From assembly GCA_037444405.1 (NCBI GenBank), contig JBBIML010000008.1, forward strand, positions 128,001 through 192,000: a stretch of DNA of 64,000 nucleotides, read 5' to 3'. Made by a program: the position numbers and the translations under genes. Below are positions 1 through 64,000 of this stretch, piece after piece; position 1 is the stretch's first letter; each line of letters begins with the position of its first letter. The DNA is from Armatimonadota bacterium. GTDB lineage: Bacteria; Armatimonadota; Fimbriimonadia; Fimbriimonadales; GBS-DC. The notes under the pieces are model-generated. The model saw only the letters and a program-made list of their open reading frames with translations. It searched no databases and was not told the DNA's origin.

Positions 1-933
1 CAGCACAAACAGGGCTATCCAGGGGCTTAGCGCGGCAATCAGCAGCCCCGACAGGTTCAGCCCCAGCCCCAGCAGCAGAACATTGCGCTCGCCCAGCCGA
101 TTGACCACCCGCCCCGTCAGCAGCGCTTGCGTGAACGCGCCGATAAGCCCTACCATCGTCAGCACATAGCCGTTCTCCACAGGTCCCAGATTGAACCGCT
201 TATGGGTGAAGAGCGGAAAGGAGGTCTGATAGATGGAGAAGGTTATCCAGATGAGCAGGTTCATCCAGAGCAGGCGTCCGAGCGTGGGGCGTTGCAGGAG
301 GTGGGGCAGCTCGCGCCAGGGCGAGGGTCGTCGCGCGGGGGTTGTGTGAACGGTTTCGGGCAGCCACCGCCAGCCGAGCGCGGCGGCAATCAGCGAGATG
401 CCCGCCGCCGTCCACGCTGGTACATCCAGTCCGAACCGTGCCAGCCCGCCCCCCAGCGCCGGTCCGAGAATGAACCCCAGCCCGAACGCCGCGCCAATCA
501 GCCCGAAGTTGCGCGCCCGCTCGCGTGGCTCGCTGATGTCCGCGATATACGCCCGAACCGTCGTGATGTTGCCGCCTGTGAAGCCGTCCACAATCCGCGC
601 GGCGAACAGCCAGACCATGTTGCCCGCCAGCGCCAGCATCACAAAGCTCGCCGCCGAACCCAGCAGGCTCAGAATCAGCACGGGGCGACGACCCCACCGA
701 TCCGACCAGTCGCCCAGAATCGGCGCGGCGAGCATCTGCGCCGCCGAGAAGGAGGCGAACAGCAGTCCGACCTCCCACTCCGACGCGCGGAACTGCTGGG
801 CATAAAAGGGCAACAGCGGGATGACGATGCCGAACCCGATCAGGCTCACGCAGATGGTCAGAAAGACGGTCAGCAGCGCCCGCCGCTTAACGGCGGGCGC
901 CGAATCGGGCGTGATACGCACCACGCGACTCAT
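1..933 (-). CDS. MFS transporter, TetA/DHA1-like (partial; 3' end runs off the window)
   Basis: Read manually from ATG at 933: MSRVVRITPDSAPAVKRRALLTVFLTICVSLIGFGIVIPLLPFYAQ...GDWSDRWGRRPVLI (MFS motif A). Missing from the ORF track because it has no stop in the window. Confidence 0.88.
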   Translation of the reverse strand, partial: MSRVVRITPDSAPAVKRRALLTVFLTICVSLIGFGIVIPLLPFYAQQFRASEWEVGLLFASFSAAQMLAAPILGDWSDRWGRRPVLILSLLGSAASFVMLALAGNMVWLFAARIVDGFTGGNITTVRAYIADISEPRERARNFGLIGAAFGLGFILGPALGGGLARFGLDVPAWTAAGISLIAAALGWRWLPETVHTTPARRPSPWRELPHLLQRPTLGRLLWMNLLIWITFSIYQTSFPLFTHKRFNLGPVENGYVLTMVGLIGAFTQALLTGRVVNRLGERNVLLLGLGLNLSGLLIAALSPWIALFVL

Positions 934-934
934 C

Positions 935-3421
935 TCAGTAGCGGCGTTTGCGCTTCGGCTTATTCGGGCGGTGAGGCTTCTTCGGCTTTGCGGTGGGCGC
1001 ACCCGTCGCTACAGGCTGCTCCGTGCTGGCTGGAGTAGGGGCTGGGGTGGAAGCGGATCGCGCGCCCGTCGCCGTCGCCCGCAGCGCGCTCTGCTGACGC
1101 TCCTGCGTGCGCGCCCGAAACGCCTCCCAGTCCACAATCATCTGGCTGGCGATGTAGATCGACGAGTAGGTTCCCACAATCGCGCCAATGGTCATCGCCA
1201 CATAGAAGTGGCGCAGATCGTGCGTGACCGCGCCCCAGACCATCAGCGCGATCAGCACCAGCACAAGGGTCAGGCTGGTGTTGATGGAGCGTGCCAGGGT
1301 CTGGTTCAGGCTCCGATTAACAATCGTCGCGAGCGATTCGCCTCTCAGCCGATGGCGCAGATTCTCGCGGATACGGTCATAGACCACAATCGTGTCGTGG
1401 ACCGAGAAGCCGATGAGCGTCAGCAGGGCGGTCAGGAAGAGCGCGTTCACCTCCCAGCCGAGCAGGTAGCCCAGCAGCGCCGAGGAGCCGACCACAATCA
1501 GCACATCGTGCGCCAGCGCCAGCATCGCCGCGATGCCGAACTTGAACCCGCTCCAGCCGCCCTCGATGGAGAAGCGCAGGGTGATATAGAGCAGGATGGC
1601 AATGAGCGAGAGGATGACGGCGGTGTAGGCGCGCTGCACAATCTCGGCGCGAATGCGCGGGCTGATGCTGGCGAAACTCACCTCTTTGAGCTCGCCCAGC
1701 GGCTGCAACGCTGCCAGGATGCGCGGCTTGTCCTTATCGCTTGTGTCCGCCACATGCACAATCAGCTGGCGGTTGCCCTCGGCGAACTGCGCTCCTGCCT
1801 TCGAAAAGCCCGCCTTGCGCAGCAGCGCGTTCACCTCGTTCAAGCTGGCGCGAATCGGCTGGCTCGATTCAACTACCAGCTCGCTGCCGCCGGCGAAGTC
1901 GATGCCCGGCTTCAGCCCGCCCAGCCCCAGCCAGAAGACCAGCCCGATGGCAATCAGGCTCCCGCTGAGCGCGTAGAACAGGCGGCGCCGACCCACAAAA
2001 TCGAACCGATCGCTCACCCGCTCCAGACCCTCGCCAATCGTCACGCCAATCTGGCGATAGAGACCGAACAGCTTCGGGTCGGGATGGACACCCATGCCAA
2101 CCAGCGAGTAGAGCAGCGTGCGCGTGCAGGTAATCGCCGTGAAGAAGCTGATAATCACACCAATCGCCAGCGTGGTCGCGAACCCCTGCACGGGACCCGT
2201 GCCGTAGTTGTAGAGGATGATACAGGTGATAATCGTGCTGAGGTTCGAGTCGAAGATGGCGGGGAAGGCGCGTTTGAAGCCTGCATCGATCGCCGCCATC
2301 AGCGTCTTGCCGATGCGCAGCTCCTCTTTGACACGCTCAAAAATCAGAATGTTGGCGTCAACCGCCATGCCGATCGAGAGGATAAAACCGGCGATGGCAG
2401 GCAGCGAGAAGGTTACCCCCACCGACTTGAACACCGCGATGGAGAAAAGAATGTAAAGCCCCAGTGCGATAACCGACAGCACGCCGGGCAGGAGGTAGTA
2501 GATGACCATAAAGAGCGCGACGAGGATCGTGCCGACGAGACCCGCCTGTAGGATGCGATCCCATGCGCGGGCGCCCAGAATCGGCTCGACGCGGTTAATC
2601 GTCTCCACGCGCAGGCTCACGGGCAGCGCACCCGCCCGCAGCAGGTCGCGCAGGCGTGTCGCTTCCTTGAGCGTGAAGTTGCCCCGTATCACGGGATTGC
2701 GCAGGTTCGCCGATTCCACCACAGGCGCCGAGATGATGCGGTTGTCCAGCACAATCGCGATATGCTCTTTGAGATAAAGGGAGGTGGCACGGGCGAACTT
2801 CTCTTCGGCTTCAGGCTTCAGATAGAGCGCCACCTCAGGGTTGAAGGTCTGGCGGACCACCTCCGCGTCACGCAAATCGTCGCCGGTGATAATCAGCGGG
2901 GAGCTTTGAATGATTTGCAGATATTCGGGCGTGCCCTCCTTGATGAGCTTGCCTGGCTCCTTGGTGTTGCCCAGATCACGGAAGCGCACAATCTCCTCGC
3001 CCCGCTCATCTTTTTCGATAGCCAGCTCATACCGCCCCGTGGGGTTCTTCTCGGTGCGCACATCTTTGAGGTAGCGGAATTCGAGGCGGGCAGTCACCGA
3101 GAGCAGGTCGAGCGCCTCCTGCTGATTGGTGAAGCCGGGCAGCTCGATCACGATTTCGCGGTCGCCCCGCTTGAAGATACCGGGTTCCACCACGCCCAGC
3201 GTGTCGATACGCTTCTGCAGGATGTCCGCCACCAGGTTCAGGCGGCTCTGATCCCAGCGCCGCTGTTCTTCAGGGGGCAGTTTCTCCACCTCTGCGCGGA
3301 GCGTCATGCGGATGCCACCCTTCACATCGAGACCCTGACGGGTCTTGAGCTTGGCAACGCCCCAGCCGGCGAGTCCCGCCAGCACAATAATGATGCCCAG
3401 ATAGATAAAATGCCGTTGCAT
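935..3421 (-). CDS. secDF: Fused protein translocase subunit SecDF
   Basis: GLDVKGG, GMAVDANILIFER, GIDFAGG, GFSVHDTIVVYDRIRE and GTYSSIYIA motifs; AGGAGG RBS upstream. Confidence 0.96.
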   Translation of the reverse strand: MQRHFIYLGIIIVLAGLAGWGVAKLKTRQGLDVKGGIRMTLRAEVEKLPPEEQRRWDQSRLNLVADILQKRIDTLGVVEPGIFKRGDREIVIELPGFTNQQEALDLLSVTARLEFRYLKDVRTEKNPTGRYELAIEKDERGEEIVRFRDLGNTKEPGKLIKEGTPEYLQIIQSSPLIITGDDLRDAEVVRQTFNPEVALYLKPEAEEKFARATSLYLKEHIAIVLDNRIISAPVVESANLRNPVIRGNFTLKEATRLRDLLRAGALPVSLRVETINRVEPILGARAWDRILQAGLVGTILVALFMVIYYLLPGVLSVIALGLYILFSIAVFKSVGVTFSLPAIAGFILSIGMAVDANILIFERVKEELRIGKTLMAAIDAGFKRAFPAIFDSNLSTIITCIILYNYGTGPVQGFATTLAIGVIISFFTAITCTRTLLYSLVGMGVHPDPKLFGLYRQIGVTIGEGLERVSDRFDFVGRRRLFYALSGSLIAIGLVFWLGLGGLKPGIDFAGGSELVVESSQPIRASLNEVNALLRKAGFSKAGAQFAEGNRQLIVHVADTSDKDKPRILAALQPLGELKEVSFASISPRIRAEIVQRAYTAVILSLIAILLYITLRFSIEGGWSGFKFGIAAMLALAHDVLIVVGSSALLGYLLGWEVNALFLTALLTLIGFSVHDTIVVYDRIRENLRHRLRGESLATIVNRSLNQTLARSINTSLTLVLVLIALMVWGAVTHDLRHFYVAMTIGAIVGTYSSIYIASQMIVDWEAFRARTQERQQSALRATATGARSASTPAPTPASTEQPVATGAPTAKPKKPHRPNKPKRKRRY

Positions 3422-3463
3422 GCGTGTTCGTCTCCTCCTGATACCTTCAGTGTCCGTGGGCTA

Positions 3464-4324
3464 TTATACCCCCTGAATCTTCGGCAATTCGCGATAGGTG
3501 GTGAGTCGGATACCTTCCTGCTGCAGCAGCGACCTGAACGCTGGCTCCAGCAGGATGCGCAGTTCATCCACGCGATATTGCCAGCTGTTCGTGATGGCGT
3601 GCCCTTCGGGGTCATCTTCGCCCAGATGCACGATCAGCTCCGTGACGCCCGGTTTGAGGTCGCGAATGAACTGGTGCAGGCGCTGGCGGTGCTGCTCGAA
3701 GGCTTCGCCGGGCGCATATTGCGGGTTCAGGTAATCGATGGTGGGGATGCCCGCCTGCTGGAGGCGCTTGTAGATGGGCATGTAGTCCAGCCCGCGCGTT
3801 TTTGCCATCAGCAATATCTCTGGCGTCGGGCTGAACACCATCGGTGTGATTTTGTATTCCATCGCCACCTTGAGGAACACCTCGAAGAAGCGCGGGTCGG
3901 CATAGAGCGTGCCCATGTGCGAGTCGAGGTGCGTGAGTCGCACGCCGAACTGCAGGGCGCGTTCGATCTGGGCGCGAATCTCGGCTTCCACCTCCTGCGG
4001 GCTGGCATGGCGCACCACCTCCTCCACCGAACGCCAGAGGAAGCCCTCTTTGTCGATAAGTCCCTTCACCCTGTCGGGGTGCGCCACAGGGCGCCAGCGG
4101 TAGAACTGCCATTCGCTGGTGAGCGTGAGGTGCAGACCCACATCGGCGGTCGGATTTCTGCGCACCCATTCGGCAGCGGCGGGGAACCACGGGCAGGGAA
4201 CCATCATGCTGACGCTGCTGACCACGCCCGCCTCGATCGCCTGAATCGTGCCCCGATTCTTGGCGTGGCACAAGCCGAAATCGTCAGCATGGATAATCAG
4301 GTACCGCTCCTTCGCGCGCGGCAC
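3464..4324 (-). CDS. YdjC/ChbG-family carbohydrate deacetylase
   Basis: IIHADDFG, GLHLTLTSEW, THLDSHMG and ELIVHLG motifs; likely GTG start at 4324 behind a CAGGAGG RBS. Confidence 0.88.
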   Translation of the reverse strand: MPRAKERYLIIHADDFGLCHAKNRGTIQAIEAGVVSSVSMMVPCPWFPAAAEWVRRNPTADVGLHLTLTSEWQFYRWRPVAHPDRVKGLIDKEGFLWRSVEEVVRHASPQEVEAEIRAQIERALQFGVRLTHLDSHMGTLYADPRFFEVFLKVAMEYKITPMVFSPTPEILLMAKTRGLDYMPIYKRLQQAGIPTIDYLNPQYAPGEAFEQHRQRLHQFIRDLKPGVTELIVHLGEDDPEGHAITNSWQYRVDELRILLEPAFRSLLQQEGIRLTTYRELPKIQGV

Positions 4325-4567
4325 AAACGCCTCCTGCTGACCAGCCAGACGACGATGAACGCTCATAGCAGAAGAGAAGTTCGCCAGATGGGAGCAGGTT
4401 CCTGCTTAACCTGCTTAAATTGGTTCGCGACCACGCTGGCTCGCGTGAGGTATACTATGAGTGGCTGCGCTGAATCGCACCCAATTTGGCAGGAATCGGC
4501 AATCGGGGCGCGAATAAGGAAAAATCGGTTCAATCGCCAATTCCAGATACACGGAGGTACATGACTG

Positions 4568-5089
4568 ATGAAACGATGGCTTCACGGGAGCGCACTCGGT
4601 GCGCTGTTGCTACTGACGGGTTTGCCGGCGCTGGCACAGCCGGAGGGCACCCTGCGTCTGCGACTGGGCGCCTACTTCCCCTCTGACGAGGATTTGCAGG
4701 CGTTCAATAAGACCTGGTTCGCCGTCGGACTGACCTATCAGACGATAGGCATCCCCTTTTTCGGCAGTTCGGCGACGGAGGTCAGCGCGGATCTGTTCAC
4801 CCATCAGACGGGTGGCTCGCGCGGCGCCGTCACGGCATTACTGGTCAGCCAGGTCTATGAGCAGCCGCTGGGCGCGGGCGATGCGCTGCTCCAGCTGCGC
4901 TTCGGTGCCGGCTTGTTCGTGGCGGACACCACGGGTCCGAGCAAAAATGTGTTTGGCGGACGCGTCGGGCTGACCCTCCAGCTGAACGAAACTTACAGCG
5001 TGGAGCTGAACTACGACATCACCGACCGCCTCGGACCGAATAACGACCGCGCCAACGGCTTCTCCGTCACGCTGGGCTACCGATTTTGA
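4568..5089 (+). CDS. Small outer-membrane beta-barrel protein
   Basis: Signal peptide, alternating beta-strand pattern, C-terminal GYRF signature; GGAGG RBS. Confidence 0.75.
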   Translation: MKRWLHGSALGALLLLTGLPALAQPEGTLRLRLGAYFPSDEDLQAFNKTWFAVGLTYQTIGIPFFGSSATEVSADLFTHQTGGSRGAVTALLVSQVYEQPLGAGDALLQLRFGAGLFVADTTGPSKNVFGGRVGLTLQLNETYSVELNYDITDRLGPNNDRANGFSVTLGYRF

Positions 5090-5107
5090 CACGCGCGGGT
5101 GATTAGT

Positions 5108-5199
5108 CCCCTCATCCCCAGCCCCTCTCCCACGCTGTGGGAGAAGGGAGTTTAATCCCTCTCCCTCGCCTGCGGGGGAGAGGGTACGAGTGAGGGGGG
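5108..5199. repeat. REP-like palindromic element, family A (two inverted units)
   Basis: CCCTCATCCCCAGCCCCTCTCCCAC-GCT-GTGGGAGAAGGG followed by an inverted unit CCCTCTCCCTCGCCTGCGGGGGAGAGGGTACGAGTGAGGGG; related copies elsewhere in the window. Confidence 0.8.
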
Positions 5200-5265
5200 T
5201 CTGCACACAATGCGCCCCGACTACAGTGACACCTGCAGGTATACTCCAGCCATCAGGAGTGATCG

Positions 5266-7191
5266 ATGACGGTGATGGCGGTGGAGATCAAAGAGGCGTT
5301 GCAGACGAAGGCGAACCTTTTGCGCGTGCATTCGATACGGATGACCACAAAGGCAGGCTCGGGACATCCCACCACCTGTCTATCGGCGGCGGACCTGGTG
5401 GCGGTGCTATTCTTTCGGGTGTTGCGGGTGGATCTCACCGACCCGCGCAACCCGTTCAACGACCGGGTGATTTTCTCGAAGGGGCACGCGGCGCCGCTGC
5501 TGTACGCGGCATGGGCGGAGGCGGGCGCGTTCCCGGTGGAGCATCTGGACACCTTGCGCCAGTTCGAGAGCGAGCTGGAAGGTCATCCGACGCCGCGCTT
5601 CGTGTGGCATCCCGTCGCGACTGGCTCGCTGGGGCAGGGGCTGTCGATTGCGGCGGGCATCGCGCTCGCGCTCAAGCGGGACGGCAACCCCGCACGGGTC
5701 TACTGCCTGATGGGCGATGGTGAAACCGCTGAGGGCGCCGTGTGGGAAGCCGCCGCCTTCGCCAGCCACTACAACCTGAATAACCTCATCGCGATGGTGG
5801 ACATCAATCGGCTCGGTCAGAGCCAGCACACGATGCTCCAGCACGATCTGGCGACCTATGCGCGACGATTCGAGGCGTTCGGCTGGACCACGCTGCCCAT
5901 CGATGGGCACGATTATGAGCAGATTTTGAGCGCGTTTGAGCAGGCACAGCGGTCGGATCGCCCCACCGTGATTCTGGCGCGCACGCTGAAGGGCAAAGGC
6001 GTGCCCGCGGTGGAGGACCGAGATGGCTGGCACGGCAAGCCGCTGCCCGCCGATCTGGCGGAGCAGGCGATCGCAGCGCTGATGCCCACGCCCGACCAGA
6101 TTGCTCGCGCCGCCGCCCTGCGCCCCTTGCCTCCACAGATTGAATCTCAGCCTGCAACCCTCTCACCCGTACCCTCGCCCCCAGAGGAGGCGAGGGACTT
6201 AAAACCCTGTGAGGCAGCGCCAGTCAGCCTTCCCACCTACGCGCTGGGGCAGATGGTTGCCACGCGCGAGGCGTATGGCGATGCGCTCGTCGCTCTGGGC
6301 AGATCGAACCTGCTTATCTACGCGCTGGACGGCGATGTGAAGAACTCCACCTTCGCCGAAAAGTTCGCGCAGGCTTTCCCGGAGCGGTTTGTGGAGTGCT
6401 TTATCGCCGAGCAGAATATGGTGGGCGCGGCGGTGGGGCTTGCCGAAGCGGGCAAAATCCCGTTCGCCTCCTCCTTCGCCTGCTTTCTCACCCGCGCGTT
6501 TGACTTCATTCGCATGGCGGGCATCGGGCGGGCGAACATCAAGCTGTGCGGCTCGCACGCAGGCGTTTCCATCGGCGAGGACGGACCCTCGCAGATGGGG
6601 CTGGAAGATATTGCGATGATGCGCGCCATCCCCGACTCGGTGGTGCTGTACCCTGCCGATGCGGTCGCGACGGTGAAGCTGGTGCGCGAGATGGCGCGCT
6701 ATCGGGGCATCGCCTACCTGCGCACCACGCGCCCCAAAACGCCCGTCATCTACAGCAACGACGAGGAGTTCCCGATTGGCGGCTGCAAGATTCTGCGCTC
6801 CAGCCCGCACGATGGGGCGACAGTGGTCGCGGCGGGCATCACTTTGCACGAGGCGCTCAAAGCGTATGCGCAGTTGCAGGCGGAGGGCATCCCCATCCGC
6901 GTGATCGATCTCTACTCGGTCAAGCCCATCGACGCCGACACCCTCATTCGCTGTGGACAGGAGACGAACGGGTTAATCATCACGGTTGAGGACCACTATC
7001 CGCAGGGCGGGATTGGCGAGGCGGTGGCGATGGCACTACAGGGGCATGGCGTTCGCGTGCATGCGTTAGCCGTGCGTGAGTTGCCCCGTTCGGGCAAGCC
7101 TGAAGAGCTGCTCGCTGCCTACGGTATCGACGCGGCGGCGATTGCCCGCACCGTGCGACAGCTGACCGATGGAAACCTATCGCCATCTTGA
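5266..7191 (+). CDS. tkt: Transketolase
   Basis: SGHPTTCLS, SKGHAAP, TGSLGQGLS, GDGE TPP-binding motif, IAEQNMVG, IGEDGPSQM. Confidence 0.95.
   Translation: MTVMAVEIKEALQTKANLLRVHSIRMTTKAGSGHPTTCLSAADLVAVLFFRVLRVDLTDPRNPFNDRVIFSKGHAAPLLYAAWAEAGAFPVEHLDTLRQFESELEGHPTPRFVWHPVATGSLGQGLSIAAGIALALKRDGNPARVYCLMGDGETAEGAVWEAAAFASHYNLNNLIAMVDINRLGQSQHTMLQHDLATYARRFEAFGWTTLPIDGHDYEQILSAFEQAQRSDRPTVILARTLKGKGVPAVEDRDGWHGKPLPADLAEQAIAALMPTPDQIARAAALRPLPPQIESQPATLSPVPSPPEEARDLKPCEAAPVSLPTYALGQMVATREAYGDALVALGRSNLLIYALDGDVKNSTFAEKFAQAFPERFVECFIAEQNMVGAAVGLAEAGKIPFASSFACFLTRAFDFIRMAGIGRANIKLCGSHAGVSIGEDGPSQMGLEDIAMMRAIPDSVVLYPADAVATVKLVREMARYRGIAYLRTTRPKTPVIYSNDEEFPIGGCKILRSSPHDGATVVAAGITLHEALKAYAQLQAEGIPIRVIDLYSVKPIDADTLIRCGQETNGLIITVEDHYPQGGIGEAVAMALQGHGVRVHALAVRELPRSGKPEELLAAYGIDAAAIARTVRQLTDGNLSPS
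6158..6198 (+). repeat. Family A REP-like copy inside the tkt coding sequence
   Basis: CCCTCTCACCCGTACCCTCGCCCCCAGAGGAGGCGAGGGAC closely matches the reverse complement of 5157-5198 and the copy at 47281. Confidence 0.7.
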
Positions 7192-8365
7192 GGCGCTGGT
7201 GGAGACAATCGGGGCGCGTCCCGCCACCTCCGAGCGCGAGCATCAGGCACGCGCGTATCTCGCTCGCCATCTGCAGGCGCAGGGCGTCAAAATGATTGAG
7301 CAGCCGTTTCGGAGTGTGCCGACGCTCGCCCTGCCATGGCTCACAGTCTCCCTGCTGTTTGCGCTCACTGGCGGGATGGTGTGGCTTGTGCAGAACAGGT
7401 GGCTTTACGCGCTCGCTGCGCTGATGAGTCTGACCGCCTGCGCCCTCTACTGGGGGCTGGTCAGCGGCAAATGGGATGTGATGCGCCTGTTCCCCCAGCG
7501 CGAAAGCGCGAACCTGATTGCGATTGTGCCTGCCCGACAGAAGGCGAGCCACACCGTCGTGCTGATGGCGCACATCGACACACAACGCGCGACGCTTTTG
7601 TGGCATCCCAGACTGGTGCTCAACTTCGGGACGAGCTTCGTGATTCAGACCCTGCTGCTAACGCTGCATGGGATCGGTGCGCTCTGCCTCGTGTGGGGGC
7701 TGGCTGGCAACGAGAGGGGTATCGCGCTATCCCGCTGGCTGATGGCGCCGGGCAGTCTGCTCTCGCTGTGGGGCATCTTCGTGCTGCTGCATCGCGAGCT
7801 GGCGATGCCGTGGGTGCAGGGCGCGAACGATAACGGCTCCGGTGTGGCGGTTGTATTGAGCCTGCTGAAGGAGCTGGCTCAACAGCCGCTGGCGGATGTG
7901 GAGGTGTGGGGCGTGTTCACAGGCTGCGAGGAGGTGGGTGCGCCCGCAGGCGCGTTCGCGTTCGAGCGCGAATATGGACTGCAACTGCGCGACGCCACCT
8001 TTGTGATAGTTGACCATGTGGGTCTGGGCGAGCCACGCTACCTGCTAACGGAAGCGATGCTGCCGCGCCAGCGTGCGCATCCCGAACTCGCACGCCTGAT
8101 GGAGCAGTTAGCACGCCAGCATCCCGAATGGTCGCTCCAGCCCAGCGCGGTGCCGCCCGGCGCGTACACCGATGCGCTCCCCTTCCTGATGAAGGGCTAT
8201 CGCGCAATCGCGCTCTGGTGCGAGCAGACGCCCGGCATCCCTCCCAACTGGCACTGGACGACCGATGTGCTGGCGAATGTGAACCCTGCCGATCTGGAGC
8301 GGGCGAAAGCGGTGGTCCAAGGTGTGCTGAAACACCTTGCGTCTAATCGCGAAAGCGATATTTGA
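7169..8365 (+). CDS. M28-family metallopeptidase with transmembrane segments
   Basis: MAHIDT, GANDNGSGV, TGCEEVG, YTDA and NWHWTTD motifs. Confidence 0.85.
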   Translation: METYRHLEALVETIGARPATSEREHQARAYLARHLQAQGVKMIEQPFRSVPTLALPWLTVSLLFALTGGMVWLVQNRWLYALAALMSLTACALYWGLVSGKWDVMRLFPQRESANLIAIVPARQKASHTVVLMAHIDTQRATLLWHPRLVLNFGTSFVIQTLLLTLHGIGALCLVWGLAGNERGIALSRWLMAPGSLLSLWGIFVLLHRELAMPWVQGANDNGSGVAVVLSLLKELAQQPLADVEVWGVFTGCEEVGAPAGAFAFEREYGLQLRDATFVIVDHVGLGEPRYLLTEAMLPRQRAHPELARLMEQLARQHPEWSLQPSAVPPGAYTDALPFLMKGYRAIALWCEQTPGIPPNWHWTTDVLANVNPADLERAKAVVQGVLKHLASNRESDI

Positions 8366-9047
8366 TGAGCGTCCAGAGCGCCTCGATGCCGTCCGTCCAG
8401 CGGATTTTCTTGCCCTGCTGGCGCGTGCGGGGGCAATACCGCTCGATGGGCACCTCCACAATTTTATAGCCGCGCTTGAGCGACTTTGCCGTCACCTCAG
8501 GGCAGAACTCGAACCGCTGACACCGCAGATTCAGCGAGCGCAACAGCTCAGTGCGGAAGGCTTTGTAGCAGGTGGCTTCATCGCGCAGGGGATAGCGGTA
8601 GAGCAGGCGCACCGCCCACGCCAGAATCAGGTTCGCGATTTTGTTGGGCAGCGGCATCCCCTTCGGCAAGCCGCGCGTGAACCGACAGCCATAGGCGATT
8701 TCGGTCTCGCCCTGAAGGATTGGCTCCACCACCTTCGGGATTTCGTCGGGGTCGTACTCCAGATCGGCGTCCTGAATGATGGTGACCTCGCCTTCGGCAT
8801 AGGGCAACGCAGCGCGGATGGCGGCGCCCTTGCCCACATTCTGGGGCAGGCGCAGATGCACAATATCAGGCTCCTGCGCCAGTATCTCGCTAGTGCCGTC
8901 GCTGGAGCAGTCGTCCACCACGATAATCTGCTTGCGGAAGGGGGCGTTGCGCAATCGCTGCAACAGCTCCTGGATCGTCTCCCGCTCGTTATAAACGGGC
9001 ACAATCACCGTGATGAGAGCCTCTTTGCGCGTCGGATGGTTCCCCAT
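8343..9047 (-). CDS. Glycosyltransferase family 2 (DPM/ArnC-like)
   Basis: VIVPVYNE, VDDCSSDGT, GKGAA, IQDADLEYDP. Confidence 0.93.
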   Translation of the reverse strand: MGNHPTRKEALITVIVPVYNERETIQELLQRLRNAPFRKQIIVVDDCSSDGTSEILAQEPDIVHLRLPQNVGKGAAIRAALPYAEGEVTIIQDADLEYDPDEIPKVVEPILQGETEIAYGCRFTRGLPKGMPLPNKIANLILAWAVRLLYRYPLRDEATCYKAFRTELLRSLNLRCQRFEFCPEVTAKSLKRGYKIVEVPIERYCPRTRQQGKKIRWTDGIEALWTLIKYRFRD

Positions 9048-9118
9048 TCATTATCATGATACCGACTCGCGCTCGTTGCCCTCCGTAGCGTGGGCGTCCC
9101 GCCCACGAACATCTGCAT

Positions 9119-10012
9119 CTAATCCTGCACTGAACCAGCGCGTCCAAGCCGCTCGCGCAGCAGCGGGGGGATGTCGGCAGGGGTGTCGGCGATGGGCACG
9201 CGCGCTTCGGTGAGCGCCTGCACTTTCGACTGCGCACTGCCCTTGCCGCCAGAGATGATCGCGCCTGCGTGCCCCATGCGCTTGCCCGGCGGCGCGGTGC
9301 GCCCCGATATGAAGCCCACCACCGGCTTGGTCATCTGCGCCCGAATATATTCGGCAGCTATCTCCTCGTCGGAGCCGCCGATCTCGCCCACCAGCACCAC
9401 CGCCTCCGTCTGCGGGTCCGCCTCAAACAGCGGTAGCACATCGATAAAGGTGGTGCCGATGATGGGGTCGCCCCCGATGCCGATGCAGGTGGACTGCCCG
9501 AAGCCCGCACGGGTCAGCTCGTTCACAATCTCATAGGTCAGCGTGCCGCTGCGCGAGACCAGCCCGATGCTCCCCTTGCGGAACAGGTTGCCCGGCATGA
9601 TGCCGACCTTGCACTCGCCCGCGGTGGTGATGCCCGGGCAGTTGGGACCGATCAGGCGGCTGCGCGTGCAACGCTTCAGGTAGTTGACCACGCGAATCAT
9701 GTCCTGAACGGGGATTCCTTCGGTGATGCACACGATGAGTTCGATGCCGGCGTCGGCGGCTTCCAGAATCGCGTCGGGTGCGAAGGGCGCGGGCACGAAG
9801 ATACAGGAGACATTCGCGCCCGTTTCCTGAACCGCCTGCTTCACCGTGTTATACACGGGCACGCCCAGCACCTCGGTGCCGCCCTTGCCGGGCGTGACGC
9901 CCGCCACCACCTTGGTGCCGTACTCCAGCATCTGGCGCGTATGGAACTCGCCCTCGCGCCCCGTGATACCCTGCACCAGCACCTTCGAGTTCGCATCCAC
10001 CAGAATCGCCAT
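9119..10012 (-). CDS. sucD: Succinyl-CoA ligase alpha subunit
   Basis: [40 protein letters not shown]. Confidence 0.97.
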
Positions 10013-10032
10013 CTATCCGCCTCCGTACCACG

Positions 10033-10053
10033 ATTGTACCCGCTGGGTACAAT
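10033..10053. promoter_or_regulatory. Palindromic pair of divergent -10 boxes (GGGTACAAT on both strands)
   Basis: ATTGTACCC-GCT-GGGTACAAT between divergent sucD and the ORF at 10062. Confidence 0.6.
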
Positions 10054-10061
10054 TCCCTTCG

Positions 10062-10796
10062 ATGCATCGGTGGCGTGGGTTGGGTGTGGTGTTATTCACA
10101 GGCGCATTGCTGGGCGCGGGCGGCTGGCTGGCGTATCGGTGGCTGTTCCCTGCTTACACCATCATCCGCCAGATGCACGCTGGCGAGCAGTGGCAGTACC
10201 ATCTGGTTCAATCACTGCAGCTGGGCAATCAGACCGCAACGCTGGATTTGCGCTACACCGAGACGGTTCAGAAGGTGAACCCTGACGGCAGCGCGATTGT
10301 GGAGCGCGTGCTGATAGCGGACCCGCAGACGCTCAGGGATTTGCAGGAAAGCGCGGCGCCGCTGGGCGCAATCCCTGTCCGCACCCGCTGGCGCATCAGC
10401 CCGCAAGGCGAGGAGACGCCGCTCATCAATAACGCTGCTGTCCTGACGCTCGGCTCGTCCAGCAAGCGCCTGATGCCGCCCAAAGCGGTGCGAATCGGCG
10501 AGCAGTGGGAGCGCGAGAGCCAGATAGGAAGCCTCAAGATTCGCGCCCGCTGCCAGCTGAAACGCATCGTGCCGATCGATGGCGTGCCTTGCTACGAAAT
10601 CACAGCGACACTCGAATCGCCACCCGACTCGCTGCCCAGAGTGCAGGGGCACCTCACCTGCTATCTGGACCGTCGAACGGGCTGGACGCGCAAGGAACAG
10701 GGTACAATAGTGATGACCTCTGGCACGGTGCAGTTCAGCAGCCAGGTAAGCCTGAAGGGGCGGCGCATCCGTGCGGGTCAGCAACCGAAGGAGTGA
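10062..10796 (+). CDS. Hypothetical membrane-anchored beta-rich protein
   Basis: N-terminal TM helix; LMPPKAVRIGEQWE resembles LFPDKAVKIGDKWN of 32870..33595; ATG 8 nt after a -10 box. Confidence 0.7.
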   Translation: MHRWRGLGVVLFTGALLGAGGWLAYRWLFPAYTIIRQMHAGEQWQYHLVQSLQLGNQTATLDLRYTETVQKVNPDGSAIVERVLIADPQTLRDLQESAAPLGAIPVRTRWRISPQGEETPLINNAAVLTLGSSSKRLMPPKAVRIGEQWERESQIGSLKIRARCQLKRIVPIDGVPCYEITATLESPPDSLPRVQGHLTCYLDRRTGWTRKEQGTIVMTSGTVQFSSQVSLKGRRIRAGQQPKE

Positions 10797-10799
10797 GGT

Positions 10800-11300
10800 A
10801 TGGATAGCCGAGAGCGATTGTGTCCCGTATGTCAGGTGAACCTTGTGCCGCAGACCCATCTGGGCATCACCATCGATGTGTGCCCGACCTGCGCGGGCAT
10901 CTGGTTCGATGCCGATGAACTGCCGCGCCTGCGCGAGCTGGATCCCACCGCGCTGCCGCGCATCGACCACCTTTATCAGCCGACCGTCGAGCGCTATGAG
11001 GGCGCGGGCGACCGGCTCTGCCCCGTGTGCCGCGTGCCGATGTATCGCTACAACTATCTCTACACCAGCAACATCGCGCTGGATGGCTGTGACCTCTGCG
11101 GAGGCGTGTGGGTCGATCACGGCGAGCTGGTCAAGATGGATCAGCTGGCGAAAGATGCCCGCGCAATGGAGATCCCACCAGAAACGAAGGCGCAGATAGC
11201 AATCGTCCAGATGGAAGCCGAGATGAGGGAGGCGCAGGAACGCGCCCGATTCTGGGAAGGGCTGTTCGCCTTCATGAGAGCACGCCCCTGGTTCCCCTGA
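10800..11300 (+). CDS. Double zf-TFIIB-like zinc ribbon protein
   Basis: Two repeats of CPVC...D.C..C.G.W.D..EL. Confidence 0.85.
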   Translation: MDSRERLCPVCQVNLVPQTHLGITIDVCPTCAGIWFDADELPRLRELDPTALPRIDHLYQPTVERYEGAGDRLCPVCRVPMYRYNYLYTSNIALDGCDLCGGVWVDHGELVKMDQLAKDARAMEIPPETKAQIAIVQMEAEMREAQERARFWEGLFAFMRARPWFP

Positions 11301-11306
11301 AAAGCG

Positions 11307-12173
11307 ATGGAGCCATTATCCAGCGGCATCTACACCGCGCTGCTCACCCCCTTCACCAGCGATGGCGCGATCGATGAGCCGTTGCTAATCCGCCTGCTGG
11401 CGTTTCAGGAGGCAGCGGGCGTGCAGGGCGTGGTGATTGGCGGCACAACAGGCGAGGGACCCTCCCTCAGCGCGCCCGAAAAGGTCGCGCTGTACGAGCT
11501 GGCGTCGCGCACGCGCGGGCAACTGCGCATTATCGCTGGCATTCTGTGCTGTAGCCTGCCTGAGGCGCTCTATCTGGCACGCGCGGCGGCACGCGCCAGC
11601 TGCGACGCGCTGATGGTCGCTCCACCCTTCTACTACCGCGCCTCCTTGCAGGGGCTGATCGCCTACTATCGCGCCCTGCTGGAGGCAACCGGGCTGCCCA
11701 TGATTCTCTACAACATCCCGCAGCTCACGCGCACGCCCATCCCCATCGAGCTGGTGGAAGCCCTGCTGAGCTTTTCGAACCTGCTGGGCGTCAAGGATAG
11801 CTCGGGTGACGCCGAATCACTGGGGGCGTATCTGCGCTTTGCGCCGCGCCTGAAGGTGTGGGTCGGCGAGGAAAAGCTGCTGTTGAGCAACCTGCAGGGC
11901 GGCGGCGCAGGCAGCATCAGTGGGCTGGCGAATGTGTTCCCCGAACGCATGGTCGCCACCTATCGCGCCTTCTGTGAGGGGCGCGACGCCAGCGGCTTAC
12001 AGCAACTTATCGACGAGGCTGCCGACGCCCTCGACGCCTTCCCCGCGCCCGCCAACTTCAAATACGCGCTCACCCTGCGCGGGCTACCCTTCAGCCATGT
12101 GCGCCCACCCCTGTGCGACCTCACCGAATCGGAACAGACCGCGCTCAAAACCGCCATCCAGCCCTATCTCTGA
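11307..12173 (+). CDS. DapA (DHDPS)-family aldolase/lyase
   Basis: ALLTPF, GTTGEGPSLS, PPFYY, LYNIP, GVKDSSGD. Confidence 0.9.
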   Translation: MEPLSSGIYTALLTPFTSDGAIDEPLLIRLLAFQEAAGVQGVVIGGTTGEGPSLSAPEKVALYELASRTRGQLRIIAGILCCSLPEALYLARAAARASCDALMVAPPFYYRASLQGLIAYYRALLEATGLPMILYNIPQLTRTPIPIELVEALLSFSNLLGVKDSSGDAESLGAYLRFAPRLKVWVGEEKLLLSNLQGGGAGSISGLANVFPERMVATYRAFCEGRDASGLQQLIDEAADALDAFPAPANFKYALTLRGLPFSHVRPPLCDLTESEQTALKTAIQPYL

Positions 12174-12189
12174 AACGGAGGCAACGCCG

Positions 12190-13215
12190 ATGCGAATCGC
12201 CTTCTTCGATCTGGAGGAGTGGCAGGCAGATTATCTGCGAAACGGCTTGGCTCAGCTGGGGCTTGCCCAGCGCGTGCAGGCACAATACAGCACTGACCAT
12301 CTAACCCTTGAGGCGTGCGAGCGCTACGCCGACTGCGAGGCAATCGCCGTCTTCGTGTGGACGAAACTGACCCGCGAGATTATCGATCAGCTGCCGCGCC
12401 TGCGCCTGATCCTCACAATGTCCACAGGCTATGACCACATCGATCTGGACGCCTGTCGGGAGCGGGGCATCACGGTGTGCAATGTGCCCCATTATGGCGA
12501 GAACACGGTTGCCGAGCATACCTTCGCGCTCATCTTATCGCTCTCGCGGCGGCTGCGAGCGGTGCAGGAATGGCTTCAGCAGCCCTCGCGCAGTATCGCT
12601 GAGCTGCGCGGGTTCGATCTGTACGGCAAGACGCTCGGCGTGATAGGCGCAGGCAATATCGGGCTGCATGTGATTCGCATCGCGCGCGGGTTCGGCATGC
12701 GCGTGCTGGCGTACGATGTGCGCCCACAACCCCTGCTGGCGGAGGTGCTGGGCTTCACCTACACCGATCTGGAGACGCTCCTGCGCGAATCGGACATCGT
12801 GTCGCTCCATGTGCCCGCCACGCCAGAGACCCATCATCTGATCAATCGCGACACGCTCAGCAAGATGAAGCGCGGCGCGTTGCTGATTAACACGGCGCGG
12901 GGGAGCGTGGTGGACACAGAAGCCCTGCTGTGGGCGCTGGACGAGGGCATCCTGGCAGGCGCAGGGCTGGATGTGATTGAGGGCGAGGAGTATATCAAGG
13001 AGGAGAGCGCGCTTCTGAAAGCGCCCGTCGCCGAGCAGACGCTACGCAAGGTGGTGCAGGCGTACCTGCTGATGCGCCGCGAGAATGTGGTCTTCACGCC
13101 CCATATCGCCTTCAACAGCCGCGAAGCCGTGCAGCGCATTCTGGACACCACCCTGCAGAACCTGAAAGCCTTCCTGCAGGGTCAGCCGCAGAATGCGGTG
13201 CCCCATCCCCACTGA
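12190..13215 (+). CDS. D-2-hydroxyacid dehydrogenase (D-lactate dehydrogenase-like)
   Basis: STGYDHID, GVIGAGNIG, LINTARG, GLDVIEGE, TPHIAF; GGAGG RBS before ATG 12190. Confidence 0.9.
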   Translation: MRIAFFDLEEWQADYLRNGLAQLGLAQRVQAQYSTDHLTLEACERYADCEAIAVFVWTKLTREIIDQLPRLRLILTMSTGYDHIDLDACRERGITVCNVPHYGENTVAEHTFALILSLSRRLRAVQEWLQQPSRSIAELRGFDLYGKTLGVIGAGNIGLHVIRIARGFGMRVLAYDVRPQPLLAEVLGFTYTDLETLLRESDIVSLHVPATPETHHLINRDTLSKMKRGALLINTARGSVVDTEALLWALDEGILAGAGLDVIEGEEYIKEESALLKAPVAEQTLRKVVQAYLLMRRENVVFTPHIAFNSREAVQRILDTTLQNLKAFLQGQPQNAVPHPH

Positions 13216-13230
13216 ACCAGCCAGACCGCG

Positions 13231-13265
13231 TGCGGGAGAGAGGGCAAGCATTCCCCTCTCCCGCA
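13231..13265. repeat. Family A-related hairpin between convergent genes (possible terminator)
   Basis: TGCGGGAGAGAGGG-N8-CCCCTCTCCCGCA. Confidence 0.6.
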
Positions 13266-13301
13266 GTGTTGGAGCAAGTGCAGGGGCGAAAGATTGTGCC
13301 C

Positions 13302-14087
13302 TTACATTTCGCGGGCGCAGTTGGGGGTGTAGCCGCCCGCGTCGGGGAAGGGGATCATCGGGCAGAAGTAGTGCGCGGGGATGGTCTGCTGGCACTCGCG
13401 CACGCGCTCGACGGTGTGCGTCGCTCTCAGCCAGCGGGCGTGCCCATCAAAGAACGCCAGGTTCGCGCCGTTAAAGTGGGCAATCGTGGGGCAGTTGAAG
13501 TAGCGCCCTGCCGTATCGAAGGCGGTCAAATCACCGTCGTTAAGTGTCGCCTGCTCGTCGACCAGCTCGGCGAACTGCGCGGGGCGCTCCACCACAGCTT
13601 CAGGGATGAAGCCTGCCACATAGTTAAGCGAATAGCTTAGCCGTTTTTCCATCCCACGGCGGTCGGTCGGGCAGATGTAGACCGACTCGTTGCGCACATA
13701 GGGGTAGAGCGCACCCTGCTTCACGCCCGTCTCACGCCAGCGTGTGCCCACGGGCGCGTTCGGGTCCAGCGGCGGGTAGATGACCCAGTGGCAGGGAACC
13801 CAGTGCCCTTCAGCCGTGCTGTAGATGCCGCCGATCCAGTGCGGATAGAACCGCCGGTCGATGGTGCCCGGGCAGTAGGTTCCGTCGCCCATGCCAGGGT
13901 TGCGCCCGTCAAAATCGGCGCGATAGAGCGTGAAGGCGGTACCCAGCTGGCGCAGGTTGTTCAGGCAGTGGCTCTGGCGAGCCTTCTCCCGCGCCCGACT
14001 CAGCACGGGAAACAGCAACGCTGCCAGCACCGCGATGATTGCAATCACAACCAGCAGCTCTATCAGGGTGAACGCATGGCGTCGCAT
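13302..14087 (-). CDS. Prepilin-type N-terminal cleavage / DUF1559-like protein with H-X9-DG motif
   Basis: [41 protein letters not shown]-terminal [13 protein letters not shown]. Confidence 0.9.
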
Positions 14088-14121
14088 AGAGCACCTCTTA
14101 TCATCGGGCAGGATGCCCGCG

Positions 14122-15729
<1,608 letters not shown>

Positions 15730-15746
15730 CGGCAACCGCCTCCTCC

Positions 15747-16475
15747 TTATCGCCCGCCGCCCGATGGGGGTGTAGCGGGCGCAGGCTCGGTCGTCAGGCT
15801 GAAAGTCTGCTCGGTCACGGGCACATTCGGCGTCGGCTCGAATTCCATCACCATCACGAACTGCGCGGGCTGCTCCTCCAGCTTCACCTGCGTGACAATC
15901 TTGATGCGGCGCATCAACAGGGTGCTTTTGTCGATGACGAACTCCCACTCATTGATGCGCTCCTTTTCGCCGCGCACGCGCCCGCCCAGCACGACCTGCT
16001 TCTCGTCTTCAGAGACCACGCGCAGGTTGGTAATCTCCTGCTTCATCTTCTCCCAGCTGCTTTTGCCGCCCAGCGCAAAGACGATATCGTAGGGTGTGAA
16101 GGCATCGAGGCTGGCTAACCCCTCCAGCAGGGCAAGTCCCGACCCCTGCACAGCGACGGTGCGCTCGCCGCTTTTGAGCGTCTTGCCGTCCGATATGAAG
16201 CGCGTGCCCTCCTCTCTGGAGAGCGCGTCTTTAATGAGGAGGTTGATTTGCGCAGGGGGTTGCAGAGTGTAGGCATAGAGGAACTTCTGGATGGTCTCGC
16301 CCTGTGGGTTTCTGGGTGTGATGAGCTGGAGGGTGACGGTGGTTTTGCTCTGCAGGCTTTTGAGCGTGCCGTAGGTGTTGACGCTGCGCTCCAGCCACTC
16401 GTTCGCCTTGCTGTCTATCTGCGCCGACGCACCGATGCACAGCATCAGCAGTCCAATCGCCCCTATCACTCGCAT
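15747..16475 (-). CDS. Hypothetical secreted protein, possibly LolA-like fold
   Basis: Signal peptide; [12 protein letters not shown] and [10 protein letters not shown] pattern typical of LolA-like proteins. Confidence 0.6.
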
Positions 16476-16485
16476 AGCGGTTAAG

Positions 16486-16507
16486 AGTGTACCCGTATGG
16501 GTACACT
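16486..16507. promoter_or_regulatory. Palindromic pair of divergent -10 boxes (GGGTACACT on both strands)
   Basis: AGTGTACCC-GTAT-GGGTACACT in a 50 bp divergent intergenic gap. Confidence 0.6.
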
Positions 16508-16525
16508 TTAATGGAGGGAACAGCG

Positions 16526-17734
16526 ATGAACGCGAACTTTCAGCAGTGGCTCCAGCAGAGCATCGAGGAGCTGAAGGCACAGAATCTCTATAAGCAGCCG
16601 CCCGTGCTGGAGAGTCCGCAGGGCGGGCGCGTGAAAATCGGCGGGCGCTGGCTGATCAACCTCGCCTCCAACAATTATCTGGGGCTGGCGAACGACCCGC
16701 GCGTGGTGCAGGCAGCCGTCGACGCTGCGCTCAAATGGGGCGCGGGCGCAGGCGCCGTGCGCTGGCTCGGTGGCACCAACGAACTGCACGACCTGCTCGA
16801 ACAGAAACTCGCCGAGTTCAAAAAGACCGAAGCCGTGCTGGTGTTCCAATCAGGGCACAACGCTAACTCCGGCACCATCCCCGCCTGCTTCGGCGAGGGC
16901 GATGTGATTATCTCCGATGAACTGAACCACGCCAGCATCATCGACGGCGTGCGACTCAGCAACGCTAAATACAAAAAGAGTGAAGGCTATGTCTATCAGC
17001 ACAAAGATATGAACCATCTGGAGGACATCCTCAAGCGGTGTAAGGAGTTCCGGAAGCGACTGATTGTGACCGATGGCGTGTTCAGCATGGATGGCGATAT
17101 AGCGCCGCTGCCGGAGATTGTGGCGTTGGCGGAGAAGTACGACGCGGTGGTAATGGTGGACGATGCGCACGCTTCGGGCGTGCTGGGCGAGCATGGCAGC
17201 GGCACCACAAGCCATTTTGGGCTGTACGGGCGCGTGGACATCCAGCTGGGCACGCTCTCCAAAGCGCTGGGCGTGGTCGGGGGCTATATCGCGGGCAGTC
17301 GCCTGCTGAAAGAGTGGCTGATCAACCGTGCGCGTCCCTATCTGTTCAGCACGGCGCTGCCGCCCGCCGCCGTGGGCGCCCTGCTCAAGGCGATCGAGAT
17401 TCTGATGACTGACCCGGAGCCGATGCGCCGCCTGTGGGATAATGCCCGCTACTGGAAGGAGAACCTCCAGCGGCTGGGCTTCGACACGATGGGTTCCGAG
17501 ACGCCCATCACGCCCGTGTTCTGCGGCGAGGAGGCGATTGCCCAGCAGATGGAGGTTCGCCTGCGCGAGGAGGGCGTGTTCACACTGGGGATTGTGTACC
17601 CCACCGTGCCGCGGGGCAAGGCGCGCGTGCGCACCATGCCCAACGCCACCCATACCCGCGAGGACCTGGACGACGCGCTGAACGCCTTCGAGAAAGTCGG
17701 CAAAGCGCTGGGACTGATCAATCGCTGGGTGTGA
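16526..17734 (+). CDS. Glycine C-acetyltransferase / 8-amino-7-oxononanoate synthase family PLP enzyme
   Basis: [45 protein letters not shown]. Confidence 0.92.
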
Positions 17735-17744
17735 GTGCCAGCCA

Positions 17745-18423
17745 TCCGCACGAAGTCGAGACACTCCTGAATAACCTGCGCACGTACCGCATTGTCCACA
17801 TGGTGGAACAGATGATCCATGGCGGTCAGCACACCGCCATCGGGAGCAATCAGATGTTCCTCGCTGGTGCGTCCCTCCACACCACCGAACGGTTTCAGCC
17901 CCCAGCAAATCTGCTCGATGTCGTCTTCTCGAAACGACTTCGGCAGCCGAATCGAGTCGCCCGTACGATAGCGTACCAGAGGCATCGCCAGGTTCCACAG
18001 GGAGGTGCCCACGATTTCGTAGAGAATCTCATCGCCTGACTCTTCCACCGGGACGAGCTCCACGAGGGCATAGCCCGGCAGGCAGTAGTATTCGCCAGGC
18101 TGAAGGGCATAGGCGAAGGCAACGCGCTCTGCCTGACCATAGTAATCGACTCAGTATGCACCTAAGGTGTCGTTCAGTAGGCGCGCCAGCATAGGGCTGG
18201 GTTTCTCGGAAAAAGTAATGCAGTAGGGTATCGAGAGATGTGCCCCCTCCAGAAGTACAAGACGGCACAGCGATTCGACACAGGAAGGATAAGCCAGGAG
18301 GCACTGTGGTTGAAACTGCTGCAGCGCCTGCTGAAAATAGGGGAGCGTTTTGCGATTAAGGTGATTGGAAGAGAGCACCCGTCGCCGACCACCCATATCG
18401 TCTTGCCAGAAAGGCGGCTTCAT
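17745..18423 (-). pseudogene. Truncated phenylacetate-CoA ligase / CapK-like gene remnant with an internal stop
   Basis: One frame reads ...CLLAYPS...TLGAY*VDYYGQAERV...GTSLWNLAMPLVRYRTGD...EGR; TGA at 18151-18153; N- and C-terminal parts are missing. Confidence 0.8.
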
Positions 18424-18443
18424 GAGCGGTATAATCTTCAGCG

Positions 18444-19553
18444 ATGCGCGTTTTGATTATCGGACCTGGCACGGATGTGCGCGGCGGAGTGGCGAGTGTG
18501 ATTCGCCTGATGCTTAAGTACCCTCCAAAGGGGGTTCAACTGCTCATGCAGCCGACTTTGCGCTCTGCCGGCGCCGCCTCCCACCTCCCCCGATGGCATC
18601 CCCTCTACTATCTTAAAGTGACTAACAACCTGACATTTTTCCTGCGCGCGCTGAGTGCGATTCAAAGCGTTGCAGCAACGGTCGACTTAGCGCATGTGCA
18701 TGTATCGAGTTATGGGAGTACTTTTCGTAAATATTTTATATCTAAAAAGTTAGTTGAAAATAATATACCTTTTATTTTGCATAATCATGGTGGCAGGTAT
18801 GCTCGTTTTTACAGTCGCTTGCCGGAAATGCTGAAGAGGCGGATTATCCAGATGTTCCGCTGGGCGAAGGGAGCGATAGTGCTGTCTCAACAATCGCATC
18901 AGTTCCACCGCCAGATAGTAGGTGATCCAGGCTATCCTATCTGGATTGTGCCGAATCCTATTGAAAGGCCGTCCGTACTTTCCCTGCCCCCACCGCCACC
19001 CCCGTTGCGTTTGCTCTTTCTGGGGCGCCTTGATTCGAACAAGGGCGCCGACAGAGCTCTTCAAGCGCTGGCTCTGCTACCAGCGGACGTGCGCTCGCAG
19101 GTGCGCCTCTACATGGCAGGCGATGGTGCCGTGGAAGCGATGCAGGATTTGGCGCGCCAGCTGGGAATCTCGGAACAGGTCGAGATACGCTCCTGGATCG
19201 AGGGCGATGAGAAGGAGCGCTGGTTGCGCGAGAGTCATGTTTTTACTTTACCGTCACGGGCGGAAGGATTACCGATGGCAATGTTAGAGGCAATGGCATA
19301 TGGGAAGGCGGTGATTGCCAGTTCTGTGGGCGGGATCCCTGAATGGCTCACGGAAGGGCAGGAAGGATTTCTGGTGTCGCCAGATGATATACCGGCGCTC
19401 AGTGAGGCGATACAACGGTTGGTTGAAGCGCCCGAGCTCTGTCGCCAGATGGGGTTACGCGCGCACCAGCGTGTGGAACCGCTCTCGGTGGAGAACTATT
19501 GCCAGCAGCTTCGGGACATCTACGAACAGGTGTTGGTGGGCACGAGCAGGTAA
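18444..19553 (+). CDS. Glycosyltransferase family 4
   Basis: GGVASV, LFLGRL...KG, LPSRAEGLPMAMLEAMAYG. Confidence 0.92.
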   Translation: MRVLIIGPGTDVRGGVASVIRLMLKYPPKGVQLLMQPTLRSAGAASHLPRWHPLYYLKVTNNLTFFLRALSAIQSVAATVDLAHVHVSSYGSTFRKYFISKKLVENNIPFILHNHGGRYARFYSRLPEMLKRRIIQMFRWAKGAIVLSQQSHQFHRQIVGDPGYPIWIVPNPIERPSVLSLPPPPPPLRLLFLGRLDSNKGADRALQALALLPADVRSQVRLYMAGDGAVEAMQDLARQLGISEQVEIRSWIEGDEKERWLRESHVFTLPSRAEGLPMAMLEAMAYGKAVIASSVGGIPEWLTEGQEGFLVSPDDIPALSEAIQRLVEAPELCRQMGLRAHQRVEPLSVENYCQQLRDIYEQVLVGTSR

Positions 19554-19610
19554 AATAAGTGGCATCGCGCCGGGCAATTGATGGAACGAACGAAACGGAG
19601 GTCAAACGGT

Positions 19611-21668
19611 ATGCTACGGCACTGGTTCGTTGGAGCTTTGGGAGTCGTTTTGTGGAGCGGACTGTGGGCGCAACAGAGCGCTCCAATCAACTTTATTGCC
19701 AGGGCGACTGCGTGCGAGCTGGATGCCAATAAAGATGGGCGCTGCGACTACTGGTACGCAAGTTTCTATGAGGGGGTCTCCAGTGACCATGTCCAGCTGA
19801 GTTTAGACAATGTTGTTCGATTCAGTGGGACTGCCAGTCAGAAAATCCGTCTGCAGCGAAATAGCGGGAATGCAGGATTTTTTGTAATCTTTACTTCGGT
19901 GAACTTTAATTCACCCTTCAAGCCTCAGGTCGGCGAGGCGCTTTTGACGAAAGTCGCAATTCGTGCCGAAGGGTTTCAGAACGCTACCTACCAGGTATAC
20001 ATCACCACAGGATCGCGCCGCATTCATCTGCTTCCAGAGACCAGCCAGGATACGGGCGGCTGGCAGCAGCTATCCGCAGCAGCGCCTGTTGAACTGGATC
20101 AAGATGGGGCTCCCTATTTCTCTCTGGTAGTGGAATTTCGTGTGCAGGATGGCGCGGCAAGCGGCACATTCTGGATTGACGAGGCGTACATGCTTTCCGC
20201 TCGGACAGTTCAACGAGCTAATCAGCTGCCGAACGGGCTAAAACTCTGCTTCTCCTTCCTGTATCGAGAACAAGATCCCTACGCATATTTGAACAATCTC
20301 CTGTTCAAGGTTGTTATGGGTGCCAACCAGATGGGCCAGGTGCTTCAGCGCCTCTACCCCGACACAGTGTGGATGCCGTACTGCTACTTTTCAGGCACCC
20401 TGGTGCCGCCAATTTATCGATACAACTCAGACCTTTACAATTATGATGATGTTCTCCAGAACCATCCTGACTGGTTTTTGCTGGACCAGGACGGACAGCG
20501 TATCCCTTACGGTGAGGCCTACTACATCGATGTTGGGCGCCAGGATGTACGCGAGCGTGCATGGCAGAGCCTGCGCGACTTTTTGAATCGATGCGGACGC
20601 CCGCGCTATGTCTATCTGGATAATGTAGATATGCGAGTGGGTCCAGATCGCTTCAATCCGCCGAATTACCCTACGAATGAGGCATGGGTGAACGCAGTTG
20701 TCGGGTGGTTCGAATATGTAGGCAGTCGCGTAAGACAGGAGTTCGGCACGACTTTCGTTCCGAATGCCGCCTGGTCGCCTGCATTCTGGTTGCGCGGCAT
20801 TCCGGGCGTCTCACAGGACGCGCCTGGCGTCGCCACCCTGCCCTACATAGGCGGTTTTCTCATCGAACACGCCTTCACGCACGCGCGGTCGAATGGTCAA
20901 ACCACGATCAGCAACTACGGTACCGCTACGGGTACCAATGGACCGCAGCGCTGGGATAACTGGGCGCTACGGAACGCAATTCGCCTCGCCACAGAGTATC
21001 CAGAGAAGATTGTCATTTTGATGCCTACATTCTGGACGAACGCGCCCGACAGCCGTCAGAAAATTCGATTTGCAATCGCGATGTGCCTGATTGTTCAACA
21101 TGAGAACACCTATATCCAGTTAGACCCGCGCTATCAGCAAGAAGAGTATCGTACAGGTTATTTTCCGCCCGAGCTGTTTATTCCGCTCGGCAATCCCACT
21201 GGCAACTTCCGCATTCAGGACGGCGATATTATCGTTGGGGGGTTGTTCATTCGTGAATATCAGAACGGGATTGTGCTGGCAAATCCGCGCTCGGACCGCG
21301 ACTTCACTTTCGTAGTACCACGCGACCTTTATGACTGGGATCGCAACCTCATTCGGGCAGGAAACCAGATAACCATTCCTCGCCAGACGGGGCTGGTACT
21401 GTGGTCAGCGCCAGAGATTACGGTCTCGCTTTCTCCGGAAGCGACCGAAGTGCTACCCGGAGCAACTGTTCAGTTCACGGTGACCTATCGCAACACAGGC
21501 ACAGCGCCGGGCACGAATGTGCGCATCGCTGTGCCGCTGCCTGATGGGATGACGCTGGTCAGCAGCGACCCGCCAGCCCAGCTGGAGAACCGCACGATAG
21601 TGTGGACTGTACCCAGCATTCCCGTTAATGGCACGGGTAGCCTGCGGTTCACTGTGCGCGTGCAGTGA
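19611..21668 (+). CDS. Secreted protein: CBM-like domain, putative glycoside hydrolase (GHL15-like) domain and C-terminal DUF11-like domain
   Basis: Signal peptide; HPDWFLLD..G...YYIDVG...VYLDN; C-terminal PGATVQFTVTYRNTG...LPDGMTLVS; GGAGG RBS before ATG 19611. Confidence 0.65.
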   Translation: MLRHWFVGALGVVLWSGLWAQQSAPINFIARATACELDANKDGRCDYWYASFYEGVSSDHVQLSLDNVVRFSGTASQKIRLQRNSGNAGFFVIFTSVNFNSPFKPQVGEALLTKVAIRAEGFQNATYQVYITTGSRRIHLLPETSQDTGGWQQLSAAAPVELDQDGAPYFSLVVEFRVQDGAASGTFWIDEAYMLSARTVQRANQLPNGLKLCFSFLYREQDPYAYLNNLLFKVVMGANQMGQVLQRLYPDTVWMPYCYFSGTLVPPIYRYNSDLYNYDDVLQNHPDWFLLDQDGQRIPYGEAYYIDVGRQDVRERAWQSLRDFLNRCGRPRYVYLDNVDMRVGPDRFNPPNYPTNEAWVNAVVGWFEYVGSRVRQEFGTTFVPNAAWSPAFWLRGIPGVSQDAPGVATLPYIGGFLIEHAFTHARSNGQTTISNYGTATGTNGPQRWDNWALRNAIRLATEYPEKIVILMPTFWTNAPDSRQKIRFAIAMCLIVQHENTYIQLDPRYQQEEYRTGYFPPELFIPLGNPTGNFRIQDGDIIVGGLFIREYQNGIVLANPRSDRDFTFVVPRDLYDWDRNLIRAGNQITIPRQTGLVLWSAPEITVSLSPEATEVLPGATVQFTVTYRNTGTAPGTNVRIAVPLPDGMTLVSSDPPAQLENRTIVWTVPSIPVNGTGSLRFTVRVQ

Positions 21669-22807
21669 TGGCTCAAATTGCACTCTTTGTGCCCAGTTTT
21701 GAGGCAGGTGGCGCCGAACGGGTGATGATTACGCTGGCGAACGCCTTTCACCAGCGTGGCATCGGAACCCGTGTTATCACAACGAAGGTGATAGAGGGCG
21801 AATACGCGAACCTGCTTCATCGGGATATGACTGTCGTTCGTCTCCGTTCAGGCACGATGTGGCGCACTGTGATACCGCTGGCACGCTATCTCCGGCACGA
21901 TCCACCCCAGGCTCTTCTCTCGACGCTGGGTGAAGCTAATATTGTCGCGGCATTAGCCCGATGGTTATCGCGTCGCCCAATACGGCTGGTGGTGCGCGAA
22001 GCCAACACACCGACAACAGCCTTCTTGCGGAACCCCTCATGGAAAAAACGGCTGACGGGGCGGCTCATCCCCTTGTTCTATCCACTGGCGGACGCGATTG
22101 TTGCCGTCTCCACTGGAGTTCAACACGACCTTGCACGCCTGCTGCCGCGCGCTCCAACCAAAATCCATGTAATCTACAATCCTGTGATTACCCCTGACTT
22201 ACACCAGCTGTGCCAGATGCCCGTGGAACACCCCTGGTTTCTGGATAGAAGCATCCCTGTGATATTGAGTGTTGGGCGGCTCTCACCACAGAAAGATTTC
22301 CCCATTCTACTTCAGGCGTTCGCTCGCGTCCGCCGTCAGGTGCCCACCCGACTGGTTATTCTCGGCGAAGGGGAACTGCGCCCCCAACTGGAACAGATGG
22401 CTGCCGAACTGGGCATCCAGAGCGATTTTGACCTGCCAGGTTTTGATCCCAATCCGTTCCGCTATATGAGTCGCGCCAGCGTCTTCGTGCTGTCGTCGCG
22501 CTATGAGGGATTGCCTAATGCGTTGATTCAGGCGATGGCATGTGGTTGCCCGGTGGTCAGCACCGATTGCGCCAGTGGACCTGCGGACATACTGGATGGT
22601 GGCAAATATGGGGAGCTGGTGCCCGTTGGTGATGCGGACGCGCTGGCGAACGCCATCCTGCGCGTGTTGCAGGGCAAGCGTAAAACCGTGCCCCCCGAAT
22701 GGCTCCAGCAGTTCGATGTCGACCGCGTGGTCGACCAGTATCTTCAAATACTAATGCCTGCCCATGCCGGTTCACAGAGTGAACCGTGGGCACGCAGAAG
22801 GGTATAA
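21668..22807 (+). CDS. Glycosyltransferase family 4
   Basis: GGAERV, VGRLSPQKDF, SSRYEGLPNALIQAMACG. Confidence 0.92.
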   Translation: MAQIALFVPSFEAGGAERVMITLANAFHQRGIGTRVITTKVIEGEYANLLHRDMTVVRLRSGTMWRTVIPLARYLRHDPPQALLSTLGEANIVAALARWLSRRPIRLVVREANTPTTAFLRNPSWKKRLTGRLIPLFYPLADAIVAVSTGVQHDLARLLPRAPTKIHVIYNPVITPDLHQLCQMPVEHPWFLDRSIPVILSVGRLSPQKDFPILLQAFARVRRQVPTRLVILGEGELRPQLEQMAAELGIQSDFDLPGFDPNPFRYMSRASVFVLSSRYEGLPNALIQAMACGCPVVSTDCASGPADILDGGKYGELVPVGDADALANAILRVLQGKRKTVPPEWLQQFDVDRVVDQYLQILMPAHAGSQSEPWARRRV

Positions 22808-22969
22808 TGAAGGATGATGGATCACCTGTCGGAGCCACAGAATTCAGGTCGAGCGGATGCGGCGACGGTCGCGATTTATCGAACACCTCATTCGCTGCGC
22901 TATCCCTCAATCGCGCTATCTCAAACTATCCTGCCTGGAACCGACGCCATCACACCCAGCAACAGCGCT

Positions 22970-23674
22970 CTAACTCGTAGAGTGCTGGACAGCGGTGCGA
23001 GGCTTGCATGCAATGATCGATTTTGGCAACCCATACCAGCGTTCAATCAAAATTTGAGCATCCGGGAAGAGGCAGCGCATCTGGCGCGGCGTTAGCAGAT
23101 GCCAGTCGGGGTCCGTATGCTTGATCCAGAACCGATTGAAAAACTGAATGAGTTTGATTTGCAAGGGGCGTGGCAAAAAGATGGCAGGCATCGGGAGCCA
23201 GGTGTGCGACTCCAGCAAAAAATACTTGTGCGGCGTCTGAACAAAATAGTGTTTCGCCAGTCGCCGAATTTCCTGGGCAAATCGCTGCTGGCTTTCAAAA
23301 GCGCGCCGGGCAAACTCGTGCCCACTGCGACAGAGATAAATCTCCGCCTTTGGAATAGTTACATGCTCAATCACGGAGGAACAGAAAACGATGTCGAAGT
23401 ACTGGTCAGGGAACAGGAGCTGACCGCTTTCCGAGATCAGCACGGTCTGGAAGCCGAACCGCTCCTCGGCTTGCTTCAGGGCTTTCGTATCGATGTCGGC
23501 AATGGTCACATTTTTGCGGAAGGGGAGAATGGAGGCGATATGGGAACCATCGCCACCGCCCAGGTCCAGAATCTTGTCGTTCTCGGTCGGCTGCAGCAGC
23601 TTGCGGAACAGCTCGCCGCGGCGCGCCCGCGCCCTTTGCGATTGACGCAGAACCGCCTGTTTGAGCCATTGCAT
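22970..23674 (-). CDS. Class I SAM-dependent methyltransferase
   Basis: ILDLGGGDG, FDIVFCSSVIEHV. Confidence 0.9.
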   Translation of the reverse strand: MQWLKQAVLRQSQRARARRGELFRKLLQPTENDKILDLGGGDGSHIASILPFRKNVTIADIDTKALKQAEERFGFQTVLISESGQLLFPDQYFDIVFCSSVIEHVTIPKAEIYLCRSGHEFARRAFESQQRFAQEIRRLAKHYFVQTPHKYFLLESHTWLPMPAIFLPRPLQIKLIQFFNRFWIKHTDPDWHLLTPRQMRCLFPDAQILIERWYGLPKSIIACKPRTAVQHSTS

Positions 23675-23691
23675 GGCTTTGATTGTACCTC

Positions 23692-24705
23692 TTAGCCCCG
23701 TCGGTAAGCCACGATTCGAAAGCCGCGCGCCCAGCGAAGGGTGAGCGGCGTGAGTTTCATTCCTATCCAGTTCGCCATCCGCACCAGCGGGTTGCCACCC
23801 GCCCCACCAAAGTAGGCATAGGCGCGTGCCCGAAACCCGAACGACTCAATATCGCGTGCCAGCTGCAGGGGGTGAAAGAGGCGCTCCATCACCGCCCCGC
23901 TTTGCGGATTGACCGGGCAGGTGCCCGGCTGATAGAAGGAGCTGGGCAATTCGCCAGTGGCAAGGTAGCGTTCCACCGCCTGCAGAATCTCTTCGCGGGT
24001 GAGATAACTGGTGCGTCGCGCCAGCTCCTGAACCTGCTCCGGCTCTAAATCGGGATACGCCTGCTGGATGATCTCTGTCCGCATCGCCACATAGGGCACT
24101 TTCATCTGATGACCCTCTACTTCACCTGGGGGACCGTTCTCAAAGCGCGCCCAGAGCTGATGGGTGTGGCGGGTGATACGGGGGTTCGCGCCGTTGTTCC
24201 CGTCGGCAATCAGCAGCACACCGCCTGGCTTGAGAACACGCGCCGCCTCGCGCAGGAACGCTTCCACATCAGCATAGTGCGAGATAGCCTCATTGGACAG
24301 CACCAGATCAAAGTAGCCATCAGGAAAGCCCGTGCAATTAACGGAGGCGAGCTTTGCCTGCACCGCGTTCAGCTGGAAATCCTCAATCATCTTCTGAAAG
24401 GTGGTCAGGCGGCTTTCCATGATGTCGATGCCGTGAATCTCACGCGCGCCCATCAGATGCAGGATGATGGCGAGCGCCCCGAAGCCGCAACCGGCGTCCA
24501 GAACCACTTTATCGGCGGGATCGAACCGCGCCAGGCGACACAGATCATACACAAAGCGGGTACGGGTCGCGCTACCCGTGGGCGTCCGCAGATGACCATA
24601 ATACCGCCACAGCTCCGCATCGTACCGCTCGCGATTGCGTTCGTTGAGAGCCTCCGCATAAATCGCCTGTAAGCGTGATTGCACTTCTTTGAAATCTACG
24701 CGCAT
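23692..24705 (-). CDS. Class I SAM-dependent methyltransferase
   Basis: VLDAGCGFG, FDLVLSNEAISH, RVLKPGG. Confidence 0.9.
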   Translation of the reverse strand: MRVDFKEVQSRLQAIYAEALNERNRERYDAELWRYYGHLRTPTGSATRTRFVYDLCRLARFDPADKVVLDAGCGFGALAIILHLMGAREIHGIDIMESRLTTFQKMIEDFQLNAVQAKLASVNCTGFPDGYFDLVLSNEAISHYADVEAFLREAARVLKPGGVLLIADGNNGANPRITRHTHQLWARFENGPPGEVEGHQMKVPYVAMRTEIIQQAYPDLEPEQVQELARRTSYLTREEILQAVERYLATGELPSSFYQPGTCPVNPQSGAVMERLFHPLQLARDIESFGFRARAYAYFGGAGGNPLVRMANWIGMKLTPLTLRWARGFRIVAYRRG

Positions 24706-24807
24706 CGTCTTATCCTCCAGGGTTTGGGACTGCCTTTTTGTTTCGCTCTATTGGGTGAATCTCCTGCATCCCTTTCACCGAGTTGTCTCGGGTACAATCC
24801 CTTTCCG

Positions 24808-26739
24808 ATGAGCAACTGGCGGTGGAAGGTGAGGCGGCTGCGGGCGATGAGCCTCGATGAAATTGCAACGCGCGCCTACCGCACCCTGCAGGAGCGCTTC
24901 ACGCCCCTGCCCAAAGAGCCACCCGAAGCGACCTGGCAGCGCTACGGCTTCGACACGCATCCGTGGCTGGAGATGCTGGCGAGTCGGCTGCCCCTGCACC
25001 CCAACGCCGTCTCTCATCACGAGTGTGAGCGACTGATTGCCGAAGCGGATGCCCTTCTGCAGGGCAGATGGACGCTCTTCGGCTACCCCGTGCAGTTAGA
25101 CGACCCACCGCGCTGGAACCGCAACTATCTGCTGGGCAAGGACTGGATAGAAGCCCCCGCGAAGCATATCGATTACCGCCGAATCGATATCGCCGGCGGT
25201 GTGAAGTATGTGTGGGAGCTGTCGCGCCATCAACCTCTGCTGCGGCTGGCGCAGGCGTATGCCCTCACAGGCGACCCGCGCTACGCCGAGAAGTGCCTCG
25301 CGTGGTGGCTGGACTGGATTGAGCGCAACCCGCGCGGCTGGGGTATCCACTGGACGAGCGCGCTGGAGCATGCAATTCGCGCGCTGGCCTGGCTCCACTG
25401 CCTGCGCCTGTTGAGGGATTACCCCCCGCTGAAATCAGCTCTCCCCCAACTGGGTGGTGCGCTGATTCAGCACGGCGAGTTTATAGAGCGCCATCTGTCG
25501 CCTGGTTCGTCGGCGAATAACCATCTGATTGGCGAGGTCGCAGCGCTGGCGGTGCTGGGGAGCCTGCTGCCAGAGAGTCGGCTTTCACAGTGCTGGCAAT
25601 CGGTCGGCTATCGCACGCTGGAGCGCGAGGCGTTGCGCCAGTTCTATCCCGATGGGGTCAATGCCGAGCAGGCGTTCGGCTATCTGCCGTTTGTGTGGGA
25701 GTTCTATCTGCACGCCTATCGGCTGTGTCCGATGCCTGAGTCGGTGCGGCAGCGACTGCGGCACAGTATCGAGTTCGTGCGGAACGTGATGGACGCTTCA
25801 GGCTATGTGCCGCAGGTCGGCGACGAGGACGACGGCGCGGTTGTGCCTCTCTGGAGCGGTGGGGCGAATCGATACTGTGTAGTGGGGCGGACGCTGGCGG
25901 TTTTGCTTGGTTGCGAGCCGCCCCCTGCTTATAGCGAAGCCGACGACTCGCTGGCGTGCTGGCTGTTTGGCTCGCCTGCGCCCGCAGGTTCGCGCCTGAC
26001 CGAATCGCGTGTCTATCCTGATGGCGGCTATGTGGTGTTGCACAGCCCACGCTGGCAGGTGCTGTTCGACGCGGGTCCGCTGGGGCTGGGCAGTCTGGCG
26101 GCGCACGGGCACGCCGACGCGCTGTCGGTATGGGCATCACTGGATGGCAAGCCGCTGCTCATCGACACGGGCACCTGCGCCTATCACGAGGAACCAGCAT
26201 GGCGCGACCATTTTCGGGGCACGGCGGCGCACAACACCGTGCAGATGGATACTCGCAACCAGTCAGAGATTCTGGGTCCGTTTCTGTGGGGGCGCAAGGC
26301 AGACGCTTACTTCGAACGCCTTGATCTGGAAGCGGGTGCTGTCGAGGGAACTCATGAAGGCTATGCCCCCAACTTTCACACACGCGCGGTAAGCGTGCAG
26401 GGGAAGGTAATGGAAGTGCATGATACTTTCATGCTGGACATGGGTGCCTGGATCACCTGGCACTGGCACTTCCATCCGTGCTGGACGGTTCAGCCTGCAG
26501 AAAGTGGCTGGCTGATTTCGGATGGCGAGATGGAGTGCCGGCTCACAGTGGAGGGGCTACCTGCTAACGCTGAGGTTGCCGTTGTTCGCGGGGAGGGCGA
26601 TTCGCCTGGTTTGGGCTGGTATTCACCGCGCTTCGGGCATCGCGTGCCCTGCACCACTGTGCGCGTCTGTTGCCTCATGGAAGCCGCCGCGCCTCATAAG
26701 CCACGAATTAGCTGGAGATTTGAAACACGCCAGCATTAG
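24808..26739 (+). CDS. Heparinase II/III-family protein
   Basis: KYVWELSRHQ, SSANNHL, GDEDDG, AHGHADALS, DTGT..Y, HFRGTAAHNTV; ATG 9 nt after GGGTACAAT. Confidence 0.9.
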   Translation: MSNWRWKVRRLRAMSLDEIATRAYRTLQERFTPLPKEPPEATWQRYGFDTHPWLEMLASRLPLHPNAVSHHECERLIAEADALLQGRWTLFGYPVQLDDPPRWNRNYLLGKDWIEAPAKHIDYRRIDIAGGVKYVWELSRHQPLLRLAQAYALTGDPRYAEKCLAWWLDWIERNPRGWGIHWTSALEHAIRALAWLHCLRLLRDYPPLKSALPQLGGALIQHGEFIERHLSPGSSANNHLIGEVAALAVLGSLLPESRLSQCWQSVGYRTLEREALRQFYPDGVNAEQAFGYLPFVWEFYLHAYRLCPMPESVRQRLRHSIEFVRNVMDASGYVPQVGDEDDGAVVPLWSGGANRYCVVGRTLAVLLGCEPPPAYSEADDSLACWLFGSPAPAGSRLTESRVYPDGGYVVLHSPRWQVLFDAGPLGLGSLAAHGHADALSVWASLDGKPLLIDTGTCAYHEEPAWRDHFRGTAAHNTVQMDTRNQSEILGPFLWGRKADAYFERLDLEAGAVEGTHEGYAPNFHTRAVSVQGKVMEVHDTFMLDMGAWITWHWHFHPCWTVQPAESGWLISDGEMECRLTVEGLPANAEVAVVRGEGDSPGLGWYSPRFGHRVPCTTVRVCCLMEAAAPHKPRISWRFETRQH

Positions 26740-26810
26740 TCGCTCCGGGATCGCTTCTCGATCACGAGGATATAGTCAGTGCGCTCGCAATAGCGGAAGT
26801 GCTGGCGCGG

Positions 26811-26852
26811 CAGCGAGCATGGGAGCAGGTTGGTGCTTCCCCATGCTCGCTG
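26811..26852. terminator. Hairpin between convergent rplL and heparinase genes
   Basis: CAGCGAGCATGGGAGCA...TGCTTCCCCATGCTCGCTG inverted repeat; no clear U-tract. Confidence 0.55.
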
Positions 26853-26867
26853 GAAGGTGGATGGAGT

Positions 26868-27266
26868 TTACTTGATTTCGACCTTCGCGCCGACCTCTTC
26901 CAGTTTGCGCTTGATCTCTTCGGCTTCCTCTTTGCTGACACCCTGCTTGACAGGCTGGGGAGCGCCATCCACGAGGTCTTTGGCTTCCTTGAGACCGAGC
27001 TGGGTGACCTCGCGCACGACGCGCACCACCTGCAGCTTCTGGTCGCCCGCACTGGTGAGGATGACATCGAAGGCGGTTTTCTCTTCAGCGGGGGCGGCTT
27101 CGGCGGGTGCGCCGGGCGCCATCATGCCGGGCATCGCAGCGACCGCGATGGGCGCGGCAGCCGACACGCCGTACTTCTCCTGCAACGCTTTGACCAGCTC
27201 GTTCAGCTCCAGCACGGTCATCTCATCGATCGCCTGAATAATCTCTTCAGCGGTCAGTTTTGCCAT
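26868..27266 (-). CDS. rplL: 50S ribosomal protein L7/L12
   Basis: [39 protein letters not shown]. Confidence 0.98.
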
Positions 27267-27290
27267 GGGTCTCGCCTCCTTCGTTTGGGT

Positions 27291-27812
27291 TCAGGCTTGC
27301 GCCTTCTTATCGGCAACGGCTTGCAGTGTGCGCACGAACTGCCCGATCAGCTCGGAGAGGGTGCCAACCAGCCCGCTGATAGGCGATTGCATTGCGCCGA
27401 GCAGCTGCGCCAGCATCACTTCGCGCGGGGGCAGTTTCGCCAGCTCCTCCACCGCGCTGGCAGGGTAGACCCGCTGACCCAGCACGAGCGCCTTCACCTC
27501 CGATTTGCGCACCTGCTTGATGAACTCGACCAGCACCTTCGCGGCGGCTGCTTCGTCGCCCTGAATGAAGGCGACCGCCGTCGGTCCGAACAGGTACGGT
27601 TCCAGTTCGGGCGGCAGGTTGCCATCGGCAGCGCGCCGATAGAGCGTGTTTTTGACCACATGCAGGTCAGCGCCCACCGCTCGCAGCTGACGGCGCAGGT
27701 CGGTAATCTCGCGCACGGTTAGCCCGCGATAGTCGGTCAGAATCTGCCCGCGCGCCCGATTGAGCCATTGCCGAATCTGTTCCACCTGTGCCACCTTTTT
27801 GGGAGATGGCAT
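27291..27812 (-). CDS. rplJ: 50S ribosomal protein L10
   Basis: DYRGLTV, VVKNTL, LFGPTA, LAKLPPRE; AGGAGGTG RBS. Confidence 0.97.
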   Translation of the reverse strand: MPSPKKVAQVEQIRQWLNRARGQILTDYRGLTVREITDLRRQLRAVGADLHVVKNTLYRRAADGNLPPELEPYLFGPTAVAFIQGDEAAAAKVLVEFIKQVRKSEVKALVLGQRVYPASAVEELAKLPPREVMLAQLLGAMQSPISGLVGTLSELIGQFVRTLQAVADKKAQA

Positions 27813-27834
27813 CCGCTTCACCTCCTGTTATTAA

Positions 27835-28010
27835 ATGCGAAAAGCGAGCCGTGCAGACCAGCAGGCTCGCACAACGATCCGATGGTGCCAGTCGCGGCGG
27901 CGCGAACGCCTCTTGCGACCGACATCCAGACCCCTTGCGCATCCCTCGGCAGGCGAGCCGAATGCTCGGATTATGCCCGCGAAGCGGGACACCTGCTGTC
28001 TGCGGTTATC
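27835..28010 (-). promoter_or_regulatory. Ribosomal protein L10 leader (autoregulatory RNA) with attenuator-like hairpin
   Basis: CCGCAGACAGCAGG...TAA...CCTGCCGAGG core (28005-27944), then GCGAGCC...GGCTCGC-TTTT upstream of rplJ. Confidence 0.8.
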
Positions 28011-28116
28011 GCAGAGACTATTATACCCGCTCTGACACCGAAATCAAGCCCTTTCATTCAGAGGGGACTTGCAAAACGCGCAATATGGGGTATAATAGCT
28101 TGTGGAGGTACACGCA

Positions 28117-28629
28117 ATGAGAAACTGGGTTCTGCCAGGGCTGTTGTTCGGAGTGGCACTGCTGCTGCTGTTCGTGGCGCCCGCTGGAGCAGAGCTGCGC
28201 GTGCGCCAGAAGCTGCCCGAAATGACCCTCACCGACCTCAAGGGCAACACGGTGAAACTCGGCGGCAAGCAGGATAAAGTGTACCTGATCGACTTCTGGG
28301 CGACCTGGTGCGGTCCCTGCCGCGCCGCCATCCCCTTCCTGCAGGAGCTGCACGATAAATACTCCAAGCGCGGGCTGGTGGTCGTCGGCATCGCGCTCGA
28401 CTCTGGCTCCGAAGCGGAGGTGCGCGCCTTCGTGGAACATAACGAGATAACCTACACCATCTGCGTGCCCAAAAACGAGGCAGAGGTTCAGCGCAAATAT
28501 CGCATCAATGGCTACCCCACGATGTATATTGTGGACAAGAAGGGCGTTATCCGCTATGTGGGTGTGGGCTACTCCGAAGAGGAAGAGGAAGTCATCCTCA
28601 AGGTGATTGCTGACACGCTGGCAGAGTGA
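28117..28629 (+). CDS. TlpA/ResA-like thiol-disulfide oxidoreductase
   Basis: DFWATWCGPC, GYPT; signal peptide. Confidence 0.92.
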   Translation: MRNWVLPGLLFGVALLLLFVAPAGAELRVRQKLPEMTLTDLKGNTVKLGGKQDKVYLIDFWATWCGPCRAAIPFLQELHDKYSKRGLVVVGIALDSGSEAEVRAFVEHNEITYTICVPKNEAEVQRKYRINGYPTMYIVDKKGVIRYVGVGYSEEEEEVILKVIADTLAE

Positions 28630-28636
28630 ACGAATC

Positions 28637-30958
28637 ATGGAGGACGGTGAACGGCGGCTGCCGCAACCTGTCGTTGCGGTCGTTCGACAGCGGCTGGGTG
28701 CATCGGCGGTCGTTGAGTTTGGATTTGCATCTGATCTGACGCCTGAAGGGCGCTTCGGGGAGACATGGCTGGTGCTGGCGTACCCGTCTGAGCAGCAGCT
28801 CGGCTCCCTGCAAGACGCCTTACTGCTGGTTATCGGCGTCCAGCATGCTCTGATTGCGAACAGCACCAGCGCACGCCTGCCCTGGTTGCGCCGCGACAAG
28901 CCCTCCGATGAAGAAGAGACCCGCACCCTTCTTTATCTTGACCTGCCGCTGGCTCAGGTCGAATCGGTGCGCATCACGCAGCTGGTGGGCGCGTCCGCGC
29001 TGGAGGTGGTGCTGCCTGATCAGCGGGTCATCGAACTGATCCGATTCAGCCATGCGCTCACCAATCTGTTCGGGCAGGTCAAGACGCGGCTGGAGGCGAT
29101 GCTCAATCATGAGGAGCCGCCCCCGTTCGAGAAAAAGCAGTCGGTGTGCGAGCGGTGCGGGCGCCCCATCCCCGACGACTCGCTGTCGTGCCCTGCGTGC
29201 CGCTCGCAGAAACAGGTGCTGGTGCGCCTGATGCTGCTTGTGCGACCCTACTGGCGCTATATGGCGCTCGCCAGCCTCCTGGCGATGCTCAGCGCCGCCG
29301 TTGAGCTGACCCCGCCTTATCTGACCAAAGTGCTGATCGACGAGGTGCTGGTACCCCGCGCGAACGCGCAGCTGTTCGTGTGGCTGCTGCTGGGACTGGT
29401 GGGATTGCGCCTGCTGGGGACAGGCATCAACATTGCGCGCGGGCGGCTCAACGCCTGGCTGGGCAGTCGCATCGCGTTCGAACTGCGCTCGAAACTGTTT
29501 GAGCACCTGCAGTGGCTCTCGCTCAGCTATTTCGATCGGCGTCAGACGGGCGCGATCATGAGCCGCGTGACGCGCGACACCGATGCCCTCTACGACTTCC
29601 TGGTCAACAGCGCGCCCACCATCACGCTCAACCTGCTGATGGTGCTGGGCATCGGCACGGTGATGGTGCTGATGGACTGGCAGCTGAGCCTGCTGGTGCT
29701 GGTGCCCGCGCCGCTGATTGTGATGCTCTCGCGCCATGCATGGCAGCGCGTGATCCGCATCTGGCGACGGCACTGGTATCGCTGGTCGCGCCTGACCGCG
29801 CACTTAGGTGGCACGCTCTCAGGCATTCGCGAGGTCAAAGCCTTCACGCAGGAAGAGCGCGAAATCAGCGCTTTCAATCGGCGCAACTTCGAAATCGCCG
29901 AATCGGGTGAGATGGCGGGCAAAATCAACGCCAGCGTCTTCCCGCTCATCTCCTTCCTGGTGATGTCCAGCTCCTTCGTCATCTGGTATGTGGGCGGGCG
30001 CGGCGTGCTGAACGGCACCTTCGAACTGGGCACGCTGGTCGCCTTCCTCGCCTACATCGGCATGCTGTTCGGACCGCTGAGCATCATCACCAACATCATG
30101 GACTGGGCGTCGCGCACCGTGACGGCAGCCGAGCGCGTGTTCGAACTGCTCGACACCGAGCCCGAAGTGCGCGACCGACCCGACGCAAAGCCGCTGCCCG
30201 AAGTCAAAGGCGAGATTATCTTTGAGGATGTTACCTTCGGCTACGAGAAGTATCATCCCGTGTTGCACGACATCAATCTACACATTCGCCCTGGCGAGAT
30301 GATCGGGCTGGTGGGTCCGTCGGGCGCAGGCAAAAGCACGCTGATCAATCTGGTGTGCCGCTTCTACGACCCCACGCGCGGGCGGATACTGATCGACGGG
30401 CACGACCTGCGCGAGGTGCGCATGCGCGATCTGCGGCGACATATCGGCGTGGTGCTGCAGGACACCTTCCTCTTTCCGGGCACGATTCGGGACAACATCG
30501 CCTACGCGCGTCCCGAAGCCACCCAGGAAGAGATTATCGCCGCCGCCAAAGCCGCTAATGCGCACGATTTCATCATGCGCTTCCCCGATGGCTACGATAC
30601 ATGGGTGGGCGAGCGGGGGCACCGGCTGTCGGGCGGCGAGCGCCAGCGCATCGCGATTGCCCGCGCCATCCTGCGCAACCCCAAAATCCTCATTCTGGAC
30701 GAGGCGACCGCCTCTGTGGACACCGAGACCGAACGCCTCATCCAGGAAGCGCTGGAGCGGCTCGTGCAGAACCGCACTACCATCGCGATTGCGCACCGAC
30801 TCAGCACCCTGCGCAACGCCGACCGACTGGTAGTGCTGGAGCGGGGACGCATCGTGGAGACGGGCACGCATGACGACCTGATAGAAAAGGGTGGCGTGTA
30901 CCATCGCCTTGTCACGATGCAGATGGAGCTGAGCAAATCGCGCCTGTTTGTGGGCTAA
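28637..30958 (+). CDS. ABC exporter (fused TM and ATPase domains) with N-terminal extension and zinc ribbon
   Basis: GPSGAGKST, LSGGERQR, ILDEATAS, IAHRLST; CERC...CPAC precedes the TM domain. Confidence 0.92.
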   Translation: MEDGERRLPQPVVAVVRQRLGASAVVEFGFASDLTPEGRFGETWLVLAYPSEQQLGSLQDALLLVIGVQHALIANSTSARLPWLRRDKPSDEEETRTLLYLDLPLAQVESVRITQLVGASALEVVLPDQRVIELIRFSHALTNLFGQVKTRLEAMLNHEEPPPFEKKQSVCERCGRPIPDDSLSCPACRSQKQVLVRLMLLVRPYWRYMALASLLAMLSAAVELTPPYLTKVLIDEVLVPRANAQLFVWLLLGLVGLRLLGTGINIARGRLNAWLGSRIAFELRSKLFEHLQWLSLSYFDRRQTGAIMSRVTRDTDALYDFLVNSAPTITLNLLMVLGIGTVMVLMDWQLSLLVLVPAPLIVMLSRHAWQRVIRIWRRHWYRWSRLTAHLGGTLSGIREVKAFTQEEREISAFNRRNFEIAESGEMAGKINASVFPLISFLVMSSSFVIWYVGGRGVLNGTFELGTLVAFLAYIGMLFGPLSIITNIMDWASRTVTAAERVFELLDTEPEVRDRPDAKPLPEVKGEIIFEDVTFGYEKYHPVLHDINLHIRPGEMIGLVGPSGAGKSTLINLVCRFYDPTRGRILIDGHDLREVRMRDLRRHIGVVLQDTFLFPGTIRDNIAYARPEATQEEIIAAAKAANAHDFIMRFPDGYDTWVGERGHRLSGGERQRIAIARAILRNPKILILDEATASVDTETERLIQEALERLVQNRTTIAIAHRLSTLRNADRLVVLERGRIVETGTHDDLIEKGGVYHRLVTMQMELSKSRLFVG

Positions 30959-30977
30959 GAGGAGGTATCCTCAAGGC

Positions 30978-32147
30978 GTGATTGAAGGCACGCTCTGGCT
31001 GAAGGCGGGGCGCGAGAAGAAAATCCGCCATCTCTACCCGTGGGTTCAGCGTGGGGAGGTTGCGCGTGTGGACGGCTCGCCCACCGACGGTGGTCTGGTT
31101 CACCTGCGGGCGCACGATGGCAGCTGGCTCGGCATCGCCACCTACAACAGCCGCAGCCGATTCCCCGCCCGCATCCTGACCCTTCAGGATGAAGCCATCG
31201 ACACCACCTTCTTCGCCCGCCGATTACAACATGCCCTGCAACTGCGCCAGCGACTGATCAGCGACACCAACGCCTATCGCCTGCTGTTCGGCGAGGCGGA
31301 CGGCGTACCCGGACTGATTGTGGATCGATATGCAGACTATCTGATCGTGCAGGTACGCACGCTGGGCATGGAGCGTCTCAAACCACTCTGGCTCCCTGCG
31401 CTGATAGAGGTTCTCCAGCCTGCAGGCATACTGGAGCGCAGTGAGATGGAATCGCGCCAGGAGGAGGGACTAACGCCCTTCACGGGCATCCTGCACGGCG
31501 AAGTGCCAGAGCTGATCCCCATCACAGAAAGCGAGCTGCAGTTCCTTGTGCCCACGCGAAGCGGGCTGAAAACGGGCTTCTATCTGGATCAGCGCGAGAA
31601 TCGGCGGCAACTTGCGCGCATGGTTCAGCCAGATGAGCGTGTGCTGGACCTGTTCTGCTACACGGGCGCGTTCGCGCTCTACGCCGCACGAGCAGGCGCA
31701 CAAGCCATCGGCGTCGATATTCTGCCCGAAGCGATTGCGCTCGCCCGCCAGCACGCCGAAATGAACCATCTGCAGGCAGAGTGGGTGGTCGCAAACGCCT
31801 TCGAGTGGCTGCCGGCTGCTGCCGAGCGCAGCGAGCTGTTTGACTGGGTGATTCTGGACCCGCCTGCAATTGCCAAGCGGCGCGAGCAGCGCGAATCGCT
31901 GCGCTGGGCGCTCTGGAAACTGGTCTATCACGCGCTCCCCCTCCTGAAACCGAACGGGCGATTGCTGGTGTGCAGTTGTGCCTACGCGCTGGATTTGAGC
32001 CTGATGGTGGACACCGTCCGCCTCGCCGCGCACGACAGGCAGCGCCCGCTCTATCTGGAAGATGTCTCCTTCCAGTCGCCCGACCACCCCTTCCTGATGC
32101 AGTTCCCCGAAAGCCTTTACCTGAAATGCCTCTGGCTGCGAGTTTAA
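30978..32147 (+). CDS. RlmI-family SAM-dependent rRNA methyltransferase
   Basis: PUA-like N-terminus, GEADGVPGLIVDRY, KTGFYLDQREN, LDLFCYTG, ILDPP, ESLYLK. Confidence 0.88.
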   Translation: MIEGTLWLKAGREKKIRHLYPWVQRGEVARVDGSPTDGGLVHLRAHDGSWLGIATYNSRSRFPARILTLQDEAIDTTFFARRLQHALQLRQRLISDTNAYRLLFGEADGVPGLIVDRYADYLIVQVRTLGMERLKPLWLPALIEVLQPAGILERSEMESRQEEGLTPFTGILHGEVPELIPITESELQFLVPTRSGLKTGFYLDQRENRRQLARMVQPDERVLDLFCYTGAFALYAARAGAQAIGVDILPEAIALARQHAEMNHLQAEWVVANAFEWLPAAAERSELFDWVILDPPAIAKRREQRESLRWALWKLVYHALPLLKPNGRLLVCSCAYALDLSLMVDTVRLAAHDRQRPLYLEDVSFQSPDHPFLMQFPESLYLKCLWLRV

Positions 32148-32816
32148 TTAATCGCGTTTGACCAGTTGCCCATCGCGCAGCGAGTAGACCGTATCGCAAT
32201 AGCTGAGCATGAGGGGGTCATGGGTGACCAGCACAACGGCGCCCTCACCGCGATGTTGCGTCAGCAGTTCCAGCACCTGCAGACCCGTTTGCTGATCGAG
32301 CGCGGCGGTCGGCTCGTCGGCGAAGACGACCTCGGGTTCCATCAGCAGGGCGCGCGCCACACAAACGCGCTGTCGCTCGCCGCCAGAGAGCGCGGCGGGA
32401 TAGCGGTGCGCCAGCTCGCTCAAGCCGAGCGCCTCCAGCAGTTGATGCGCCCGCGCCGCCCACGCCCGCGAATCGGGCGCACTCACCAGCAGATTCTCCA
32501 GCACCGTCAGATAGCCCAGCAGATAGGGCTGCTGGAACACGAACCCGAAGCGCGTGCGCCGAATCGCGCTGCGCTCCGCATCGCTCATCGCCGCATAACT
32601 GCGACCCTGATAGGCGACCGTGCCCGCCGTCGGCATCTTCAGACCGCTCAGCAAATATAGCAGCGAACTCTTGCCCGAACCCGACGGACCCTCAATCCCC
32701 ACGAACTCGCCCCGATGCACGCGCAGCGACACCTCACGCACCGCATGCACCACACGCTTACCATCCCGATAGAGCAGGCTCGCCCCACGCGCTTCAATCA
32801 GAACCGGCTTATCCAC
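32148..32816 (-). CDS. ABC transporter ATP-binding protein (LolD/MacB-like)
   Basis: GPSGSGKS, LSGGERQR, FADEPTAALD, VTHD. Confidence 0.92.
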   Translation of the reverse strand: MDKPVLIEARGASLLYRDGKRVVHAVREVSLRVHRGEFVGIEGPSGSGKSSLLYLLSGLKMPTAGTVAYQGRSYAAMSDAERSAIRRTRFGFVFQQPYLLGYLTVLENLLVSAPDSRAWAARAHQLLEALGLSELAHRYPAALSGGERQRVCVARALLMEPEVVFADEPTAALDQQTGLQVLELLTQHRGEGAVVLVTHDPLMLSYCDTVYSLRDGQLVKRD

Positions 32817-32869
32817 CGAAAGGGTATAATACCCGCGCGTTGCAACGAACGCGGCAAGGAGGACGAACG

Positions 32870-33595
32870 ATGAGAAACGGTATTCGTGTGATGACGCTGA
32901 CGATGCTCAGCGCGATGCTGGTGGCGCTAACTGCCGCCCAGGAGGAGTACACCCTCAAACTCCAAGTGAAAGAGGGCGATGTCTTCAAGTACCGCTTCAC
33001 GATGGAAATCACCTTCGGGGACCAGTCCGCCGTATTCACGATGAACCTGACCAACAAGGTCATCAAGGTGGAGTCGAACGGCGATATCGTGTTCGAGGGC
33101 AGTTCCAGCGATGGAATGGTCAAGTTCGGCGAACAGGAGATGCCTGTTCCTGCCTCGCCCCCCACCAGAACCACTTTCAAGCCGAACGGCACACCCACCA
33201 AGGTTGAAGGCGGACGAAACCCGGAGAGCGAGATGCGGATGGCGCGTCTGAACAGCCTGCTGTTCCCCGATAAGGCGGTCAAGATTGGCGACAAGTGGAA
33301 CGGCGAGCTGAAGGGCGAAGGCAACCTCCCCACGCTCAAAGCCGAGTACGAGCTGGTCGCCAAAGAGAAGGTGGGTGATATAGAGGCGCTCAAAATCAAG
33401 TTCAACATCCAGGAGGTGGCGGCGCAGTCGGGCGAGTCGTCCACCATGAACACACCCACCACGATGAGTGGCTTTATCTGGATCGATCCGAAAACGGGCA
33501 TGCTGGTTCGCATGAACGGTTCGGTCAAGGGCATGCCGGCGGAGGGTGCGCCCATGCCGCTGGACGGCACACTGACGATGGAGCGCATCCCCTGA
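32870..33595 (+). CDS. Hypothetical secreted beta-rich protein
   Basis: Signal peptide, AAGGAGG RBS, strongly biased codons; resembles 10062..10796. Confidence 0.75.
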   Translation: MRNGIRVMTLTMLSAMLVALTAAQEEYTLKLQVKEGDVFKYRFTMEITFGDQSAVFTMNLTNKVIKVESNGDIVFEGSSSDGMVKFGEQEMPVPASPPTRTTFKPNGTPTKVEGGRNPESEMRMARLNSLLFPDKAVKIGDKWNGELKGEGNLPTLKAEYELVAKEKVGDIEALKIKFNIQEVAAQSGESSTMNTPTTMSGFIWIDPKTGMLVRMNGSVKGMPAEGAPMPLDGTLTMERIP

Positions 33596-33597
33596 TT

Positions 33598-33636
33598 CGC
33601 CCTCACCCCCTCTCCCACAGCGTGGGAGAGGGGGGC
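33598..33636. repeat. Family A REP-like hairpin
   Basis: CCCTCACCCCCTCTCCCAC-AGC-GTGGGAGAGGGGG; same stem as 5122-5148 with the loop in opposite orientation. Confidence 0.75.
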
Positions 33637-33641
33637 AAAAA

Positions 33642-34691
33642 ATGAGCTATCGAGTAGCGATTGTTGGTGCGACGGGCGCGGTGGGCATGGAACTGCTGCG
33701 GATTCTGGAGGAGCGGCGGTTCCCTGTTGATTCGTTGCGCCTGTTCGCGTCGGAGCGCTCAGCAGGACGGCAACTGCCCTTTCAGGGTGAGCCAATCCCT
33801 GTGGAGCCGCTATCCGCCGATGCGTTCAGAGGGGTCGATATCGCCTTCTTTTCGGCGGGCGCAGCGTGCAGTCGGTCCTTCGTACCGCTCGCGGTGCAGG
33901 CGGGCGCGCTGGTGATCGATAACTCCTCTGCCTTCCGCATGGAGCCGAACATCCCGCTCGTCATCCCCGAAATCAATGGCGAGGCGGCGCATCGGCATCA
34001 GGGCATTATCGCGAACCCGAACTGCTCCACCATTATCCTGCTGATGGCGCTGGCGCCCCTGCGACAGCTGAGCCGCATCCAACGGATTATTGTGTCCACC
34101 TATCAGGCGGCGAGCGGGGCAGGCGCCCGCGCCATGCAGGAACTGCTTGACGCAACCCGCGCCTACTTGCAGGGCGAGCCGTTCGAGCCGCAGGCGCTGC
34201 CCCACCCCTGCGCGTTCAATCTCTTCTCCCATAACTCACCCATTGGCGCCGATGGCTATAACGAGGAGGAGCGCAAGATTATTTTTGAGTCGCGCAAGAT
34301 TCTGAACGAGCCAGAGCTGGCAATCTCGGCGACCTGCGTCCGCGTGCCCGTGCTGCGAGCGCACAGCGAGAGCATCCATGTGGAGCTGGAGCATCGTCCG
34401 CCTCTCGAAGCCGTCTATGAAGCCTATCGTGCCTTCAGGGGTGTGCGTCTGGTGGACGACCGCGAGCGCAACCACTTCCCGATGCCCATCGAGGCAACAG
34501 GGCAGGACGAGGTGCTGGTCGGGCGACTGCGAGAGGATACCGCGCTTCCCAACGGGCTGGCGCTGTTCGCCTGCGGCGACCAGCTGCGCAAAGGGGCGGC
34601 ATTAAATGCCATTCAGATTGCAGAAATCGTCATGGGGCTATGCCCGCAAGGGGCAGTCCCAGCGTCGGTTCCCAGCCCATCAGCAGATTGA
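33642..34691 (+). CDS. asd: Aspartate-semialdehyde dehydrogenase
   Basis: VGATGAVG, IDNSSAFRM, IIANPNCST, STYQAASGAG, CVRVPV, DQLRKGAA. Confidence 0.96.
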   Translation: MSYRVAIVGATGAVGMELLRILEERRFPVDSLRLFASERSAGRQLPFQGEPIPVEPLSADAFRGVDIAFFSAGAACSRSFVPLAVQAGALVIDNSSAFRMEPNIPLVIPEINGEAAHRHQGIIANPNCSTIILLMALAPLRQLSRIQRIIVSTYQAASGAGARAMQELLDATRAYLQGEPFEPQALPHPCAFNLFSHNSPIGADGYNEEERKIIFESRKILNEPELAISATCVRVPVLRAHSESIHVELEHRPPLEAVYEAYRAFRGVRLVDDRERNHFPMPIEATGQDEVLVGRLREDTALPNGLALFACGDQLRKGAALNAIQIAEIVMGLCPQGAVPASVPSPSAD

Positions 34692-35688
34692 GATTCTGAA
34701 TCGCCTGACCTGCCGCACCCTTCACCAGATTGTCAATCACGCTGATAACCACCGCCATCTGCATACGGGCGTCGATGGTCAAGCCAATATCGCATCGATT
34801 GGAGCCATACACATGGCGGGTGGCGGGGAAATCGCCCAGCGGGCGCACCACCACAAACGGCTGATCGCCATAGAAGGTGGTGTAGAGCGTGTGCAGGTCA
34901 TTCAGAGCAACGGGATGCTTCAGTCGGGCGTACGCCGTGCAGAGAATGCCGCGCGTCATTGGCACCAGATGCGGCGTGAAGCGCACCCGCACCGGCTGAT
35001 GAGCGACGCCGCTTAGCGTCTGCTCGATCTCGGGCGTGTGGCGATGGCGCTCCACACCGTACGCCTTGAAGTTCTCGTCCAGCTCCGTATAGAGATAGTC
35101 CACGCTAACGCGCGAGCGTCCCGCGCCCGATACGCCCGACTTCGCATCGATAACGATGCAGTCGGCGTCCGCCAGCCGCGCATGCAAAAGCGGCGCAAGT
35201 GCCAGTGCGCTCGCCGTCGGGTAGCAACCGGGGTTCGCAATCAGTGGGGTATAGCGATAGGCGTCCGGTGGGGTGAGTTCAGGCAGTCCGTAGAGCGCCT
35301 CCCGCAACAGCTCAGGTGCGCGATGCGGTATGCCGTACCACTCCTGAAACAGTGCGGGATCGCGCAGGCGGAAATCGGCGGAGAGGTCGATCACGCGCAC
35401 GCCTTTTTTGAGCAGTGCGGGCGCATGCTCCATCGCGAAGCCCGTCTCGCCCGCCAGGAACACCACCTCACAACTGCTCGCCAGCTGATCGGGGTCGAAC
35501 GCGCTCAGCGGGGGCAGTTTGAGTCCGTTCAGGTGAGGCAGGACCTGTGCCAGCGGCTTGCCCGCCTCCGAGCGCGAGACGAGCGCGCTGATGCGCGCGC
35601 GCGAATGACCGCTCAACAGGCGCACCAACTCCGCGCCTGTGTAGCCCGTCGCGCCCACAATCCCAACGGCAACGCACGATTCGCTCAT
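34630..35688 (-). CDS. argC: N-acetyl-gamma-glutamyl-phosphate reductase
   Basis: [48 protein letters not shown]. Confidence 0.96.
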
Positions 35689-36110
35689 TCAATCAGCTCC
35701 TCCGGGCGGAACCAGAGGTTAATTTCGTACTCGGCGGCTTCGGGGTCCGAGGAGCCGTGGATGATGTTACGCTCGATGTCCAGCCCGAAGTCGCCCCGAA
35801 TGGTGCCCGGCGCCGCGTTCAGCGGGTTAGTCGCGCCCATCATCTGGCGCACCGTCTCGATGGCGTTCGGGCACTCCAGCACCATCGCGACCACCGGTCC
35901 CGAGGTGATGAAGTTCACCACGCTCTCAAAGAAGGGTTTCTCACGATGGACGGCATAGTGGCGTTCCGCCAGTTCGCGCGTGGGACGGAGCATTTTGAGT
36001 CCCACGATGCGGATGCCGCGCCGCTCGAAGCGGGCGATAATCTCGCCCACCAGCCCGCGCTGAACACCATCCGGCTTCACAAAGACCAGCGTTCGTGTCG
36101 GGGTTCCCAT
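35685..36110 (-). CDS. ndk: Nucleoside diphosphate kinase
   Basis: [29 protein letters not shown]. Confidence 0.97.
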
Positions 36111-36198
36111 CTTGCCTCAGGGAGAGTATACCCCCAATTGGATGCGCAGGGGCGCACCCTTGCCTGATGCTCCATCAACGGTATAATTAAAGGGCAAA

Positions 36199-37524
36199 AT
36201 GGCAACACGGGGCTGGCTGAAGGCAGGGTTGCTGACGGGATTGAGCCTGATTGGACTGGCACTGGGAGTGTCGCTGTGGCGGCTAAGCCCTCATGCGCCG
36301 TTCTCTCCCCATTTCTATCTGATGAACCTCTCGCTCAGGGGCGTGCGACCCGCTCAGCTCACGGACTGGCTGAACCAGCTCCAGAATCGGCTGAGCGAGA
36401 TGCCTGTGCGGGCGGAGCCGATGCCCCAGGCGGTCAGCCCTCTGCGCGAGTGGGGCGTTCAGCTCGACATCCCGCGCACGCGCGAGGCGATCCTGCAGGC
36501 GTGGGCGAAGGTTCCCCTCTGGCAACGGCTGCTGGGCAGCGCCCGCGCTCGCATCACCCCCCACTGGCAGGTGGATGAGCCGCTCTTCCAGCAGCGCTTG
36601 CAGGCATTTAAGGGGCTGGAGCGTCCGCCCCGCGACGCCCGCATCCGCTATCGACAGGGCACAATCGAAATCGTGCCCGAACAGATGGGGCTGAAACTCT
36701 CGATAGAGGGCAGTCGGCAGAATCTCTTGCAGGCGTGCCAGCAGGCGAACCTCGCCGACGAGTCGGCGGAGGGCATCGTGTTCCCGCTCGCGCTGGAGCC
36801 TGTCCCGCCACGCCTCACCCGCGAGCAGCTGCAACCCATTCAGGGCGTGATCGGGGCGTACACCACGCGCTTTCCGGGCTATCAGGTGAATCGCAACCAC
36901 AACATTCGACTGGCGGCGACGGCATTAGATGGGCGCGTGCTGCTGCCGGGCGAGCGGCTCTCCTTCAACGCGGCGGTCGGACGGCGCACGCTTCAGCAGG
37001 GCTTCCGCCTCGCGCCGATTCTGGTGCGCGGACAGAAGCGGCTGGGCGTCGGCGGCGGCATCTGTCAGGTCTCCTCCACCCTGTTCAACGCCGCGCTGTT
37101 AGCCGACCTGAAGATTGTCAAACGCACGAATCACGGCATCCCCGTGCCCTATGTGCCGCTGGGGCGCGATGCGACCGTCACCGACACGGGGCTAGATCTG
37201 GTGATAGAGAACCCTCTGCCGACGCCCGTGGCGATTACCACCGAGCTGGGGCGTTCATCCATCACGGTGCGGGTGCTGGGTGTGCCGATGGAGGGTCGGC
37301 AGGTACGCCTGCAGACCCAGTGGTTGCGTTCGAAAGGGCGTCGCGTCGCCCTCTGGCGACTGGTGTACGAGAACGGGGCACTCATCCGCCGCGAGCGCGT
37401 GGCAATCAGCAGTTATCGTTCACCACAACCGCCCGACCAGACGCCTCAAAAGCCCTCTCGCGTCGAGCAGCCAGCGCCCGCAAGGGCTGACGAGTCCGCC
37501 ACCGAATCGGTTAGCCAGCCGTGA
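36199..37524 (+). CDS. VanW-family protein
   Basis: [40 protein letters not shown]. Confidence 0.9.
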
Positions 37525-38590
37525 GCTGAGCTTTGCTCAGCTGCTCCATCCGTTCGCGGGCTTTGCGTTCGATGTTGCGCCAGATGCCGCGCAGTCCCAT
37601 CGCCTGCTTCATCGCGTCCAGCGTCTCCTCACCGAGCTGGCGCACCTTGAGCGTGCCGGTGTAGATAATCTCTTCGACCAGCCCGCGCTCTTTCGCGAAC
37701 TGGGCACGCCGCTCCCGAATCGGGTCCAAAAAGGCGTTGAGGGCGCGTGCCAGCTTCTCCTTGACCTCCACATCGCCCACGCGACCCGTGCGATACCGCT
37801 CCTTCAGGTCCTCCACTTCCTCTTTGTTCGGATTGAAGATGTCGTGATAGATGAACACGGGGTTGCCCTCCACCGTGCCCGGAATATGCGCATGGATGCG
37901 TTTGGGGTCAGTATACATCTGGCGCACCTTCTTCTCCACTGTTCTGGGGTCGTCCGAGAGGAAAATCGCGTTATTGAGGCTCTTGCTCATTTTGGCTTTG
38001 CCGTCGATGCCCACCAGCGTCGGCACCTCGCTGAGCATCACTTCCGGGATGGGGAACACCTCGCCGTAGAGCGCGTTGAATCGGCGGGCGATTTCGCGTG
38101 TGACTTCCACATGCGCCTCGTTGTCCTTGCCGACGGGCACCAGATGCGCGCGGGGCATCAGAATATCGGCAGCCTGCAACACGGGATAGCCGACCAGCCC
38201 GAACGGTAGCGCCTCCTCGTCGATGTGCGCCGCGCGTGCCATCTCCTTCAGGCTGGGCAGGCGCGTCAGACGCGGCAGGGTCACCAGCATCTCAAAAATC
38301 AGGTTCATCTCATACACCGCATGCACCGCCGACTGCAGGTAGATGGTGGACTTGCTCGGATCGATGCCGACCGCCAGATAGTCCAGCACCATCTCGCGGA
38401 TGTTCTCGCGCATCTCCTCGATATCCTCGCGTGTGGGGCGCGTGGTCAGCATGTGCAGGTCGGCAATCAGGAAATAGCAATCGTACTCGTCCTGCAGTTT
38501 GACCCGATTCTGCAGGGAGCCGACATAGTGCCCCAGATGCAGTTTGCCCGTCGGTCGATCGCCTGTGAGAACCCGTTTGCGCTCGCTCAT
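37511..38590 (-). CDS. trpS: Tryptophanyl-tRNA synthetase
   Basis: [33 protein letters not shown]. Confidence 0.96.
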
Positions 38591-38651
38591 CAAATGGGAT
38601 TATACCAGATTCTCGGTTCCGCGCGGGGTATACTCCAGCAGGAGGCGGACG

Positions 38652-39830
38652 ATGAGTGAGGCGTTGATTGTGGCGGCGGTGCGCACGCCGATTGGCAAGG
38701 CGCCGCGCGGGAGCCTGCGCCATACCCGACCGGATGAGCTGGCGGCGATAGCGATTCGCGCGGTGCTGGAGCGTGTGCCCGCACTGGAACCGGCGGAAGT
38801 GGACGATGTGATTTTCGGCTGTGCCACGCCCGAAGGCGAATCGGGCATGAACATCGCGCGGGTCGCTGCGCTGCGAGCGGGATTGCCCACCACTGTTCCG
38901 GGCGCGACGGTGAACCGTTTCTGCGCGTCGGGGCTGGAAGCGGTCGCGCTGGCAGCCGCCCGCATCCGCACGGGCGACGCCGATGTGATGATTGCTGGCG
39001 GCGTGGAGAGCATGAGCCGCGTGCCGTTTCTGGACATCCGTACCCATCCGAACCCCGCGCTGATGGTTTCCGCGCCCGACACCTATCTCAATATGGGGCT
39101 GAGCGTGGAGCAGCTGGCGAAAAAGTTCGGTATCACGCGCGAGCAAGCCGACGAGTTCGCCCTACAAAGCCACCAGAAAGCCGTCGCCGCGCAGGATTCG
39201 GGCAAGTTCAAAGACGAGATCGCCCCCGTGCAAACGGCATTACAGGAGGTCGATAAAAACGGTCGCCCCGTTACCATCCCCATCAGTCTGGAGCAGGACG
39301 AGGGACCCCGCCGCGACACGAGTCTGGACGCGCTGGCGAAGTTGAAGCCGGCGTTCCATCCGCAGGGCGTTATCACGGCGGGCAACGCCTCGCAGCGCAG
39401 CGATGGCGCGGCAGCCGTGCTGTTGATGAGCGAGCGCAGGGCACAGCAGCTGGGCATCCAGCCGCTGGCACGCTTCGTGGGCTACGCTGTTACAGCCGTC
39501 GAGCCTGCCGACTTCGGTATCGCGCCCGCCTACGCCATCCCCAGACTGCTCCAGCGATATAACCTGCGCATCGAGGACATCGACCGAATCGAGTTCAACG
39601 AGGCGTTCGCGGCGCAGGTGCTATCGGCAAACGCGGTCTATCCGCTGCCGATGGAGCGCGTGAATGTGCTGGGCGGCGCGATTGCGCTGGGGCACCCGCT
39701 CGGCTGCACGGGCGCTCGCCAGGTCGCCACCATCCTGTACGAGCTGCAGCGCACAGGCGGACGCTACGGGCTGATCACCATGTGCGCCGCGCTCGGCATG
39801 GGCGCCGCAGGGCTGATTGAACGGGTATAA
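38652..39830 (+). CDS. Thiolase (acetyl-CoA C-acyltransferase)
   Basis: NRFCASG, GGVESMS, NEAFAAQ, GAIALGHPLGCTG, TMCAALGMG. Confidence 0.93.
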   Translation: MSEALIVAAVRTPIGKAPRGSLRHTRPDELAAIAIRAVLERVPALEPAEVDDVIFGCATPEGESGMNIARVAALRAGLPTTVPGATVNRFCASGLEAVALAAARIRTGDADVMIAGGVESMSRVPFLDIRTHPNPALMVSAPDTYLNMGLSVEQLAKKFGITREQADEFALQSHQKAVAAQDSGKFKDEIAPVQTALQEVDKNGRPVTIPISLEQDEGPRRDTSLDALAKLKPAFHPQGVITAGNASQRSDGAAAVLLMSERRAQQLGIQPLARFVGYAVTAVEPADFGIAPAYAIPRLLQRYNLRIEDIDRIEFNEAFAAQVLSANAVYPLPMERVNVLGGAIALGHPLGCTGARQVATILYELQRTGGRYGLITMCAALGMGAAGLIERV

Positions 39831-39849
39831 TCTGAACGGAGGTCTGGCA

Positions 39850-41829
39850 ATGAAGCCCGCAACAATCGAAACTGGCACATTACCGAAACTGGAGCTATTG
39901 CGCATCATGCTGCTCGCGCGGGAAGGCGACCGGCGCGAGGGCATTTTAATGCGGCAGGGCAAGGGCTGGTTCCAGGTGCCCGCTATGGGGCACGAGGCGC
40001 TGGCGGCGATTATGTACCACCTGCGCCCTGATGACATCATCTTCCCGACCTATCGCGACCGTGCGATGATGCTGGCGCGCGGAATAACGCCCTATCAGAT
40101 GGCGCTCGATTTTCTGGCGCGCACGGGCTCCAGCTCCGAAGGGCGCAATATGCCCGCCCACTACACCTCGAAAGCGCTCAATGTGTTCGGTTTTGCCACC
40201 CCCACGGGTTCCCAGTGCCTGCCCGCTGCAGGCGCCGCATGGGGCGTCAAGATGGCAGGCGGTGACCGCGTGGTGCTGTGCAACATCGGCGACGCCGCCT
40301 GCCGCCAGGGCGAGTTCTATGAAGCCGTCTGCTTTGCCATTCAGGAGAAGTTGCCGATTGTGTTCGTGGTGGAGGACAACCAGTACGGCATCAGCACACC
40401 CACGCGCCGTATGCTGCCGATGCGCCTGCAGGTGTTCGACGAGCGCTGGGTGATGTTTGTCAATGGACGCGATCCGATAGAGGTATACGAGAAGAGCGGT
40501 GAAGCCATTCGCCGCGCCCGACGGGGCGAGGGACCGACCATCCTCTGGTGCGAGCTGGATCGGCTTAGCCCGCACACCAGCGCGGACGACCACCGCGTCT
40601 ATCGACCCGCCGAAGAGATTGAGGCGATGTTCCAGCGCGACCCGATCAAGCTCTTCGCGGAACGGTTGATCGCTGAAGGCATTCTGACCGAAGCCCAGTA
40701 CCAGCAGCTGCAGGACGAAATCGCTCGCGAGATCGATCGGGTTTACCAGCAGGCGGAGCGAGTGCCCCTGCCCGATCCCGCGCGCGTGATGGAGCATCTG
40801 TACGGCGAACCCGTGCAGAGCTATCGCCCGATGCCGCTGGAACCCGAATCGGAGCCGACCACGATGGTCGCCGCCATCAATCGCACCCTGCACGCCGCGC
40901 TGGAGACCTTTCCTGAAGTTATTCTGTTCGGCGAAGATATCGAAGACCCGAAAGGCGGCGTGTTCGGCTTCACCAAAGGGCTGAGTTCGCGTTTCCCCGG
41001 GCGCGTGGTCAACTCCCCGCTGGCAGAGGCGACGATTGTGGGCACCGCTGTCGGACTGGCAGCGTTCGGCTACCGACCCGTGTTCGAAATCCAGTTCATC
41101 GACTTCATCACGCCGGGCTTCCATCAACTCGTGACGCAGGTTGCAACGCTGCGCTGGCGCACGAACGGCGAATGGAGCTGCCCGCTGGTGATTTATGCGC
41201 CGTATGGCGCCTATCTGCCCGCAGGCGGTCCGTGGCACAGCCAGAGCAACGACGGCTGGTGGGCGCACATTCCGGGACTGCGCGTCGCCATTCCCAGCAC
41301 GCCTGAAGATGTCGCCGGGCTGTTCTGGGCTGCCATCCAGGACCCCGACCCCTCGCTGATACTGATCCCCAAGCACATCTTCCGCGTGCGCCATCCCGTG
41401 CGCGAATACAAACCGCTGCCCTTCGGCAAAGCTGCCATTCGGCGCACGGGCAAAGATGTAACGGTGGTGGCGTGGGGCAACACACTGGAGCTGGCGGAAC
41501 AGGCTGCCGAACAGCTCGCGCCCGAAGGCATCGAGCTGGAGATTATCGACCTGCGCACGCTCGTGCCCTGCGACTGGGAGACCATCGAAGCGTCGCTGCG
41601 CAAAACGGGGCGACTGGTGGTCATCCATGAGGACAGTCGCACCTGCGGCTTCGGACAGGCAATCATCAGCGAGATGACCAGCGTTCCGGAGCGGTTCAAC
41701 CTGCTGCTCTCGCCGCCCCAGCTGGTCGCCCGCTACGATGTGCATATCCCCTACTGTCCGGAGCTGGAGTATGCCGTGCTACCCGATCTCAAGCGGGTGC
41801 TGCAGGCAATCTACACAGTGATGGAGTGA
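39850..41829 (+). CDS. 2-oxoacid dehydrogenase E1, fused alpha and beta subunits
   Basis: GHEA, YRDRA, IGDAA TPP motif, DNQYGIS, NSPLAEATIVG, FEIQFIDF, IDLRTL. Confidence 0.9.
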   Translation: MKPATIETGTLPKLELLRIMLLAREGDRREGILMRQGKGWFQVPAMGHEALAAIMYHLRPDDIIFPTYRDRAMMLARGITPYQMALDFLARTGSSSEGRNMPAHYTSKALNVFGFATPTGSQCLPAAGAAWGVKMAGGDRVVLCNIGDAACRQGEFYEAVCFAIQEKLPIVFVVEDNQYGISTPTRRMLPMRLQVFDERWVMFVNGRDPIEVYEKSGEAIRRARRGEGPTILWCELDRLSPHTSADDHRVYRPAEEIEAMFQRDPIKLFAERLIAEGILTEAQYQQLQDEIAREIDRVYQQAERVPLPDPARVMEHLYGEPVQSYRPMPLEPESEPTTMVAAINRTLHAALETFPEVILFGEDIEDPKGGVFGFTKGLSSRFPGRVVNSPLAEATIVGTAVGLAAFGYRPVFEIQFIDFITPGFHQLVTQVATLRWRTNGEWSCPLVIYAPYGAYLPAGGPWHSQSNDGWWAHIPGLRVAIPSTPEDVAGLFWAAIQDPDPSLILIPKHIFRVRHPVREYKPLPFGKAAIRRTGKDVTVVAWGNTLELAEQAAEQLAPEGIELEIIDLRTLVPCDWETIEASLRKTGRLVVIHEDSRTCGFGQAIISEMTSVPERFNLLLSPPQLVARYDVHIPYCPELEYAVLPDLKRVLQAIYTVME

Positions 41830-41835
41830 GGTTGC

Positions 41836-42897
41836 GTGAGCGCGGTTAAACGGCGTGTGCGTCCGACGCTGGAGGCGGTTGCCCGCGCGGCGGGCGTCTC
41901 GATCGGCACGGCATCCAACATTCTGGGCGCGAAGGCGACCCTGCACAGCCCCCAGACGGTGGAGCGCGTGCTGACCGTCGCCCGTCAGCTCGGCTACCGC
42001 CCGAACCGCATCGCGCGCAGCCTCGCCGCCCGCCGCAGCCAGACCATCGGCATCATCATGGAGCCGATGCACGCCGTCTTCACCCGCAACGAGTACGCCA
42101 CCGCCGTGCTGGATGGCGTCGTCGACTGCTTCACGCCCGAAGGCTACCACATCAAAATCATCACGCTGCGCGACCTGCACCCGCGCACGCTGTGGGCGCA
42201 GATCGACGACGGCACCATCGACGGCGCGATTTTAATCGCGCCCCTCATCGACAGCCCCCTGCTCAAGTGGCACGAGCATACGCAGCTGCCCTGCGTGGTG
42301 GTCGGCAGCGCACTGCCCGAATCGCTCGGCTTCTACTGCATCGATTCGGATAGCGAGGGCATGATCACGCGCGTGGTGGACTGGCTGGTGCAGCTGGGGC
42401 ATCGGCGCATCGGCTTCCTGCAGGGACCGGCGGAGCAGTGGAGCGCGCGCCAGCGCGAGGCGGCGTACCGTCAGGCGATGGCGGCGCACGGTATTGCTAT
42501 CCGCGAGGAATGGCTGGCGCGCGGCTTCTACACGCAGGAGGGCGGACAGCTTGCCACCGAGCAGCTGCTAACGGTGCGCCCGCGCCTCACTGCTATCATC
42601 GCCAGCAACGACCCGATGGCGCTCGGCGCACTGGAAGCCTGCCGACAGCATGGTATTCGCGTGCCCGAAGAGATGTCTATCGTCGGCTTCGACGATATGC
42701 CGCTCGCCGCGCTCACCAACCCGCCTCTGACCACTGTCCGCAACCCCATCCACGAGATTGGCTACCATGCCGCGCAGGCGCTGCTGGAACAGATACAAAC
42801 AGGCGAAGCCCGACGCGGCAACTGCCTGCTGAAAGGCGAACTCGTCGTCCGCCAGAGCGCCGCCCCACCCATTGGCACGAGCAGGGATTGCATGTAG
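41836..42897 (+). CDS. LacI-family transcriptional regulator
   Basis: TLEAVARAAGVSIGTAS HTH, LGYRPN, GHRRIG, SIVGFDD, PPLTTV. Confidence 0.95.
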   Translation: MSAVKRRVRPTLEAVARAAGVSIGTASNILGAKATLHSPQTVERVLTVARQLGYRPNRIARSLAARRSQTIGIIMEPMHAVFTRNEYATAVLDGVVDCFTPEGYHIKIITLRDLHPRTLWAQIDDGTIDGAILIAPLIDSPLLKWHEHTQLPCVVVGSALPESLGFYCIDSDSEGMITRVVDWLVQLGHRRIGFLQGPAEQWSARQREAAYRQAMAAHGIAIREEWLARGFYTQEGGQLATEQLLTVRPRLTAIIASNDPMALGALEACRQHGIRVPEEMSIVGFDDMPLAALTNPPLTTVRNPIHEIGYHAAQALLEQIQTGEARRGNCLLKGELVVRQSAAPPIGTSRDCM

Positions 42898-42929
42898 TCC
42901 ATCGAAAAACCTGAGCAGGGTGATAGAAC

Positions 42930-43742
42930 ATGCCAGTGGCATTGCGATGGCTGATTATCAGCGCATGGGCGAGCGCTCTGCTGATGGGTGGCTCCGCCGC
43001 CGATGACCCTCTCCAGCAAACCGTCACCTTCGACCAGCCCGCCCAGAGCGTTCGGCGACTGCTTCAGGCGCTCTCCCGCCAGACGGGCATCAAGCTGTTC
43101 GCGTTTCAATTCGTGCGCGCGCTGACGCCGGAACAGCTCACGCAGCTGCAGGCGGGTAAGACGCTCACCGTCGCCGATTTAAAACCGCCCCAGCGTGCCC
43201 TGCTGAACCACGAAATCTACGAGGTGGGTATTCTCATCGACCTCGAACATGAGGGCGCAACTCGCGCGGGACCATCGGAGCGACTCTGCCAGCTGCCGCA
43301 CGCTTTTTACCCCGATGGCTTGCCACCAGACACCACGCTGAAACTTGCATCGGGCGACTCGTCGCTGGGGCTGTTTACCGAGCGCAAGCTGGGCGTGTGG
43401 GGGGTGTGCCGCTCCCTCGACAATATCGCCTCCGAGATGCAAATCGTTGAGAGCTTCCAGAGCGAGGAGTCGGATGCGGCGTTGCCTGAATATGCTCAGG
43501 AAATCAAAGCGCGCTATGCGCAGGCACTGATGCCCGCCCGATTCCAGCTGTTCACGCTGGAGGTGCGCCCTGCAGCACGGCGCCGAATCGATCTGCCGAT
43601 GGAGCGATGGCGCGGCTTCGGCGACCATGAGCCGCTGACAAACACCAGCGCCGCCCCGCTGGATAAACTGCCCGCCGACTTCAAACAAAAACTTGAAGAA
43701 GCAAAACGCAGGCTGAAGGAAGGCGGCGAAACGGACGATTGA
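42930..43742 (+). CDS. Hypothetical secreted protein, possibly internally deleted
   Basis: Signal peptide, then a short STN-like start (VTFDQPAQSVRRLLQALSRQTGIKL) that switches abruptly to other sequence. Confidence 0.55.
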   Translation: MPVALRWLIISAWASALLMGGSAADDPLQQTVTFDQPAQSVRRLLQALSRQTGIKLFAFQFVRALTPEQLTQLQAGKTLTVADLKPPQRALLNHEIYEVGILIDLEHEGATRAGPSERLCQLPHAFYPDGLPPDTTLKLASGDSSLGLFTERKLGVWGVCRSLDNIASEMQIVESFQSEESDAALPEYAQEIKARYAQALMPARFQLFTLEVRPAARRRIDLPMERWRGFGDHEPLTNTSAAPLDKLPADFKQKLEEAKRRLKEGGETDD

Positions 43743-43749
43743 AGGGCAT

Positions 43750-43776
43750 GGAGGGGCGCACGGCGGTGCGCCCTGC
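43750..43776 (+). repeat. REP-like hairpin, family B (GTAG type, degenerate)
   Basis: GGAGGGGCGCAC-GGCG-GTGCGCCCTGC. Confidence 0.6.
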
Positions 43777-43782
43777 AATCTG

Positions 43783-45192
43783 TTATGGCGGCTCGATTTC
43801 GCTGTAGAGGGGACTGTCGGCGCGGCGGTAGAGACGCTGCAGGCATGTCCAGGGCAGGTCGGCTGGCAGCGCTCGCAGAAACTCGCTGAGCTGCTGCTCG
43901 CCCAAAGCGCCATCTGCCAGATAGCGCGCCCGATACCAGTTCAGCAGATAGCGCTCCTGCATCGACGGATGGACAGAACCGTCAGGCACATACACGGGCA
44001 CGCCGCGATTGGAAACGATTGTTAGCCGCAACGCGCCGACACGCTCGGGCAGTCGGGGCAGCCCCACGCTGTGGATAAAAAGGTCAACTCCCACCGTCTG
44101 CCAGCCCTCTGCCTCAGCGGAGGCGACAGACGGCGGCACGATAATGGCTGGCTCCGCAGGCTCCGAATCGGGGCGGGATCTGTCCGTGCGGCGGGGCAGA
44201 TGGCTGATGACCGCCAGTGTGAACTCGCGCGTGGTGGCGTTGCCGCCCAGATCGCGCGTCTTGATGCCCGACACCAGCGTGTAGCGCAACGCGCTCTCCA
44301 CACGCTCAGCGTCCTCGTGTAATCCCAGATGGTGCAGCATCTGAACCGCCGAGAGCAGAATCGCCGTCGGGTTCGCGATACCCCGCCCCGCTATATCGGG
44401 CGCGGAGCCATGCACTGCCTCGAACACCGCATAACCGTTGCCGATGTTGCCCCCCGGCGCCACGCCCAGCCCGCCCACCAGACCCGCGCACAAATCGCTC
44501 ACAATGTCGCCAAACAGGTTCGGCAAAATCAGCACATCGAACCGCTCCGGGTGCGTTACCAGCTGCAGGCAGGCGTTGTCAATCAGAATATCGTCCGTTT
44601 CCAGGTCAGGATAGTCCTGTGCCACCTCGCGAAAGGTCTGCAGGAACAGCCCGTCGGTAATCTTGTGGATGTTGGCTTTGTGAACGCAGGTGATTTTACG
44701 CCGTTTGAGCCGTCGCGCCAGCTCAAAAGCGTATCGAATAACCATCTGCGAGCCGGGGCGCGTAATGATGCGCAGCGACTCAGTTACATCGGGCGTCTGC
44801 CAGTATTCGACGCCCGCATAGGTGTCCTCGATGTTCTCCCGCACCAGAATGATGTCCACATTCCCGTATCGGCTGGGGATGCCCGGCAGGGAGCGAGTGG
44901 GGCGCACATTGGCAAAGAGGTCGAACGCCTGACGGATGGCAACATTGATGCTGCGATGCCCCGTGCCGATGGGCGTGGTGGTGGGTCCCTTGAGGGCGAC
45001 CCGATTGCGCCGGATCGATTCGAGCGTCGCTTCGGGCAGGGGGTCGCCAAACTTCTGCAGGCAGGCTAAACCCGCTTCCGCCTCTTCCCACTCGATGGGC
45101 ACGCCCGCCGCCTCCAGCACCTGCACCACCGACTCGGTGATCTCGGGACCTATCCCGTCGCCACGAATCAGCGTAACGCGCCGCTTGCTCAT
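43783..45192 (-). CDS. icd: Isocitrate dehydrogenase with C-terminal extension
   Basis: GDGIGPEI, LKGPTTTP, RENIEDTYAG, VHKANI, NLFGDIVSD, EAVHGSAPDIAG; extension with GVDLFI and VSNRGV. Confidence 0.88.
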   Translation of the reverse strand: MSKRRVTLIRGDGIGPEITESVVQVLEAAGVPIEWEEAEAGLACLQKFGDPLPEATLESIRRNRVALKGPTTTPIGTGHRSINVAIRQAFDLFANVRPTRSLPGIPSRYGNVDIILVRENIEDTYAGVEYWQTPDVTESLRIITRPGSQMVIRYAFELARRLKRRKITCVHKANIHKITDGLFLQTFREVAQDYPDLETDDILIDNACLQLVTHPERFDVLILPNLFGDIVSDLCAGLVGGLGVAPGGNIGNGYAVFEAVHGSAPDIAGRGIANPTAILLSAVQMLHHLGLHEDAERVESALRYTLVSGIKTRDLGGNATTREFTLAVISHLPRRTDRSRPDSEPAEPAIIVPPSVASAEAEGWQTVGVDLFIHSVGLPRLPERVGALRLTIVSNRGVPVYVPDGSVHPSMQERYLLNWYRARYLADGALGEQQLSEFLRALPADLPWTCLQRLYRRADSPLYSEIEPP

Positions 45193-45223
45193 CGTCGAAA
45201 TTGTACCTGCTCATGGCGAGCTG

Positions 45224-45251
45224 GCAGGATCGCGCCGCTGTGCGCCCCTAC
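45224..45251 (-). repeat. REP-like element, family B, overlapping the pilC stop codon
   Basis: Minus strand GTAGGGGCGCACAGCGGCGCGATCCTGC; its TAG is the pilC stop. Confidence 0.55.
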
Positions 45252-46528
45252 TCGTTCACAAGCTCGTTCACAAACTCGAAAAGATTGCCGTAATAGCCCT
45301 GAAAGTAGCCGATGCAGTTGATGCCGACCGTCAAAATGATAATCAGCAGGGCGAAGCGCGTGATGGAGAATCGGTACATGCGGGCGGCGCCCTCACAGCG
45401 TGCTTCGTAGAGCTGTGCCAGCCGACCCAGCATGCCGACCACATCGCCTGTTTGCACGCCTGTGCTGATGAGTGTGATCTCGTCGGGCTGAAAGAGGCGC
45501 GTGTCGGCAAGCGCGATGTCGATGGGCATGGAACGCTCCCCCTCAAACAGGCGCAGATTAAGCAGCGATTCGGCAATGGCGCGGTTGGGCACCGCGCTCG
45601 CTGCCAGATTCCATGCGGTGCCGGGAGCGACGCCCGCGTTCAGCAGGCGCATCAGATGTTCCACGAAAAACTGGAGCGCACGGGCGCGAATCCAGTCGCT
45701 GTAGCCCCACAGATAGGGCACGGCGAGCGATGCCATCGAGCGCCACCGCTCTGTCCGCGCCGAACGCGCGAACAGCCACCAGCCAAGCCACAACAACAGC
45801 ACGACGATCCAGAAGGGCACCCCGTAATACAGCACCAGCTTCAGCCACGCCTGCAAATAGGCGGCGACGGGACTCATCTGCGGCGATTGTGTGTAGAGTT
45901 TCAGCCCCTGCAGGAAGGCGGCGGATGCGGGCGCCACCATCGGCACCACGATAATGGCGTTGATGAGCAGCAGGCGCGGCATCCAGAACCAGCGGCGGCG
46001 TTTCACCCGTTCCTCAAAGAAGGCCGCCAGCTGGTTACAGACATCGGGCAGGTAGCCGCCCATCTCCGCGGCGCGAATCGCGCCCTGCACGAATGCGGGG
46101 AACAGCTGGGGAAACTGCTCCATCCCGCTGGAGAGCGGTTCGCCGCGCTGCGCCATGCGCGCTATCTGCATGCATGCTTCCTGCAGGCGCTCGTCGGGCA
46201 CGCGGCGACTCAGATACAGGCAGGCGTCGCCCACCGTGTAGCCCGCTTTCAGGAAGCTGGCGAGCTGCGCGAAGAGCAATCCGAGCGAGTGGTCGCTCAC
46301 CGCCGCGCTCTCCCACTGACTCGGCGCGGTGGGTGCGGCAGGTTGCGCGGGCGCGGGGCCTGCCAGCGTCGCCACGCTGGGCGGCGAGCGCACCTCCACC
46401 AGTTGCTGAACCAGCAAACCCTGCGCCTGTAGCAGTCGCTGGGCGTTGAGCGGGTTGTCTGCCTGCACCGTGCCCGTCTGCGGGCGCCCCGCCCGATCAA
46501 TCGCCTGATAGCGATAGGTGCGCTTCAT
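45248..46528 (-). CDS. Type II secretion F / PilC-family platform protein
   Basis: YRYQAIDRAG..QTG, QLASFLKAG, GEPLS, AAEMGG, STGVQTG: two T2SSF repeats. Confidence 0.88.
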   Translation of the reverse strand: MKRTYRYQAIDRAGRPQTGTVQADNPLNAQRLLQAQGLLVQQLVEVRSPPSVATLAGPAPAQPAAPTAPSQWESAAVSDHSLGLLFAQLASFLKAGYTVGDACLYLSRRVPDERLQEACMQIARMAQRGEPLSSGMEQFPQLFPAFVQGAIRAAEMGGYLPDVCNQLAAFFEERVKRRRWFWMPRLLLINAIIVVPMVAPASAAFLQGLKLYTQSPQMSPVAAYLQAWLKLVLYYGVPFWIVVLLLWLGWWLFARSARTERWRSMASLAVPYLWGYSDWIRARALQFFVEHLMRLLNAGVAPGTAWNLAASAVPNRAIAESLLNLRLFEGERSMPIDIALADTRLFQPDEITLISTGVQTGDVVGMLGRLAQLYEARCEGAARMYRFSITRFALLIIILTVGINCIGYFQGYYGNLFEFVNELVNE

Positions 46529-47009
46529 AGGGGCGGATCTCCTGCGCCTGCACAGCGGGGTTGGCTAACAGCGCGCGCACGGGCGTGCCGTCGGGCAGCA
46601 CATAGTCAGGCGTCATCTCGAAGAGGGGCACCAGCACGAACGCCCGCTCGCGCATCATGGGATGCGGGATGGTTAACCGCTCGCTTTGCAGGGTAAGATG
46701 GTCATAAAGGATGATGTCGATGTCTAACGGTCGGGGCATCCAGCGCTGGGCTGTGTTGGTGCGTCCGAGTTCGTGTTCCAGCGCTTTGAGCGCGTCCAGC
46801 AAATCGTACGGGCTTAGCTCGGTCTCCGCCCACATGCCGAGATTGAGGTAGGGGCGTGGGTCAGGCGTCTCGCCGATGGGCGCGGTCTCGTACACACGCG
46901 AAATCTGACGCGGGTAAACCCCATACGCGGGCAGCCGCTCGATGCCTGCCTGCAGGTTCTTCAGCCGATTGCCCAGATTGGAGCCGAGACTGAGATAGAC
47001 CCGCACCAT
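46497..47009 (-). CDS. folK: 2-amino-4-hydroxy-6-hydroxymethyldihydropteridine diphosphokinase
   Basis: YLSLGSNLG, YETAP, PRPLDIDII, IPHPMMRERAFVLVPL; true start is ATG 47009. Confidence 0.95.
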   Translation of the reverse strand: MVRVYLSLGSNLGNRLKNLQAGIERLPAYGVYPRQISRVYETAPIGETPDPRPYLNLGMWAETELSPYDLLDALKALEHELGRTNTAQRWMPRPLDIDIILYDHLTLQSERLTIPHPMMRERAFVLVPLFEMTPDYVLPDGTPVRALLANPAVQAQEIRPYEAHLSLSGD

Positions 47010-47021
47010 CGTGGTTGTAGA

Positions 47022-47096
47022 TGGTGGGCGGTGCTGGACTTGAACCAGCGACCTCCTCGGTGTGAACGAGGCGCTCTGCCACTGAGCTAACCGCCC
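47022..47096 (-). tRNA. tRNA-Val(CAC)
   Basis: GGGCGGTTAGCTCAGTGGCAGAGCG CCTCG-TTCACAC-CGAGG ...GGTTCAAGTCC...CCGCCCACCA cloverleaf with encoded CCA. Confidence 0.97.
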
Positions 47097-47099
47097 TGC

Positions 47100-47185
47100 T
47101 GGTGCGCGGGGTGGGACTCGAACCCACACGGGCTGCGCCCACATGGCCCTCAACCATGCGTGTCTACCAGTTCCACCACCCGCGC
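47100..47185 (-). tRNA. tRNA-Leu(GAG)
   Basis: GCGCGGGTGGTGGAACTGGTAGACACG CATGG-TTGAGGG-CCATG, long variable arm, GGTTCGAGTCC, CCA end. Confidence 0.97.
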
Positions 47186-47196
47186 TATGCGATTCG

Positions 47197-47227
47197 ATTA
47201 TACCCCATCGCCATGCACGACTGTCAA
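47197..47227 (-). promoter_or_regulatory. Sigma70-type promoter of the tRNA operon
   Basis: TTGACA-N19-TATAAT ending 11 nt upstream of tRNA-Leu. Confidence 0.65.
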
Positions 47228-47280
47228 GGGGTTGTGAGGCTGTTCGAAAAATTCGGGGCATAATATCGACCTGAGTGAAG

Positions 47281-47340
47281 CCCCCTCACCCGTACCTTCG
47301 CCCCATCCGGGGAGGGGTTTCTCTTCTGAAGAAGAGAGGG
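47281..47340. repeat. Degenerate family A REP-like element
   Basis: CCCCCTCACCCGTACCTTCGCCCCATCCGGGGAGGGG, then CTCTTCT-GA-AGAAGAG. Confidence 0.6.
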
Positions 47341-47492
47341 CGTCGATAGGCAGACGCGAAACAGCTCCTTTCATCCAGCTGAGCCGCAAAGCGGGCGGAC
47401 CCGCCTCGCGCTGCAGCACGACGCCCCAATGAAGCCCAAAGGGTATTGACCCTTTGAATAAGCAGCAGCAACTTCTGTGCCAAACACCCCTC

Positions 47493-48746
47493 TTATGAAG
47501 ATTCCTCAACTGATAGTGCAGGTTTGCCCGCCACATAGACCGTTTGCACGATGGGTGCGCCCAGCGTGTAGGGCAAGTCGCGCCAGTCGGGGCTGGTCAG
47601 CACGAGGAAATCGGCGCGTGCGCCGGGCACCAATGCGCCCCGATCGGTCAGCCCCAGCGCGGACGCCGCGTTGACCGTGCCCGCCACCAGCGACTCGGCA
47701 GGCGTCAAGCGGTTCAGGCGCACGGCGAGCGCCAGCGCCAGCTGCATCGAGAAGAGCGGGCTGGAGCCAGGGTTCAAATCGGTGCCGGCGGCGACCGCGG
47801 CGCCCGCCTCTATCAGCGCGCGTGCAGGCGCTGGCGGCAAGCCCAGATGCAGGCTCACACCGGGCAGAATCGTGGCGATGGTCGAACTGTTCGCCAGCGC
47901 GCGAATCTGCGTCTCGCCCGACGCCTCCAGATGATCCACCGAGCGCGCACCGAGCCGCACCGCCAGCTCCACACCGCCCAGCGCATGGAACTGGTCGGCG
48001 TGCGCTTTGATGTCCAGCCCGTGCGCCTGCGCGGCTTGCAATATCCGCTCTGCTTCTGCCACGCTGAACGCCTCCCGCTCGATGAAGATGTCCACCGCTC
48101 GCGCCAGTCCGCGACGCGCCACTTCGAGAATGAGCTGGTCGCACACCGTGTGCAGATAGGCGTCGCGCCCCTCGCGCGGCGGCACATGGATCAGCAAAGT
48201 GGGCACAATTGTGGGCGGTGTGATGCCCCGTTGCGCTATCGCTTCGGGCAGGCGGGCAATCGCCTCCAGCATCCGAATCTCGGCGTCAGGGGTCAGCCCG
48301 TAGCCCGACTTGATTTCGAGCGTGGTTGCGCCCGAACGCATCAGTTGAACAACGCGCGGCACGGTCAGCTCAATCAGCGTTTTGACACTGGCTTGCGCCG
48401 TGTGGCGAACGGTGTGATAGATGCCGCCCCCGCGCGCCAAGATGGTTTCATAGGGCACGCCCTGCGCCCGCGCCTCAAAATCGTCCAGCCGGTCGCCTGC
48501 CCACATCGCGTGCGTGTGGGGGTCGATCAATCCGGGCACGACGGCGCGCCCATCCAGATCGATAATCTGGCGGGCGCGTCCATGCCACTCCCTGCGTGCA
48601 TCCGCCCACACGATGCGCCCTGCCCGTGATGCGAGGGCGGCGTCGGGGATGACCTGCACCTGCGCCATCTCCGCGCCCCGATGCACGCCCAATCGCAGCG
48701 GCGTCGCCAACTGCGCAATGTTCACAAACAGCTGATCGGCTTCCAT
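47493..48746 (-). CDS. hutI: Imidazolonepropionase
   Basis: PGLIDPHTH, GGGIYHTV, EIKSGYGL, HADQF, SVDHLE, TDLNPGSS. Confidence 0.95.
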   Translation of the reverse strand: MEADQLFVNIAQLATPLRLGVHRGAEMAQVQVIPDAALASRAGRIVWADARREWHGRARQIIDLDGRAVVPGLIDPHTHAMWAGDRLDDFEARAQGVPYETILARGGGIYHTVRHTAQASVKTLIELTVPRVVQLMRSGATTLEIKSGYGLTPDAEIRMLEAIARLPEAIAQRGITPPTIVPTLLIHVPPREGRDAYLHTVCDQLILEVARRGLARAVDIFIEREAFSVAEAERILQAAQAHGLDIKAHADQFHALGGVELAVRLGARSVDHLEASGETQIRALANSSTIATILPGVSLHLGLPPAPARALIEAGAAVAAGTDLNPGSSPLFSMQLALALAVRLNRLTPAESLVAGTVNAASALGLTDRGALVPGARADFLVLTSPDWRDLPYTLGAPIVQTVYVAGKPALSVEESS

Positions 48747-48861
48747 CTGCGCCTATAACCGTTTGTGGCACTTCCGGTGGTGTTGCGCCCCTGCCCACCA
48801 GTATTACCACGCCCTGCCGCACAACAGAGAGAATACCCTCAAGGGGTATACTTCTGCTGCT

Positions 48862-50709
48862 ATGGGCACTGTTCGCACGGACACGGATGTTCAGATGGAG
48901 GTCTACTATCGCCCCCATCGCTCCAGTCGGGCGATTCTGGAGCCTGAGCCGCCGCTGAGCGAGCTGGGGGGCACTTTCTGGGTGATTTTGCACAATCGGC
49001 GACGCCAGCCTTGCAATGTGAGCGCGATTTTGATTAATGGTGTGCCCGCCGAATCGCTGACCAACGGCAACGGGCTGAACTGGTTCCGCCTCACGCCGGA
49101 GCCGCTGCCGCCTGATGGCGCCGCGTTGCTGATTCTGAACATGCAGGCGTCGCTGCTGCGTCGGTCGCCGCTGCGTCTGAGCCTGTGGCTGGCGGACGGC
49201 GCACGCCACGAATGGGTACTGCCCACCGATTCGTCGCCGCTGACGCTCGCCAGCGCGTGGCTGGACGGGCGCGCGTTGACGGTGGTGGTGCGCAACGACG
49301 ACCCGCAACGCGCATGGCGCATCGAGCGACTGCGCGTGGACGGCAGATCCGTGCGCTTCCGAACGCCCGATGCCACCCTCGCGCCCCGCACGCTCACTTT
49401 CGTCCATGCCCGACTGCCCCACACACCTGAACCCCCTACAAGCCTCATCCTGCAGGTCGATGCGCGCGCGGGCGCGGCGACCACCATGACGGCAGGCACG
49501 GTGCGACCCTTGCCCCGCTTCTTCCCGATAGGCACATGGCGGGATTCCGCATGGGGCGACGAAACGCTGATGCGCGAGCTGGTTGAGCGCGGCTTCGACA
49601 CCTTCGTGTTCAGCGCGTCGGATAAACCGAACGACACAGAGCGGCGTGCTTTCGAGCAGATATGTCCGCAATCGGGTGTCAGGGCGCTGGTGTTTGCGGG
49701 CTTCCCGCGCCCCACCGCGCGCTTTATCGAACGCCACGCCCGCAACCCCCACATCGCGGCTTATATGATCAAGGATGAACCCGACTGGACTTCGCCGCGC
49801 GAGGTGGACGGCTGGCATCTGCCCACGCTGTGCGAACGGATTGCTCAGTTCATTCGGGATCGGCAGGTGGCGCCGCCGCTCTATCTCAATCTGGCGCGTT
49901 CGCGTCGGTTCGGCGAGTTCGCCACCATCCCCGACATCGCCTGCTACGACGCCTATCGCGTCGGCGCGCCGATGCCCGATTTGTCGCCCGAGCCGTGGGG
50001 CAATCGGCTGGAGCTGACGGCGACCTACACAGAGGATTTGCGAGCGAACTGCGAGCCGCTGCCCTTCTGGGTGTGGGCGCAGGGAGCGCACGCATGGGAC
50101 GAGCGCATCTGGATCGATGGACAGATCGGGCGGGCATGCCCCACCCCTGAAGAGATTCGGGTTCAGCTCTGGCTCCAGCTGAGCCGCGGCGCGAAGGGCG
50201 TCCTGTGGTTCACCACCTTCCGCGAAGAGGAGTTCCGCCGCCACTACAGCGCGAACCCCACCCTGCAGCGCCTGCCCGAAGCGGAGCGCCAGCGCGCGAT
50301 GGAGCAACTGGTCGCGCATGGACGCGAGGCATACGCGGAGCAGACGCGCCTGAACCGCTTTTTGCAGACTGTACGCGACCGCCTGCTGCGCATGGAGTGG
50401 GCAGGCAACGCGACGATTGAGCAGGCGAGCAACCCGACACGACTGGACGCCTCACTTCTGCTGGGCGAGCGTGAAGCCGTGCTGTGGCTGACCAATCTGG
50501 ACTACGAGATGCACCCGCAGGGGTATCGGTTCCGCGAACAGCGCGCTATACGGGTGCTGGTGCCGTTGCCACGCTGGTTCAAGCCGCGCCGTGCGCAGTT
50601 TCGTGACCCTGCCAGCGAGCGCGAAATCGAGTTTCAGCCCGTGCCTGAAGGCGTGCGCATCGCGCTGGACGCCCTGCCCGAACAGGTGGGCAGTCTCTGG
50701 CTGGAGTGA
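48862..50709 (+). CDS. Hypothetical protein with beta-sandwich N-terminus and putative glycoside-hydrolase-like barrel
   Basis: Long ORF with host-like codon use; FFPIGTW, AYMIKDEPD and GAKGVLWF patterns. Confidence 0.6.
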   Translation: MGTVRTDTDVQMEVYYRPHRSSRAILEPEPPLSELGGTFWVILHNRRRQPCNVSAILINGVPAESLTNGNGLNWFRLTPEPLPPDGAALLILNMQASLLRRSPLRLSLWLADGARHEWVLPTDSSPLTLASAWLDGRALTVVVRNDDPQRAWRIERLRVDGRSVRFRTPDATLAPRTLTFVHARLPHTPEPPTSLILQVDARAGAATTMTAGTVRPLPRFFPIGTWRDSAWGDETLMRELVERGFDTFVFSASDKPNDTERRAFEQICPQSGVRALVFAGFPRPTARFIERHARNPHIAAYMIKDEPDWTSPREVDGWHLPTLCERIAQFIRDRQVAPPLYLNLARSRRFGEFATIPDIACYDAYRVGAPMPDLSPEPWGNRLELTATYTEDLRANCEPLPFWVWAQGAHAWDERIWIDGQIGRACPTPEEIRVQLWLQLSRGAKGVLWFTTFREEEFRRHYSANPTLQRLPEAERQRAMEQLVAHGREAYAEQTRLNRFLQTVRDRLLRMEWAGNATIEQASNPTRLDASLLLGEREAVLWLTNLDYEMHPQGYRFREQRAIRVLVPLPRWFKPRRAQFRDPASEREIEFQPVPEGVRIALDALPEQVGSLWLE

Positions 50710-50718
50710 ACCCGACGC

Positions 50719-51063
50719 TTAGCCTGGCGGCCAGGTCATCTGGCGACCGCCCAGCAGATGAAAATGCAGGTGGAACACCGACTGCCCCGCGGCGCGGTTC
50801 GTGTTCAACACCACGCGATAGCCCTCCGTCTCGATGCCCTCCTGGCGGGCAAGCTGAGCGCACACTTCCAGCAGATGCCCCAGCAGCGGCGCATGATCGG
50901 GCTGGGACTGCGCCAGGCTCGGAATGTGCGCGCGGGGCACCACCAGCACATGCACGGGCGCCTGCGGGTTAATGTCCCGAAAGGCGACCGCATGCTCGTC
51001 TTCATAGATGATATTGGCAGGTATCTCCCGCGCCACGATTTTGCAAAACAGGCATTCACTCAT
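50719..51063 (-). CDS. hinT: Histidine triad nucleotide-binding protein
   Basis: CLFCKI, FRDINPQAPVHVLVVP, GQSVFHLHFHLLGGR..WPPG. Confidence 0.96.
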   Translation of the reverse strand: MSECLFCKIVAREIPANIIYEDEHAVAFRDINPQAPVHVLVVPRAHIPSLAQSQPDHAPLLGHLLEVCAQLARQEGIETEGYRVVLNTNRAAGQSVFHLHFHLLGGRQMTWPPG

Positions 51064-51802
51064 GGTGGCTCTCCTCCTTCAGGTGGGTCAGGCGCACGCC
51101 CGTCAGCAGCTCCCGCAGCTTCTGCAGCACCTCCTGCTCCATCTGGCGCACCTCGTCGACCTTGAGCGAGAACATCTCGGCGACCTCTTCGTGCGTATGC
51201 ACGCGCTCGCCATGCAGCCCATACAGGAGCTTGATGAGCGCGCGTTCAGCAGGCAGCAGGGTCGCCAGCGCGCTCTCTAACTGCTTGCCGTCAACGCTCA
51301 GCGGGTCCAGCGCCTCGGCTTGCGCGGCGAGCGTGGCTTTCTGACGCTTCTCCCGCTCGTGCCACATGCGCACCACGCCCTCCACCTGCCGATAGTTAAC
51401 TGTCTCCACATAGTAGCCCTCCGCCCAGAAACTGCGCTTGCCGATACGCCGTTCCAGACGCGGCAACGCTTCAAACAGGCGGTGCGCTGTACCGCGCTTG
51501 ATATTGCCCACCAAATCGGTCAGCGCCACCGTCGGCTTATAACTAACCAGCAGATGCACCTGGTTCGGCTTTAGATAGTAGGCGACGAGCTGATACTCAT
51601 ATTGCTGGCAGACCTCCCGCAGCGCATGGATGAAGGCGGGGATAACCTCCTCATCTAACAGCGGCTGACGGGCGCGAGTGTAGAAAGTCGCGAGGCAATA
51701 CAAACGGTAGGCGCTCGATCCACTGGTGTGGACCTGCTCATAAGGCGACCCCGTAGTCTGTCGTGCTGGTGAACCAGCCGTCTGTTCGCGTTGTGCCGGC
51801 AT
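51056..51802 (-). CDS. Catalytically degenerate IS200/IS605 TnpA-like domain fused to sigma-70 region 4
   Basis: Residues about 25-150 are Y1-transposase-like (PNQVHLLV, LVGNIKRGTA, SFWAEGYYVETV); residues about 174-232 are sigma r4-like (LATLLPAERALIKLLYGL...THEEVAEMF...VRQMEQEVLQKLR); GGAGG RBS. Confidence 0.85.
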   Translation of the reverse strand: MPAQREQTAGSPARQTTGSPYEQVHTSGSSAYRLYCLATFYTRARQPLLDEEVIPAFIHALREVCQQYEYQLVAYYLKPNQVHLLVSYKPTVALTDLVGNIKRGTAHRLFEALPRLERRIGKRSFWAEGYYVETVNYRQVEGVVRMWHEREKRQKATLAAQAEALDPLSVDGKQLESALATLLPAERALIKLLYGLHGERVHTHEEVAEMFSLKVDEVRQMEQEVLQKLRELLTGVRLTHLKEESHHE

Positions 51803-51904
51803 TCCTTCCACGCCTCCACACAAAAAGCCCTGTACAGCCTATCTTCCATAGTATACCCCACTTCTTGCGCTCCTTCCTGCCTGCACAGGTAAAATTCCTG
51901 TGAA

Positions 51905-53278
51905 ATGGGCGCACCGAAACGACCAGTGCTGGCGATTGTGGGACGACCGAATGTGGGCAAATCGACGCTTTTTAATCGCCTGCTGGGTCGGCGGGTGGCA
52001 ATTGTGGAGGCGATACCGGGCGTGACGCGCGACCGCCTGTATGGTGAAGCCGAGTGGCAGGCTCGCCCCTTTACCGTAATCGACACGGGCGGAATCCTGT
52101 TCGGTGCGGACGACCCGCTGCTGGAGCAGGTGCGCGTGCAGGCGCAAATCGCCATCCACGAAGCCGACTGCGTGCTGTTTCTGGTGGACGCCCGCGAGGG
52201 GCTGAACCCCGTCGATGAAGAGATTGCCAATCTCCTGCGCCGCAGCGGCAAGCCTGTGCTGCTGCTGGTAAACAAAGCTGATAACCCTGCACGCTGGGAA
52301 GCCCAGCGCGCCGAGTTCTTCCGACTGGGGCTGGGCGAGCCTATCCCCATCTCCGCCATTCACGGACATAACTTGGCCGAAGTGCTGGAAGAAGCCTTCC
52401 AGCGCATCGAGGCGGACGCCGCACCCGAAGCGGAGGAAGAGGCTCTTGAGCCGCTCCGACTGGCGATTGTGGGTCGACCGAATGTGGGCAAATCGTCGCT
52501 GCTGAACGCGATCCTGAACGAGCCGCGCGCGATTGTGAGTGAGAAGGCGGGCACCACACGCGACGCGCTGGACACACCCTTCACCTGGAACGGTCAGCCG
52601 ATGGTGCTGATCGACACGGCGGGCATCCGTCGCCCCGGTCAGGTGCAGGGTTCGCTGGACTATTATGCGCAGTTGCGAGCGGAGCGCGCCCTGCAGCGCG
52701 CCGATGTCGCGCTGGTGGTCATCGACGCGAAAGAGGGGCTGACCCATCGCGACCGCCGAATCGCCCAGCTCGCCATCGACGCTGGACGCGCCTGCGTCTG
52801 GGTCGCCAACAAGTGGGACCTGGTGGAGCCGCCCGACGGTCAACTCGCCCAAAATACGCCCGCCAAACGCGACTTCATCCGACTGGTTCGGCAGAGCGCG
52901 CCCGCGCTCGATTTTGTGCCCCTCCAGTTCGTGTCGGCGCTCCATCAGGTGGGCATCGAACCACTGCTGAAAACCGCCCTGCAGGTCGCCGAGTTCCACA
53001 GCATGCGTGTCTCAACGGGCGAACTCAATCGGCTCATTCACGACGCGCTCTATGAGCGACCCTACTCGCGCAAGGGCAAGCCGCTTAAGATTTACTACGC
53101 CACGATGGCAGAGGTGCGCCCGCCCACGATTGTGCTGTTCGTGAACGACCCCGAAATTGTCCACTTCTCGTACCTGCGCTATCTGGAGAATCGGCTCCGC
53201 GAGCGATATGCCTACACGGGCACGCCCATCCGCTGGGTGGTGCGCCCCGCCCACAAGGAGCCAGAATCAACCACCTGA
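51905..53278 (+). CDS. der: Ribosome biogenesis GTPase Der (EngA)
   Basis: Two GRPNVGKS P-loops, DTGG/DTAG, NKAD/NKWD, KH-like C-terminus. Confidence 0.97.
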   Translation: MGAPKRPVLAIVGRPNVGKSTLFNRLLGRRVAIVEAIPGVTRDRLYGEAEWQARPFTVIDTGGILFGADDPLLEQVRVQAQIAIHEADCVLFLVDAREGLNPVDEEIANLLRRSGKPVLLLVNKADNPARWEAQRAEFFRLGLGEPIPISAIHGHNLAEVLEEAFQRIEADAAPEAEEEALEPLRLAIVGRPNVGKSSLLNAILNEPRAIVSEKAGTTRDALDTPFTWNGQPMVLIDTAGIRRPGQVQGSLDYYAQLRAERALQRADVALVVIDAKEGLTHRDRRIAQLAIDAGRACVWVANKWDLVEPPDGQLAQNTPAKRDFIRLVRQSAPALDFVPLQFVSALHQVGIEPLLKTALQVAEFHSMRVSTGELNRLIHDALYERPYSRKGKPLKIYYATMAEVRPPTIVLFVNDPEIVHFSYLRYLENRLRERYAYTGTPIRWVVRPAHKEPESTT

Positions 53279-53304
53279 AACCAATAAGAGCCACGCGCCG
53301 AATC

Positions 53305-53332
53305 GTAGGGGTGCGGTCACCGCGCCCCCTAC
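53305..53332. repeat. REP-like hairpin, family B (GTAG type)
   Basis: GTAGGGGTGCGG-TCA-CCGCGCCCCCTAC. Confidence 0.75.
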
Positions 53333-53370
53333 AGGGACCCCCCTGAAACCCTTTGAGTATAATAAGGGCT

Positions 53371-54156
53371 ATGCGACTGCTTGGGTGGTTGCTTGCAGGG
53401 GCGCTGATTCTCGGCGGGTGCCAGCGGGCAGATGAGCGGCAGGCGGCGGAACGCTGGCTCAAAGAAGGCGAGAAGAAGCTGCAGGCGCGCGATTACGCCG
53501 GCGCCGCCGAAGCCTTTACCCGCTATGTGAATGAACGCAATAATCTAACCGCCGCGCTCCCGGAGGTCTATCGCGCCTATGTGCGCCAGCGTGCCTTCGA
53601 ACCTGCCTATGAGTTTCTGGTGCAGTACGAGCCGCGCGCCAACGAGATTAAGGTCACGGTCGACCGCTCCGACTACTATCGTGTGCTGGGCAATCTGGCG
53701 TATCAGACAGGTAAAGTGGACGAGGCGTTCCGCTGGTACGAAAAAGCCATCCAGCTCAACAATCAGAACCACGAGGCATTCAACAACTACGCTTATGCGC
53801 TGGCGGAGCAGGGTAAAGAGCTGGAGCGCGCCCTTGAGTTAGTGAACCATGCGCTGGCGCTGCGCCCCAGCGCGGGCACCTATTACGACACGCGCGGCTG
53901 GATTTATTACAAGCTGGGGCGGTACGAGGAGGCGTTGAAAGATTTGCGTCTGGCGGTGGACACCGCACCTCAAACCGCTGAACTGCGCTATCACCTGGCA
54001 GCCATCTATGCGAAGCTGGGTCGGAAGCAGGACGCGCTGGTCGAACTCGAAAAGGCGCTCGCGCTGGACCCCAGCTACCAGCCAGCACGCGAGCTCCAGC
54101 AGTCGCTTCAGGGCGCAAAGTCCGAACCGTCCAGCAGCCACTCCGCTGCCCGATAA
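53371..54156 (+). CDS. TPR-repeat lipoprotein
   Basis: Lipobox ILGGC; TPR repeats (AFNNYAYALAE, YYDTRGWIYYKLG). Confidence 0.88.
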   Translation: MRLLGWLLAGALILGGCQRADERQAAERWLKEGEKKLQARDYAGAAEAFTRYVNERNNLTAALPEVYRAYVRQRAFEPAYEFLVQYEPRANEIKVTVDRSDYYRVLGNLAYQTGKVDEAFRWYEKAIQLNNQNHEAFNNYAYALAEQGKELERALELVNHALALRPSAGTYYDTRGWIYYKLGRYEEALKDLRLAVDTAPQTAELRYHLAAIYAKLGRKQDALVELEKALALDPSYQPARELQQSLQGAKSEPSSSHSAAR

Positions 54157-54324
54157 AACCGTTCGCAATTATCCGTCCACGAAGGATAATATACCCTTTT
54201 TTGTCCTTCGCGGAAGGATAAATCCAGCGAAGCAGGTGGGGAACCCCCCACATGACGGCTGATCGAAACAGGACTGGGCCGCTGCCCTCAGCCCGGCGAG
54301 GGTTCCCCCTCAGGCGCACCTCCC

Positions 54325-54516
54325 CTATTTGCCGCCGTACTTCTTATAGGTCGCCTCGTCCACGAACTTGGTCAGCTTGCGCCCGTTGTACTCGGCTTTC
54401 AGGGCGTAGCGCACCTGCTTCTTGCCGGACTTGGTGGTCCGCTCATACTTGACCGCCTTCACCTGATTGTCCGGCACATCAATCATCTTGCGGTCCTTCA
54501 CGCTGAAGAACTGCAT
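54325..54516 (-). CDS. Small basic protein, candidate nucleoid-associated protein
   Basis: 63 aa, Lys/Arg-rich, AAGGAGGGAGG RBS, strongly biased codons. Confidence 0.8.
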   Translation of the reverse strand: MQFFSVKDRKMIDVPDNQVKAVKYERTTKSGKKQVRYALKAEYNGRKLTKFVDEATYKKYGGK

Positions 54517-54650
54517 AGAGCCTCCCTCCTTACTGGTTGGATTACAGACAGGTTCACCTGCCTGCGTCGACTCTATTCTACACCATCCTGCACGATTCCT
54601 GCTTTTTTCAGGGGGGAATTCGGGTCAAAATCGCCTGAAAAAGGGGCATT

Positions 54651-57641
54651 TCACCATCGAATCAGTACGGGTTCGAGCGGCTGGAGGGTGAGTTGCCCAT
54701 CGATGCGCTCGCCCGTGAGGAGGTTGGTGGCGCGGATAGGCTGCTCCTTATCGTTGACAAGGCGGACGGTGATGGGTTTGCGGGTGTAGTTGCAGAGGCT
54801 GGCGATGAAGCCGCCCTGATAGGGCGCGCTGCGATAGGCAACGCCCCACGCCGGCTGACCCTCACGATCCAGCAGGCGCAACGGACGATTGATGCCCCAC
54901 TCGTTCAGCAGGCGATTCAGGCGCATGTGCAGCAGGCGGGCGTCCAGCAGCGGGTCGCGATCGATGGTCTGGATGGGCAGGCGCGAAGTGCGCGGGCGAC
55001 CGTAGCGGTCAAAGCGCAGAATCGGCTCGCCCAGCCCGGCGAACGCGCCACCCCGCTGACGATAGCTGTCCAGCGCCGCCAGCGCCGAATCGGAAATATA
55101 CTGTACTGCTGGCAGCACGATGCGCTTGCCCTCGGATGGCAGTTCGCGTGCCGCCGCCTGACGCTCGGTGATAAACCCGACGCGCACGCCCAGCATCGTC
55201 AGCGCGATATAGAGATTGTTGCGAGCCACCACCGCATCGGCGCCCTGCAACACCAGATCCAGCGGCGAGTGATACAGATAGAGATCAGGCGGCTGGTTCT
55301 GCAGCGCGGCAATATAGGGCGCGAAGCGGTTCAGATCGAGCGCGGTGTGCGCCAGCGATTCGATCAGTGCAGGGCGATGGAGCAGGCTGCCCGCGAAATC
55401 GCTGGTGGGGTCATCGGTGCGCTCCCACACCCAGAAGGTGGTCGCTGATAGCCCGTGCAGCGCCGCCTCCCACAGCGCGGCGCGCCCATGCGTGGGTGGC
55501 ACCACCCGCTGCTCCCGATCCGGGATAATGTGGTTCTCCGAGTTGAAAATGGGCGCGTCGCGCAGGGAGCGCTGCAGGTCGTGCGCCATCAGCGTGCCCA
55601 CCCAGTCGAACGCCCACTGCGCATCGGGCGCATGCAGATAGTAGAGGCTGGCGTCGTTGCCGTTCAGCTCGCAGAACGGCGCAAATAGCTCGGGATCGAT
55701 ACCTGCCCGCTGCTCCCGATCGCTCAGAAACAGCCAGCTCATCAGCTTGGCATGCACGGGCATATTCGGCAGGTCGCGTTTGACCGCCTGCGCCAGCGCA
55801 CGATGCCAGCTTGCCATCCACTCCTGATTGAACTCGCAGAACTCGGCATAGGGCGCACCTTCGGTCGGGATGGGAATCTCCTCCCAGCTCTGATAGTTCG
55901 TCTGCCAGCGGGTGTTGAGCGTGATGAGCGTCTTATGGCGGTTGCGCAGCCATTCGCGCCACTCCTTCAGCTGGAAGGGCGACTGCGGGTCTTCAATATT
56001 CACCGGTTCGTTGGAGAGGCAGATGCTGTTGAGCGCAGGCTGATTGCGCAGGTAGGGGGCGAAGCGGGCAATATAGTCGCGCAGCAGGCGCAGGCTCTGC
56101 GGGGCGAAGGTGCTGTATTGAATGAAGCCCTCACGCGGCTGGCGCAGCTCCGGATACTCCTGCAACACCCAGTCGGGCATATAGTGGGGGCTGATGAGCA
56201 AATCAACGCGCACATTCGCCTGCGCCGCGCGACGCAGCACGGGCAGGATATCGTTCTCCAGCTTCTGCAGGCTGACCTCGCCCTTGTGCGGAAAGATGTC
56301 CCGCACGCCCATCTCGATCTGGATGAGATTGAAGCCCATGCGGGGGAGCTTTTCCAGGTCTTCACGCACTTTGCCGAAGTGTCCGAATCCGACGAAGAAC
56401 ACGGGGCGTCGCTCGCGCCGTCCTGTAAGCGGGTCGATCGTGTCGGCAATCAGCGAGGCGCCGTTGATGTCCACGCGCGAGGTTATATAGCGGGGCACGG
56501 TGGGCAGGCGCCGCCTGCCGTTCAGCACCTCCTGAAGCGTGGTATCCAGCCGTTGCGCCATCGGCTCCATCTCGTCCAGCTGCTGGAAGGCGCGCGGTAG
56601 CAGCCCTTTCTGCAAATCGTCAGCCACATAGCGCACGAACTCCTGCAGGATGGTGAAGCTGGCGAGCGGGTAGGCGATATCCTGCCCGCGCTGGCGAACG
56701 GCGTTGAGCTGAGTCTGCCAGCGGGGTAGCGACTGGCGAATGGCGTCCAGTCGCTGTTGCGCTTCGCGGCGAGTGAAGAAGCGCAGCGGTCGGCTCGCTT
56801 CGACGGTGGGCTTGTCGGGCGCACTGATGCGAACCTGCAGGCGCTGGTCGCGGGTGGGCGGCTCACCGAACTGAAACACGGCGCGCACCATGCCGGCTGG
56901 CAAATCGGCTTGCTGTTCCACGCGCTGCTCGCCCAGTTGCACCTCCACGCGCACGCCCTGTGCCGCCGACGGCAGGTAGAACTCCACCGCCCCACGCCAT
57001 ACAGGGTCTGCCAGATAAACGGAATCGGGCAAATCGGCGAGCGTCAGCAGGGGGCGGTCGGGTGTTTCCGCGGGCACGAACGCGCTCATCTCGCGCCCCG
57101 CTTCAAGTTTCAGATCGTCAATATACAGTCCTTCGGTGGGCGCCTCGATGGTGATGACCAGCTCGAAGTTGGTCTCGTCGCTGGCGGTGGCGAAGGTGAT
57201 CGATGCCCGCTTCCATTGCCCGCCTGTGTCTTCGAAGGGCAATCGCACGCGCCAGTTCCTACCGCCGCCCACGAAGCCGAGATAGCTTCCCTGCGCCCTG
57301 TAGCGCACGCTCAGCGTGTAGATGCTATCGGGCTGCACGGGCACGCCACCCTCATAGCGCAATAAGCCGTACACATTGGAGCCGAACGGGGTCGTGCTGG
57401 TCAGCTTCAGGCAGCGCGCGCCCGTCGCCGCGTCGCCCTCCACGACGGTCAGGGTCGCATCGGTGTTGCGTTTGTCCCATTGCCAGCCGACGGGCAAGCC
57501 GTTCTGAACCTGTTCAAAGCTGCCGTTGCGTATCAGGTTGGGGCGAACGGGTGTGGAAATGGGGATCAGTTGCAGGCTATTCTGGGCATGAGCGGCGCCC
57601 ATCAGCAGAAACAGAATCAGCCCTCCTGTCAGCCTCCGCAT
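54651..57641 (-). CDS. Secreted GH42-like (beta-galactosidase-like) glycoside hydrolase with N-terminal carbohydrate-binding module
   Basis: Signal peptide; NLIRNGSFE...YIDDLKL CBM; HYMPDW, LSNEP, LNTRWQTNY.SWEEI, FNSENH. Confidence 0.78.
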   Translation of the reverse strand: MRRLTGGLILFLLMGAAHAQNSLQLIPISTPVRPNLIRNGSFEQVQNGLPVGWQWDKRNTDATLTVVEGDAATGARCLKLTSTTPFGSNVYGLLRYEGGVPVQPDSIYTLSVRYRAQGSYLGFVGGGRNWRVRLPFEDTGGQWKRASITFATASDETNFELVITIEAPTEGLYIDDLKLEAGREMSAFVPAETPDRPLLTLADLPDSVYLADPVWRGAVEFYLPSAAQGVRVEVQLGEQRVEQQADLPAGMVRAVFQFGEPPTRDQRLQVRISAPDKPTVEASRPLRFFTRREAQQRLDAIRQSLPRWQTQLNAVRQRGQDIAYPLASFTILQEFVRYVADDLQKGLLPRAFQQLDEMEPMAQRLDTTLQEVLNGRRRLPTVPRYITSRVDINGASLIADTIDPLTGRRERRPVFFVGFGHFGKVREDLEKLPRMGFNLIQIEMGVRDIFPHKGEVSLQKLENDILPVLRRAAQANVRVDLLISPHYMPDWVLQEYPELRQPREGFIQYSTFAPQSLRLLRDYIARFAPYLRNQPALNSICLSNEPVNIEDPQSPFQLKEWREWLRNRHKTLITLNTRWQTNYQSWEEIPIPTEGAPYAEFCEFNQEWMASWHRALAQAVKRDLPNMPVHAKLMSWLFLSDREQRAGIDPELFAPFCELNGNDASLYYLHAPDAQWAFDWVGTLMAHDLQRSLRDAPIFNSENHIIPDREQRVVPPTHGRAALWEAALHGLSATTFWVWERTDDPTSDFAGSLLHRPALIESLAHTALDLNRFAPYIAALQNQPPDLYLYHSPLDLVLQGADAVVARNNLYIALTMLGVRVGFITERQAAARELPSEGKRIVLPAVQYISDSALAALDSYRQRGGAFAGLGEPILRFDRYGRPRTSRLPIQTIDRDPLLDARLLHMRLNRLLNEWGINRPLRLLDREGQPAWGVAYRSAPYQGGFIASLCNYTRKPITVRLVNDKEQPIRATNLLTGERIDGQLTLQPLEPVLIRW

Positions 57642-57665
57642 GCGCGTCTCCCTCCATGTGATGGA

Positions 57666-57740
57666 TGGCGCCCCCGGCAGGAATCGAACCTGCGCACCAG
57701 GCTCCGGAGGCCTGCGCTCTATCCACTGAGCTACGGGGGC
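57666..57740 (-). tRNA. tRNA-Arg(CCG)
   Basis: GCCCCCGTAGCTCAGTGGATAGAGCG CAGGC-CTCCGGA-GCCTG ...GGTTCGATTCC...GGGGGCGCCA. Confidence 0.97.
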
Positions 57741-57782
57741 GCGCCCTTAATTAATACCCGAATCGGTCGGGTATAATCCACC

Positions 57783-58940
57783 GTGTCTGTGAAACATTTC
57801 ACGGAGGCGGGCATGCGCGTCCCGGAGCTGATTCTGGGCAAGGAGCTGATGCCCCTGTATGGGAAGGTGCGGAACGGCGAGCGCCTCTCCTTCGAAGATG
57901 GGCTGCTGCTCTATCGCACGCCGAACCTTTCAGGCGTCGGCTACCTGGCGAATATGGTGCGCGAGCGTCTGCACGGCAACCGCGCCTATTATATCCGCAA
58001 TCTGCACATCAACTACACCAACATCTGCAACAAGGGTTGCAAGTTCTGCTCGTTTTATGCGAAGAAGGGCGGACCGAAGCCCTACACACTCACGATGGAC
58101 GAGGTGCGCGAGCGATTGCGTGCCTATCGCGACATTCCCATCACGGAGGTGCATGTGGTCGGCGGGGTGAACCCGCGCCTGCCCTATCAATATTATCTCG
58201 ACCTCATTCACACCATCCGGCAGGAGCGCCCTGAAGTGCATATCAAAGCGTTCACGGCGGTGGAGTGGGAAGAGATAGCCCGTGTCGCCCGCAAGCCGCT
58301 TGGAGAGGTGCTGCTGGAGATGAAAGCAGCGGGGCTGGGCAGTGTGCCCGGCGGTGGTATTGAGGTGTTGAGCGACCGCGTCCACGCCGAGCTGTTCCCC
58401 AAAAAGATCGACGGCAGGCGCTGGATGGAGATTGCCCGCGAGATTGCCCGCGCGGGTTTGCCCCAGTATGCCACCCTGCTTTACGGCATGGGCGAGACGA
58501 TTGAAGAGCGCATTCAACACTTTATCGCCCTGCGCGAGCTACAGGACGAAACAGGGCACTTCCTGGCGCTGACCCCGCTCGCGTTCCATCCCGAAGGCAC
58601 CGAACTCGCACACCTGCCCCACACCACAGGCTACGACGACCTGCGCAATATCGCCGTCGCCCGCCTGATGCTCGATAACTTCCCGCATATTAAGTCATTC
58701 TGGATTATGAACACGCCTGCCGTCACGCAGGTTGCGCTCTGGTACGGCGCGGACGATGTGGATGGCACGGTGCATGAGTACGAGATTGTGTATCAGGACG
58801 ACGCGCCGGGCGTGCGCCAGCAGGTGCTGACCCGTGCGCAGCTGATTCGGCTGATTCGCGAGGCGGGGCGCGAACCTGTGGAGCGTGATAGCCTCTATAA
58901 TATCGTGCCCAGCGACAGGGAAGGCGCGCTGACCGTCTAA
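57783..58940 (+). CDS. mqnE: Aminofutalosine synthase (radical SAM, CofH/MqnE family)
   Basis: INYTNICNKGCKFC, EVHVVGG, HIKAFTAVE, TTGYDDLRNIAVARLMLDNFPHIK, YGADDVDGT, PVERDSLY. Confidence 0.85.
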   Translation: MSVKHFTEAGMRVPELILGKELMPLYGKVRNGERLSFEDGLLLYRTPNLSGVGYLANMVRERLHGNRAYYIRNLHINYTNICNKGCKFCSFYAKKGGPKPYTLTMDEVRERLRAYRDIPITEVHVVGGVNPRLPYQYYLDLIHTIRQERPEVHIKAFTAVEWEEIARVARKPLGEVLLEMKAAGLGSVPGGGIEVLSDRVHAELFPKKIDGRRWMEIAREIARAGLPQYATLLYGMGETIEERIQHFIALRELQDETGHFLALTPLAFHPEGTELAHLPHTTGYDDLRNIAVARLMLDNFPHIKSFWIMNTPAVTQVALWYGADDVDGTVHEYEIVYQDDAPGVRQQVLTRAQLIRLIREAGREPVERDSLYNIVPSDREGALTV

Positions 58941-58964
58941 ACCTCCGCATGGAGGGACTGAACG

Positions 58965-59306
58965 ATGCGATGGATACGGCTGACGGTGCTGATAGCGACG
59001 GTGGGGCTGTTCGGTTTTTTGAGCGGGGTCGTGTGGATGAAGCCTGTTCGCGAGGCGCAGCGCAAACCGCGCGTGCAGGATTCGGTCGTCGCCCGCGAGT
59101 TCAAACTGGTTGATAGCGAGGGCAGGGTGCGTGCCGAGTTGGGCATCCCGTTCGGCGAGCCAGTGCTGTTCCTGTACGACCGTGCGGGCAAGCCGCGCGC
59201 CTGGCTGACGCTGGATAGTCAGGGCAACCCGCGCCTGATGTTTGTGGACAAAAATGATGCTCCGCTCTGGCAGGCGCCCCCGGCGGAGGCGAAAGCGTCG
59301 CCATGA
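58965..59306 (+). CDS. Hypothetical membrane-anchored protein
   Basis: TM helix, then repeated L.D..G..R beta-hairpin units; GGAGG RBS. Confidence 0.7.
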   Translation: MRWIRLTVLIATVGLFGFLSGVVWMKPVREAQRKPRVQDSVVAREFKLVDSEGRVRAELGIPFGEPVLFLYDRAGKPRAWLTLDSQGNPRLMFVDKNDAPLWQAPPAEAKASP

Positions 59307-59665
59307 TTGGTGGTATCGGCATCGATTCTATCGAGCTGTGTCGCATCGAGCGGGTGTGGCATCGCCAGCCGCGCTTCGTGGAGCGGATTCTGACCCCTGC
59401 GGAACGCGACTACTGCCTGCGCGCGCCGCGCCTCGCGCTCCAGCGCATCGCGGGACGCTGGGCTGCCAAAGAAGCCATCGCCAAAGCCGTCGGGCGCCCC
59501 CTGCGCTGGCAGGAGGTCGAAATCCTGCCCGATGAGCAGGGCGCACCCCGCGTGCAGCTGTACGGACACTCCGCCCAGCTCGCAGGCGCGGGCAAATTGC
59601 TGGTGAGCATCACGCACACCCGCACCGACGCGCTGGCAATCGCTCTCTGGATCCACGAGCCATGA
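59303..59665 (+). CDS. acpS: Holo-ACP synthase
   Basis: GIGIDSIE, AGRWAAKEAIAKA, GAP, VSITH. Confidence 0.93.
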   Translation: MIGGIGIDSIELCRIERVWHRQPRFVERILTPAERDYCLRAPRLALQRIAGRWAAKEAIAKAVGRPLRWQEVEILPDEQGAPRVQLYGHSAQLAGAGKLLVSITHTRTDALAIALWIHEP

Positions 59666-60291
59666 AACGAATCGTGATTTTAGTGTCAGGCAAGGCGCGT
59701 GGCACGAACATGGCAGCAATCATCGACGCCTGCCAGCGCGGGGAGATACCCGACAGCCAGGTGGTGCTGGTGATTGGCACACGCGCCGACGCGCCCGCGC
59801 TCGAAAAAGCCCGCGAGCGCGGCGTGCCCACCTGCATCATCGATCCCGGAGCCTTTCCCGACGACGAGGCGTACGGCGACGCGCTCCTGCGCACACTGAG
59901 CGAGGTGCAACCCGACCTTATCTGCCTGGCAGGCTATGTGCGCCTGCTGCCCGCGAAGGTGGTGCGCGCCTATCCCTATCGCATTCTGAACATCCATCCC
60001 GCCCTTTTGCCACTGTTCGGCGGCAGGGGCATGTACGGTCTGCGCGTGCATGAAGCCGTGCTTCAAAGCGGCATGAAAGTCGCGGGCTGTACCGTGCATT
60101 TTGTGGACGAGCAGTACGACACGGGTCCCATCGTGCTGCAGAGCGTGATTGAGGTTCACGACGACGACACGCCCGAAACGCTGGCGGCGCGGCTGCTGCC
60201 CGTGGAGCATGCGACCTACATTCGCGCGATTCGGCTCTTTGTGGAGGGGCGGTTGCGCGTGGAGGGGCGGCGCGTGCGCATCGACGCCTAA
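59662..60291 (+). CDS. purN: Phosphoribosylglycinamide formyltransferase
   Basis: SG..GTNM, LAGY, LNIHPALLP, GCTVHFV, DTGPI. Confidence 0.95.
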   Translation: MKRIVILVSGKARGTNMAAIIDACQRGEIPDSQVVLVIGTRADAPALEKARERGVPTCIIDPGAFPDDEAYGDALLRTLSEVQPDLICLAGYVRLLPAKVVRAYPYRILNIHPALLPLFGGRGMYGLRVHEAVLQSGMKVAGCTVHFVDEQYDTGPIVLQSVIEVHDDDTPETLAARLLPVEHATYIRAIRLFVEGRLRVEGRRVRIDA

Positions 60292-60728
60292 CGCCAGAAC
60301 GCGAAACGCAGGATTCCGTGAACCAGCCACGCCAGGATCAGAATAATCAGCCCCCAGTTAAGCAGCAGGGGATGGATACGGACGCCACGCCGGAAAATCA
60401 GCACCATCAGGCTGTTGATGCCGAGCGCGAGCGCGCCCACCAGCACCACAATCCCGAACGGGTTCGCCCGCCAGCCCAGTTGCCAGTCGCCGTGCAGCCA
60501 TGCGCTGACGCTGGTGGTCAGCCCGCATGAGGGGCACGGGCGACCCGTGAGAAAGTAGACACTGCATGGGGGCAGGTGCAGCTGCTGGTGCGTGCCGTGT
60601 CCCGACGGGTTCGGCTCCAGATACAGCCCCAGCCCGATCAGGGTCAGCACGCTCAGCACAATTAGCGCGTGCCCGAGCCGCGCCGCCCGATCAACCGGCG
60701 TGCAGGTAACAATCTCCACCGCCTTCAT
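60288..60728 (-). CDS. DUF2752-family membrane protein
   Basis: LPPC...TGRPCPSCGLTTS...HGD...NPFG. Confidence 0.85.
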   Translation of the reverse strand: MKAVEIVTCTPVDRAARLGHALIVLSVLTLIGLGLYLEPNPSGHGTHQQLHLPPCSVYFLTGRPCPSCGLTTSVSAWLHGDWQLGWRANPFGIVVLVGALALGINSLMVLIFRRGVRIHPLLLNWGLIILILAWLVHGILRFAFWR

Positions 60729-61396
60729 AGCAACAGATACTCGCCCAGAGCTGGCTCGCGCCGCGCCCCGTGCGGCTGCGGGATCGGCACGCCCAGCCGT
60801 CGCGTGAAATCGAACAGCACATGCGCGTCGTTGAGCGGGTAGTCGTCATCCTCGTGGGCGTACAGCTCGGCGTCCGACTCCCACTCCTCCTCGGTGAGCG
60901 GGATCAGGTACGGTTCGATCTCCTCTGGCTCCACTTTGAACAGTTCGCCGAGCAGGCGCGCCTCACCACAGAACTCGCTGATGTCGCCTGCCATCAGCTC
61001 CGCCAGCTCCGACGGCAGCGCCGCCAGCACCGTCTCAGGGTCGTTCACATAGGCGTCCTGCAGCGCGCCGTCCTGAAACACCATGTAGCTCCACAGCTCG
61101 CTCTCCTGCAGCGCGAAGCTCACCACCGCCGTCTCCAGGTCCTGTGACAGATGCTGGAGCACCCCATAGAAATCTTCGGCGTCCAGAGCGAAGGTGTCGG
61201 GCATAATGAAGCGTTGCCAGCCGTTGAGGGGCGCAAAACGATAGAACCGATCTTCGGGGTCCAGCTCCCACTCCTGAAGCGCCGTCTCGTTGGGTTCCAG
61301 CTCGATTTCGTAATCTTGCAGGAACCGCTGGAGCGAGCGGATAACCTCCGTGTGATCCTGTGTGCGCACGATCAGATAGTGTATGTTGAGTGCCAT
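60725..61396 (-). CDS. Hypothetical acidic protein
   Basis: Coupled to both neighbours, host-like codons, very Asp/Glu-rich. Confidence 0.7.
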   Translation of the reverse strand: MALNIHYLIVRTQDHTEVIRSLQRFLQDYEIELEPNETALQEWELDPEDRFYRFAPLNGWQRFIMPDTFALDAEDFYGVLQHLSQDLETAVVSFALQESELWSYMVFQDGALQDAYVNDPETVLAALPSELAELMAGDISEFCGEARLLGELFKVEPEEIEPYLIPLTEEEWESDAELYAHEDDDYPLNDAHVLFDFTRRLGVPIPQPHGARREPALGEYLLL

Positions 61397-61397
61397 A

Positions 61398-62006
61398 TCA
61401 GTCCTCCCCCAGCTGGAAGAGCAGGCTCCAGCTGGTTCGTTGCTGGATGATGCTGGCGCGCAGTTGCAGTTGCGGGATGGGTTGCCAGACGAAGGCGGCG
61501 TTCATGTTCCGCCCTGTATGCTCGGCAAGGATGAACAGCTGGTTGGTGAGCGGGATTTCGAAGCCGACGAACAGCGGGGGCATCCCTTCGAAGCCGACGC
61601 CCAGATGGAAGCGCAGGTCGTGATCCAGTGGGGTCTCGCCCAGCGTCGGCACACTGTAAGAGAGCGCCAGATAGTAGCCGCGCCCGCTCGCTGTGCGATC
61701 GAACAGGTCGACGACGCCAACCGACAACCCAGGCGTGTAGCCCGCGATTTCGGGGTAGAGGTTCACCTGCACGCCCACAAGGTCGGCTCTGCTGCCCTGT
61801 CCCGTCTGTACCGCCGACAGCTCCAGATAGTCGCCCAGCCGCCAGTTGAGCAGCCAGCGCTCGCGCGTCCGATCTGTGCGCAGCACGCCCAGCTCCACCT
61901 TGAAAAACTGCGGATAGAGCAGCCGACCCGTCGGCATCTCAATTACCCGGTCGGCGCGTGCCCATCCGCAAAGAAGCAGGGCAAGCATCACCCAGCCCAT
62001 TCGCAT
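61398..62006 (-). CDS. Hypothetical secreted protein, possibly outer-membrane beta-barrel
   Basis: Signal peptide, amphipathic beta strands, IEMPTG start. Confidence 0.65.
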   Translation of the reverse strand: MRMGWVMLALLLCGWARADRVIEMPTGRLLYPQFFKVELGVLRTDRTRERWLLNWRLGDYLELSAVQTGQGSRADLVGVQVNLYPEIAGYTPGLSVGVVDLFDRTASGRGYYLALSYSVPTLGETPLDHDLRFHLGVGFEGMPPLFVGFEIPLTNQLFILAEHTGRNMNAAFVWQPIPQLQLRASIIQQRTSWSLLFQLGED

Positions 62007-62163
62007 GGTAGAAGTGTACCTGTTTTCGCATCCCGTTGCCCGCAGTCAATCCCTCACCTGCGTGCCTTTTCGTGCGTCGAGCGCGGTGGAACACGGCAGA
62101 AAGGTAAACTTTTTATGGACGCGATTCAGCGGCGGAGCCGTCTAAAATAGCGGGAGGTGGACG

Positions 62164-64000
62164 ATGCGCTGGCTGTATATTGTCGCGCTGGTGCTGCTGG
62201 TGAGCATCGGCATTCTGGCGCTGCATCCGGGCACGGCGTTCCTCGTGCGCTGGCAAGCTGAGAAGCTCACCCACTACACCGAGCGTAAAAAGCTCTATGA
62301 AAGATTTCACGATCCGTATCACTATATTATTGCCGCAGTATCGCAGCATTTGTACTCCTATAAGCATTTCACTCTGCGCTATCAGGCGGAGACCCGTCGT
62401 TATCTGCAGGCGTGTGAACCACTGCTCAGGGCGCACCCTGGCGACGCGCAGATTGCGACGCTTCACATCCTGCTCAAACATGCAACGGACAATCAACAGA
62501 GGTATTTCATTCCAGATGTGTATTTTGAACCAGAATTCTTACCGAACCTGGTCATGATAATCGATAACCCACATTTTTATGATCCCCCGTCGTCGCCTTT
62601 GTCGCCGAAGGTGGTCGCTGACCTTCGGGCGTTATATCGGCGGTTCCCATCGGAGAAAGGTTTGCTGGCGTTCCTGCTGCTGGCTGAGGCGAATCGGCTG
62701 GGGCTGAAACGCAAAGAGGTTCAGAACCTCTTCTTTTATCGGTTAGGGCAGACGGGACCAGCCGGGGCTAAGTTCTGGCATTTGGGCGACAGGCGGAATG
62801 AGGAGGCGGGCAGGCGCGTGCTGGCGCTGGCGCGTGAGGGCGAGCGACTGGAGCCAGAGAATGGCTTCTTCACCTGGATGCGGGCAATCGCACTGCTGGA
62901 GCTGGGGCGGGATACGGAGGCGTTTCAGGCGTTGCAGGAGGCGGCTCGCAAACCGCGCTGGAACGACCATCGCGCATGGTTCATCGAGGCTCAATACAGA
63001 CTGATGACCCATCCCCAGATAGGGTATCCTTTGCGCTCCGCTGAAAAGGGGTTCTCGGAGCAGTTCGCAGACACTGCTACCAATTTGCCCTTCTGCTATA
63101 CGCTGGCGACCCGCCTGTTTGTGGGGCTGGCGGCAGCGCATGAAGAGCGCGGCGAGTGGCGCAAAGGGTTGACCATCCGCATGGCGCTGGCGCGCACCAT
63201 CGCCCAGATGCGCCATCAGCAAAGTTCTGTCGACTGGATCAGCCAGAGCGCGGACCTGCTTCGGCTGGTGGGGCTGTTCCCTGCCAGAAAGATGGCACCG
63301 CCCGAACACAAAGCCGACCGAGCCACGCGCCAGTACGCTTATCGACTGATGTCGGAAGCGAGGTGTAATGTGTCCAGCGCGTTGCGCTGGGGCTTCTTCC
63401 TGAACACGCTGCGCGAGCGCGGCTTCACGCGCGAGGCGGAATGGCTCGAAAATGAGCTGCGTACCAATCAGCGGACGGAGGCGCTGCTTCAGCAGTTCGG
63501 CGAGCGACTGAGTGGCTATCCAGGATGGTGGTGGATGTTTCGCGAACGGTGGCAGGCGATGAGCCATCGCTGGGCGCTGGTGGGCGCGTTCTGCCTGTGG
63601 CTGGCGCTGTTGACCCTGCTGGGCGCCGTGCTGACCAGCGTCAGCCGCTGGCTGCGCATGCCCGACGCGGTGCTGCTGACGCTGCTGTTCACGCTGGGAG
63701 CGGTGGGCGCGTTCAGCCTCGTGCTGTCCGATGCAGGCGCCCGAATCGTGCATGAGACGCTCGTTCGCCTGCGGGAACTGGTGGGAAGCTCTGGCTGGTC
63801 ATTTTATTCACCGTATCCGCATGCGCCTGTCGTGCTATCAACCCCTGCTTCGCCGGCTTCACGCAAGCAGCAGTTCATCCACTGGCTGCTGGACAACCCG
63901 CATGCGCTGCAAATGGCGCTGGGCGTGCTGACCTTTGTGTTGCTGCTGATGGTGGTGCTGCTGATTGCGCTGGTTCAGCATCGGCGGTCAGGTGAGGGCT
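62164..64000 (+). CDS. Hypothetical membrane protein (partial; runs off the window)
   Basis: GGAGG RBS and ATG 62164 (MRWLYIVALVLLVSIGILAL...); frame appears open to the window end; TPR-like GERLEPENGFF segment and C-terminal TM helices. Confidence 0.75.
   Translation, partial: MRWLYIVALVLLVSIGILALHPGTAFLVRWQAEKLTHYTERKKLYERFHDPYHYIIAAVSQHLYSYKHFTLRYQAETRRYLQACEPLLRAHPGDAQIATLHILLKHATDNQQRYFIPDVYFEPEFLPNLVMIIDNPHFYDPPSSPLSPKVVADLRALYRRFPSEKGLLAFLLLAEANRLGLKRKEVQNLFFYRLGQTGPAGAKFWHLGDRRNEEAGRRVLALAREGERLEPENGFFTWMRAIALLELGRDTEAFQALQEAARKPRWNDHRAWFIEAQYRLMTHPQIGYPLRSAEKGFSEQFADTATNLPFCYTLATRLFVGLAAAHEERGEWRKGLTIRMALARTIAQMRHQQSSVDWISQSADLLRLVGLFPARKMAPPEHKADRATRQYAYRLMSEARCNVSSALRWGFFLNTLRERGFTREAEWLENELRTNQRTEALLQQFGERLSGYPGWWWMFRERWQAMSHRWALVGAFCLWLALLTLLGAVLTSVSRWLRMPDAVLLTLLFTLGAVGAFSLVLSDAGARIVHETLVRLRELVGSSGWSFYSPYPHAPVVLSTPASPASRKQQFIHWLLDNPHALQMALGVLTFVLLLMVVLLIALVQHRRSGEG

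Follow-up and report, generated by a model that had tools for sequence, protein, structure and literature searches.

A catalytically dead IS200-type TnpA joined to a sigma-70 region 4-like module: a candidate host regulator in one family of Armatimonadota

Introduction

What role can a gene play whose product joins an IS200-type TnpA with degenerate catalytic residues to a domain resembling region 4 of sigma-70? The question is raised by an ORF in a 64,000-nucleotide stretch of DNA from an Armatimonadota bacterium (hereinafter the window). The original prediction took its product for a catalytically dead transposase, exapted as a nucleic-acid-binding module wired to RNA polymerase, in an architecture not previously described. 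Known domestications of IS200/IS605 proteins concern TnpB (Cas12, TldR and the dCas12f that works with sigma-E) and also TnpA, in the form of the RAYTs, which have retained catalysis.

Results and discussion

Domain architecture and fold

The ORF stands as an intact reading frame with an ATG start (Table 1); an alternative, longer version would begin at a TTG at 51823, and the orthologues begin at the ATG position. Both predicted domains exceed their Pfam cut-offs, namely Y1_Tnp over residues 32-141 (75.9 bits vs a cut-off of 23) and Sigma70_r4 over residues 178-231 (33.7 bits vs 24.1), and they are the only families to do so in this protein, four others being weak and below cut-off. The NCBIfam model transpos_IS200 (NF033573) gives 79.1 bits (cut-off 55), and PDB sequences of SigA region 4 match the C-terminal domain with e-values of 1e-8 to 1e-6. 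The best NCBIfam and PDB matches of this domain are RpoD/SigA, i.e., it is primary-sigma-like, with the RpoD-type NCBIfam models covering residues 172-233 only. Structure prediction recovered both folds: Foldseek matched the Y1 part to ISDra2 TnpA (2xm3_D, e-value 1.2e-9, target TM 0.75) and the region 4 part to 1rio_H, 4g6d_A and 6onu_H (target TM 0.73-0.84). The helix-turn-helix fold of region 4 is retained and is modeled confidently from residue 180 to residue 230; pLDDT is below 50 at residues 1-31. Within this N-terminal tail, S19, E22, G28 and S30 are invariant or almost so among 28 aligned sequences, and its SAYRL motif is common to the catalytically intact relatives. With both domains above curated cut-offs and 44 further homologues that are full-length or nearly so (one being a 200-aa fragment), the domain match is far beyond chance.

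Table 1. Coordinates of the fusion gene, the parts of its product and adjoining features (positions in the window)
Feature	Position	Strand	Remarks
GGGTATACT box	51850..51858	-	likely -10 of a promoter belonging to the fusion gene itself; lies 47 nt before the ATG
Fusion ORF (P0001)	51056..51802	-	248 aa from the ATG; stop codon included
N-terminal tail, residues 1-30	51713..51802	-	basic, predicted disordered; ends with conserved SP[FY]E..[RH]T.GSS leading into strand 1
Y1_Tnp (IS200-type TnpA) domain, residues 32-141	51380..51709	-	Pfam, NCBIfam, Foldseek
Degenerate HUH motif N80-Q81-V82-H83	51554..51565	-	aligned to D-H-V-H of ISDra2 TnpA and 7 relatives
Former catalytic helix (alpha-D), residues 138-150	51353..51391	-	Tyr nucleophile absent
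Sigma-70 region 4-like domain, residues 173-233	51104..51286	-	four helices; a fifth, C-terminal one is missing
Former -35 recognition helix K214-E224 (KVDEVRQMEQE)	51131..51163	-	aligned to SigA TRERIRQIEAK; now acidic
hinT (HIT-family)	50719..51063	-	ATG falls within the final 8 nt of the fusion ORF

Loss of the catalytic residues of the Y1 domain

The reading of N80-Q81-V82-H83 in place of D-H-V-H was borne out (nucleotides 51554-51562 encode Q81-V82-H83), and the loss extends to the orthologues. The first HUH position (residue 81) is Gln in all 59 distinct members of the family, and the second (residue 83) is His in 40, Asn in 12, Tyr in three, Gln in two and Thr or Ile in one each. A conserved helix Tyr is likewise missing: the Tyr of the Y---Q motif falls at V143 in the HMMER alignment and at M146 in that of MAFFT, and these positions hold Tyr in none and one of the 59 members, respectively. 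Trp147 had been placed at the Tyr position, which is probably wrong, since HMMER aligns it with the Gln of Y---Q (where MAFFT has an Arg). W147 and R150 are near-invariant and family-specific (55 and 53 of 59 members), and together with R103, H107 and R123 make up the family-specific invariant residues of the Y1 domain, the net charge of which ranges from -2 to +6 with a median of 0, i.e., it is not strongly basic. Among the seven nearest relatives outside the family, [DE]H[VM]H is kept in all and Y---Q in six, the seventh (P0085) having Y---N. The His of the YHIVF motif is absent as originally noted; its absence says little, since the intact close relatives P0078 (Gln) and P0084 (Arg) also lack it.

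Judged by these residues, transposase catalysis is lost throughout the family. Some Rep proteins are active despite Gln-containing HUH variants, and Tyr occurs at residue 151 in seven of the 59 members (one clade) and at 146 or 142 in single sequences; having weighed these points, we consider residual or non-canonical chemistry unlikely.

A single-copy host gene under purifying selection

In its own genome, which is 98.9% complete, the fusion gene is the sole Y1_Tnp match. It occurs once in each of the 16 sampled genomes of its family, which span six genera and are independent assemblies, and in none of the 135 genomes from the sister families (f2, 0/120; f3, 0/12; f42, 0/3). The protein tree follows the genera, the three multi-member ones each being monophyletic (support 89-100). 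Flanking hairpins, inverted repeats, terminators or IS ends were not found, the only inverted repeats being weak ones within the ORF; the 24 neighbor ORFs scanned contain no tnpB, and positions 50400-52200 give no Rfam match and no evident guide RNA. Across 24 within-genus pairs, dN/dS was 0.03-0.18 for the whole gene, similar to the 0.02-0.14 of the neighboring hinT. Taken separately, the Y1 domain gave 0.01-0.17 and region 4 gave 0.04-0.29, making the Y1 domain the most constrained part.

The fusion gene belongs to the host and is no insertion sequence. The expectations of a single copy and of dN/dS below 1 both held, and none of the refuting conditions attached to the original prediction came true: the Y1 fold is present, and the gene is neither unique to one assembly nor found as a multi-copy IS form. 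Exaptation with an intact ORF, as first proposed, agrees with this strong purifying selection on both domains, and inheritance looks vertical, from a single origin at the base of one Armatimonadota family. We regard it as highly probable that the locus encodes an exapted, catalytically dead TnpA-sigma-4 fusion. As this is a single-copy, family-wide gene whose product has lost the cutting residues and has been joined to a sigma domain, the enzyme of a jumping gene has probably become a host regulator.

The region 4-like module and its lost promoter contacts

The C-terminal module resembles sigma-70 region 4 in its four-helix 4.1/4.2 fold and in sequence, including the LLPxER..L..GL motif; it differs in its replaced contact residues, its acidity and the absence of regions 1-3 (a Pfam scan of the protein gave no Sigma70_r2 match up to an e-value of 1). 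R584, E585 and R588 are -35 contact residues of sigma region 4 (PMC2613000). The equivalent of R584 is V, I, P, A or H in all 59 members and never basic; that of E585 is D or E in 49; and that of R588 is Arg in 16, with 12 different residues across the members. At the equivalents of R586 and K593, E or D is found in 59 and 53 of the 59, respectively, R554 is represented by A, G, V, P or T, and R562 by L. The net charge of the domain lies between -5 and 0 (28 members), and that of the recognition helix/last 20 residues is -1, vs +2 to +6 for the 14 sigma factors that this genome encodes. With its -35-reading and DNA-backbone residues replaced and the module net acidic, the -35 binding ascribed to region 4 in the original prediction is not upheld. 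The absence of regions 1-3, the replaced -35 and backbone contacts and the acidity together argue that the protein cannot be a sigma factor by itself, and the module looks like a protein-docking module rather than a promoter reader.

A putative transcription adaptor

We tentatively favor a mechanism in which the dead Y1 domain, probably dimeric, would still bind a specific nucleic acid of single-stranded or hairpin form as its ancestor did, and the acidic sigma-4 module would provide a protein-docking surface. Its likeliest target would be the beta-flap tip of RNA polymerase or, alternatively, some region 4-binding protein; the fusion protein would thus couple a nucleic-acid signal to transcription, as neither a -35 reader nor a transposase. 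Taken whole, we give this statement somewhat less than an even chance. Among the points against it, the Y1 domain is not strongly basic, and the one conserved neighbor, hinT, is not known to be linked to transcription in bacteria. Its more explicit form, in which the Y1 domain would recognize ssDNA, hairpin DNA or nascent RNA and a sigma-4 mimic would dock on the flap tip, such that RNA polymerase is recruited, paused or released with no -35 recognition, is distinctly unlikely as stated. The wiring to RNA polymerase and the hairpin, ssDNA or RNA binding of the original prediction are points that we infer only.

Sigma region 4 normally sits on the beta-flap tip of RNA polymerase. The tip reads LVRIIFG in all 14 main-clade genomes and LI[IV]AIFG in the two deep-branching members of the family and in four sister-family genomes, so that the deep-branching pair carry the fusion gene with the ancestral tip. 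The change from LI[IV]AIFG to LVRIIFG is a lead only: it falls on the same single branch as the hinT linkage and W147, and hence counts as one event and not as statistical support. Complex prediction for the sigma-4 module (residues 165-240) with the RpoB flap of the same genome (P0195, residues 896-1050) scored 0.02 in both runs, which had no controls, and speaks neither for nor against binding. The fifth C-terminal helix that primary sigma factors have is also missing from the module, a difference of uncertain weight for flap docking.

Alternatively, the protein could be an ordinary dimeric dsDNA-binding factor, the sigma-4 helix-turn-helix having been re-tuned to a new operator and the Y1 domain serving as a dimerization scaffold, with no docking on RNA polymerase. 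IS200-family TnpA is an obligate dimer (PMC3597680), and a dimer would supply two helix-turn-helix units, as in classical repressors; moreover, that fold is kept with high model confidence at residues 180-230, and K214 and Q220 of the recognition helix are conserved in 56 and 53 of the 59 members. Nevertheless, we judge this account unlikely. Both the recognition helix and the module as a whole are net acidic, unlike the 14 sigma region 4 domains of the genome, the backbone-contact Arg/Lys residues have given way to L, E/D and E/D (53-59 of the 59 members), and the variable R588 position, with its 12 residues, is a poor fit to a conserved operator. In addition, the constraint on the Y1 domain, the strongest in the protein (dN/dS 0.01-0.17), and its invariant R103, H107, R123, W147 and R150 go beyond the needs of a scaffold.

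Linkage to hinT and the upstream promoter

The hinT gene of the window matches the HIT-family model ThsC of PADLOC (e-value 2.4e-11), and the orthologous downstream ORF at another locus (L053) matches Pfam HIT (e-value 7.8e-30). The predicted synteny with hinT holds in 14 of 16 genomes, from four genera, in which the two genes adjoin and all other neighbors vary; that with der is confined to the window's own genus (4/16 loci). In all 14 linked loci, the stop of the fusion gene and the start of hinT overlap by 4 or 8 nt, and as the hinT ATG thus lies inside the end of the fusion ORF, they probably form an operon and are translated together.

This linkage bears on another reading, namely that the protein is a partner or regulator of HinT (e.g., in nucleotide-signal-dependent control) or a sigma-4 decoy that soaks up a region 4-binding factor. 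The overlap has been kept across the four genera while other neighbors changed, and a sigma-4 surface retained with loss of its DNA contacts is what would be expected of a mimic. On the other hand, the two deep-branching members have the gene with no adjoining hinT, and no candidate for a partner that binds sigma-4 emerged. As a housekeeping gene, hinT is found by itself in five genomes of the sister families, and the linkage may thus be only a retained insertion site. Hence, we hold this reading to be rather improbable.

Upstream of the gene, [GT]GGTATACT is found at a similar distance in 13 of the 16 orthologous loci despite their differing upstream genes, and the ribosome-binding region is conserved along with this promoter. 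The genome holds 238 occurrences of GGGTATA[AC]T, and among the 45 sites listed the motif often lies a short way ahead of a start codon or tRNA gene. The GGTATACT-type box is likely the general -10 of this genome, which would give the fusion gene a housekeeping-type promoter of its own; a simple TTGACA/TATAAT scan found no sigma-70 consensus promoter site. Defense and phage libraries gave generic region 4 and transposase matches only.

Enzymatic, relic and other origins

That the protein is still a nucleic-acid-processing enzyme (a transposase or REP nuclease) with non-canonical residues, perhaps acting on REP-like hairpins, is very improbable. The genome does have 118 REP/REPIN-like hairpin copies and no other Y1 gene, one HUH His is kept in 40 of the 59 members, and one clade has Tyr151; yet Gln replaces the first His in every member, no Tyr is conserved, the gene is single-copy with no IS ends, no REP copy lies nearer than about 4 kb, and the RAYT model NF047646 gives 40.1 bits vs a cut-off of 80. 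The REP element is, moreover, absent from 4/4 gene-bearing genomes of other genera, yet reaches 22-38 copies in three genomes that lack the gene; since it does not follow the gene across genomes, the REP-like hairpin family was rejected as a ligand. One parallel could be cited for a gene devoid of function, be it a relic in decay or a chimera from assembly or gene calling: the unrelated library protein P0075, in which an intact TnpA runs directly into a Firmicute-type RpoD region 4, itself looks like an insertion or a chimera. For the fusion gene, this view is hardly credible given intact ORFs in 16/16 genomes and 44 further homologues, a dN/dS of 0.03-0.18 and a conserved promoter and ribosome-binding region.

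The source of the region 4 module is not identifiable within its own genome, as the best matches there are only 35-36% identical. Two further scenarios were set aside. A split sigma factor completed in trans finds no clear orphan among 22 Sigma70_r2 loci, nearly all of which have an in-frame region 4 (two cases, C11:103056 and C9:65424, are weak or ambiguous). Insertion of an IS into a sigma gene beside hinT is at odds with five sister-family genomes, in which no sigma remnant lies near hinT, its neighbors there being MiaB-like radical SAM, KdtA, LpxK, MgtE, aconitase and others.

Relationship to known systems and significance

The fusion protein resembles IS200/IS605 TnpA (ISDra2, IS608) in fold, sequence family, the FW.EGY..E core and the SAYRL motif. 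It differs in lacking the first HUH His, the Tyr, subterminal hairpins and a neighboring tnpB (24 ORFs), in being single-copy and vertically inherited, and in the added sigma-4 module. With RAYT/TnpA-REP proteins, of which the published account speaks as the first domesticated prokaryotic transposase (PMC8266576), it shares the status of a single-copy, host-maintained Y1 derivative. RAYTs are described as keeping HUH and Tyr (Y---Q in helix alpha-D) and as being flanked by REPs (PMC6006769), whereas the fusion has lost catalysis, has no flanking REPs and falls below the cut-off of the RAYT model; the word "sigma" is absent from the main text of that RAYT classification.

A functional parallel is offered by TldR, described as a nuclease-dead TnpB derivative acting in transcription (PMC10705468), and by dCas12f, reported to work with an ECF sigma factor, recruiting via that factor and RNA polymerase (PMC12259090): these too are proteins of IS200/IS605-type elements that are no longer catalytic and have been co-opted for gene control. 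The likeness is functional only, as the fusion has no TnpB/Cas12 family match; they are RNA-guided and descend from TnpB, the RuvC nuclease, whereas the fusion descends from TnpA, has no evident guide RNA and carries only a covalently joined region 4. In line with the claim of novelty, no description of this architecture was found in the literature searched, i.e., main texts of the open literature, including passages of PMC6006769 and PMC8987985.

The fusion would be the first TnpA lineage shown to be catalytically dead yet under strong selection, and the first to be fused to part of the transcription machinery. Should the more explicit form of the adaptor mechanism hold, TnpA would also have its first counterpart to the TldR and dCas12f-sigma systems that arose from TnpB. 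The range of the fusion is narrow, a single Armatimonadota family whose members are uncultured or rarely cultured, and its function is putative; within that range it offers a natural experiment with one origin, dated by the host lineage, and sister families that do not have the gene, and candidate interaction partners are defined in the variant beta-flap tip and HinT. Among 18 of the best 150 library matches that were scanned with Pfam, P0075 was the only other protein to combine Y1 and sigma-4, its catalytic motifs being intact, and those of the 18 with two-stretch matches of about 280 aa proved to be tandem Y1-Y1 proteins.

A Y1 transposase domain and a sigma region-4 module in one reading frame

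The fusion gene comprises 248 uninterrupted codons from an ATG that the orthologues share, so that an alternative TTG start is unneeded (see the table of coordinates). Pfam detects a Y1_Tnp domain at residues 32–141 (75.9 bits; cut-off 23) and a Sigma70_r4 domain at residues 178–231 (33.7 bits; cut-off 24.1); no sigma region besides this one is detected. The NCBIfam model transpos_IS200 covers the N-terminal half (79.1 bits; cut-off 55), on which the RAYT model stays below its cut-off (40.1 bits versus 80), and matches to the RpoD/SigA models are confined to residues about 172–233. An AlphaFold2 model generated from 28 family members (mean pLDDT 76.6, pTM 0.57, with poor quality in three of five models) predicts a β-α-β-β-α-α-β core, a long helix (137–164) and a four-helix C-terminal bundle, with disordered tails (1–31 and 240–248). 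In Foldseek searches the modelled core matched ISDra2 TnpA (2xm3_D; E 1.2e-9, target TM 0.75) and the bundle matched sigma region-4 chains (1rio_H, 4g6d_A and 6onu_H; target TM 0.73–0.84, E 4e-3 to 8e-3). The two domains of the original prediction are thus recovered both as profiles and as folds.

Coordinates of the features in the window and elsewhere in the source genome
Feature	Location	Strand	Remarks
Fusion ORF	window 51056-51802	-
Alternative TTG start	window 51823
GGGTATA[AC]T box at the fusion locus	window 51850-51858	-
ORF beside hinT	window 48763-50709	+	648 aa; conserved there within the genus only; no Pfam match at E <= 1e-5
Lysine-rich ORF	window 54325-54516	-	63 aa (MQFFSVKDRK...); otherwise intergenic DNA
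REP/REPIN-like copies	window, near 5177, 6161 and 47284
RpoB flap tip	C35:11828-11847
Sigma70_r4 frame	C7:217503-217637		148 aa; no region 2 in frame; an ECF sigma gene lies just downstream
Sigma70_r4 frame	C11:1046-1183		146 aa; no region 2 in frame

Loss of the catalytic residues

Residues were counted in 59 distinct family sequences (63, from 47 library proteins and 16 genome loci, minus duplicates). The D-H-V-H motif of ISDra2 TnpA aligns in HMMER with N80-Q81-V82-H83; the first HUH histidine is Gln in 59/59, and the second position holds H in 40, N in 12, Y in three, Q in two, and T and I in one each. The predicted HUH loss is accordingly confirmed for the first histidine, the second being retained in 40/59. 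The position of the catalytic Tyr depends on the aligner (V143 in HMMER versus M146 in MAFFT), and neither places it at W147, as had been proposed, although the absence of a conserved Tyr stands. W147 is kept in 55/59 sequences, while Tyr never occurs at 143 and occurs once at 146 (fragment P0011). Since nine of the 59 have some Tyr within positions 138–152 (the remainder being Tyr151, as WE[ER]RY, in seven sequences of one clade and Tyr142 in one), the family lacks a conserved nucleophile, though not in an absolute sense. The seven nearest non-family relatives in a library of 1.84 billion proteins (P0061, P0066, P0069, P0078, P0084, P0085 and P0075) all have an intact [DE]H[VM]H, and six have Y---Q, given as a signature of IS200-type TnpA in PMC6006769 (P0085 has Y---N). 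The histidine of 'YHIVF' is indeed absent from the fusion protein, but this is uninformative about catalysis, since two catalytically intact relatives also lack it.

A single-copy host gene under purifying selection

The source genome (2.68 Mb, 98.9% complete) carries one fusion copy and no other Y1_Tnp match. Among the best 150 matches in a phylum sample of 201 genomes (244 weaker ones besides), only the source genome has a two-domain match, the rest presenting the sigma-4 or the Y1 part singly. A class-level survey of 151 genomes (E <= 1e-25) recovered the gene in 16, exactly one copy each: the source genome and 15/15 other genomes of its family, f1 (genera g1, g118, g119, g120, g121 and g122). 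It was found in none of the sister families f2 (0/120), f3 (0/12) and f42 (0/3). A word-indexed library yielded 45 fusion proteins counting the window's own (identity 45–100%; 235–254 aa, except two that are truncated to 200 and 223 aa), whose named sources are Armatimonadota or 'Fimbriimonadales bacterium' assemblies; an exhaustive profile search at E <= 1e-30 returned five representatives, all of the fusion family, and the ESM Atlas holds a single cluster of 140 members. In the protein tree g1, g118 and g120 are each monophyletic (support 92/96, 89/91 and 100/100), with G305 and G248 as a deep sister pair; tree and distribution fit a single origin and vertical descent.

No inverted repeats were found flanking the ORF. 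dN/dS (Nei-Gojobori, 24 within-genus pairs) is below 1, as anticipated, at 0.03–0.18 for the whole gene, 0.01–0.17 for the Y1 domain, 0.04–0.29 for region 4 and 0.04–0.49, often saturated, for the linker (137–172). Both domains lie near the neighboring hinT (0.02–0.14) and are therefore under constraint as tight as that on a housekeeping enzyme. The low dN/dS, together with one intact copy in 16/16 f1 genomes, rules out a pseudogene or chimera, and the status of the gene as a host gene, a domesticated transposase, is strongly supported.

Gene neighborhood and promoter

hinT (HIT family) lies directly downstream in 14/16 genomes, and in 14/14 of these the fusion stop codon falls inside its first 8 nt (overlap 4 or 8 nt). 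The only unlinked loci are those of the deep-branching G305 and G248 (neighbors GH127 with NrdR-RNR and PyrB with VKOR-DsbA, respectively). The predicted synteny holds for hinT but not for der, which is divergent upstream in g1 only (4/16 loci), a DinG-like helicase taking its place in g118. A HinT-linked role, or that of a sigma-4 decoy, fits this coupling, but the deep clade has the gene without the linkage. In five sister-family genomes no sigma remnant was found beside hinT, whose neighbors there are unrelated.

A [GT]GGTATACT box is present 30–50 nt 5′ of the fusion ATG in 13/16 loci despite differing upstream genes. The source genome contains 238 copies of GGGTATA[AC]T; in the 45 sites inspected it often stands shortly 5′ of a start codon or tRNA gene, and an obvious TTGACA is often missing. 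The box appears to be the general promoter of the lineage, of an extended -10 type, so that the fusion gene would bear the organism's ordinary strong -10.

A sigma-4 module with altered DNA contacts

HMMER aligns SigA 'VTRERIRQIEAKALRKLR' with 'LKVDEVRQMEQEVLQKLR' of the fusion protein. In E. coli sigma-70, R584 and E585 touch bases -31 and -33, with R588 implicated, according to PMC2613000. The LLPxER..L..GL hydrophobic framework of the module is invariant. Contact positions, including the further sigma-70 contacts R586, K593, R562 and R554 (E. coli numbering), have diverged as tabulated.

Residues of the 59 fusion family members at sigma-70 contact positions
Position	Residues in the fusion family
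R584	V/I/P/A/H; basic residue in none
R586	E/D in 59/59
R588	12 different residues
K593	E/D in 53/59
R562	L in 59/59
R554	A/G/V/P/T

The net charge of the module is -5 to 0 (median -2; 28 members), and that of the recognition-helix segment is -1, versus +2 to +6 in the source genome's 14 bona fide sigma factors. A role of region 4 as a -35 reader is contradicted by this charge and by the R584 and R586 positions; judged by its residues, the module appears incapable of canonical -35 reading. A dimeric HTH repressor of the classical type is conceivable, though the acidity and variability of the recognition helix speak against it. Retention of the fold with erasure of the DNA contacts instead suggests a protein-docking role. 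The most likely target, by analogy, would be the RNA polymerase β-flap tip, on which region 4 sits in the holoenzyme (PMC2613000). The proposed connection with transcription is plausible.

The flap-tip helix of RpoB has the sequence LVRIIFG in the source genome, G226, G291 and G297, and LI[IV]AIFG in the deep f1 pair and in G156, G138, G147 and G192 (f2/f3). A degenerate DNA pattern for LVRIIFG matched 14/14 main-clade f1 genomes, 0/2 of the deep pair and 2/135 others, the last two being chance matches, since they lie in closed frames. The change falls on the same tree branch as hinT linkage and W147; the three thus count as a single event, not a correlation, and the variant is a lead rather than evidence for docking. 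Directly after the flap tip, RpoB (P0195, locus L070; residues about 985–1010) has a zinc-ribbon-like CxxC...CxxC insertion, intact in 6/6 f1 genomes examined and G138 and degenerate in G156, G147 and G192.

REP-like hairpins

In the REP/REPIN-like unit, a CCCTCTCCCC-loop-GGGGAGAGGG hairpin comes after the core CCTCACCCGTACCCTCTCC, and the units are often arranged as inverted doublets; no catalytically intact Y1 gene able to move them was found in the source genome. That the fusion protein is a residual nuclease on these abundant hairpins (118 copies in the source genome, 299 in its congener G225) is unlikely, as they are missing from four gene-carrying genomes of other genera and present (22–38 copies) in three sister-family genomes without the gene.

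Relationship to known systems and related architectures

RAYTs, which reside amid REPs, are Y1 transposases domesticated with their chemistry retained (PMC8266576 and PMC6006769); the fusion family shares their TnpA lineage, but unlike them is catalytically dead and carries a sigma fragment. TldR (PMC10705468) and dCas12f-sigmaE (PMC12259090) are described as dead TnpB-lineage proteins controlling transcription, the latter via a sigma factor; the fusion protein is likewise dead, but of TnpA lineage, and it shares the sigma connection of dCas12f-sigmaE, with its sigma fragment covalently fused. The family thus joins elements of both, and adds to the exapted transposon proteins, with a narrow taxonomic range. 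No description of the Y1_Tnp + Sigma70_r4 architecture was found in the openly accessible literature covered (main texts and abstracts).

Within the protein library, P0050, P0051, P0053–P0060 and others (450–1722 aa) match the sigma region-4 portion of the profile 5–13 times in tandem; in P0050, 10 such stretches (summing to 231 bits for Sigma70_r4) accompany a single region 2. P0075 (197 aa) runs from an intact IS200 TnpA (YHIVF, DHVHL, QKYIKEQ) directly into an RpoD region 4 of Firmicute type. It was probably produced by insertion of an IS into rpoD or by chimeric assembly, and it illustrates how a TnpA-region 4 fusion could arise. Proteins of about 280–290 aa with two tandem Y1_Tnp domains (P0052, P0067, P0074, P0076, P0079, P0087, P0104, P0111, P0161 and P0191) may represent the TnpA dimer in single-chain form.
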